Shown in pieces: positions 1 through 42,722 of a stretch of DNA of 42,722 nt. Both the position numbers and the translations under genes were made by a program. Source of the stretch: Halodesulfurarchaeum sp. (GTDB lineage Archaea; Halobacteriota; Halobacteria; Halobacteriales; Halobacteriaceae); the NCBI GenBank assembly GCA_042216015.1, contig JBDGUI010000043.1, forward strand, positions 1 through 42,722. Reading direction: 5' to 3'. Positions within the stretch are counted from its first letter, which is position 1, and the number at the start of each line of letters is the position of its first letter. The notes under the pieces are model-generated. The model was not told where the DNA came from. It ran no database searches and saw nothing but the letters and a program-made list of their open reading frames with translations.

Positions 1-37
1 AGTGGTTCGCGAAGCGAACCCGAGGGAGTAAAAAGTG

Positions 38-223
38 GAAGTGCGCCGGCCGGGAATTGAACCACCTGAAGACGCTTCCTCGCTCACTGCGTTCGCGAGA
101 CTGCCTCTTCCGTACTTCAATTCCCGGCGGACGACTTCACCGCCGGCAATCGCCTCGCGACACAGCAAGCTGGTCGCTCGGCGGATTACGCGTATGAGAA
201 GTGCGCCGGCCGGGAATTGAACC
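38..223. repeat. 26-bp exact direct repeat of the tRNA-Gly 3' end (38-63 and 198-223) enclosing a structured insert with an inverted copy (116-138)
   Basis: GAAGTGCGCCGGCCGGGAATTGAACC occurs at 38-63 and 198-223. TTCAATTCCCGGC at 116-128 is the exact reverse complement of 49-61. Confidence 0.9.
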
Positions 224-272
224 CGGGCTATGAGCTTGGGAAGCTCATGTCCTACCACTAGACCACCGGCGC
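202..272 (-). tRNA. tRNA-Gly (anticodon CCC)
   Basis: Minus strand reads GCGCCGGTGGTCTAGTGGTAGGACATGAGCTTCCCAAGCTCATAGCCCGGGTTCAATTCCCGGCCGGCGCA. It folds as a cloverleaf with anticodon loop TTCCCAA and T-loop TTCAATT; CCA is not encoded. Confidence 0.97.
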
Positions 273-357
273 TCGATTTCCCTTTCCAAGGAACGCACAA
301 AAACGTAGCGCTTGCACCCGGGAATGGCTTTTCACCCTGCCAGCCGAACGCACCAAT

Positions 358-1176
358 ATGACCGCGCCGGACGCCATCGAACCCCTCGACCTCCGCTTTG
401 CCCCCGACGAACTCGACCGCGTCGTCGACTCGATCACCGACTTCATCGCCGACACCGTCGCCGACGCCGGTGCGGATCGGGCGATCCTCGGGCTTTCCGG
501 GGGGATCGACAGCACCACCACCGCTCACCTGGCCGTCGAGGCCCTGGGCAGGGAGGCGGTCCACGGCCTCGTCCTGCCGGGCCTGGTGAGTGATGAGGAG
601 AACATGACCGATGCCGAACGGGTCGCCCTCGATTTGGCGATCGAGTACGACGTCATCGAGATCCAGCCGTTCGTCGACCAGCTGGTCGAGGCCGTGCCGG
701 AGGCCGAATCCGACCAGCTCGCGGTGGGCAACACTCGGGCGCGGGTGCGGGCCGTCCTGGCGTACCTCTTCGCGAACCACGAGAACGGCATCGTGATCGG
801 GACCGGGAACCGCACCGAGGCACTGGTTGGTTACTTCACCAAGTACGGCGACGGAGCGGTCGACTGCCACCCGATCGGCCGGCTGTACAAACAGCAGGTG
901 CGCCAGGTCGCTCGACACCTCGGCGTGACCGAGGAACTGGTGGAAAAAACCCCGACTGCGGAGCTCTGGGCCGGTCAGACTGACGAGGAAGAACTGGGTA
1001 TCGACTACGACACCCTCGATGGGATCCTCGCGCTCCACGTCGATGGCGAACTCTCGCCGGGAGCAACGGCCCGGTTGCTGGGGGTCGATCGCGAAGTGAT
1101 CGAGCGGGTGGCCCGGATGGTCGACCGGAGCGAACACAAGCGCCGACCCCCGGCACAGCCCGAGCCGCTTTTTTAG
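358..1176 (+). CDS. nadE: NH3-dependent NAD+ synthetase
   Basis: GLSGGIDS PP-loop, GN-RARVR, GTGNRTE, GYFTKYGDG and PTAELW motifs; no glutaminase domain. Confidence 0.96.
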   Translation: MTAPDAIEPLDLRFAPDELDRVVDSITDFIADTVADAGADRAILGLSGGIDSTTTAHLAVEALGREAVHGLVLPGLVSDEENMTDAERVALDLAIEYDVIEIQPFVDQLVEAVPEAESDQLAVGNTRARVRAVLAYLFANHENGIVIGTGNRTEALVGYFTKYGDGAVDCHPIGRLYKQQVRQVARHLGVTEELVEKTPTAELWAGQTDEEELGIDYDTLDGILALHVDGELSPGATARLLGVDREVIERVARMVDRSEHKRRPPAQPEPLF

Positions 1177-1286
1177 GGAGGGTCGGTCGATCAATCCGCT
1201 CTTGTCCTCGTGAAACCCACGGAATCCGGGGTGAGGCCTGGGTCTTTCCAAAGGTCTTTGCCGCTCCCCACCATAACCCGGGTACG

Positions 1287-1949
1287 ATGGACGAGGTCGC
1301 ACAGGCGCGCTCCGCGGTGCGGGAGGCGATCAGGGGCATCACCCCCGATCGGCTCAGGCAAGCGATGAACGCCCATCTCCTCAGAGCGTCGATGATCCCC
1401 GGTGTGCTTGCACTCCTGAGTGCCTCGGTCGTGAGTGGGGATACCGAGGAGCGCAACGTCACGAACCGGGCCGCCGGCGTCCAGCTCATCTACGATGGAC
1501 TTCGGCTCACCCGTGCGCTGGTTCGCGCGGAACCCTGGGAGGACGCCGAGGGGACGATCGAGGACGACCTCGACGTCCTGGCCGCGGACGTGCTCGTTGC
1601 TCGGGGCTTTCATCTCCTTTCACACACCGAAGCGGCCGACAAGGCCGTCGAGACCGTCCGGGAGTTCGGCACGGAGCAGACCGAACTCCGGACGGGTGGC
1701 ACGACTGCCCGCTCTCTCGAGGCCAACGTCTTCGAACTTGCGGTCATCGCGGGTGCGACCGCAACGGGAAGCGAGACCCCCCTCTCGCTGCGCCAGTACG
1801 TCGTCGGGCTGGCACGCTCACATGGCGACCCCCCACTCCCGCCCGCGCCGGAGGGACTCCCCGACGGGATCGAGGAGGCGATGGCGCGAGTCGGCAGTCC
1901 GGCGACCGGCGAGGAGCCGGTTCGAACCCCCTCCGCGACCGACCCCTGA
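1287..1949 (+). CDS. conserved haloarchaeal protein resembling a degenerate polyprenyl-synthase (isoprenoid synthase fold) domain
   Basis: Acidic 220-aa ORF. AAGVQLIY and DVLAADVLVARGFHLL resemble prenyl-synthase helices, but DDxxD is absent. A TATA-like TCTTTG lies about 28 nt upstream. Confidence 0.7.
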   Translation: MDEVAQARSAVREAIRGITPDRLRQAMNAHLLRASMIPGVLALLSASVVSGDTEERNVTNRAAGVQLIYDGLRLTRALVRAEPWEDAEGTIEDDLDVLAADVLVARGFHLLSHTEAADKAVETVREFGTEQTELRTGGTTARSLEANVFELAVIAGATATGSETPLSLRQYVVGLARSHGDPPLPPAPEGLPDGIEEAMARVGSPATGEEPVRTPSATDP

Positions 1950-2002
1950 TCGCCACCGATCGAAACCCTAAACAGGGGACGGGTTCCTCTCATCGACTGC
2001 CT

Positions 2003-2074
2003 GCCTGGGTAGCTTAGCGGTAAAGCGCGTCCTTGGTAAGGACGAGAGCCCGGGTTCAAATCCCGGCCTAGGCT
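2003..2074 (+). tRNA. tRNA-Thr (anticodon GGT)
   Basis: GCCTGGGTAGCTTAGCGGTAAAGCGCGTCCTTGGTAAGGACGAGAGCCCGGGTTCAAATCCCGGCCTAGGCT; anticodon arm CGTCC-TTGGTAA-GGACG; T-tract follows at about 2096-2101. Confidence 0.97.
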
Positions 2075-2229
2075 TGTCCCCTCGAGTTGCACCCATTTTT
2101 TGCAACCGCCAGGCATGCAACCCAAATCATGTACCTCCGACCGATAACGGTGTTTTCACGTGATCGTCGACCGGGGGCGATTACGACCCAACTCGATCTT
2201 CGTATCCTTGAGAGCCGAACAATCGAACG

Positions 2230-2865
2230 ATGATCGACGTACCCCTCTCCAGGCGAGACTACCTCGCAGGCCTGGCGAGCGGCTCGGCTTTCGCACTTGC
2301 CGGATGTGTCTCCCCTCCGGCCATGGCGAGTTGAACCAGTTAGCCCGTACCGTCGTCTCGGATCTGGCCCGACACACTTCGTATGACTACACTGTCGACG
2401 AAGACGGGAACGAAGATTCGGGTAACGAAGTCTCTGTGGGGTGGGGCGAAGGCATGCTGGAGGTATCGGTGGATGCGGCGTTCGCCACGAGTCGGTTCTG
2501 CGTGGAGTACCCGAAGAAGTCCCTCCAGCAGGATCCCGAACGGATGGAGGGAAAAAAGAGCGGAGCGTTCGACACACTCATCGAACAGAACCCACACCTC
2601 GATGAGGTCTACTTCTACGCGTTAAGGGACACGATGCGGGAACTCGAAAAAAGAGAATACGACCTACTACGTCTTCTCCGTCGAGTTCGAGAACGGTAGC
2701 GTCTGGAACGAATACTCCGGGGAGAAGGCCCAGAAGCTATCCCAGTCACTGAAAAAATCACCGGTACCGATGCAGACCGCCTCACAGCAGTTCCGCGAAT
2801 ACGGACGGTTCGAGTGCTCCCCGGGGAGAATGCCCCGACCCCCTGAACCGAGCGAGAGCCAATAG
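2230..2865 (+). pseudogene. frameshifted Tat-secreted lipoprotein of unknown function (two apparent frameshifts)
   Basis: ATG 2230 gives MIDVPLSRRDYLAGLASGSAFALAGC (twin-Arg plus LAGC lipobox) and then stops. Protein-like sequence continues in the 2160..2699 frame. After the A6 run at 2647-2652 it returns to the first frame (ENTTYYVFSVEFENGSVWNEY...) up to TAG 2863-2865. Confidence 0.7.
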
Positions 2866-2872
2866 AACGCCC

Positions 2873-3835
2873 TCAGACAAGAAGATAGCTTCCGACCCAG
2901 AACAAAACGTAGAGAAGACCGAGCAATGCAGCCTCTGCTCGCCTGATCCTGCCCCGAGAGAGGAAGAGGCCGATGAGCGCCGTCGCCACGAAGAAGAACG
3001 GCCAGTAAAACGTGAGAACCGAGGGATCGAGGGCGAACCCTCGCGTGACGGCGAGCAGACCGACGTTTCCGGTGGCGAAGAAGAGGAGACTCCCCACGAT
3101 GTTTCCGACGGCGATGCTGGATCGCCCCTCGCGAACGGGTATCGAGACCAGCGTCACCTCCTCGAGCGCCATCGCTAGCCCGACGAAGGTCATGCCGAAA
3201 ACCGTCTGATTGAGTCCGAGCGAGGCCACGATTCCACGAGCCCCCCGAACGGCCAGCTCCGAACCGATCACGATTCCGATGACGAAGAGGGCAGACAGGC
3301 CGAGGTAGTACCACGCTCCATCCCCCTCCGCTTCGACCGCCTCGCGCGCCTCCGCAGCCTCCTCGTCTCTGAAGGTCTCCCTGCCCTTGCTCTCTTCCCG
3401 ATAGATGTGCGCGAGTATCAGCGCGAAGCCAAAAAGGAGGATCGCCCCATCGAAGCGCGTCAGCGTTCCATCGAGCATGAAGACGAGCAGGAAAACCGGC
3501 GAGGCAAGCAGGATGCCCAGGTAATCGCGGTCGATTTCCGTCTCGAAGGGGGTCAGGAGTCCGGCGAGGGACACGGCCACCCCGACGAGGAACAGCCCGG
3601 ATCCGAGGGCGGACCCGATCCCGATCCCCGGGAGTCCTTCGAGCATCGCGGCGACGCCGAACGCCCAGTTCTCGAAGTCCATCCCCGCGAACAGAACGGC
3701 GAGGACGAACGTGGAGAGGCCCGTCACGACGGCCGCCTTGGCGATGTTCTCGACGAGTTCCTCGACGCTTCCCACGATAAGAACGACTCCGACAGCGAAC
3801 ATCCCCCCGGCAGCGATCAGCGGTGGGATTGCCAT
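2873..3835 (-). CDS. sodium:calcium (CaCA/YrbG-like) antiporter family protein
   Basis: About 10 hydrophobic helices in two repeats, with GIGSALGS and SIAVGNIVGS alpha-repeat-like segments; start set at MAIPPL (3835). Confidence 0.85.
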   Translation of the reverse strand: MAIPPLIAAGGMFAVGVVLIVGSVEELVENIAKAAVVTGLSTFVLAVLFAGMDFENWAFGVAAMLEGLPGIGIGSALGSGLFLVGVAVSLAGLLTPFETEIDRDYLGILLASPVFLLVFMLDGTLTRFDGAILLFGFALILAHIYREESKGRETFRDEEAAEAREAVEAEGDGAWYYLGLSALFVIGIVIGSELAVRGARGIVASLGLNQTVFGMTFVGLAMALEEVTLVSIPVREGRSSIAVGNIVGSLLFFATGNVGLLAVTRGFALDPSVLTFYWPFFFVATALIGLFLSRGRIRRAEAALLGLLYVLFWVGSYLLV

Positions 3836-4128
3836 GTTTGTCGGTACTGATCGAACGGATAAAAATGTGGATTCCGAAACTTCGCACTCCCGCCGGGAGC
3901 GCTGGTGACGAAACGGCTTCAACCCTGTCGACTTCGGTACCCTCGGCGGCGCTGATCGGAAATCCGGGAGTTCTGGGCGGAATCTCGGTCCCACGGATGT
4001 CCGCGAACCCTCGGTGACACCCTCGCACCGCGGGGAATGGCTTATTTCGGCGCCAGCCGATGAAGGCACACGGAGGACTCGAACGGGGAACCCGAGTCCA
4101 CCACAGCCGGTCGGCCCACCCCCTCAGC

Positions 4129-5274
4129 ATGCGCCCGAACATCCGACTCCGCGACGTCCTCTCCCCTGACCCCGACACGCTGGCCCCGCGGGTGGCGGTC
4201 CTTCTGACCCTCGCGGTCGCGATTCTCTCCATCGTCACGGGCGTCGCGAACATCAGTGCCCAGAGCGTGGTCGGGCCGCTGGCCGAGTTTATCCCGCCGG
4301 CGATCCAGCGAACGGCCGGATTCACCGGTGTGCTCACCGGCTTCCTGATGATCTCCAGTGCGCTCGGTCTCCGGCGGGGGCTCCGGGTGGCATGGCACTC
4401 GACACTCGTGCTTCTGCCGCTCACGGCACTCCAGGGCCTGCTCCAGTCGAGTCCGCTCTCGGCGCCGCTCGTGATCCTCTCGGTGCTCGCCCTCCCGAGT
4501 GTCCTCCTGAATCGGTCGCGATTCACCCGGGAACTCTCCTTGACGACCTCCCAGCTGGCCGCGCTGACCGTGGTCATCGGCGTACAGGTTTACGGAACCG
4601 TCGGAACCTACGCCCTCAGAGACGAGTTCGTGGCCGTGGAGACCCTCGTCGATGCCTTTTATTACACGCTCGTCACGGCCTCGACGGTCGGGTACGGCGA
4701 TGCGATTCCGACCACACAGGGTGCCCGGCTCTTCGGAATGACCGTCGTCGTCTTCGGCACGGCGAGTTTCGCGCTCGCGCTCGGTACACTCTTGGGCCCG
4801 CTCCTCGAAGCACGGTTTGCACGGGCACTGGGACGCATGAGTGACCGAAACTACGACCTCCTCCAGGACCACGTCATCGTCCTCGGATGGGGCGAACTCA
4901 CCGAGGCGATCATCGAGGAAATCGAGCCGGGGGCCACGTTCGTCCTGGTCACCGATGACCAGGACCACGTCGCTCGACTCGTCGACCGGGACGTCGATGT
5001 CCTGTCCGGGAATCCGAGCGACGAGGAGCCCCTTCACCGGGCGGGGATCGAACACGCCAGAACGGTCCTGGTGGCGACTGACGACGACGGGGACGACGCG
5101 CTCGCCGTCCTCACCGCCCGCGAGTTGAACCCCGAGGTTCGGATCGTGGCCGCGGCGACGAATCGGGAGAACGTCCGCAAGCTCGAGCGGGCCGGGGCAG
5201 ACTCGGTGATCAGTCCGACCGCACTCGGGGCCCGAATGCTCGTCGAGGCGAGCTTCGGCGGGGAGCAGAATTGA
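4129..5274 (+). CDS. potassium channel with TrkA-N/RCK domain (Kch-like)
   Basis: Pore signature TASTVGYGD, C-terminal RCK_N (HVIVLGWG, AGIEHAR, KLERAGADSVISP), extra N-terminal TM helices; start approximate. Confidence 0.92.
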   Translation: MRPNIRLRDVLSPDPDTLAPRVAVLLTLAVAILSIVTGVANISAQSVVGPLAEFIPPAIQRTAGFTGVLTGFLMISSALGLRRGLRVAWHSTLVLLPLTALQGLLQSSPLSAPLVILSVLALPSVLLNRSRFTRELSLTTSQLAALTVVIGVQVYGTVGTYALRDEFVAVETLVDAFYYTLVTASTVGYGDAIPTTQGARLFGMTVVVFGTASFALALGTLLGPLLEARFARALGRMSDRNYDLLQDHVIVLGWGELTEAIIEEIEPGATFVLVTDDQDHVARLVDRDVDVLSGNPSDEEPLHRAGIEHARTVLVATDDDGDDALAVLTARELNPEVRIVAAATNRENVRKLERAGADSVISPTALGARMLVEASFGGEQN

Positions 5275-5341
5275 GGGCGATCCGGGCACTGGAATCCGGG
5301 ATGACCCCAGCTATTTAGCCCACGGCCGGCTTTGCTGAGGC

Positions 5342-6558
5342 ATGGTGACGGTTCAACTCTCCCAGATTCTCCTTGGGGTGTACCTCGGCCTGCTTGCCTC
5401 CCTGTTTCCCGCGTCATCGCCTTTGCGATCGGGTTCGTGTTCAAGTATTTCACGAACGTGACCGTGCCTGCGCTGGGGGTCGTCGTTCTGAGTGGGGCAC
5501 TCGCCGGCGTCTCGGGTGGTCTCATGGGGTTTATGGATCCCCAGCTCGCGGACAGCTCGACGGGAATCATCGCCACCGCCGTCATCCTCATGGCGAGTCT
5601 GTGGGCCCACAGCCAGGGCGACAAACTGGCCGTCGAGACCCCCCGGGGGCTGACGCTCAAATCGCTGCGGGAGAGTCGCCTCTCCGTGGATCTCGTCGAG
5701 CGGATCGACTCGTTCGGTCAGGTTCACCTCCAGCCGATCGGGGAGGTACAGGACATCGAGGGCTACCCGCCCCTCCCCGAGGACCTCCGCGAACGGGTCC
5801 GGGCCGGCTCATGGCGGTTTCCCGCCGATCTTCCGCTCGCGGACCTCGAGTCCCGGCTCGAGGAGCGGCTCCTCGCCGACTTCGAGCTCGCGGAGGTGAC
5901 GGTCTCGATCGACGAGCGGGGCCGGGACGAAATCGCGGCTGCTCCGACTGCGGCCGGCCTCTCCCGGCGGGTTCCATCGGGCAAGCGGGCCGTGACCGTG
6001 CAAACGGTGTTGCCGACCGGTGTCGCCAGGGGCGACGTCGTCTCCCTCGACCTCCCGGACGGGACGGTTTCGGGTCCGGTCGAGAGCGCCAGGACGGCAG
6101 CCGTGGGCGAACGGGAGTCCGAAGGGTCCGTGCCGTCAGCAACCGGAGACGAGTCGACAGAACCCACCGCCCCTCCTGTCTCGACGACCACTGGGGGTGA
6201 GGGGCAGGTGACGATCGTCCTCCCGCCCGAGGATGCAAAGCGGGTCCTTCGAACGGATTTCGCTCCGATGATCGTTCACTCCCGGGGGACGAAACGCGAA
6301 TACGAGGCGATCGGCCTGCTCAGGAACGACGGCAATCGATTCAGGCGGTTCACGCTCGAGACGGGGAGCGAACTGGTGGGAAAGACGATTGGTGGGGCCC
6401 ACGTTCGGGACCGGTACGGTGTCGCGATCCTGACGGTCCGGCGGGGAACAGAACGAATCATCGCGCCTGGGGGTACCACGGAGCTTCAGGCAGGCGATTC
6501 GCTGATCGTGGTGGGGGGCCACAACCAGCTCAGGTCCTTCGCGGAGGTGACTCAATGA
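5342..6558 (+). pseudogene. membrane protein with C-terminal TrkA-C/RCK_C domain, one-base frameshift near 5414 (real or assembly error)
   Basis: ATG 5342, about 25 nt after TATA-like TATTTAG, gives MVTVQLSQILLGVYLGLLASLFPA. The hydrophobic helix continues as IAFAIGFVFKYFT in a different frame from 5416. C-terminal GSELVGKTI...GDSLIVVG is RCK_C. Confidence 0.8.
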
Positions 6559-7760
6559 CGGTGCTGGCAATTGCGATCGTTCCGCGACTCCTCTCGTCGC
6601 TCCTGTACGTCGCGGGTCTGGTGCTGCTCGCAAGCGGAACGACGGCAGCGGCGTCGTTCCTGTATCGAGTGCGAGTCCGACACCAACTCCCCGAGGGGGC
6701 GAGCCTGATTCTCGGTCTCGGCGTGGTCGCGCTCACCCTCAACACGCGCTCGCTCTTGGTGGGATTCGTTCAGGAAGGGGCCCTCGCCCCCACGATCGGC
6801 GAGGCGACCATCAACGTGATCGTCTTTCTGGGGGCCGCTGTGGCTTCGTACGGCGGACGGTCAATCGGGGACCGATTCGCGCAGTCAGACCGACTCACCT
6901 GGGGGACTCTCGCGGGCGATTTCAGCCCCATCGTCCGGGCTGCCGGTCGCCACATCGCCGTGACGTTGCCCGAGGAGATCGACGACATCGAGGGATATGA
7001 GCCGGTCGATCCGGAGACGAAGGCGGCCCTCGCGGAGCGAACGCTCGACTTCCCGCGTGGGTTGACCGTCGCCGAACTCGAGGCCCAGCTTCTCGCCAGG
7101 CTCAAGGAGAAGTACGACGTCGGCTACGTCGACGTGGAACTGACCGAGGACGGGAGGGTCACGTATCTCGGCGTCGCGACGCGCCCGGCGGGTATCGGGC
7201 CGACGTTGCCACCCAACGCAGCGGCCGTCGCGATTCGTGCCGATCCACCGTTCAGTGCGACGGCAGGGGATGTCATCCAGCTCTGGGAGATCGGTGAGAC
7301 CGGGCCGAGCCAGCTCGGCACCGCCGAACTCAGAGCGAGAGTCGGCCAGGTCGCCACCGTCATCACCGACCGCGACGTGGCACGAGCGATCGACCCGGAA
7401 ACCTCCTATCGGCTCCTGACTCTGGCCGCGGATTCGCATCCGGACCGGGAGTTCGCCGCCATGCTTCGCCGGGCCGAGGAGACCATGCGGGCCCTTACCG
7501 TTGGGTCGGACAGCCCGCTCGTCGGCATCTCCGTCGCGGCGCTGGCCGTCACGGTTCTCGGGATCCGCAAACCGGGCGCGGAGATCGAGACGGTTCCGAA
7601 CCGGTCCCGGACGATCGGGGCCGGCGACGAACTCTTCGTGATCGGTCGACCCGAGACGTTTCGGAAGCTGGAGGCGTTCGGCGACGTCGAAACTGTCGGC
7701 GATTCGGGATCGAAGGCGGCCGAGAACGTGACCCGGCGGTGGAAGCGGCCGACGAATTGA
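6555..7760 (+). CDS. membrane protein with TrkA-C/RCK_C domain (paralog of the upstream gene)
   Basis: ATGA overlap with the upstream stop, N-terminal TM helices, shared DIEGY-P middle domain, C-terminal DSPLVG...GDELFVIG. Confidence 0.85.
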   Translation: MTVLAIAIVPRLLSSLLYVAGLVLLASGTTAAASFLYRVRVRHQLPEGASLILGLGVVALTLNTRSLLVGFVQEGALAPTIGEATINVIVFLGAAVASYGGRSIGDRFAQSDRLTWGTLAGDFSPIVRAAGRHIAVTLPEEIDDIEGYEPVDPETKAALAERTLDFPRGLTVAELEAQLLARLKEKYDVGYVDVELTEDGRVTYLGVATRPAGIGPTLPPNAAAVAIRADPPFSATAGDVIQLWEIGETGPSQLGTAELRARVGQVATVITDRDVARAIDPETSYRLLTLAADSHPDREFAAMLRRAEETMRALTVGSDSPLVGISVAALAVTVLGIRKPGAEIETVPNRSRTIGAGDELFVIGRPETFRKLEAFGDVETVGDSGSKAAENVTRRWKRPTN

Positions 7761-7782
7761 GTCGCTCTCGAAAGCGATCGGG

Positions 7783-8280
7783 TCATCCAAGCGTGAACTG
7801 CTGGCCGGCGAGCACCGTCAGACCGGCGAGAAGTACCCCGAGGACCAGCAGGAGGGTGTTTCCGATGGGGCTGCCGGCCCTGGTCACCCCCAGGGAGCAG
7901 GAATCAGTCCCGAACGGCGCGAACGGGCGAATTCCCATGGGCGTCAACGCGTCGGCGAAAAGGTGAGAACCGACCGTCAGGGTCCCGACGACGAACCCGA
8001 ACGCGGCGAGCCCAACCCGACGGACGGAGCCGAACTCGAACCCCCCGATCCACCCGACAGCACCGAGGCCGAGACCCACGATGAGCGCGAACCAGATTGT
8101 GTGGGTGAAGCCACGATGGGAGACGAACGGGAGCCGCTGATCCACGTCGGGGAGCATCGCACCCCCGAGCACGATTGCGCCCCCGAGGGCGGCCAGCCCC
8201 TCCAACCCGGCCGAAAGGAGGAGAAAGGCGACTGGCGCGTAGACCAGGAGCGCCGCGCCATAATGTCCGGTTCGGTACAT
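7783..8280 (-). CDS. membrane-bound metal-dependent hydrolase (YdjM-like)
   Basis: GH, LPDVD, HRGFTHT and SHLFADALTPMG motifs within TM helices. Confidence 0.9.
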   Translation of the reverse strand: MYRTGHYGAALLVYAPVAFLLLSAGLEGLAALGGAIVLGGAMLPDVDQRLPFVSHRGFTHTIWFALIVGLGLGAVGWIGGFEFGSVRRVGLAAFGFVVGTLTVGSHLFADALTPMGIRPFAPFGTDSCSLGVTRAGSPIGNTLLLVLGVLLAGLTVLAGQQFTLG

Positions 8281-8455
8281 TATTTTTCGACACCGTTATC
8301 GCTCGGATCCCAGCCGATCGAGTCGGTTTCCATATCTGTTGGTTTTCGCACCGACGGAAAAGGAATGTGTTCGATCCGCCGAGGACTCCGGGGTCTCTTG
8401 CGAGATGGTGGGCTTTGGCGGATCGAGGGTCGACAGGGGTGGGTGACTGCGACGT

Positions 8456-9106
8456 TCAGTTCACCAGCTCGGCGACCAGTTCCGCCACTCGCTCCTGTTC
8501 CTCGCGGTTGACCGTGTGGGCCATCCCCTCGTAGAGACGCATATCCACGTCGGCGGAAAGCGTCTCGAAGACCGCGGCGGTCTCTCGGACCCGCTCCGCC
8601 GGGATGTGGGGATCCACGTCGCTACACCCGATGAAGACGGGAGTTCCGGCAAGGTCTCCCTCGTAGTCCGCCGGGTCGACCGTCTCGCCCAGCAGGCCAC
8701 CACTGAGGGCGGCGAGACCGCCGTAGCGGGTGGAATTTCGCGCCAGAAACTCGCTCGCGAGACAGGCGCCCTGGGAGAACCCGGCGAGCATGATCCGTTC
8801 GTTCGGGATGCCTGCATTTCGTGCCTTCTCGATGGCGTCTTCGATCGCCTGGAGACCGGAGGTCCGCCCCGGCTCGTTCGACTCGACCGGGGCGAGAAAG
8901 GAGTTCGGATACCACTCGCTGCCGGCGGCCTGTGGGGCCAGGAGGGCGACCCCCTCGTCGTGGACCTGCCGGCCCAACTGCGTGATGCTCCGGGCGCTCG
9001 CTCCGCGACCGTGAACCAGCACGAGGGCCGCCTCCGCCGACTCGAGGGAGGTGCCCGCCTCGATCAGGGGCTGGTCCTGATGCGGCCCCGCGTTCGCGTC
9101 GCTCAT
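8456..9106 (-). CDS. alpha/beta hydrolase (phospholipase/carboxylesterase, MhqD-like)
   Basis: HGRG, GFSQG nucleophile elbow, DPHIP and MAH motifs; start MSDANAG overlaps the upstream stop. Confidence 0.9.
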   Translation of the reverse strand: MSDANAGPHQDQPLIEAGTSLESAEAALVLVHGRGASARSITQLGRQVHDEGVALLAPQAAGSEWYPNSFLAPVESNEPGRTSGLQAIEDAIEKARNAGIPNERIMLAGFSQGACLASEFLARNSTRYGGLAALSGGLLGETVDPADYEGDLAGTPVFIGCSDVDPHIPAERVRETAAVFETLSADVDMRLYEGMAHTVNREEQERVAELVAELVN

Positions 9107-10041
9107 CGCGACCCCGCCGGCAGCGAGAGGTCCGGCAGCCCCGCCTCGATCTCCGCCCGGCGATCTTCGAGCCAGTCGGGCAGCACGAGCTCGCTTCCGA
9201 GCGCCTCGAGGTCCTCGTCGACCGAATAGCCCGGCGTTTCGGTGGCGAACTCGAAGAGGATCCCGGCCGGGGTCCTCGCGTACACCGACTCGAACCACTT
9301 CCGGTCGATGATCTCGGTCGGGCTCAATCCCCACTCGATCAGCATCTCTCGCCATGCCGACTGCTCGGCCGCGGCCACCCGGAAGGCGACGTGGTGGACC
9401 GTCCCGGCACCTGGCCGGCCGCGCTCGGCCTCGGGATCGAGCCGGAGGTCGAGGACGGATCCGATGGCCCCACGGGACTCGTATCGGGTTCGGGCCCCGG
9501 ACGCTCCGGTCTTCTCGAAGCCCATCGCCTCGAGGAGTTCCCTCATTCCCCGGTCGGCCCCGACGGTGAGAGTCACGCCGTGGAACCCACGGATTGCGTG
9601 TTCCGCCGGGAGGGGTCCCTCGGGTGGCGCTCCGTCAGGCGCGTCGGTTGCCACGAGTTCGAGCGGGAGTCCGTCGGGATCGCGGAACGGGATGACCGTC
9701 TCGCCGAAGCGCTCGATGGGCTCGTCACGGCCGATGCCCGCTGCCGCGAGCCGGTCTGTCCAGTACTCGAGACCCGCAGCCGGGATCGCGAACTGTACCG
9801 TCGTCGCCTGCCCGGCCCCGACCCGGCCCGAATTGGCTCCGGGATACGGGAAAAACGTCATGCTCGTTCCGGGGCTTCCCTCCCGGTCGCCATAGAAGAG
9901 GTGATAGACCGAGACGTCGTCCTGATTGACGCTCTTTTTCACGAGTCGGAGACCCAGCGTCTGGGTGTAAAATTCCAGGTTCCGAGCCGGGTCGGCCCCG
10001 ATGGCCGTCACGTGGTGGATTCCAGGTGTGGCGAGAGTCAT
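9103..10041 (-). CDS. VOC-family ring-cleaving dioxygenase (MhqA/MhqO-like)
   Basis: GIHHVTAI, VNQDD-YHLFYG, GTVHHVAF, DRKWFESVY and GILFEFAT motifs. Confidence 0.92.
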   Translation of the reverse strand: MTLATPGIHHVTAIGADPARNLEFYTQTLGLRLVKKSVNQDDVSVYHLFYGDREGSPGTSMTFFPYPGANSGRVGAGQATTVQFAIPAAGLEYWTDRLAAAGIGRDEPIERFGETVIPFRDPDGLPLELVATDAPDGAPPEGPLPAEHAIRGFHGVTLTVGADRGMRELLEAMGFEKTGASGARTRYESRGAIGSVLDLRLDPEAERGRPGAGTVHHVAFRVAAAEQSAWREMLIEWGLSPTEIIDRKWFESVYARTPAGILFEFATETPGYSVDEDLEALGSELVLPDWLEDRRAEIEAGLPDLSLPAGSR

Positions 10042-10098
10042 ACAGACGATAGGTCAGGGCGGCGAATAACCCTGTGGGCTGGGGAAGGCTGTGGCGGC

Positions 10099-10926
10099 TC
10101 ACCCGAACTTCCCGGAGATGTAGTCCTCGACCCGCTCGTTGTGCGGGTTCTGGAAGATGCGTTCGGTCTCGCCGTACTCGACGAGGTGTCCCCCGGTGAG
10201 GAAGACCGCCGTCTTATCCGAGATTCGGGCGGCCTGCTGCATGTTGTGCGTGACGATGACGACGGTGTAGTCCTCCGCGAGCTCCTCGATGAGGTCCTCG
10301 ATCTTGGACGTCGCGACGGGGTCGAGGGCACTCGCGGGTTCGTCCATCAGGACGACTTCGGGGTCGACCGCGATGGCGCGGGCGATGCAGAGTCGCTGCT
10401 GCTGGCCGCCCGAGAGATCGGTCCCACGCTCGTCGAGCCGGTCTTTGACCTCGTCCCAGAGGGCGGCCTGCTTGAGCGCTCGCTCGACCCGTTCGTCGAG
10501 GTTCTCGGTGTCGTTCTGGATGCGCGGCCCGTAGGCGACGTTGTCGTAGATGCTCTTGGGGAAGGGATTGGGGGCCTGGAAGACCATGCCGACCCGTCGC
10601 CTGAGCGCGACCGCGTCGACGTCCTCGTCGTAGACGTTCTTGCCCTTGAATCGGAGTTCCCCCGTGACCCGAGCGATGTCGATGAGGTCGTTCATCCGGT
10701 TGATCGAGCGGAGGAACGTCGACTTCCCACAGCCCGACGGACCGATGATGGCCGTGACCTTCTTTTCGGGAATGGACATGGAGACGTCGTTGAGCGCTCG
10801 CTCCTCGCCGTAGTAGACGTCGAGGTCCTCCGCCTCGATGATCGTGTCCGTCTCGGGAACCTGCTCGACGTCACGGTCGGCGCCCGCCGATTCGCCGAGT
10901 CCGGTCTCGTCCCACTTCCCGCTCAT
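10099..10926 (-). CDS. pstB: phosphate ABC transporter ATP-binding protein
   Basis: [43 protein letters not shown] and YISGKFG. Confidence 0.97.
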
Positions 10927-10944
10927 CGCTTCCTCGCCTCGTGT

Positions 10945-12537
10945 TTAGGCCTGGGTTTCATATCTGTTGCGGAGGTAGATCGCGAGCACGTTCATCGAAA
11001 GCATTACCACCAGCAGCGTGACGACCCCGGCCGGCGCGACGAGTTCCCGGAACGCCGACTTGATGCTGAACGACCAGTAGAAGACCTGTAGGGGCATCGC
11101 GGAGACCTGGCTCGTGAAGCCGGTCGGCGGACTGAAGACCGTCGTCGCCGCCCCGATCATCAGGAGGGGCGCCGTCTCCCCGATCGCCCGGCTGAGGGCC
11201 AGGATCGTCCCCGTGAGGATGCCCGGAACTGCCCGGGGCAGCACGACCTCCCGGATGGTCTGCCAGCGGGTCGCGCCCATCCCGTAGGAGGCCTGCCGGA
11301 CCTCCTCGGGAACCGATCGAATGGCCTCCTGGGCGGAGATGATCACGATCGGGAGGATCAGAAGCGAGAGCGTGAGCCCCGCCACGAGCACGATCCCCAG
11401 TCCCATCCCGAGGAGGTTGACGAAGAGGCCCAGCCCGAGGAGGCCGTACACCACCGATGGCACCCCGGCGAGGTTCGCGATGTTCACCCGAATCACCCGG
11501 GTGATCGTGCCCCCGAGCCCGGTCTGGGGGGCGTATTCCTCGAGGTAGATCGCGGCCCCGACACCCACGACGAAGGAGACGATCGCGACGATCGCGATGA
11601 TGAACACCGACCCGACGATCGCGGGGAACAGCCCCGATTCGGCCGGGATCGTCGAGGGCGCACTCGTCAGGAACTGCCAGTCGAGATACGGTTCCGGCCC
11701 GTGCCTGCCGATGGCGTTCCCCAGGCCGATCCCGGCCACGATCGCCACGAGGGCCACGACCGGCGCGAGCAGCCCCGGCCAGTTCCGCCGATCCCGTGCC
11801 AGGACCGACCCGCCGTACCATACCACCGGCAGCCCGAGGGCCGCATAGAGGATCAGGGCGGTGTCGGGCGTGACGCCGATGACGGCGGGGCCGACGAAAC
11901 TGGCGAGGATCCCACCGGCGACGGTCGCCCCGAGGATCGTGGTCTGTCGTCGTCGCTCGCCCGGCACCTGCCTGTACGCGATGAGGGCTCCGGCCGGAAC
12001 CACGAGCACCCAGAGGAGCATGATCCACTTCGTCGGTCTGACGGGGACGATCGGCTCGAGAAAGAACCCGAGCCCGAGCCCCAGCAGTCCAACGACACCC
12101 GCCACGAGCGGGGCCCGCGAGTCGTCTCGACTGGCGTAGTGGGCGTAGACCGCCACCGCCGGGATCACGCTCACGGTGTAGTACACGAAGAGGAGGAAGG
12201 GTGAAAAGACGAGAAAGAGGACGAACAGCCCCCCGCTCAGTATGAGTCCGGCCGGGGGGATGACCGTCGCCCGGATCGCGATCCACCGCAGGTCAGGTCG
12301 GCGACGGGAGAGCAGTCCCGCGTAGGTGAGAATCGGGATCCCGAACCCGAGTATCGCTCCCAGATACCAGCCGAGACTCGCCGCTTGCAGCCCGAACGCG
12401 TCGACCACGACCATGAAGAGCAGCCACGCGAGCACGACGATCCCGAACCAGGAGGCCCCCCTCGCGAGCCCGGCGAAGATTTTCCCCCGAGTCCGATTGA
12501 CCCCGGAGAAGCCTGTTTCGGAGGAATTGCCCGCCAT
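10945..12537 (-). CDS. pstA: phosphate ABC transporter permease PstA (extended N-terminal membrane region)
   Basis: AIYLEEY, NLAGVPSVVYGLLG and RAIGETAPL; position in the pst operon. Confidence 0.95.
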   Translation of the reverse strand: MAGNSSETGFSGVNRTRGKIFAGLARGASWFGIVVLAWLLFMVVVDAFGLQAASLGWYLGAILGFGIPILTYAGLLSRRRPDLRWIAIRATVIPPAGLILSGGLFVLFLVFSPFLLFVYYTVSVIPAVAVYAHYASRDDSRAPLVAGVVGLLGLGLGFFLEPIVPVRPTKWIMLLWVLVVPAGALIAYRQVPGERRRQTTILGATVAGGILASFVGPAVIGVTPDTALILYAALGLPVVWYGGSVLARDRRNWPGLLAPVVALVAIVAGIGLGNAIGRHGPEPYLDWQFLTSAPSTIPAESGLFPAIVGSVFIIAIVAIVSFVVGVGAAIYLEEYAPQTGLGGTITRVIRVNIANLAGVPSVVYGLLGLGLFVNLLGMGLGIVLVAGLTLSLLILPIVIISAQEAIRSVPEEVRQASYGMGATRWQTIREVVLPRAVPGILTGTILALSRAIGETAPLLMIGAATTVFSPPTGFTSQVSAMPLQVFYWSFSIKSAFRELVAPAGVVTLLVVMLSMNVLAIYLRNRYETQA

Positions 12538-12538
12538 T

Positions 12539-13513
12539 TCAGTATTCCTCCCGGTAGCGCTCGGAGATCACGTTGCTCACGATGTTCATCAGGAGGGTGA
12601 TCGCAAAGAGCGTGAGGCCGATCGCAAAGAGGCTCTTGTACGCGAGTGTCCCACCCGAGATGTCGCTGTTTGCGATCTGAACCATCGCTGCCGTCATCGT
12701 CTGCCCAGAGCCGAGGAGCACCTCGCCCGGGTGGACGAAGGGAATCCCGACTCCCAACAACTCCACGTGCCTGACGTTGGGAAGCGCCGGATCCATTCCC
12801 ATCGCCACCGTGACGATCATGGTCTCGCCGATCGCCCGGGAGATGGCGAGAATGTAGGAGGAGATGATTCCCGAGGTGGCCGCGGGGACGATGATGTCCG
12901 TCGTGACCTCGTACTTCGTCGCTCCCATTCCGTATCCGGCCTCCCGCAGCGTATCGGGGACCGCCGACATCGCGTCCTCTGAGATCGAGGAGACCATGGG
13001 GACGGTCATGATTCCGACCATGAGCGACGCCGAAAGCACGTTGAAGGTCGAAACCCCGTCGAAGAACAGCTCCAAGGCGGGCGTGACGTACACCAGCGCG
13101 AAAAAGCCGTAGATCACCGTCGGGACCCCGGCCAGGATCTCAAGAAGCGGCTTCAGGATGGATCGCGTCCGCGACGTGGCGTACTCGCTGAGGTAGATCG
13201 CCGTGAGGGTTCCGATCGGAATGGCGATGAACGCGGCGATGGCGGTGACCACAAGCGTTCCGAAGACCAGCGGGAGAACGCCGAAGGAAACCGGTCTGAG
13301 ATTGGGGCTCCAGTGCGTGCCGGTCAGGAAGGCGACCGGCGAGTACGACACGAAGAAGTCCACGGCGTCGGCCAAAAGCGTCAGGATGATCGCGATCGTC
13401 GTGAGCACCGTCGCCGCCGCGAACGCGAAGAACACGGCCCTGTAGAACCCCTCCCTGATCGACTGGAAGCCCCGATCTCTTGCGAGGTCCGGGTCCTCCG
13501 AGTACTCGGTCAT
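12539..13513 (-). CDS. pstC: phosphate ABC transporter permease PstC
   Basis: AIYLSEY, LAGVPTVIYG and SRAIGETMIV. Confidence 0.96.
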   Translation of the reverse strand: MTEYSEDPDLARDRGFQSIREGFYRAVFFAFAAATVLTTIAIILTLLADAVDFFVSYSPVAFLTGTHWSPNLRPVSFGVLPLVFGTLVVTAIAAFIAIPIGTLTAIYLSEYATSRTRSILKPLLEILAGVPTVIYGFFALVYVTPALELFFDGVSTFNVLSASLMVGIMTVPMVSSISEDAMSAVPDTLREAGYGMGATKYEVTTDIIVPAATSGIISSYILAISRAIGETMIVTVAMGMDPALPNVRHVELLGVGIPFVHPGEVLLGSGQTMTAAMVQIANSDISGGTLAYKSLFAIGLTLFAITLLMNIVSNVISERYREEY

Positions 13514-13557
13514 TGGCGTGGATTATTGGGGGGAAAAGAAAATCCTAGTGATTCCGT

Positions 13558-14541
13558 TCAGCCGGCGTTTTGAATCGCCGTCTCGAGTTTCTCGAGCTGA
13601 TTCTGGACGGTGGTCTCGCTGTTGGGGACGTATCCGACCCGATCCGCGACGAGTTGCTGGTTCCCGCTCTGTTCGACGTAGAAGCGGGCGAACTCGGCCA
13701 CGTGTCGCTTGGCGAGGGCGTCTTTCGCGGCGTAGGTGAAAAGCGGCCGGGAGAGCGGCTCGTACTCCCCGCTCTTTGCCGTTTCGATGGAGGGCTTCAC
13801 ACAGCCCGATCCGCTGTCGATGGCGAGGGCCTTCACGCTACCCGGATTGTTGTAGTAATAGGCGAAGCCGAAGTATCCGATGCCGTACTTGCTGCCCTGG
13901 ACCCCCTGGACGATCAGGTTGTCGTGTTCGGTCGGCTGGTAATCGCTCGTGTGGTTTTGCTCCTCGCTGAGGACGACTTCCCGGAAGTAATCGAAGGTGC
14001 CAGAGGTCGACGCCGGCCCGAAGCGCTTGATCTCCTTTTCGGGCCACTCGCTGTTGATTCCTGCCCACGTGTTCGGACCCTCCTCGCTCCACAACTGGGC
14101 CAGCTCGTCGAGGGTCACACAGTCGATCCACTCGGCGTCGTTGTTCACGACCACCGTCAGGGCGTCAGTCGCCACCTTGAGTTCGAGCGGTTCGACGCCG
14201 TTTTCGCTGCACTGTTGCAGTTCGGTCTGCGTGATCTGTCGACTCGCGTTGTTGAACTCCGAATTGCCCGGACAGAAGTTGTTCTTGAATCCTCCGCCCG
14301 TCCCGGTGGATTTGACGGCGACGTTGACCTGTGGATGCTTTTTGCCGAACTTCTCGGCGACGGCCTCCGCGAGCGGAAATACCGTCGAGGAACCCGAAAC
14401 CGAGATATCCCCGGAGAGGCCGGTATCGGTTCCCCCATCGTTCGTGCTGGTACAGCCAGCAAGGATCGCGGCTCCGGTCGCCCCGGTTCCGGCGAGCAGT
14501 TGGCGTCTGGTCAGCCCGGATCGGCCGTCATCTCGTGCCAT
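13558..14541 (-). CDS. pstS: phosphate-binding lipoprotein PstS (Tat signal)
   Basis: TRRQLL...LAGC signal; GSSTVFP, GTGGGF and SGTFDYF motifs. Confidence 0.95.
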   Translation of the reverse strand: MARDDGRSGLTRRQLLAGTGATGAAILAGCTSTNDGGTDTGLSGDISVSGSSTVFPLAEAVAEKFGKKHPQVNVAVKSTGTGGGFKNNFCPGNSEFNNASRQITQTELQQCSENGVEPLELKVATDALTVVVNNDAEWIDCVTLDELAQLWSEEGPNTWAGINSEWPEKEIKRFGPASTSGTFDYFREVVLSEEQNHTSDYQPTEHDNLIVQGVQGSKYGIGYFGFAYYYNNPGSVKALAIDSGSGCVKPSIETAKSGEYEPLSRPLFTYAAKDALAKRHVAEFARFYVEQSGNQQLVADRVGYVPNSETTVQNQLEKLETAIQNAG

Positions 14542-14574
14542 CACCCGAACGGAGACGGTGGGCAACTAAAGAGT

Positions 14575-14605
14575 CTGCTATGTGGTCTATATAGAGACGT
14601 ATAGG
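14575..14605 (-). promoter_or_regulatory. AT-rich pst operon promoter region with palindrome TCTATATAGA (14586-14595)
   Basis: AT-rich patch about 45-55 nt upstream of pstS in a GC-rich background. Confidence 0.55.
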
Positions 14606-14862
14606 CATGGGCAACCCGGATCAGGGGGCCGGATTCCGTACACCGGGCGGCCTGGCCGAAAACGTCGCGACGACCGATCCATCCCACCCCCGCTCCACTC
14701 TCACTCCCACCCACACCTCCCTTTCAATTGACGACATCACTCCCGTCCACGGACCTCGACGGGACCGATTCACGTGAACCTGCTCGCGAAAACCTGCCAA
14801 ATCCGATTGAATTCGACCCAAGCGTCGTGTTCTATAAATCGGTGTCTCCCTTTGATCCGATC

Positions 14863-15630
14863 ATGCACCGTCGCTCATTCCTCGCGGCACTCGGCGCGGG
14901 GGCGCTTGGTTCCCTGGCCGGGTGTCAAACCGCTGTCGGGGCCGTCGCGCTGCCGGACGTACCGGAGTCGCGCCTGAAGGAGGGAGGGTGGGAACTCCGC
15001 AACAGGACGAAAAACGAGACGGTCTTCAAGAAGGAGTATAGCTTCATCACCGTCGAGGCGGTCGCCTCCTCCGTGCTCTATGCGGACGCCGCCCTTCGGA
15101 AGGAGGTCCGACAGGACACGCTCGGCGCCATCGACACGGATCTGGCCCTCTTCTCTGCCACCCGCATCGACATGGCCCCGTCAGTGGACGAACTCGGCCC
15201 GGTTCAGGCCGAGGTCGAGGACCGCATCCAGCAGCAGGCCATCGCGGAACTGAAAGGCCGGATGCAGGCGGCCGGAATCGCCGATATCGAGCGGACCGAG
15301 ACCGCCTCACTCGACGTGGCCAGCGGTGTGTCGGCCGAACTGACCGAACTCTCGGGGGTCTATCGGGTCCCCGACATCGAGTTCCCGGTCCGGGAGGACA
15401 CCACGATCACGATTCAGGGCACTGACCTCTCGATCGAGGCGCTATTGGCCGTCTGGGCGGCAAACGGGAACTACCTCGTGACCGGTGGCGCCTATCCGGC
15501 CGAGAACTTCGCTCGTGTGACCGAGACCGACCTGAGTGAGGCGATCTCGGTCACGATCGACGTGGACCTGGGGTTGACCCCCGCGGCCTACCGCGAGGAA
15601 CTCCTCGGGCTGATGAGAAACGTCTCCTGA
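14863..15630 (+). CDS. Tat lipoprotein, haloarchaeal DUF6517-like
   Basis: MHRRSFLAALGAGALGSLAGC signal; TATAAA at about 14833 supports the start at 14863. Confidence 0.8.
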   Translation: MHRRSFLAALGAGALGSLAGCQTAVGAVALPDVPESRLKEGGWELRNRTKNETVFKKEYSFITVEAVASSVLYADAALRKEVRQDTLGAIDTDLALFSATRIDMAPSVDELGPVQAEVEDRIQQQAIAELKGRMQAAGIADIERTETASLDVASGVSAELTELSGVYRVPDIEFPVREDTTITIQGTDLSIEALLAVWAANGNYLVTGGAYPAENFARVTETDLSEAISVTIDVDLGLTPAAYREELLGLMRNVS

Positions 15631-15685
15631 TCGACCTTTCGAGTCAGGCGGGGCCACCGACCCAATTCGAGCCACTCGACCGACC

Positions 15686-16219
15686 CTATTCGAGCCACTC
15701 GGCGAGTTTCGTCAGCGCCCTCGCACGATGTGAGATCTCGTTTTTCTCGCCCATCGCGAGTTCGGCGAAGGTCCGGCCCTCGTACTCGAAGATCGGGTCG
15801 TAGCCGAATCCCCCCTCGCCCCGCGGAGCGACGAGGGAGCCGTCGACGCGCCCCTCGAAGGTCTTCACCCGCTCGTCATCGGCATACCCGATTGCACAGC
15901 GGAACGAGGCGCTCTTCTCCGCCAGGTCGCTTGCGAGATTCCACACCCGCTCGATGCCGAGCGTGTCGTCGACGTACGCCGCGTAAGGGCCCGGAAAGCC
16001 GTCGAGGGCGTGGATATAGAAGCCGGTGTCGTCGACGACGACGGGGTCTGTCCCCTCGAGTGCCTCGTAGGCCTCCTGGGCACCTCGGGCGGCGATTTCA
16101 GCGACGTCGTCGGCCTGGACCTCGTCGTAGTCGTAGTCGACCTGTGTCACCGCGGTGTCGCCCAGGTGTGCTTCCGCCTCCGCGGCCTTCTCGGCGTTCG
16201 TCGTCACGAACCGGAGCAT
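15686..16219 (-). CDS. rdgB: non-canonical purine NTP pyrophosphatase (RdgB/HAM1)
   Basis: TTNAEK, DDTG, LDGFPGPY, GFGYDPIF and KNEISHRARA. Confidence 0.96.
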   Translation of the reverse strand: MLRFVTTNAEKAAEAEAHLGDTAVTQVDYDYDEVQADDVAEIAARGAQEAYEALEGTDPVVVDDTGFYIHALDGFPGPYAAYVDDTLGIERVWNLASDLAEKSASFRCAIGYADDERVKTFEGRVDGSLVAPRGEGGFGYDPIFEYEGRTFAELAMGEKNEISHRARALTKLAEWLE

Positions 16220-16265
16220 ACCTGCCTCTCGCCGACCGCCGAAAAAGGGGTTCCGCTTTCGACCG

Positions 16266-16529
16266 CTACTCCTCGATGACCACGTCGACCGGTTCGTCCT
16301 CCTCCGTCTCCCCCTCGCTCGTCTGCTCCTGGTAGACGAGCAGGCCGGCGAGTCCGAGAACGAGCCAGGACCGCCAGTTCGCGAGGTTGAGCGAGTAGCC
16401 GATCCCGAAGGGCGTCTCGACGATCATCCCCTTGCCCGGCTGCCAGTACGAGGAGAGCAGTCGCTTGAAACTCGGCCGCTCGAAGTTGTAGGGGATCCCG
16501 AAGATCGTCCCCGATGCGTCTTGGCTCAT
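16266..16529 (-). CDS. small membrane protein, DUF5808-like
   Basis: GIPYNFERP and PFGIGYSLNLAN motifs, one TM helix, acidic tail. Confidence 0.8.
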   Translation of the reverse strand: MSQDASGTIFGIPYNFERPSFKRLLSSYWQPGKGMIVETPFGIGYSLNLANWRSWLVLGLAGLLVYQEQTSEGETEEDEPVDVVIEE

Positions 16530-16669
16530 GATTCGCTGTAGGACTGCAGGAGCCTAAACCGTTGTGGGCGGGGCGGGGGAAAGCACCGTCACCCCGACCG
16601 CTAACCGCCCCTCCACCTGCCGAACGACCACCCCCACGTTTATCTGGGAGGGCCGGACCAACCCGACCC

Positions 16670-16790
16670 ATGTAACCAGTCACCGGGCCGGCACCCGGAC
16701 TGTACTGCAGTCACCACTGTGGGCCCCGCAGTGAGTGGGAGATTTCGGCCCGGACGTGCTCCCCTGTTCGCCCCCGGGGGCAAGCATCGA
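16670..16790 (+). ncRNA. candidate structured non-coding RNA
   Basis: TATA-like TTTATC at 16639-16644; nested stems 16683-90/16746-53, 16698-703/16707-12 and 16715-22/16726-33; G-U pairs favour the + strand. Confidence 0.4.
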
Positions 16791-16805
16791 CCGTTTCCCT
16801 ACCAG

Positions 16806-18389
16806 CTACTGATAGCGACCCCGTCCCTCGATCACCCGCAGCCGATCGATGACGGTCGGCTCGCCCACCTCGGCGTAGCGTTCCTCAGCCGCCGCGGCCA
16901 GCTCGTCGGGATTCGGCGCGGTGCCATTCAGGGACTGCTCGAAGACGTGGAGGTCCATCGCATGGTCCTCGACGTCGTCGGTCGAGTAGCCGAGGCCGAA
17001 GTCGATCAACACCGTCTCCGGCCCCGGCCCGTCATCGCACACCCGGACGTTCCGGACGGTCGGATCGCCGTGGACGAACCCGGCGCCGTGGATGGTTGCC
17101 AGATGCTCCCCGACCTCGCCCACACGAGAGGCCGTCAAGGCGTCCCGGAGGTCTCGCTTGCCCACGCGCTCGAATTCGATCGTCGTCTCCCGCAGGTCGA
17201 CGTCCCGGATGATGGGGGTCGGGACGCCCAGCGTGCGAGCGTCCCGGGTCAGTCGTGCCTCCTGAACGGTTCGCTCCCGCCGCAGCCGGCCGTCGAGTTC
17301 CGGATGCCGGTAGGATTTGGGCTGTCGAACCTTCCGGACGACACCGTCCTCGAATTCGACGACTGCTTCCGCGCCGGCGAACTCTGCAGCCCAGCCCCGC
17401 GGCTCCGGTACGGTGTCGTCGCGCCAGGTCACCACCACCTGATCCGGGCGGAAGTCCGAATCGATTCCCGAATTCTCGATTGGAATCGTCTCCCCGGCCT
17501 CGGCCATCGTGGCGCCGAGCACGGCGATCATTCCCGCATTGTCGCGGAGGAGTTCGGGCTCGGGGGCGAAGAACTCGGCCCCGCGCTGGTCGGTCATCTC
17601 CCGGAGCATCGCTTGGAGTCTGGCGTTTTGGCCGACGCCGCCGCCGAGCACGAGTTCGTCCCGGCCGGTGAGCGAGAGCGCCCGCTCCGTGACCTCGGTG
17701 AGCATCGCGAAGATGTTCTCCTGGAGGGCGAAGCTCACGTCCTCGACCGGAGTTCCCTCGTCGAGGAGATCCTTCGCGGCGCTCATGATCCCCGAGAAGG
17801 AGAAGTCCATCCCCTTCACGACGTAGGGCAGCTCGACGTACTCGCCGTCCCGGGCGGCCCGCTCGACCTTCGGCCCGCCCGGATGGGACCAGCCGACGTG
17901 GCGGGTGAACTTATCGAGGGCGTTCCCCACGCCGGTGTCCATGGTCTCGCCGAGCACCCGGTACCGGCCGTTTCGGAAGCCCAGCACGTGGGCGTTCGCG
18001 CCGGAGGCGTTCAGGCAGATCGGCGAGTCGAACCCCGAGCGCTGGCGCCCGATCTCGAGGTGGGCAATCATGTGGTTGACCCCGACGAGTTCCACCCCAA
18101 GCGTGCCCGCGAGCGTGCGGGCGGCCGTGCCGACGATCCGCAGGCACGGGCCCAGCCCCGGGCCGCAGGAGAACGCGACCGCGTCGATCGGCCCGGCCGC
18201 CGCATCGAGTGCGGTCTCCACCACGTCCGGAATCGCCACCCGCATGTGCTCGGCCGCCTCGCGCGGATGAATCCCGCCGCTGTCGGGCTGGTACGCGTCG
18301 GTCTCGATGAAGAGTTCGTCCGAACTCGACTCGTAGACGGCAGCGCTCGCGGCCCACGCCGTCCCCTCGATGGCGAGGACCCGCGTCAC
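16806..18389 (-). CDS. kae1: bifunctional t6A synthase Kae1 / Bud32 kinase fusion
   Basis: [28 protein letters not shown] and DNAGMIA (Kae1); GAEA, HGDPT and LIDFGL (Bud32). GTG start overlaps the rps27ae stop. Confidence 0.96.
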
Positions 18390-18517
18390 TTCCACTCGGT
18401 GTAGCCACAGCGCCCACAGTGCTGGCGGTCGCTGTGGTCGGCGAGGAAGGCGTCTTCACACCGCGGGCACCGATCCTTGCTGAGTTCGCCGTCCTCGTAG
18501 AAGTCGCCGCGGGCCAT
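18386..18517 (-). CDS. rps27ae: 30S ribosomal protein S27ae (eS31), missing from the ORF track
   Basis: [47 protein letters not shown]...CGRC zinc ribbon; lies between rps24e and kae1. Confidence 0.95.
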
Positions 18518-18822
18518 CACTCCGCCACCTCTTCCTCGGCCTCCTCGCCGATCTTGTTGCGGTCGAGCATGTACTCGGACTCGATCTCGGCGGCGTCGTC
18601 GGCCGATTCGTAGACCTTCGCGTAGCCGATGGTCTTGCGCATGCCGAACTTGGTGTCGAGCTTGTGGACGACGACCTGGTCTGCGTCCCGGTCGAGCGTG
18701 GCGGCGAGACTGTCCCGCACGGAGAGTCTGGATGGCGATGCGTCCTCGTGAACGACCTCGAAGGTCACGTCAGTCCGGTGGAGAAGGGAGTTTTCCTCCT
18801 CGTCGAGTATCTCGATGTCCAT
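18517..18822 (-). CDS. rps24e: 30S ribosomal protein S24e
   Basis: [26 protein letters not shown] and LDRN. Confidence 0.96.
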
Positions 18823-18883
18823 GGTCAGTTACCCATAGATCAGCCCGAAATCTGTAAAAGGATTTCGAAGGGCGGGCCGGGCT

Positions 18884-19417
18884 CTACGCGAGGGACTCCC
18901 AGAACTCCGAATCGCGCTCCATTCGGGACAGCAACGACCGGACCGTTGCCCGCAGATCGTCGTTTACCCTGGTTGCGACCATCCCCTCGCCCGGTTGGCC
19001 GTACACGACTGTCGCGCCCGTGGGGGCCAACAGGATCGTCGGCAGGACCGCCAGATCCTCCTCGCCGGCCACGACGATCCGAGCGGGTTCGGATTCCTCG
19101 AAGCCGGACTCGATCGCCTCGACCAGCTCGGCCGTGATGGTCCCGGCAGGGTTTTCGACCGCGTGCTCGGTCGCCGCGGCGGGCCGATCCGAAAGCACGT
19201 CCTCCCCAACCGGTCCGCGCTCGGTCCGGCCGTCGACGACCGAGAGGGTTGGGGTGACCCCCGCGCGGCCGATATGGGCGAGCACGACGTCGCCAACCGT
19301 GACGATCGGCTCCCCACGTTCCGAGAGGACCTGCTCTGCGGATTCGTATATCTCTCCCAGCGGGTCCGTGAACGCCTCGCGTTCCGCGGCCGGGAGCCGG
19401 GCCACGACGGTCGGCAC
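18884..19417 (-). CDS. GTP-dependent dephospho-CoA kinase (DUF359)
   Basis: VTVGDVV, VVDGRTER, NPAGTIT, GEEDLA and VYGQPGEG. Confidence 0.92.
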   Translation of the reverse strand: MPTVVARLPAAEREAFTDPLGEIYESAEQVLSERGEPIVTVGDVVLAHIGRAGVTPTLSVVDGRTERGPVGEDVLSDRPAAATEHAVENPAGTITAELVEAIESGFEESEPARIVVAGEEDLAVLPTILLAPTGATVVYGQPGEGMVATRVNDDLRATVRSLLSRMERDSEFWESLA

Positions 19418-19419
19418 GG

Positions 19420-19617
19420 TTAGCGGACCTTCAGCGCGTACTCCCCGCCTTCGGTGACCTCCATCTTCTCGGCGATCTCACTCTTATCGGGGTGGGTGAT
19501 GACCACGTAGCCCGCCCAGTCCTCGGTGAGGCTCGAGGAACCACAGTACGGGCAGGCGTTCTGGTCGGCCTCGACGATGTGGTGGCACTCCCGGCACGAC
19601 AGGCGCTTTGTGGCCAT
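19420..19617 (-). CDS. spt4: transcription elongation factor Spt4 (RpoE'')
   Basis: CRECH...CPYCG, EDWAG and YALKVR. Confidence 0.96.
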   Translation of the reverse strand: MATKRLSCRECHHIVEADQNACPYCGSSSLTEDWAGYVVITHPDKSEIAEKMEVTEGGEYALKVR

Positions 19618-20190
19618 CTACTCGCCCTCCGCCGTCGCCGTCTCTTCCTGTCGGGCCTCGCGAAGCCAGCCGTGCTTGCCCAACCCGGGTTGTTTCGCGG
19701 TGAGTCCGATCTTGGACTCGCGGGGGTTGCGCTCGTCGATCGATTTGGTGACGATGCGGCCCCGGACGGCGTCGCCGACGCCCAGGCTGTTGTTCGACTC
19801 CCGGGAGGCGAGCATCTGGTTCTCCTCGTCGAAGGCCAGGTACTCATCCGATATCTGGGAGACGTGGAGCAGGCCGTCGACGGGACCGATCCCGACGAAG
19901 GCGCCGAAGGAGACGACCTCGACGATCTCGCCGTCGACGACCTCCTGCATCTCCGGATCGAACGTCAGGGCGTCGAACTCCGTCTCGTAGTAGACGCCGG
20001 GCCTGTTCGGGATGACCGCGCCCTCGCCGACGTCGTGAACCTCCGTGACCGTGACGATGGAGCCGACGTCCTCGTCCATCCGCCCCTCCAGTTTGTCCTG
20101 CAGGAGCCGCTTGATGAGATCCGGGGTGACGTCGTCGAGCGCCTCGGGGGGCACTTCGACCGTATCTGTGAGTCTAACTCGCTTGTACAT
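19618..20190 (-). CDS. rpoE1: DNA-directed RNA polymerase subunit Rpo7 (E')
   Basis: FGAFVGIGPVDGLLHVSQI S1 motif and KIGLTAKQPGLG. Confidence 0.96.
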   Translation of the reverse strand: MYKRVRLTDTVEVPPEALDDVTPDLIKRLLQDKLEGRMDEDVGSIVTVTEVHDVGEGAVIPNRPGVYYETEFDALTFDPEMQEVVDGEIVEVVSFGAFVGIGPVDGLLHVSQISDEYLAFDEENQMLASRESNNSLGVGDAVRGRIVTKSIDERNPRESKIGLTAKQPGLGKHGWLREARQEETATAEGE

Positions 20191-20568
20191 CTATGGTTGA
20201 GTACGGGTTAATTGATTCCGCCCCCTTAAATGGATTACCTGAACGCCCGCCTCGAGGAGGCGCTCGCGGAGGGGGGCGTCGTTCGTGACGACGGCGTCGA
20301 CCTGTCCGTCCGAGCCGAGGGCAACCAACGCGTCGTCGGCGTACGATTCTTCTGTATCGACCGGTTCACAGCGCCCGGCGAGGTCGAGCCCGACCCGTGC
20401 CGCCCGACCGGCCTGCCCGTCCGAATCCGCGAGCGACTCGAGTTCCCGTCGGACCGTGCCCGGGACGACCGGCGTGTACTCTCCGAGGAGCCGATCCAGT
20501 TCCTCAAAGACCCGCAGATCGGCCTCGACCGGCATCATCAGAGCGTTCGCGTCCATGGCGACTTTCAT
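20191..20568 (-). CDS. PIN-domain protein (Fcf1/Utp24-like)
   Basis: [22 protein letters not shown] and VVTND motifs; conserved position after aIF2-gamma. Confidence 0.9.
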
Positions 20569-21803
20569 CCCCGCAGCGTGCCGATGCCGATCAGTCGCCA
20601 CCGGGTGCCGACCCGGCGGTTGATCGCGATCGTCGCCCCCTCTGGAGCACAGACCGGCCGCTTGAGGTTCACCTCTGCCTCCTCGTCGCGAGCGCTCGTG
20701 ACCGCGCCGACGGTGGTGGCCGTCCCGATGGTCAGCATGAGCGGTTCGCCCGTGCTGATCGGCTCGACTGATCCCTCTTCCTCCGCGCCGACGAGCCGGT
20801 CGAGGAGGTCGATGTCCATCTCGAACTGCTCCCAGACCGGCGGGAGCGTACCCGGCTCGCCGGCGACCTGGCCCGCGAGTGCGTCCCCCTTGGTCAGACT
20901 CGGGTCGAGTCCGGTACCGACCCCGAGGAGGCCGCCGGGCGAGGCGGAGTCGACCAGTTCTTCCCCGGACTGGATCGACCGAACGGTGGAAGTGACGGGT
21001 TCCCAGTGGGTCTGGCCGCCCTCCTCGATTTCCCGACCGGGTCGGATTTCGAGTTCCGTATCGGTCTCGAGGATGCCCTGGACCAGACTGCCGCCGATGA
21101 CCCCGCCGCTGAGGTCGCTCCACTCGGTTCCGGGACGGTTGATGTCGAAACTGCGGGCGACGTACATCCTCGCGTCCGTGTCCGGATCGCGCTCGGGGGT
21201 GGGAATGGTCTCCTGGAGGGCCTCGATGATCAGGTCGATGTTGATCTCCTGCTCGGCGCTGATCGGGACGATCGGCGCGCCCTCGGCGACGGTCCCCTCC
21301 ACGAACTCGGTGATCTGCTCGTAGTTCTCACGGGCGGTCTCGCCGTCCACGAGGTCGACCTTGTTCTGGGCGATGACGATGTTCTGGATGCCGATGCTGT
21401 CCAGGGCCATCAGGTGCTCCTCGGTCTGGGGCTGGGGAACCGACTCGGTCGCCGAGACGACGAGCACGGCCCCGTCCATGAGCGCTGCACCGGAGAGCAT
21501 CGTCGCCATCAGGGTCTCGTGGCCGGGAGCGTCGACGAAGGAGACCGTGCGGAGGGCCTCGGTTTCGACGTCGTGTTCCGGGCAGGTTTCCTCGACCGTG
21601 TAGGCCTCCGGCGTGTCACACTCGGGACAGCGGCGCAGGGTCGTATCGGCGTAACCGAGCCTGATCGAGATGCCGCGCTTGAGCTCCTCCGAGTGCTGGT
21701 CGGTCCACTCGCCCGAGAGGGCCCGGACCAGGGTGGTCTTCCCGTGGTCCACGTGCCCGACGAGTCCGATGTTCACCTCCGGTTGTGGGTTGTCGGCTTC
21801 CAT
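20565..21803 (-). CDS. eif2g: translation initiation factor aIF2 subunit gamma
   Basis: [28 protein letters not shown] and WRLIG; zinc knuckle. Confidence 0.97.
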
Positions 21804-21958
21804 GGTCACGAAGTAATCTTGTCCGATTTTGGCGAGGAACGACTGATAAACCTGCTGTTCCGACCGTCCTGGCTCCCGGGCGTTCCGGTGAGATCTGCGG
21901 GCCAGCTCACCGCTTCACCGGCCCAAACTGGTAAGTCGGTCCGCCCGTTATGGCTGGT

Positions 21959-22168
21959 ATGGAACAGAACGTCGGCGGCACTGACCAGACCATCCGCGTC
22001 GCGCTCGGGATGCTCCTGACGATCCTCGGGGCAGTTTCGATAGTCGGGCAGGGTCTCGGCCTGCCGATTGGCATCGTGGCGCTCGTCGTGGGACTCGTGT
22101 TGCTCGTGACGGGATACACCCAGCAGTGTCTCATATACCGGCCCCTGGGAATCAGCACGAAGCGGTAG
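21959..22168 (+). CDS. DUF2892 (YgaP-like) small membrane protein
   Basis: MEQNVGGTD..IR, two TM helices, C--Y--LGIST tail. Confidence 0.88.
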   Translation: MEQNVGGTDQTIRVALGMLLTILGAVSIVGQGLGLPIGIVALVVGLVLLVTGYTQQCLIYRPLGISTKR

Positions 22169-22250
22169 CCCCGATCGGCGTCGAACCGACAGACCCGGCC
22201 CGAACGCTGGCGGGGAACGCCTTTTGGCCGTCTATGGGTTACAGTGAATC

Positions 22251-23255
22251 GTGCGCGAGTACGACTTCGAACTGCGGCTGGCCGCGCTTCTCGAGCGTGA
22301 CGGCCTCCCGGGGCGCCTCGAGGCCGACGAGCCGGGGATTCTCGCCCGTCAGCTCGGGACCAGCGTGGTTGGCTCCGGGTCGCGAATCCTGGATCTGGTC
22401 GCCGTCGAGCCGGGACCCGCCTTCGACGAACGCGTCGCGCTCACCGAGGAGACGATCCCCCCACTCGCCCTCGAGAGTTCGGTTTCGGTGGGCAACTTCC
22501 GGCCCGTGAGGACGGCCATTGACGCACCACCGGCGGTCGCCCAGCGGGTGGCCGAGCGGGCGGCCGAGGTCGGCTTTTTCGAACTCGCACGGCGGGACGG
22601 CCGGCCGGTCGCCAGGCAGGTCGCCCGCTATCCCGACTGGTTTTCCACCCTGGTCGGCATCGAGAACAAGCCCGATCTGGGCAGGCCCGGCGACCTCGCC
22701 GCCCAGCTCCGCCGGGACGTGAGCCTCCGGGTCCTCGATCACGTCGTGCTCGCGACGGCCTCACACGTCACGGGGGCACACCGGCACCGGCTCCCGGATC
22801 CGGTGGGGATCTGGCGGGTCGATCCGGACGAACCACGCGTGGAGGTGATCCGGGAGCCGGAGCCCCTCTCCCCGGCCGAACCGAGTTTCGAAATTCGGGC
22901 CGAACAGCCCGGGCAGTTCGACGTGTCCTTCGTCCCCGGAGCGGCGAAGGCCCGACAGCGCCGCCGGATCGCCGAACGGGCCTACGGCAAGGGCTGGCGC
23001 CCCGCTGCTGTGCCCGGATGTTCGAACTTCAGCCTGGAGCGGGTCGCGGGAGCCGGTGGGTTGCCCGGCTGTTCGTGGGCCGGCCGACTGGTCGAGCCCG
23101 CCGCGGAGTGTGGACCGGACTGTCCGGGTTTCGAGGCGGGTCAGGCAGTAGACGTTGACCCCATCTCCGAACGTGCCCGGCGGACGCCCTGGGAGCCGGA
23201 TCCCCCCGGACGGGCCCGCAAGCAGGCGTTTCTCGACCGGTTCAGGGAGCGGTGA
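22251..23255 (+). CDS. DUF5787-like haloarchaeal protein, possible PD-(D/E)XK nuclease
   Basis: MREYDFEL, RQLG, RILD, GIENKPDL and AERAYGKGWR motifs; C-terminal Cys cluster. Confidence 0.78.
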   Translation: MREYDFELRLAALLERDGLPGRLEADEPGILARQLGTSVVGSGSRILDLVAVEPGPAFDERVALTEETIPPLALESSVSVGNFRPVRTAIDAPPAVAQRVAERAAEVGFFELARRDGRPVARQVARYPDWFSTLVGIENKPDLGRPGDLAAQLRRDVSLRVLDHVVLATASHVTGAHRHRLPDPVGIWRVDPDEPRVEVIREPEPLSPAEPSFEIRAEQPGQFDVSFVPGAAKARQRRRIAERAYGKGWRPAAVPGCSNFSLERVAGAGGLPGCSWAGRLVEPAAECGPDCPGFEAGQAVDVDPISERARRTPWEPDPPGRARKQAFLDRFRER

Positions 23256-23274
23256 TCGAGTGCCGGCCCGGAAT

Positions 23275-24093
23275 CTACAGCTCGATCTGTTCCCCGTCCA
23301 CCCCGAGTTCCGGGTCGAAGGCCTCTTCGACCGGGTATCGGTGAGAAAGGTGAACCAGCCTGTAGTCCGCGGCGTCGAGTTCCTCGACCAGGGAACGAGC
23401 CCCCTCACGGGTCATGTGCTTGGTCCCGAAGGAGCGGGGCACGCCGTTTTCGTCCGGATGACGCCCGCCCAGTGGATGTTTCTCGCACATCGAGGCGGGC
23501 ACGATCCCGTCCGCGAGCAGGAGATCGGCGTTCCGGAGGACCTCTCGGGAGGAATCGGGGATGGCGTAACTCGTATCGCCGGTGAGTGCGAGAGTGGCGT
23601 ACTCCCCCTCGATTCGGAGGCCGTAGCTCGACAGGGGCGGGTGCTCGACCGGGACGAGCGTGACCGAAAAGCCCGCGGCCTCGAAGGGCTGGAATGGCGT
23701 CTGTGGGTGAACGGTCACCTGGTCGAGGTACGAGTATCGCCGGGAGACGGTTTCGGCGACGGACTCGCCCGTTTCGGGGTCTGTCTCGCTTGCGGCGTGG
23801 ACGTCCAGTTCGGAAAGCAGGCGGTAGACGTTCCCGAGCCCGTCGAGGTGGTCGAAGTGGACGTGGGTGATGATGGCCGCATCGGGGAGTGGCACCTCGG
23901 TCCCGAGGAACTGCGAGCGGAAGTCAGGGCTCGCGTCGATCAGCAGGCTCTCGCCCGTTCGCTCGCTCCGGACGTGGACGGAGAACCGCGATCGCTCCTG
24001 GCCGGTCTCCCGGGCTCTCGTGCAGGTCGGACACTCACACCGCGGCACCGGGGTTCCGGCGGTGTCCCCGGTTCCCAGGAGCGTGACGCGCAT
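23275..24093 (-). CDS. MBL-fold metallo-hydrolase (PhnP-like phosphodiesterase)
   Basis: LGTG, P-C-C-TC zinc motif, THVHFDHLDG, TGDT and HLSH. Confidence 0.92.
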   Translation of the reverse strand: MRVTLLGTGDTAGTPVPRCECPTCTRARETGQERSRFSVHVRSERTGESLLIDASPDFRSQFLGTEVPLPDAAIITHVHFDHLDGLGNVYRLLSELDVHAASETDPETGESVAETVSRRYSYLDQVTVHPQTPFQPFEAAGFSVTLVPVEHPPLSSYGLRIEGEYATLALTGDTSYAIPDSSREVLRNADLLLADGIVPASMCEKHPLGGRHPDENGVPRSFGTKHMTREGARSLVEELDAADYRLVHLSHRYPVEEAFDPELGVDGEQIEL

Positions 24094-25413
24094 CTATGGC
24101 ATCGGCGCGTGGTCGTGATCGTGGTCGTGCTCGCCCTCGACGTCGAGGGCCTCCTCGATGGTCTCGAGGTTCCGCATGTGGTCCCGCTCCTCGAATTCCT
24201 CGACGGCGTCGAGCAGGTCCTGCTGGGTGAGGGTGGTGCGATCGGAGACGAGCGCGGAGAGCACGGCTTCGCGGAGCACCAGTCGCAGGTCGCTGCCGGT
24301 GAGCCCCTCCGTCTCGGCGGCGATCTCCGCGGCGTCGAAGCCCTCGATCTCGATGTCCGCCGTGACGAGGTCGAGGATCCCCCGCCGCATCGACTCGTCC
24401 GGCCGGGGGAAGTGAAGGATCTCGTCGAAGCGCCGCCACGCCGCGGCGTCGAGTTCGTCCGGGTGATTCGTGGCCCCGATGAGCAGGACGTCGTCCCGGA
24501 TCAGGCTCACCTCGTCGATCGACTTGAGCAGGGTGTTCACGGCCCGCTTGATGGCGGCGTGTTCGTCGCTCGTGCGGGTCTTCGCCACGAAGTCGAACTC
24601 GTCGATGAAGAGGATACAGGGCGAGAGCCGCTTTGCCACCTCGAAGACCTTCTCGACGTTCTTCGCCGTCTCCCCGAGGTACTGGCTCGTGATCATCGAG
24701 AGCTTGACCTCGACGAAGGGAAGATCCAGCTGGTGGGCCAACCCCCGCGCGACGGAGGTCTTGCCGGTCCCCGGCGGGCCGACGAAGAGGAGTTTGCCGA
24801 TCTCGCGGAGGCCGATCTCGGCGAGGTAATCCCGGTGCTCGATGGCCTTTGCGACCTTCCTGACCTCCGTCGACTGGTCCTTCGTGAGCACGAGATCGTC
24901 GAGAGTGATCTCGATCTCGGCCGGGGCCCGCACCTCCACGAGGTCGAGCATCTCCTCGTCGTCCTCGTCGAAGTACGAGTCGAGCTGGGACTGGATGTAC
25001 TGCGGGTCCGCGTGGACGGGTCGGTTCGCCTCGCGGGCGGCCTCGTAATCGAGGTCCCAGCCCTCGCGGTCCCGGTATTCGTAGGCCAGGGCGGGATTTG
25101 CCTGGAGGCGCTCGGGCTCGGCCCGCTCGAGGAACCACTCCTCGAGCATGTCCTCGTCGGTCACCGAGATCGTTCCGGAGAAGCTATCGCGGTCGGTGAA
25201 CATCAGCCCCGAGATCTCGGCCCACGGGTCCTCGATGTCCGTGGCTGCCGCGATGTCGTCCTCGTCGGGTTTCGGGGGACGGCCCACCCCGTCACCGGAC
25301 CAGAGAGCGGTCCGGATGGCGGGGGGCAGGTCGTTCTCGTCGAGTTCCGGGTTTCGATCGTAACAGATCCCGGTGAGCAGCACCTCGACGACGTCCAGTT
25401 GCCGGTGTTCCAT
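24094..25413 (-). CDS. AAA-family ATPase (single CDC48-like AAA module)
   Basis: Walker A GPPGTGKT, Walker B LFIDEFD, ATNHPDELDAAAWRRFD and GLTGSDL. Confidence 0.94.
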   Translation of the reverse strand: MEHRQLDVVEVLLTGICYDRNPELDENDLPPAIRTALWSGDGVGRPPKPDEDDIAAATDIEDPWAEISGLMFTDRDSFSGTISVTDEDMLEEWFLERAEPERLQANPALAYEYRDREGWDLDYEAAREANRPVHADPQYIQSQLDSYFDEDDEEMLDLVEVRAPAEIEITLDDLVLTKDQSTEVRKVAKAIEHRDYLAEIGLREIGKLLFVGPPGTGKTSVARGLAHQLDLPFVEVKLSMITSQYLGETAKNVEKVFEVAKRLSPCILFIDEFDFVAKTRTSDEHAAIKRAVNTLLKSIDEVSLIRDDVLLIGATNHPDELDAAAWRRFDEILHFPRPDESMRRGILDLVTADIEIEGFDAAEIAAETEGLTGSDLRLVLREAVLSALVSDRTTLTQQDLLDAVEEFEERDHMRNLETIEEALDVEGEHDHDHDHAPMP

Positions 25414-25486
25414 CTTACAGAACTACCCGGCCCCGATTGAAAAGACCGTCGACCGCGGATTCGCCGTTTCCGTGCTCCCGTCGGTG

Positions 25487-27139
25487 CTACTCGCGGATGA
25501 AGAAGACGATCGGTCGGCTGTGGAGGTACCCCTGATGGGTGACCTCCCGATACCCTTCGAGTCGGGAGCGGACCTCCGAGGCGCTCTCCTCGAGGACAAT
25601 GACGACCGGCGGGTCGTACCGCTCGATCACCGACGGGTCTTTCGTACTTCCGACCCGGGCATCGTACTGTTCGAGATACCAGGGAAGCGGCAATCGGTCG
25701 AACCAGCCGGCATATCCCCCGTCGTCGATGTCGAGGGTTGCCGGTTCCCCGAGTTCGTCCGCCGTGTAGAATTCCTCCCCGTAGAACATGACGTCGATGC
25801 CCTCGTGTTCGGCGGCGATCTCCTCGATCGCTTCGAGCGTGGGCTTCATGTCGCCGGCCGGCTGGGCGTACTGGACGACCGGGTTTCGATCGTCGGCCGG
25901 GTAGACCACGTTGATGCCGATCCCAGCACCCGCCGTCACGAGGCCCGCACCGAGTAGCAGGACGAGGGCGACCGCCGCGGTGCGGCGATCGTTCCGGCGG
26001 AGGGCCCGCTCGGCCCGACGGAGGACCAGGGCCAGTCCCACCGCCGCCGGAATCGCGAGTGGAACGAGCACGTGCACGGCCGTCCAGCCGGCCTGGATGT
26101 CAGAGACGATCGGGTACCCGAGGAGACTCGCCAGTCCCCAGTAAAACGCCAGCGCGACGACGTCCCGTGGGTCACCGCTTCGATACCGATCGGCGAGAAA
26201 GCCGATGGTCCCGAAGACCATCGTGGTTAGCCCGCCGACGGCGACGACCTTCAGGAGGTGTCCCAGGAAGTTCACGTAGGAGTGTTTCTGCATCCCGGTA
26301 TCCCCCCAGAGGTCGGTGATCTTATCCCAGGTTCCAATCGTCGCCTCCTCGAGGACGCCGGGGAGCCGGGCGGGGTTTCCCAGTGCGTGATAGAGATCCG
26401 GCTTTGGCGCATAGAACGAGACGACGACGGCTGCGAGGAGGAGCGATCCGCCGAGAACGGCGTATTTTGCCCGCCAGACGGCCCCGAAGGCTCTTCTCAG
26501 CGTTTCCTTCAGGAGGCGATACCGGTCACGCTCCCGGTACCGGGCGAGGAAGAGCCGCTGGTCGAGCAGGAGCACGAGCCCGCCGGCCCAGGTCACCGGG
26601 TACAGGAGCGCGTTTTCCTTGGTCGTCATCGCGAGGCCGAAGGCGAGTCCGGCGCCGAGCAGGTAGCGTCTCTGCCCGGTGTCGATGGAGCGGATCACGA
26701 GCGCGAAGGCGAGAAAGGCGAAGGCCGCGAGCAGGACGTCGTTTCGCATGAACCGCGAGTAGTAGACCAGGATCGGGTTGACCGCGAGGATGCCCCCGAG
26801 AAACAGGACTTCCCGATGTCTCAATCGATCCCGGAGCAGCCACGCCGAGAGCGGCAGGAGCCCCCCGACGAGGGCGACGATCAGCCGCATCGAGAAGTCA
26901 GACGGGCCGAGTACGGTGAAGACGACGCTGTTGACGTGGGGGAGAAACGGGCCGTGGATGATCGGCCGGTACTCCCAGGCGCCGACGGCCATGTAGTGGA
27001 GGGTCCAGCTCGCCACCCGCGCCTCGTCCTGATGGGCCACCCTCGCGCCGAGCCCGAGCAGTCGGATCACGAGGGAGAGAACGGTGATCCCGACCAGCTG
27101 AAAGGAGAGCCGCCTCAGCCGGGACCCGTTGCCGTCCAT
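25487..27139 (-). CDS. GT-C-like membrane protein, flippase-associated Agl23/TIGR03663-like
   Basis: HQDEARVA, YRPIIHGP, YYSRFMRND, TKENA and LPWY; TATAAA at 27162-27167 (TTTATA on the minus strand) supports the start at 27139. Confidence 0.85.
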   Translation of the reverse strand: MDGNGSRLRRLSFQLVGITVLSLVIRLLGLGARVAHQDEARVASWTLHYMAVGAWEYRPIIHGPFLPHVNSVVFTVLGPSDFSMRLIVALVGGLLPLSAWLLRDRLRHREVLFLGGILAVNPILVYYSRFMRNDVLLAAFAFLAFALVIRSIDTGQRRYLLGAGLAFGLAMTTKENALLYPVTWAGGLVLLLDQRLFLARYRERDRYRLLKETLRRAFGAVWRAKYAVLGGSLLLAAVVVSFYAPKPDLYHALGNPARLPGVLEEATIGTWDKITDLWGDTGMQKHSYVNFLGHLLKVVAVGGLTTMVFGTIGFLADRYRSGDPRDVVALAFYWGLASLLGYPIVSDIQAGWTAVHVLVPLAIPAAVGLALVLRRAERALRRNDRRTAAVALVLLLGAGLVTAGAGIGINVVYPADDRNPVVQYAQPAGDMKPTLEAIEEIAAEHEGIDVMFYGEEFYTADELGEPATLDIDDGGYAGWFDRLPLPWYLEQYDARVGSTKDPSVIERYDPPVVIVLEESASEVRSRLEGYREVTHQGYLHSRPIVFFIRE

Positions 27140-27423
27140 GTCCCCCGGTTGCCCCGACCGGTATAAAGGTTCCACGCCATCGGCTCGGCGACCGGTTCGG
27201 ACGACGTTGAGCGACAGTGCCCCCTCCGGGAGGAGTGGACCGTCCATTGCCGACTGGAGACCTTTGTCAGACGACTGGGGTTTACCGAGGGGGGCGGGTG
27301 ACTGTGTGTCCCCCGATCCGCGTGCTGTCGACCGCGCCAACCGACGAGAACCGATCGAACGGATCGCGTTTTGGGCCGGGGACGCAATCTTTTTCGGGGC
27401 GGTAATCGTACTGACACACGGAC

Positions 27424-27645
27424 ATGAACGCAGAAGACCTGCAAGCGATGCTCGAGAAGAACGGCGAGCTGATGGTCGCCGTGAGCGAGTTCGACATGCC
27501 CCTCGAACTTCACCTTCACGACACGGAAATCGGCGAGGAGATGGTTCGACTCGAACTGACCGACGGCGTGGTCAAGTTCGACATCGACGAGGTCACTGGC
27601 GCGTGGCAACACACCCACTCGCTCGCTGACCTCGGCCTCGAGTGA
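27424..27645 (+). CDS. small acidic hypothetical protein (73 aa)
   Basis: Typical haloarchaeal codon usage and acidity; TATA-like CTTTTT about 30 nt upstream. Confidence 0.8.
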   Translation: MNAEDLQAMLEKNGELMVAVSEFDMPLELHLHDTEIGEEMVRLELTDGVVKFDIDEVTGAWQHTHSLADLGLE

Positions 27646-27823
27646 GGACGACACCGCGGCTTTTGCGGGGACTGGCGCCGACTCTCCCCACCGTTGCGGA
27701 ACGTATTTTTCGCTTGCCGTCCCAGGTCCGGTAGATGTCGGGACCTCTCCGTTTCTTCGGCCGTCCGTTCGACGGCTCGACACTGAGCACACATGCGACC
27801 GGAACGCCGGTGTTCGAGCCGAC

Positions 27824-28456
27824 ATGAGCGAATCGAAATCGGCCTTCCGAGCGGCGAAAGCCGAACGCTCCACGCTTCGCTGGCTCTTCGGCTGGCACCC
27901 GGTCGTCGGCTGGGCGATGGTGGTCTTTCTACTCGGTGGGGTGGGCTATTACCTCCGGGCCAGCTACCAGTTCGCGCTGGTCGGGCTGGTGCTCGGCGGT
28001 CCGATCTGGTATCAGGGCATGCGGTACATCAACCGACACTGGGAATCGATCCGCGACGGGTACCTGACGGACGTCGAGAAGTACGGCCCGACCGTTCTCG
28101 AGGCCGCCGGGATGGACGAGGGCGCCGACGTGTTCACCCTCACGAAGACCCCCGAGGACACCCAGCCCTTCGTCGAGGCCCCCGAACAGGTCGATGCGAC
28201 CCTCGTCGGCGTGGACGGGACGGGCGTCTATATCTACGAGACGACCCTCGATCTCATGTTCCTCAAGGCGGGCATCGGAACCGACCCGGAGCAGGTGATC
28301 CACTTCCCCTCTTCCAATCTCGAGAGGGCAGAGTACGAGGACGGCACACTCGTGATCAGCCCGGTCCGGGAGACGGAGGATCTCGTGACCTATCGGACCC
28401 CCGTGGATGCGGAACCAGTTGAGCTACTCGCGAGAATCCGGGAACAGGCCCAGTGA
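27824..28456 (+). CDS. hypothetical membrane protein (2 TM plus beta-rich soluble domain)
   Basis: Two N-terminal hydrophobic helices followed by an acidic beta-rich domain. Confidence 0.78.
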   Translation: MSESKSAFRAAKAERSTLRWLFGWHPVVGWAMVVFLLGGVGYYLRASYQFALVGLVLGGPIWYQGMRYINRHWESIRDGYLTDVEKYGPTVLEAAGMDEGADVFTLTKTPEDTQPFVEAPEQVDATLVGVDGTGVYIYETTLDLMFLKAGIGTDPEQVIHFPSSNLERAEYEDGTLVISPVRETEDLVTYRTPVDAEPVELLARIREQAQ

Positions 28457-28599
28457 TGTCGCGGAAAAAGCAGTCCCCGTGAGGCCACAAAAACCGAGCT
28501 GGGCACAGCCTCGGTGAGGACTCCCGCCCGCGATCGGTCGGTCACCACGAATCGGTTCGGCGTCCCATCGAGTCGGGCCGAAATTTCCCCGCCGTCGAA

Positions 28600-30240
28600 T
28601 TACCGAACCTCGAAGACGAATTTCGCCCCACCGGACTCGCTCTCTGTGACCTCGACGGACCAGTCGTGGGCGTCTGCGACCTCGCTGACGATCGCCAGGC
28701 CGATGCCCGTCCCGTCCTCGTCGGTGGTGTAGCCGGACTCGAATATCTGCTCTCGGTCCTCGGGTGGGATGCCCGGGCCGTCGTCACCGACTGCAAACCC
28801 CCTCGCGGTCGGCTCGACCGTCACGGTCACCGCCGGCCCGGCGTGCTCGACGGCGTTCCGGAACAGGTTCTCGAGGAGGCTCGCCAGCCGATCCGGATCG
28901 GCCTCGAGGTCGCGATCACCCTCGACCTCGAGCGTGGCGTCTCCGGTCTCGACCATCTTCCAGGCCTCCCGGGCCTCGGTCTCGAGTGAGATCGTCTCGG
29001 TCTCGTCGATCGGCTGGCCCTGTCTCGCGAAGTCGAGCAGGTCCTCGATCATGGTTTCCATCCGCTCGAGGGCGTCAAGTGCGGTCTCGACGTGCTCGGA
29101 GTCGGTCTCCTCGACGGCGATCTCGAGTCGCCCGGTGGCCACGGTGAGGGGATTTCGGAGGTCGTGTGAGACCGTGCTGGTGAAGCGCTCGAGTCGCTCG
29201 TTCTGTCGCTTCAGCTCCCGCTTGGCTCGCTCCTCCTCGGTCACGTCGGTGAACACGAGCAACCGGCCGAGGGAGGTCTCGCCGCTGGTGAACGGGGTCG
29301 ACGTCATGCGGTAGTAGCGAGTTTCGCCGTCCTCGACCGGGAAGATGACCTGATCGGCCCCCGGATTGGATAGCTCCGGGAAGACCTCGGTGATCGGCTC
29401 GTCGATGATCCCGGGACGGAGCCGGTCCGCAAACAGCTGGCCGGCGGCCCGATTGTACTGGTGAACCCGGCCGCCGGTGTCGAGGGCGATGACCGGTTCG
29501 GTCCGCTCGCCGGCGATCCGAACCGCCTCGAACCGCTCGAGGAAGACGAAACAGACGCCGCTCGCGAACACGGCGACCCCGAGTGGCTCGTAGGTGATGT
29601 CGATCAACGCGGAACTGGAAAAGCCCGAGATGTCGAAGAGGACGGGGAGGCCGGTGAGCCCGACGAGGGCCACGAGGGGCTTCGTGTCGAGGCTCACGGT
29701 CCCGAATCGCTCGAAGAGCATGAAGTAGCCGATGCCCGAGAGCGTGTAGGAGGCCCCCATGACCGACCAGTGGAGCACCCCGTGCTGGATGGCGACGTGT
29801 TCGAAGGGCACCGAGACGACCTCGACGGAGTAATAGAGGCCGTGGATCGGGTTCGTCACTTTCACCGCGATGACGAGAAGAAAGGCGGCGAGTGCGACCC
29901 GCCGAACCGTCCGGTTGCGGTGGAGCGACCGCCCAGTGTAGGCGGAGGTGAAGTAGAGCCACGCCCCGACCGTTCCCAGGCCCACGACGAGTCCGATCGT
30001 GTGAAAGGCGATGGAGGGCGCCACTCCCGGGGCGAGGAGATAGCCCACGATGCTCGCCGCCCACGCTCCGCTCCCGGCAAGCAGCCAGAACAGCCCCCGT
30101 CTCGTGTCGGGGTCCTGGACGCGGTCGATTCGGGTGAGGCTGGCGACGGGGAGGAGGGTCGCCACGGCGAACGCGAGAACGTAGGCGGTTTCGAGCACCG
30201 GTCCGGTCGGGAGCCCGAAGAGCATCTCCTCCATCAGCAC
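28600..30240 (-). CDS. sensor histidine kinase (7TM N-terminus, PAS-like, HisKA, HATPase)
   Basis: SHDLRNPL H-box, LENLFRNAVEH, DDGPGI and GTGIGL; start may be 30234. Confidence 0.93.
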   Translation of the reverse strand: MLMEEMLFGLPTGPVLETAYVLAFAVATLLPVASLTRIDRVQDPDTRRGLFWLLAGSGAWAASIVGYLLAPGVAPSIAFHTIGLVVGLGTVGAWLYFTSAYTGRSLHRNRTVRRVALAAFLLVIAVKVTNPIHGLYYSVEVVSVPFEHVAIQHGVLHWSVMGASYTLSGIGYFMLFERFGTVSLDTKPLVALVGLTGLPVLFDISGFSSSALIDITYEPLGVAVFASGVCFVFLERFEAVRIAGERTEPVIALDTGGRVHQYNRAAGQLFADRLRPGIIDEPITEVFPELSNPGADQVIFPVEDGETRYYRMTSTPFTSGETSLGRLLVFTDVTEEERAKRELKRQNERLERFTSTVSHDLRNPLTVATGRLEIAVEETDSEHVETALDALERMETMIEDLLDFARQGQPIDETETISLETEAREAWKMVETGDATLEVEGDRDLEADPDRLASLLENLFRNAVEHAGPAVTVTVEPTARGFAVGDDGPGIPPEDREQIFESGYTTDEDGTGIGLAIVSEVADAHDWSVEVTESESGGAKFVFEVR

Positions 30241-30438
30241 ACCCCGTCGAGACCCGATCCGAAGCGGTCACCGCCGACGGTGGAAACGCGGTCTCCACCC
30301 CGAACCCATCGATCCCTGGCCACAGTCATGGGGAAGGCTACGGTGTCATCTGTCAAGAGGGTTGGCCCGTAGCCGAGCGGGCACTCCTCGGGAGGCTCAC
30401 CCAATAGTGTTAACCGGGCGCCGGAAATACGGTCTCCC

Positions 30439-31821
30439 ATGTTGAGCAGGCAGTTCGTCCGGGAGCATCCGGACGTCGTCCGGGAGGCGATCGAGCACAA
30501 GGGCGTGACGGATGTCGATCTGGATCGCCTTCTCGAGGTCGATTCGGAGTGGCGGGAACTCAAGGCCCGCGGGGACGAGTTGCGCCACGAGCGAAACGAG
30601 GTCAGCGATCGGGTCGCCGAACTCAAGCAGGCCGGGGACGAGGAGGCAGCGGGGGAAGCCATCCAGCGCTCCACGGAGTTGAAGGAGGAACTCGAGCGGG
30701 TCGAACAGCGGGCCGAGGAACTCGAGTCAGAACTCGAGAAACGACTCCTCGAGGTGCCGATGATCCCCGACGAGGACGTTCCGATCGGCGAGGACGAGTC
30801 GGACAACGTCGAGGCCCGGCGGGAGGGATTCGATGACATGCGTGCGCTCCCCGCTCCGGTCGAACCCCACTACGACCTCGGTGAGGCCCTCGACATCCTC
30901 GACTTCGAGCGAGGGGCGAAGGTCTCCGGTGGCGGCTTCTACTTCCTCAAGGGCGACGGCGCACGACTGGAACACGCGCTGATCCAGTTCATGCGGGACC
31001 TCCACCGCGAACAGGGCTATCGCGAGGTGTTTCCGCCGATCCCGGTCAACTCCGCCTCGATGCGGGGCACCGGTCAGTTCCCCAAGTTCGTCGAGGACGC
31101 CTACCGCATCGGCGGTTCCAACGACGAGGACTACGACGATGACGACCTCTGGCTGCTCCCCACCGCGGAGGTCCCGGTCACGAACATGTACGCCGACGAC
31201 ATCCTCCTCGCCGAGGACCTGCCGCTCAAGCACCAGGCCTACACGCCGAACTTCCGTCGCGAGGCCGGCGAACACGGGACCGAGACCCGGGGCATCGTCC
31301 GGGTCCACCAGTTCAACAAGGTCGAACTGGTGAACTTCGTCGAGCCCGAGAAGAGCGAGGAGCGCCTGCACGGCCTCCTCGGGGAGGCCGAGGAGGTCCT
31401 CCAGAAACTCGGCCTTCCTTACCGGGTGCTCGAGATGTGCACCGGCGACATGGGCTTCACCCAGGCCAAGAAGTACGACATCGAGGTCTGGGCCCCAGCC
31501 GATGACATGGCCGACGGGCCCGAAGAAGGTGGTCGGTGGCTCGAGGTCTCCTCGGTCTCGAACTTCAAGGACTTCCAGGCCCGACGGGCGGGGATCCGCT
31601 ACCGCCCAGCGCGCCACGAGTCCGCGGAGTACGTGCACACGCTCAACGGGTCGGGGGTCGCCCTCCCGCGGGTCGTGGTCGCCATCCTCGAGTACTATCA
31701 GAACGGGGACGGCACGGTCACCATTCCTGCGGCCCTGCGGCCTTACCTGGACGGCCAGGAGGTCATCGAGGGTCACGAACCGGTCGGCGAGAGCGCGCTG
31801 GGTGCCGGAAACCGGGAGTAA
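30439..31821 (+). CDS. serS: serine--tRNA ligase
   Basis: N-terminal coiled coil, PTAEVP, FRREAG, RVHQFNKVE, EVSSVSN and HTLNGSG. Confidence 0.98.
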   Translation: MLSRQFVREHPDVVREAIEHKGVTDVDLDRLLEVDSEWRELKARGDELRHERNEVSDRVAELKQAGDEEAAGEAIQRSTELKEELERVEQRAEELESELEKRLLEVPMIPDEDVPIGEDESDNVEARREGFDDMRALPAPVEPHYDLGEALDILDFERGAKVSGGGFYFLKGDGARLEHALIQFMRDLHREQGYREVFPPIPVNSASMRGTGQFPKFVEDAYRIGGSNDEDYDDDDLWLLPTAEVPVTNMYADDILLAEDLPLKHQAYTPNFRREAGEHGTETRGIVRVHQFNKVELVNFVEPEKSEERLHGLLGEAEEVLQKLGLPYRVLEMCTGDMGFTQAKKYDIEVWAPADDMADGPEEGGRWLEVSSVSNFKDFQARRAGIRYRPARHESAEYVHTLNGSGVALPRVVVAILEYYQNGDGTVTIPAALRPYLDGQEVIEGHEPVGESALGAGNRE

Positions 31822-31834
31822 GCGCTCGTTTCAA

Positions 31835-31873
31835 GCGGGTGCGAGACTGCAGGCGGTTGCGAGATTGCAACCG
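31835..31873. terminator. imperfect 18-bp tandem repeat/hairpin between convergent serS and NTF2-like genes
   Basis: GCGGGTGCGAGACTGCAG followed by GCGGTTGCGAGATTGCAA; stem CGGTTGC/GCAACCG. Confidence 0.45.
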
Positions 31874-31877
31874 GCGT

Positions 31878-32231
31878 TTATCCCTTCGAATACGTGCGCA
31901 GGTGGGTCAACCGGCCATCGACCCGAAACACGTCCACGAACTCGAAGAAGAGCGAGTCGTCGGCCCGGAGGAGACGGCCCTGAACCGCGACGCCGTCGGG
32001 GCCGGAGTAGACCCCCTCCACGACGTGCTCGGTGTCCGTCTCCGGTCGGTTTTCGGCCATGAAGGTGAGGAATGCATCCCGGTCGTCGAAGGTTCGATCT
32101 CCCCGCTCCTGGACGAATGCGGGGTCGAGGATCCCGCGGAGGCATTCCCAGTCTCCGGCGTCTACCGCCCGGTAGTACTCCCGGGCGAGGGCCGGCCCAT
32201 CGCCGGCAGTTGCGTCGGCGGATTCGACCAT
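31878..32231 (-). CDS. NTF2/SnoaL-like domain protein
   Basis: [17 protein letters not shown] and LRTY pattern. Confidence 0.85.
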
Positions 32232-32358
32232 GGCAGCCATCGGGGTGCCACGACCAAAAGTCGGCCGCCCGTGTAGAGAGGTGGTGGAGGAAATGGGACG
32301 AGATCGATCTCACCCCGCTGGTCGGGACGTTTTTGACACCGCGCCGTCTATCCGACGT

Positions 32359-32853
32359 GTGGACCTGCACGTTCGCTACGAGGGCGACGACGACCCCCGG
32401 AAGTGCACGGCGAAGAAGTTAGAGCGCTTCGACCTCGCCACACTGCACGCCACCGACCGGGCGGTCCCCTACGGCCTGGTCCTCGATCCCTTCGCGGAGA
32501 AGGCACTCTCTCCGGCCGACCGCGAGCGGACGGACACCCTCGTCGGGATGGACAGCTCCTGGGAGTCGGCGTCCCAGGAGCAGTTCGCGATCGACGGCAT
32601 CCATCGCGCCCTGCCGTTCATGCTCGCGGGCAATCCCGTCAACTACGGGAATCCGTACCAGCTGACGACCGTCGAGGCCTTTGCGGGGGCACTCGTGATC
32701 CTCGGCGAGCGCGAACAGGCCGAGTTTCTCCTCTCGAAGTTCCGGTGGGGCCAGACCTTCCTCGACCTCAACGAGGAGCCACTCGAACGGTACGCAAAGT
32801 GCGAGGACTCGAGCGCGGTCGTCGCCGTCCAGAACGAGTACCTCGACCGCTGA
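32359..32853 (+). CDS. tsr3: 16S rRNA aminocarboxypropyltransferase (DUF367)
   Basis: [41 protein letters not shown] and FRWG-TFL--N; GTG start. Confidence 0.93.
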
Positions 32854-32951
32854 ATGGGGCCGGGGGCCACCCGGTCATATCGCGATTCGAGGTTCTCACG
32901 GGTCAAATCCGAGTCGAACACCTTTTAGCCCTCCTCGGGCAAGGAAGGGGT

Positions 32952-33101
32952 ATGACACAGCACCTCTCCATCGAGGACCGGCTCCTTGGCACCCAGGTCT
33001 GCATGCGCTGTAACGCCCGCAACCCGGAGCGGGCCGACCGCTGCCGAAAGTGTGGCTACGGAAAACTTCGACCGAAGGCCAAGGAGCGTCGCGCGACCTG
33101 A
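32952..33101 (+). CDS. rpl40e: 50S ribosomal protein L40e
   Basis: CMRCNARNP...CRKCGY--LRPK. Confidence 0.96.
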
Positions 33102-33149
33102 TCGGTTCTTTCGGCAGGCCCGTCGATTTTCTCCCCTTCTCCCGATCGA

Positions 33150-33680
33150 TCACCGATTCCAGTCCCCGGCGAGCACCGCGTAGCGGTGGACGTCGCGGTA
33201 CTCGCCGTTCAGGTAGGCCGCCTCGCGGTGGACGGCCTCGTGGTCGAAGCCGAGTGACTCCCAGAGGTTGCACGAGGCCTCGTTCCCCTCGAAGACCCGG
33301 GCCTCGACACGGTGGAGTCGAAGCTGCTCGAAGGCGTGGGTAACCAGCAACTCGCTCGCCTCGGTGCCATAGCCCTTCCCCCAGTCGGTTTTCCGGAGCC
33401 AGATTCCGAGTTCGGCGACTCCATTCGCGTCGTCGACCGGGCCCAGGCCGATGGTCCCTGCCGGGCCGTCCTCGCCGACGACGAGCAGGTTGACCTGCTC
33501 CTCGCTTGTGACCTGTTCCTCGAACCACGCTTCTTCCTGTTCCAGGTTGATCGGGTGACGGATAGTCAGGTTCTCCCTGACCGCGGGATCGTTGATGGCC
33601 CGCTGGAGAAACTCGAGGTCGTCCCGCTCGATCGTCCGGAGATCGACGTCCTCCCCTGAAAGAAATACGGCACCGGTCAT
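33150..33680 (-). CDS. GNAT N-acetyltransferase (RimJ/RimL-like)
   Basis: AELGIW, WGKGYGTEA and NEAS--LWESLGF. Confidence 0.92.
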   Translation of the reverse strand: MTGAVFLSGEDVDLRTIERDDLEFLQRAINDPAVRENLTIRHPINLEQEEAWFEEQVTSEEQVNLLVVGEDGPAGTIGLGPVDDANGVAELGIWLRKTDWGKGYGTEASELLVTHAFEQLRLHRVEARVFEGNEASCNLWESLGFDHEAVHREAAYLNGEYRDVHRYAVLAGDWNR

Positions 33681-33739
33681 GGACTGAACGCGGAGCGGTG
33701 GCCCAAATACCTTGTGGGGAGAGTCCGATGCCCCTCGGT

Positions 33740-34375
33740 TCAGGGAGTTCCGCTCTCGGAATACTTGGGTTCCCTGCGGGCGGCACGGCTCCGGGCCCGC
33801 TCGATCACGGCCCGGACGTCACCCTCGAAGCTCGGGCCGTGCCCGGGGTACATCGTCTCGACTGTCGTGGGGAGCCGGTCGAGCAGGCTGTCGAGACTCG
33901 CGAGGAGGGTCTCTCGGTCGGCCCCGGGGAGGTCGGTGCGGCCGAAGCTTCCGTCCTCGAAGGCCCCGTCGCAATAGACGACGACGTCGCCGGTGAAGAC
34001 CGCGCGTTCGCCGACGAAGGCGAGGTGGTCGGGCGCGTGCCCGGGGGTCTCGACGGTCTCGAAGGGCTCACCCCCGATCAGTACCTCGTCGCCGTCCTCG
34101 AGTGCGGTGGCGCCGTCCCCCGGCTCTGCCGCATAGACGGTCGGATCGAAGGCCTCCCGAATCGCATCGAGTTGCTCGACGTGGTCTGCATGGCGGTGGG
34201 TGAGCCCCACCGAATCCAGGGTCGACACCCGGTCGGCGACGACCTCGACGATCCCCGGCATCGCCCCGACGTCGACGAGGGTGGCTCCCGGTTCGACCGC
34301 TCGCCCCGACTCCCGGGCGAGATAGACGTTTGCGGTGAACGTCTCGGCGTCGTCGGTGAGACAGGTCACGTGCAT
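33740..34375 (-). CDS. MBL-fold metallo-hydrolase (glyoxalase II-like)
   Basis: THRHADH, TPGHAPDH, FTGD, GRTD and YPGHG. Confidence 0.92.
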   Translation of the reverse strand: MHVTCLTDDAETFTANVYLARESGRAVEPGATLVDVGAMPGIVEVVADRVSTLDSVGLTHRHADHVEQLDAIREAFDPTVYAAEPGDGATALEDGDEVLIGGEPFETVETPGHAPDHLAFVGERAVFTGDVVVYCDGAFEDGSFGRTDLPGADRETLLASLDSLLDRLPTTVETMYPGHGPSFEGDVRAVIERARSRAARREPKYSESGTP

Positions 34376-34471
34376 ACCTGGCCGGACGTCCCGAGCGGCC
34401 ATGAGCCTGAGGATCGGTCGGTTTGACAGGGCGGGCCCTTTTTGTGTCGGGATCCAGTATATCGACGCACA

Positions 34472-34648
34472 ATGGGATTTGGCAGTTACGACGAATCGGA
34501 ACAGGGGAAAAACGACATCGGCTCCGAGGACCTCGACGGGGACGATGGCGTCGCCACGTCCGAGAACGATCATCAGGGTGAGGTGGACTTCGAGATCGGG
34601 GCCTCGAACGACGAACTGCTCGACAAACTCGAGGACATCAAGGACTGA
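34472..34648 (+). CDS. small acidic protein, DUF5786-like
   Basis: MGFGSYDESEQ...H-G-V-FE-GASNDELLDKL. Confidence 0.85.
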   Translation: MGFGSYDESEQGKNDIGSEDLDGDDGVATSENDHQGEVDFEIGASNDELLDKLEDIKD

Positions 34649-34651
34649 GCC

Positions 34652-35245
34652 GTGAAAGACGGCGTCCGGGCGCTGGGCGTTGCCGAATCGTATCGGGAGG
34701 ACGAGTCTGTTCTTGCGGGGGCAGTCGTCGCCGCGAACCGCGTCGTTTCCGGCTTCGAGTTCGAGACCTGCACCGTCGGTGGGCTGGACGCGACGGCCGC
34801 GATCCAGAGCCTTTTCGAGACCCTCGATCGCGAGGACGTCCAGTACTGCTTCGTCGCCGGCATCGCCCCGGCGTGGTTCAACGTGCTCGACCTCGAGGCG
34901 CTTCACGAGTCGACCGGGCTGCCGGTCCTCTCGGTCTCCTTCGAGGAGAGCCCCGGACTCGAGGAGCCGCTCCGGGAGGCTTTCTCCGGGGCCGAACTCG
35001 AGCGCCGCCTCGAGCGCTATGCGGCACAGCCCGACCGGGAACCGGTCACCGTGAACGGCGAGACCCGCTACGTCAGGAGCGTCGGGCTCGCCGAGCCGGT
35101 CGAGCGGGTCGTTTCCGCCTTCACGCCCGTCGGCGGCCGCCCGGAACCCCTCCGGGTGGCGCGCCTCGCGGCCCGTGGCGTCGACCGGCTGGTTGGAAGG
35201 CGGGGGATCGATTCCGCTGGGGGCGAGAGCGAATCCGGACGTTGA
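34652..35245 (+). CDS. DUF99 family protein (endonuclease V-like fold)
   Basis: RALGVAES, VGGLDAT, GIAPAWFNVLD and PEPLRVARL. Confidence 0.88.
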   Translation: MKDGVRALGVAESYREDESVLAGAVVAANRVVSGFEFETCTVGGLDATAAIQSLFETLDREDVQYCFVAGIAPAWFNVLDLEALHESTGLPVLSVSFEESPGLEEPLREAFSGAELERRLERYAAQPDREPVTVNGETRYVRSVGLAEPVERVVSAFTPVGGRPEPLRVARLAARGVDRLVGRRGIDSAGGESESGR

Positions 35246-35270
35246 TTGTGGTCCCCCTTCACCATCGACC

Positions 35271-35825
35271 ATGAACGAGTCGGCAGCCATCGACGTCGAG
35301 GAGTGCGAGCGGTGTCCGGCCCTCCTCCAGTCCCGAAGCCGGATCGTCAACGGCGTCGGCCCCGCGGACGCCGACCTGCTGTTCGTCGGCGAGGCGCCCG
35401 GCGAGCAGGAGGACCGCGAGGGGGAGCCCTTTGTGGGACGGAGTGGCGAATTGCTCTCCGAGATCCTCGCCGAACACGGACTCGACCGGGAGGCGGTCCG
35501 GATCACGAATAGCGTCAAGTGCCGCCCGCCGGCGAATCGCGACCCGACGCGAACCGAACTGGCTAACTGTCGATCGCATCTCGAACGCGAGATCCGGGGC
35601 GTCGACCCGACCGTGATCGTCACGCTCGGGAAGGTCCCCACGGAGCACCTGCTGGACCGTTCGGTGGCGGTGACGACGGAGGCGGGGACCACCGGACAGG
35701 TGGCCGTGGGGGATTCGACCTACCGGGTGCTAATCGGCTTACATCCGGCCGCGACACTCTATGACCCGAGTACCCGGGAGTCCTTCGAGGCGGTCATCGC
35801 GGCGGCGGCCGCAACGGTTCAGTGA
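35271..35825 (+). CDS. udg: uracil-DNA glycosylase, family 4
   Basis: CERC, GEAPG--ED--G-PFVG, KCRPP-NR-P, C and HPAA (Fe-S cluster cysteines present). Confidence 0.93.
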   Translation: MNESAAIDVEECERCPALLQSRSRIVNGVGPADADLLFVGEAPGEQEDREGEPFVGRSGELLSEILAEHGLDREAVRITNSVKCRPPANRDPTRTELANCRSHLEREIRGVDPTVIVTLGKVPTEHLLDRSVAVTTEAGTTGQVAVGDSTYRVLIGLHPAATLYDPSTRESFEAVIAAAAATVQ

Positions 35826-35895
35826 CGCCGTTTGAGGTCGAGCCCCGATCCCGGAAAAACGAAGGGTCTTTTCACAGGGCCCCGATACACCGGGT

Positions 35896-36552
35896 ATGAA
35901 CACGTCCGCGGGGGACCGGTCACCGGCGGCCGACGTCGTGGTGCTCGATTACGGGCTGGGGAACCTGCGCAGCGTGACCCGCGGCCTCGAGCGAGCCGGC
36001 GCGGCGGTCACCATCGAGGATGACCCCGACGCGATCTGGGCGGCCGATGGCGTCATCCTGCCGGGTGTCGGGGCCTTCGGGGACGGGATGGAGAACGCGG
36101 GGCCGTTTCGCGAGGACCTCGTGGAGGCCGCCGAGGCAGGTCGCCCGATTCTTGGCATCTGTCTGGGGATGCAGATGCTCTTGACCTCGAGCGAGGAGGC
36201 CGATCGCGCCGGCCAGGGCGACGTGCAGGGTCTCGACCTCGTTCACGGTCGGAACGTGAAGTTCCGGGGGGACCTGAAGATTCCCCACATGGGCTGGAAT
36301 CAGCTCAGCGTCGAGCGCGAGCACCCCGTCGTCGAGGGAATCGACGGCGAGTATGCTTACTTCGTTCACTCCTACTACGCCGAACCCGACTCGGCAGACG
36401 CGGTCCTGGCAACGAGCGAGTACGGTACCACCTTCCCGGCGGTGATCGCGAACGAGGCCGGCAACGTCCTCGGCACGCAGTTCCACCCGGAGAAAAGCGG
36501 GGAAACCGGCCTGTTGCTGCTGCGGAACTTCGTCTCCTTCATCACCGACTGA
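35896..36552 (+). CDS. hisH: imidazole glycerol phosphate synthase glutaminase subunit
   Basis: DYGLGNLRSV, LPGVGAF, GICLGMQ, PHMGWN, YFVHSY and QFHPEKS. Confidence 0.97.
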   Translation: MNTSAGDRSPAADVVVLDYGLGNLRSVTRGLERAGAAVTIEDDPDAIWAADGVILPGVGAFGDGMENAGPFREDLVEAAEAGRPILGICLGMQMLLTSSEEADRAGQGDVQGLDLVHGRNVKFRGDLKIPHMGWNQLSVEREHPVVEGIDGEYAYFVHSYYAEPDSADAVLATSEYGTTFPAVIANEAGNVLGTQFHPEKSGETGLLLLRNFVSFITD

Positions 36553-36574
36553 GCCCGCCCTCCGCAGACGCCAT

Positions 36575-36919
36575 TTACAGGAAGTCCCGCACGTCCGCAT
36601 ACCACATGTCGTGATGGTCGACGGCGTCGATCCGCTCTGCGATGGCCACGGCGATCGCGTGCCAGCAGAGGGCGGTCGGATCCTCGTCGTCGAGGTTGTA
36701 GGTGGCATCTTCACAGGTGCAGCCGTCGTCCTCGACGATGTACTCGTCCCCGTGGCCGACCACGACCGTGAAGTCCCGGTACTCCTTCACTCGCGACTCC
36801 GTGACCGCCTCGATGGCTCGCTTTCCACGATCCCCGTGAATCGCCAGGATCTCATCGACGATCGCTGGGGTGAGTTCGCCGGCCGACTCGAGCCGGCGTT
36901 GCCAGTGGTCGGGGTCCAC
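36575..36919 (-). CDS. small SWIM zinc-finger protein
   Basis: CTC...CWH SWIM motif; GTG start at VDPDHW. Confidence 0.85.
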   Translation of the reverse strand: MDPDHWQRRLESAGELTPAIVDEILAIHGDRGKRAIEAVTESRVKEYRDFTVVVGHGDEYIVEDDGCTCEDATYNLDDEDPTALCWHAIAVAIAERIDAVDHHDMWYADVRDFL

Positions 36920-36998
36920 ACGCCACCTTCGTTCCCGGGAGTGAAAGCCTGTGGGATCGGCCCGGGTGGCTTTTCTCTCCCGCGCTCCCAGTGGCGAT

Positions 36999-38114
36999 AT
37001 GAAGCACACGGAGGGTGACCTCACCGTCGCGGCCCCGGAGCAGGCCGAGACGGGGCGGTCCGAGGCGGTCTTTTTCAACCCCGACCAGGAACTCAACCGG
37101 GACCTCACGATCGCGGCACTTCGAGCCTACCGGGAGCGGGAACCCCGGGCGGAAACCTACCTCGACGCGATGGCCGCAAGCGGGATCCGCGGCGTTCGAG
37201 CGGCGGCGGATGGCTGGGACGTGACACTCGCGGACGTCGATCGGTCGGCGGTCGAACTGGCACGGGAGAACCTCGAGCGAAACCACCTCGACGGAACCGT
37301 CAGAAACCGGGATGCAAACGCCCTGCTCCACGATCGTGACACCCTGTTCGACGTCGTCGATCTGGACCCCTTCGGCTCGCCGATCCCGTTTGCCGACGCC
37401 GCCTTCGCCAACACCAGGAACCTCGTCGCGGTGACGGCCACCGATACGGCGCCGCTCTGTGGCGCGCACTTCGAGAGCGGCGTCCGTCGCTACAGCGCCG
37501 TTCCGCGGAACACCGACTACCACGCCGAGATGGGGTTGCGCGTCCTGCTCGGCTCGCTCGCCCGGACGGCGGCCAGGTACGACGTCGGGGTGACCCCCCT
37601 GTTGAGCCACGTTTCGGATCACTACGTCCGCACCTCCCTCGAGCTCGACCACCGGGCGAGTGACGCGAACGCCGCCATAGACGAACTGGGCTCGATCCAT
37701 CACTGCCGCAACTGTCTCCACCGGGAGGCAGAATCCGGGCTCGTTCCCCACCCACCCGAAACCTGCCCGAACTGCGGGCGCGAGTCCGTGGTGACCGCCG
37801 GCCCGCTCTGGCTCGGTTCGACCCACGAGCCCGACTTCCTCTCGGCAACAATCGACTCGCTCGATGACTCCATGGGCACGAAAACCCGTGCCGAACGCCT
37901 GCTCGACCGGCTCCGTGAAGAACTGGACCTTCCCACGCACTTCGACCAGCACGTCCTCTATCGCCAGTGGGGCGAACCCGCGATCGGCATGGAGGAATTC
38001 CTGGAGTCCCTCCGGGAGGCGGGTCACGAGGCTTCGCGGACCCATTACGGGGGAACCACGTTCAAGACCGACGCCAGCCGGGCGGAGATCGGGGAGGCGA
38101 TGGGTTTCGAGTGA
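36999..38114 (+). CDS. trm1: tRNA (guanine26-N2)-dimethyltransferase
   Basis: [36 protein letters not shown], zinc motif and GPLWLG. Confidence 0.96.
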
Positions 38115-38230
38115 GTTCCGGCCGGTCCCGTCTCACGATGGGGCGATCCGGGAACGGTCGGACCGGTCTCGAGACGGCCAGCGGGCACGGAGACACGGAC
38201 TATTTGGTCCGTCCCGTCGAATACGACGCT

Positions 38231-39418
38231 GTGTCCCGAGAGCGTGATCCCCGAACCGTGCTTCGGGCCGTCTACGCGACCGTGCGAGAGACGCGGATCA
38301 CCTTTCTCGCCGCGGCGATCGCGTACTACGCCTTCGTCTCGATCATCCCTCTTGCCTTCCTCGGTCTCGCCGTCAGCCAGCTTCTCGGGGCCGGTCGTCT
38401 CACGCCAGTACTTTCCGGGGCCGATCAGTTTCTGACCCCGGGGGTCATCGAGATCATCGACCAGTCCCTGGCCGATAGTACGGCCCGGGGCGGGGCGACG
38501 GTCGTCGGGATCGGGTTTCTCGCCTGGTCTGCGAGCAAGGTCTTTCGCGGACTGGACGTGGCTTTCTCGCAGGTCTACGGGGAGCGCGGAACCGAATCCC
38601 TGTCGGCGAAACTCCTCGACGTGGCCATCGTCACGCTCGGGATTCCGGCGGCGCTGGTGGCGTGGGCTGCGCTGGGCGTACTCCTGCCGCCTCTTGACTG
38701 GCTTCCGCTCTCTGTGATCCTGGGCCAGCTGGCCCTCCTCGCTGTTTTGACCGTCGTCTTCTTCCCGATGTACTACCGCTTTCCAGCCGTCGAGGTGAGC
38801 CCCCGAGAGGCGATTCCCGGGACTCTCGTGGCTGGAACCGGGTGGACCCTGCTCGCGACGACTTTCTCGATCTACACGACCTACGTCACCGACTTTCAGG
38901 TCTACGGCATCCTGGGAGGGGCCTTGCTGCTCGTGACCTGGCTCTATCTCGGGGGGATTATTATCATGCTGGGCGCAGTACTCAACACCGTGTTGGCCGG
39001 AAGCCCAAACGACGTGCGAGCGGACGGTGGGAGTGGCGACGGGTCCGGGAGCGACCGCCGCGAGCCGGCCCCCGACATCGGGGAGCTCGGCCGTGAGGTC
39101 GACCGGCTCCGCGAGGAGTTGGACACAAAGACCGTGAGCCGGTCGGACCTGGAATCGGAGTTGAAAGCCTACGTCCGGAAGCGACAGCGGGCCGGAAAGG
39201 CGACCGGGTGGGGCCCCTATCTCGTCCTGCTCTACGGGACGGTCATGACCCTCGGCGCGTTTTACTGGCTCGAGGGAGGCTGGGCCATCCTGGCGATGGT
39301 CGTCGTCTGGCTCTCGACCCTCGGGCTCTACGTCCAGCTCGTCATTTTCGGTCTGGGTCTCCAGGTGGCCTCGGTCCCCGGCAGACTGATCGATGTCGTT
39401 CGGAAGTTCCGTTCATGA
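38231..39418 (+). CDS. YihY/BrkB family membrane protein with C-terminal extension
   Basis: AAAIAYYAFVS, VYG-LGG-LLL-TWLY...GAVLN; start uncertain (38137 or 38231). Confidence 0.88.
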   Translation: MSRERDPRTVLRAVYATVRETRITFLAAAIAYYAFVSIIPLAFLGLAVSQLLGAGRLTPVLSGADQFLTPGVIEIIDQSLADSTARGGATVVGIGFLAWSASKVFRGLDVAFSQVYGERGTESLSAKLLDVAIVTLGIPAALVAWAALGVLLPPLDWLPLSVILGQLALLAVLTVVFFPMYYRFPAVEVSPREAIPGTLVAGTGWTLLATTFSIYTTYVTDFQVYGILGGALLLVTWLYLGGIIIMLGAVLNTVLAGSPNDVRADGGSGDGSGSDRREPAPDIGELGREVDRLREELDTKTVSRSDLESELKAYVRKRQRAGKATGWGPYLVLLYGTVMTLGAFYWLEGGWAILAMVVVWLSTLGLYVQLVIFGLGLQVASVPGRLIDVVRKFRS

Positions 39419-39990
39419 GGGATCTTGGCGTCACGCAGGCGCTCGCTCCACAGGTCCCGGAGCCGGCGATCGGGCTCCTCGTCGTGCTGACGGCCTTCGG
39501 GGGCCCGAAATTCGTCGCCGTCGTTTCCACCGCCGGCTCGGTTCTCGGCGTCCGGTCCGGAGTGGTCGACTGGACCCGGGCCAGGCGCTTTCTCGTGGCG
39601 GTGGCTCTGGTGCTCTCTGCCTCGATCCTCCTCAAGTACGGCCTCGGGATGCCCAGGCCACCTGAGTCGCTGATGGCGATCCCGGAGGATGGCTACGGGT
39701 TCCCGAGCGGGCATGCGACGGCTGCGGCGGGGCTGTCGACCGCCCTGGTGGGCGTCTCACGCCACGAGGGACCCTGGCCGGCGATTCTGGCCGGCGGGTA
39801 CGTGGTGACCATCGCCGCGACACGGGTGCTTCTCGGGGTTCACTACCTGCCTGACGTCCTCGCAGGAATGGCCCTGGGGGTGTTCGTCGCGACTCTCGGG
39901 TTGCGCGCCGATCGGGTCAGACCCCGGGCGACGTCCGCTGTCGCGATCGTGGCCGTCGCCGTGTCCCTCTCGGTCTGGGCGTTTCTGTAG
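39415..39990 (+). CDS. PAP2-family membrane phosphatase
   Basis: K-----PRP, FPSGHA and TR--LGVHY--DV motifs; ATGA overlap with the YihY gene. Confidence 0.92.
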   Translation: MRDLGVTQALAPQVPEPAIGLLVVLTAFGGPKFVAVVSTAGSVLGVRSGVVDWTRARRFLVAVALVLSASILLKYGLGMPRPPESLMAIPEDGYGFPSGHATAAAGLSTALVGVSRHEGPWPAILAGGYVVTIAATRVLLGVHYLPDVLAGMALGVFVATLGLRADRVRPRATSAVAIVAVAVSLSVWAFL

Positions 39991-40019
39991 GGTGTTCGCC
40001 ACTCGCGAACCGGCAATAT

Positions 40020-40451
40020 TCAGTCCGTTAGTTGATCGACGAACTCGACCCAGCGCCGTGTTCCTTCCACGTACTCCTCCCGACTGCGGTCCGCGAGGTC
40101 GGTCTCCGCGAGATTTCCGAGCGCCGTGAGCGCTCTGTCCAACCCCATGATCGTCCGGGCGAGTTCCTCGGCCTCGCTTTCGGTGAGCGAGGCGGATGCC
40201 AGCCGTTCGCGGCGTCGCTCGCGCTCCCCTTTGAGCGTCTTTCGGACCTCCCGGACCGATTCTCGTTTCTCGGGTGGAATCGTGCCGCGGGATTTGGTCT
40301 CCACGACGAACGTCCGGAGCTCGAAGGATTCCCCGTCGATCTGTATCGTCTCCGGGATCTGTTGGCCGATGGTGGCCGTTCGGCGACCGATGCGATCGAG
40401 GAGTTCGCTTCGCCGATCCGGTGAGAGCTCTCCCGGTTCGGAATCGCCCAT
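40020..40451 (-). CDS. DUF5788-like helical protein
   Basis: LLDRI-R-TATIG--IPE, GLDRAL--L and RRW--F motifs; start MGDSEP. Confidence 0.78.
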   Translation of the reverse strand: MGDSEPGELSPDRRSELLDRIGRRTATIGQQIPETIQIDGESFELRTFVVETKSRGTIPPEKRESVREVRKTLKGERERRRERLASASLTESEAEELARTIMGLDRALTALGNLAETDLADRSREEYVEGTRRWVEFVDQLTD

Positions 40452-40525
40452 GCGTGAGCTATTACGATGGAGCGAGGCAGGTGTTTCGGTCAAAATCGGT
40501 CGCTGTCCGATATGCGGCCCGGATT

Positions 40526-41911
40526 TCAGAACTTTTCGAGGTAGCGGTCGAGTTCCCACTCCGTGACCTCGAGGTTGTACTCGGCGGCCTCCTGGCGCTT
40601 TGCCTCGATGAACTTCTCCGTCACGTGCTCCCCGAGGGCGGACTGGACGACCTCGTCCTCCTCGAGGGCGTCGACCGCGGCCGAGAGGTTCGCGGGAAGG
40701 GTCTCGATCCCGTACTCCTCGCGGGTCTCCTCGTCGAACTTGTAGATGTTCTCCCGCACCGGGTCGGGGGCCTCGGTCTCGTTTTCGATGCCGTCGAGCC
40801 CGGCGTGGAGCATGACCGCGATCGCGAGGTAGGGGTTCGAGGAGGGATCGGGCGAGCGGAGTTCGATCCGGGAGGCGGCCGGGTGCCGGGCCGCCGGAAT
40901 CCGGACCAGCGCGGTGCGATTGACGCCACTCCACGCGATGTACACGGGTGCCTCGTAGCCCGGAACGAGGCGCTTGTAGGAGTTCACGGTGGGGTTGGCG
41001 ATGGCCGTGATCGCCGGCGCGTGCTCCAGGATCCCGCCGAGGAAGTGCTTGGCGAGTTTCGAGAGTCCGAACTCGTCATCGGCGTCGTGGAAGACGTTCT
41101 CGCCGTCCTCGGTGAACAGCGAGAGGTGGGTGTGCATCCCGCTCCCGTTGACCCGTGCGATCGGCTTGGGCATGAACGTCGCGTGGAGGTCGTGGAGTTC
41201 GGCGGTCGCCCGCACCACCGAGCGGAACGTCGCGATGTTGTCCGCGGTCGTCAGGGCGTCGTCGTACTTGAAGTCGATCTCGTGCTGGCCGGCGGCGACC
41301 TCGTGGTGGCTGGCCTCGGTCTCGAAGCCCATCGCCTCGAGGTTGAAGATGATCTCCCGGCGGAGGTCGGAGGCGAGGTCCTTCGGCCCGAGGTCGAAGT
41401 ACCCGCCCGCGTCGTGGGTCGTGGTCGTCGCCCGGCCGTCGCCGTTCTTCTCGAAGACGAAGAACTCGGGTTCGGGTCCCACGTTGAGCGTATAGCCCAT
41501 GTCCTCGGCGCGGGCGATGGCGCGCTTGAGGACCGTCCGCGGGTCGCCCTCGAAGGGCTCGCCAGTCTTCGTGTCGATGACGTCACAGATGAGCCGGGCG
41601 GCCTCCCCGCTCTTCTCGTCCCGCCAGGGGATCACCGCGAACGTTTCGGGGTCGGGCTCGAGGCGCATGTCGGACTCCTGAATGCGCACGAATCCCTCGA
41701 TGGACGAGCCGTCGAAGTAGATCCCCTCTGTCAGGGCCTTCTCTGCCTGGCTCGCGGGGATCGAGACGTGCTTGACCGTCCCGAGGATGTCCGTGAACTG
41801 CAAGCGCAGGAATTCGATGTCCTCCTCGTCGATCCGATCGAGAACTGTCCGTTCCTCGGCGGTGAGCCCGCCGTCGGGGTGGGAAACTCCGGTTGTCATT
41901 TTGTTCGACAT
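40526..41911 (-). CDS. glnA: glutamine synthetase type I
   Basis: [50 protein letters not shown] and RIELR-PD. Confidence 0.98.
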
Positions 41912-42023
41912 GCAACTCCAATACGGGATGTTTTAAAGCCCTAACGGTTGACTCAATCGGGGTTATTTCGGGAGTAATTGAACAATCGTAAACTTCTAAA
42001 CCCCGGCCCCCGCGTTTTCACCC
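41912..42023. promoter_or_regulatory. divergent glnA/lrp promoter region
   Basis: TTTTAAAG at about 41931-41938 (glnA TATA on the minus strand), TTCTAAA at about 41994-42000 (lrp TATA), near-palindrome CGGTTGACTCAATCG at 41945-41959. Confidence 0.65.
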
Positions 42024-42485
42024 ATGGCCTACGAGAACCTCGACGCCGAACTCATCAACGAACTCCTCGAGGACGGACGTGCGAGCCTGCGTAGCGTCGG
42101 CGAATCGCTGGGCGTCTCGGTGACGACCGTCTCGAATCACCTGCGGGACCTCGAAACGGCGGGGACGATCAAGGGGTTCGTGCCGGTCATCGATTACGAC
42201 ACGCTCGGCTACGACGTCACCGCAATCCTGCAACTCAAGGTCGAGGGGGAGGCGTTGCCGGAGATCACCGACCGCATGAAGTCGATGGATCGGATGATGA
42301 CCGTCTATGAGGTGACCGGCGAGTTCGACATCATCGCGGTCGGGAAGTTCGAGGACACGGATTCGATGGACGACATCATCAAGGAACTGCTCGCAGAGCG
42401 GGATATCAAGGAGTCCAATACGAGCGTGGTCCTGTCCTCGCCGGTGGAGTGCGAGCAGTTCCCGCTGCCGGTGGAGGGAGAGTAA
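42024..42485 (+). CDS. lrp: Lrp/AsnC-family transcriptional regulator
   Basis: N-terminal HTH (DGRASLR...[11 protein letters not shown]), RAM domain (VYEVTG-FD); divergent from glnA, as known in haloarchaea. Confidence 0.93.
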
Positions 42486-42722
42486 GGCGCTGGTGGGCTG
42501 TCTGCAATCGGCTCTGCTCGAATTGACTCGCGGATCGACGGATCAGGACAGTTTCAGAGCGATTATTTCGCTCGTGGTCCATTCTCGTAGGAATATTCGC
42601 AGGAAACGTTGCAAACCGTTTGCTTTTGATAATAATCTGATAGTGGCAACGGTCCCTTGCTGAATAGAGACCTTGAGATCATCACTGTCAACGAAGCCTG
42701 AAGATGCTCGATGAGCTGCCTG

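Follow-up and report, generated by a model that had tools for sequence, protein, structure and literature searches.

The 160-bp insert behind the tRNA-Gly(CCC) gene of this Halodesulfurarchaeum genome is one unit of a gene-less repeat family that trails tRNA genes across the Halobacteria. In the sense of the tRNA, the layout of the family is a tail segment S, running from the T-loop to the discriminator base, followed by a hairpin A, an inverted arm, a hairpin B and a further copy of S. The family is apparently undescribed in print. No description of it was found in the literature searched, which included passages of PMC3119063, PMC3733652, PMC11893778, PMC8371274, PMC4792948 and 10.1101/2024.07.17.603846.

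The window, by which we mean the whole 42,722-nucleotide stretch analyzed here, is the left end of contig C14 in an assembly of 1.68 Mb and 51 contigs, and it starts at the contig end. The tRNA-Gly(CCC) gene that hosts the unit lies on the minus strand at 202..272 (Rfam RF00005, 70.7 bits; ARAGORN 201-272), divergent from a NAD synthase gene at 358-1176. All parts of the unit are given on the same minus strand. The upstream direct-repeat copy, S1 (198..223), is the functional tail of the tRNA, from G52 to discriminator base 73 at position 202, plus four trailer nucleotides; tRNA positions follow the general numbering, in which the discriminator base is where a mature archaeal tRNA has its 3' end before CCA addition. 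It is followed by module A (139..197; blastn matches on contigs C3 and C12 and the list of A modules), a hairpin with its core at 148-187, and by the inverted arm (116..138), which begins as a 13-nt perfect complement of tRNA positions 54-66 and continues as an imperfect complement, 1 nt shorter, of the acceptor end and trailer. Module B (64..115) is a long hairpin whose tip is a mini-hairpin motif of the tandem-GA/GCA-triloop kind (83-94). The unit is bordered by S2 (38..63), an exact downstream copy of the tRNA tail and its four trailing nucleotides, which we infer to be the displaced original tRNA tail. The direct repeat of 22 tRNA nucleotides plus four, recognized in a preliminary description of this DNA, is real (26 bp, 100% identity, spacing 160, blastn E 1e-6). 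These two are the only exact copies of the 26-mer in the 1.68-Mb assembly. The same description had 116-128 as an exact reverse complement of 49-61, which it is, and listed stems 134-138/38-42, 68-72/106-110 and 79-83/95-99 together with the hairpin at 148-187, all of which are present in the sequence and in the predicted folds. Its view of the insert as a structured element agrees with fold z-scores of -7.0 (RNA) and -5.5 (DNA), none of 200 shuffles being as good. The unit contains no gene and lies on a single contig in both contig sets compared, X1 (a possible source) and X2 (from the same study). Neither an excised or circular form nor a joint of an empty site was seen in these contigs, in which a circle could not show. 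In an Rfam search of positions 1-2500, the tRNA alone reaches the cut-off. Outside the unit, 1..37 (minus strand) begins a second palindromic tRNA-trailing repeat, which opens with a T5 arm followed by a GC hairpin and is truncated where the contig stops. The T5 tract that had been called terminator-like (A5 at 30-34) does follow the second tail copy only, but it is the left arm of this second repeat, so that any terminator role is putative.

Units of this kind were surveyed behind 172 tRNAs in six genomes, comprising 32 of the 37 ARAGORN tRNAs of this genome and 140 of 150 loci from five relatives, where the loci are the best 30 of 39-44 tRNAs each and 10 were dropped because the T-loop pattern could not orient them. 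A direct tail copy lies within 600 nt downstream of 69 of the 172 tRNAs (upstream control, 0/172) and an inverted arm within 400 nt of 72 (upstream control, 3/172), both being present at 55. More widely, a generic arm-B-S pattern occurs in 287 of 301 Halobacteria genomes (~95%), the other 14 being without a match, and a reversed-pattern control gave 0; among other Halobacteriota it occurs in 7 of 203 genomes, in which the listed matches are not units. The scan of all genome contigs returned at least 120 matches. Among the 80 that were listed, 63 carry haloarchaeal titles, 57 of these having a same-strand tRNA within 500 nt upstream, and the 17 non-haloarchaeal matches were rejected as mostly tRNA genes themselves or chance, three of them (L219, L228 and L277) being tandem tail repeats. 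Viral contigs gave no match to the pattern. Units were also absent behind 30 5S, 5 SRP and 5 RNase P genes, so the T-loop seems to be needed. The presence, number and type of units differ between close relatives at the same tRNA, and at the tRNA-Gly(CCC) site itself some relatives are without a unit while others have a related unit, different units or arrays. The preliminary description had proposed looking for homologous cores behind other tRNAs with arms matched to each host and for sites in relatives without this unit; both are borne out.

The units are built from modules that are shared between tRNAs, joined to arms that match the individual host. The tRNA-Gly unit shares its A-module type with the tRNA-Val and tRNA-Met trailers of this genome (blastn: C3, C12) and with many relatives. 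Its B-module type is met again in this genome, behind tRNA-Arg(CCG), and in G002 and G009, likewise behind tRNAs. B-module types occur behind up to 11 different tRNA tails, and one 28-nt B recurs without change behind different tRNAs of G002, of G033 and of two named Natrialbaceae genomes. When 19 of the 32 units sharing this 28-nt B were aligned, 5 of 16 predicted pairs were changed on both sides; the stems covary, as had been anticipated for a genuine structured element. The match between arm and host was computed on 107 distinct arms and compared with within-genome shuffles, with the proviso that arm positions 54-61 and copy positions 61-72 are partly fixed by the search patterns. It is 0.97 against 0.62 at position 57, 0.77 against 0.45 at 63 and 0.60 against 0.32 at 64, is also above the shuffles at 59 and 62, and is at background level from 66 on. 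Family-wide the arm pairs with its host only over ~55-64 and is then typically 1-4 nt shorter with mismatches; the distal arm pairs after a shift, of 1-4 nt in 32 of the 40 arms with a unique best shift. Of 113 arms, only 31 match their own tRNA better than any other in the pool, and a further 20 match it equally well as another (pools of 23-31). Since the distal part is shifted and the own tRNA is uniquely best for only these 31, the arm is host-adapted rather than a faithful copy. Where units with B modules at least 90% identical sit behind different hosts, the arm follows its own host in 84 of 112 site comparisons, whose pairs are not independent, and the sibling host in 8. The earlier suggestion that the arm was templated from its target needs correction: the arm is matched to its host, but the match is imperfect, shortened and, as described below, coupled to the upstream tail.

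The junctions were profiled on 139 tail copies at 82 loci, anchored on positions 61-72. Identity of the copy to its host is 0.80 against 0.53 in shuffles at position 57 and 0.97 against 0.52 at 73, equals the background at 49-52 and falls to 0.64 at 74; the duplication is therefore host-specific and extends from the T-loop to the discriminator base, ~20 nt. Among 198 tail copies preceded by an arm, 173 are of the host type, 24 are unassigned and 1 is foreign. Upstream and downstream tails of 182 units differ at 21 sites within 56-64. The arm agrees with the upstream tail at 16 of these and with the downstream tail at 3, fits neither at 2, and goes with the upstream tail at all 11 T-loop sites. 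At loci L004 and L270 the T-loop of the working tRNA is seen in 0/49 and 0/17 related tails, and the arm complements this T-loop while the downstream copy does not match it. The coupling of arm and upstream tail fits a unit S-A-arm-B that would bring its own tail, although the 21-site signal could in part reflect a downstream copy that decays free of selection, or palindromes corrected locally.

We propose, with a confidence that stops somewhat short of even, that the 160-bp unit is a non-autonomous mobile element with a tRNA tail of its own that folds as single-stranded DNA and inserts at the T-loop. The unit would be S-A-arm-B, the tail S being part of it, and would exist as a single-stranded circle folded to a dumbbell, with S paired to the arm and the ends capped by A and B. 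The S/arm pairing would make a double-stranded attachment site, at which an enzyme acting in trans would insert the unit into the T-loop of a tRNA gene by a single strand exchange near positions 53-56, followed by replication. The incoming tail would enter the tRNA, the old tail would be pushed downstream, and repeated insertion would build tandem arrays. Exchange at the T-loop motifs that all tRNAs share would let tRNAs swap B modules. For attC and CTXphi it is known that folded single-stranded DNA recombines and that replication resolves the product, as the available text of PMC4792948 sets out. Several observations do not sit easily with this scheme. It does not account for the 34 of 139 tail copies in which the T-loop is altered or interrupted, foreign tails are nearly absent (1/198), so that no jump between different tRNAs is seen in progress, and the arm is a poor copy beyond position 64. 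At 63-65, moreover, its mismatches on the sense strand are A-C rather than G-T in most cases, which counts against the scheme. The idea of a non-autonomous mini-element, already voiced in the preliminary description, has tRNA-linked homologues, covariation and sites without a unit on its side, and its mobility is putative.

Replication fold-back together with palindrome correction would offer a route to the same layout without any free element, which we regard as doubtful. Hairpin A, behind a highly transcribed tRNA, would turn the nascent strand, so that the tail is copied in reverse, the strand turns again at B and the tail is copied forward, giving a direct-inverted-direct triplication; palindrome correction would then keep the arm matched, and modules would spread by short-homology recombination at T-loop motifs. 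This route accounts for the host-matched arms, the single foreign tail, the upstream coupling and the lack of a linked gene, and it is favored by A-like hairpins that stand right after tRNAs without any duplication, as behind tRNA-Gly of G001 and G002, where a double-hairpin module with the mini-hairpin motif directly follows the discriminator base and the tail is not duplicated (L002 and L007, respectively). A copy made by fold-back should nevertheless start out perfect, in conflict with the shift of 1-4 nt in 32 of 40 arms, and the recurrence of an identical 28-nt B behind different tRNAs in different families is left unexplained.

The loops of the hairpins bear on whether the unit acts as DNA or as RNA. 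A count over 110 distinct unit segments gave 90 cGNAg triloops on the tRNA-sense strand against 8 on the antisense strand and 5 in shuffles; GNRA loops number 7 against 8.3 shuffled, GNYA 16 against 6.7 and cUUCGg 0. The bases beneath the triloop form a Watson-Crick pair in 110 of 129 motif matches, and the middle base is free, all four bases occurring. According to the accessible text of PMC13037366, GCGNAGC mini-hairpins are very stable as DNA and far less so as RNA, with a Tm of 76.5 C for the DNA mini-hairpins vs 39 C for r(GCGAAAGC), and DNA mini-hairpins are listed there at single-stranded DNA priming sites and phage N4 promoters. The sense-strand cGNAg loops point to a function that the unit may have as single-stranded DNA on the non-template strand. 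The alternative here is a selected RNA trailer that is co-transcribed with the tRNA, excised at tRNA-like ends and used as a small RNA, a decoy or regulator, as proposed for the RNAs of the E. coli TLRs, and we judge it unlikely. It is consistent with a duplication that ends at the discriminator base, with covarying stems, with a mean RNA fold energy of -42.0 kcal/mol for the sense as opposed to -37.0 kcal/mol for the antisense strand, and with E. coli TLRs of the same layout, three of which are reported, in the portion of PMC8144298 available, as processed RNAs that bind Hfq and CsrA. Against it stand the cGNAg and GNYA loops without any excess of GNRA or UUCG, the variation of units between close relatives at the same tRNA and the 14 of 301 genomes without a match, and it gives no origin for the duplication. 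The preliminary description had also considered that the arm might modulate the folding of the tRNA, for which there is little support: in the predicted RNA of tRNA and unit the arm pairs with the downstream copy with a probability of 0.997 and with the tRNA with 0.002, and the loops are of the DNA type. The acceptor stem, though, has a probability of only ~0.5 in the same predicted RNA.

An enzyme acting in trans was sought among three groups of genes, each of which was rejected as the enzyme of the unit. A small GIY-YIG gene is single-copy, has a tRNA at 1 of 30 loci and any motif at 4 of 30, and is present in the zero-match genomes G027, G032, G040, G047 and G053; it is unlinked and is not flanked by tRNA-trailing repeats. 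IS200 TnpA/RAYT is unlinked both by genome co-occurrence and by locus proximity, PF01797 being present in 11 of 14 unit-rich genomes (absent from 3) as opposed to 14 of 14 zero-match genomes, with a motif near 6 of 30 TnpA loci. Tyrosine integrases (PF00589) match in all 28 genomes checked, with or without units, and their loci gave one loose match in 30, so that no integrase is tied to the units. When the reading frames lying up to 1.5 kb downstream of 256 tRNA rows were clustered, no recurrent mobile-element family emerged; no gene lies between tail copies in these rows, 3 of the rows having gaps of more than 260 nt.

The comparison with integrases is of further use, as the direct repeat of a tRNA 3' part that restores the gene, the signature of tyrosine-integrase att sites, is present here too, and the T stem-loop, which the available text of PMC8371274 gives as a known tRNA integration sub-site, matches the duplicated stretch. 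An ordinary integrase island scar, attL and attR left after loss of the cargo, was already disfavored and appears highly improbable. It predicts neither an inverted host-matched arm nor shared hairpin modules, both of which the unit has while lacking integrase and cargo, and the arm had rightly been singled out beforehand as a feature that ordinary att-scar formation leaves unexplained. Two genuine integrase islands were observed, at tRNA-Arg(TCG) (G002:C1:1166559-1221330) and tRNA-Lys(CTT) (G011:C1:1660982-1687100); they use a shorter, ~13-bp acceptor-only repeat, and pre-existing units have been displaced by them downstream, away from the tRNA. A G002 integrase that adjoins a unit belongs to the island that displaced it. 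A single loose match occurred at 30 integrase loci and none in viral contigs. The unit does not form one end of a larger island with an integrase, a possibility that the preliminary description had allowed for.

The closest known likeness is to the TLRs of E. coli (rttR/RtT of tyrT-tyrV, rrA/rrB/rrF), which, as presented in the text available from PMC8144298, are likewise gene-less, of similar size and arranged in short tandem runs behind tRNA genes, also end in a copy of the 3' end of the upstream gene, and have been seen since 1978 without either an origin or a general function being established for them. The tyrT region of E. coli K-12 contains an imperfect, shortened inverted arm and GNA-type hairpins, as do the haloarchaeal units, and the latter lie directly downstream of a tRNA gene and end in 22 tRNA nucleotides plus four (family profile 57-73), where a TLR ends in the last ~18-19 nt of the upstream gene. 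The differences are that sequence homology to RtT/TLR is absent (no RF00391 match; best local score 26, shuffled maxima 19-29), that the E. coli copy starts at ~A58 and includes CCA whereas the haloarchaeal copy starts at ~53-57 and ends at 73, and that E. coli TLRs also stand behind 5S genes whereas haloarchaeal units do so at 0 of 30 5S loci. We class the haloarchaeal family as an archaeal form of TLR that stands apart from the E. coli family. A more general and quite speculative proposal, which we regard as doubtful, is that Halobacteria carry enzyme-less elements of 100-170 nt that travel as dumbbell-shaped single-stranded circles, supply replacement tRNA 3' ends and hijack a host recombinase for entry at tRNA T-loops, with the E. 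coli TLRs as their bacterial counterpart. If true, these elements would be among the smallest integrative ones known, and a single mechanism would underlie both the TLR puzzle of 1978 and a cross-domain rewriting of tRNA tails. The unit would provide a route for tRNA allele replacement if it is the source of the working tail. A family so rich in module types, whose arms match the host and whose loops are of the DNA type, makes predictions that are testable in a genetically tractable archaeon.

Other systems resemble the units in part. The attC cassettes of integrons and CTXphi, folded single-stranded substrates of tyrosine recombinases, as covered by the available text of PMC4792948, likewise have an imperfect palindrome, an unpaired central stretch, a variable terminal hairpin and tandem accretion, and CTXphi, as the haloarchaeal unit, has no enzyme of its own. 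A one-strand imperfect palindrome with strand-biased loops is predicted for the unit; its target is the T-loop of a tRNA, it has no cargo gene and no recombinase was found for it, and the likeness is one of layout only. The PATEs and SMRs of Haloquadratum and the REP/RAYT system are also short, transposase-free palindromic repeats, present in haloarchaea and thought to be mobile in trans. Compared by description, PATEs and SMRs do not duplicate their target, and the available text of PMC3119063 does not present them as linked to tRNAs, whereas the unit has a ~20-nt duplication, and the cognate HUH transposase of such repeats has no counterpart here, there being no TnpA link. The NTS/SRM repeats of the Ssn nucleases (GIY-YIG cd10448), which act on ssDNA, are hairpin repeats acting as single-stranded DNA, according to the portion of PMC11893778 available. 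The main text of PMC11893778 contains neither 'tRNA' nor 'archaea', and the hairpin repeats that flank the single-domain GIY-YIG gene in that system have no counterpart at the 30 haloarchaeal loci, where 4 have any motif.

Further repeats were observed in the neighborhood of tRNA genes. The second palindromic repeat consists of a T5 arm and an A5 arm around variable GC hairpins and trails tRNA ends; 6 of the 7 matches to its pattern in this genome, at five loci (C3, C9, C31, C36 and C43), lie behind tRNA ends, and its core is inverted behind tRNA-Gly of G001 relative to the window. At L012, L013, L014 and L021, and at 54700-55216 of contig C9 of this genome, further hairpins, many of them oppositely oriented, break up the T-loop or T-stem of a tail copy. 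The genomes G079, G219 and G089 contain 170-360 copies each of the mini-hairpin motif, far more than tRNA trailers could hold, and thus related repeats are spread through intergenic DNA there; G040, G047, G068 and G107, by contrast, have neither the motif nor units. The repeats adjoin tRNAs at many contig ends of this assembly, where they could be mistaken for prophage att sites: contigs C2, C3, C4, C8, C13, C14, C21, C25, C31, C32, C36, C43 and C44 end in or just behind tRNAs or repeats. In the genus members G002 and G011 the 5S rRNA gene (L388 and L389) has an apparent insertion of ~110 nt near its 3' end. Outside the archaea, a REP-like hairpin cluster at ~1560-1810 of L213, from a Syntrophaceae MAG, is a chance pattern match and directly precedes the apparent start of a putative GIY-YIG-type small gene, identified by eye. 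The bacterial loci L219, L228 and L277 (Ignavibacteria and two Clostridia) have tRNA tails repeated in tandem together with an inverted copy of the T-loop.
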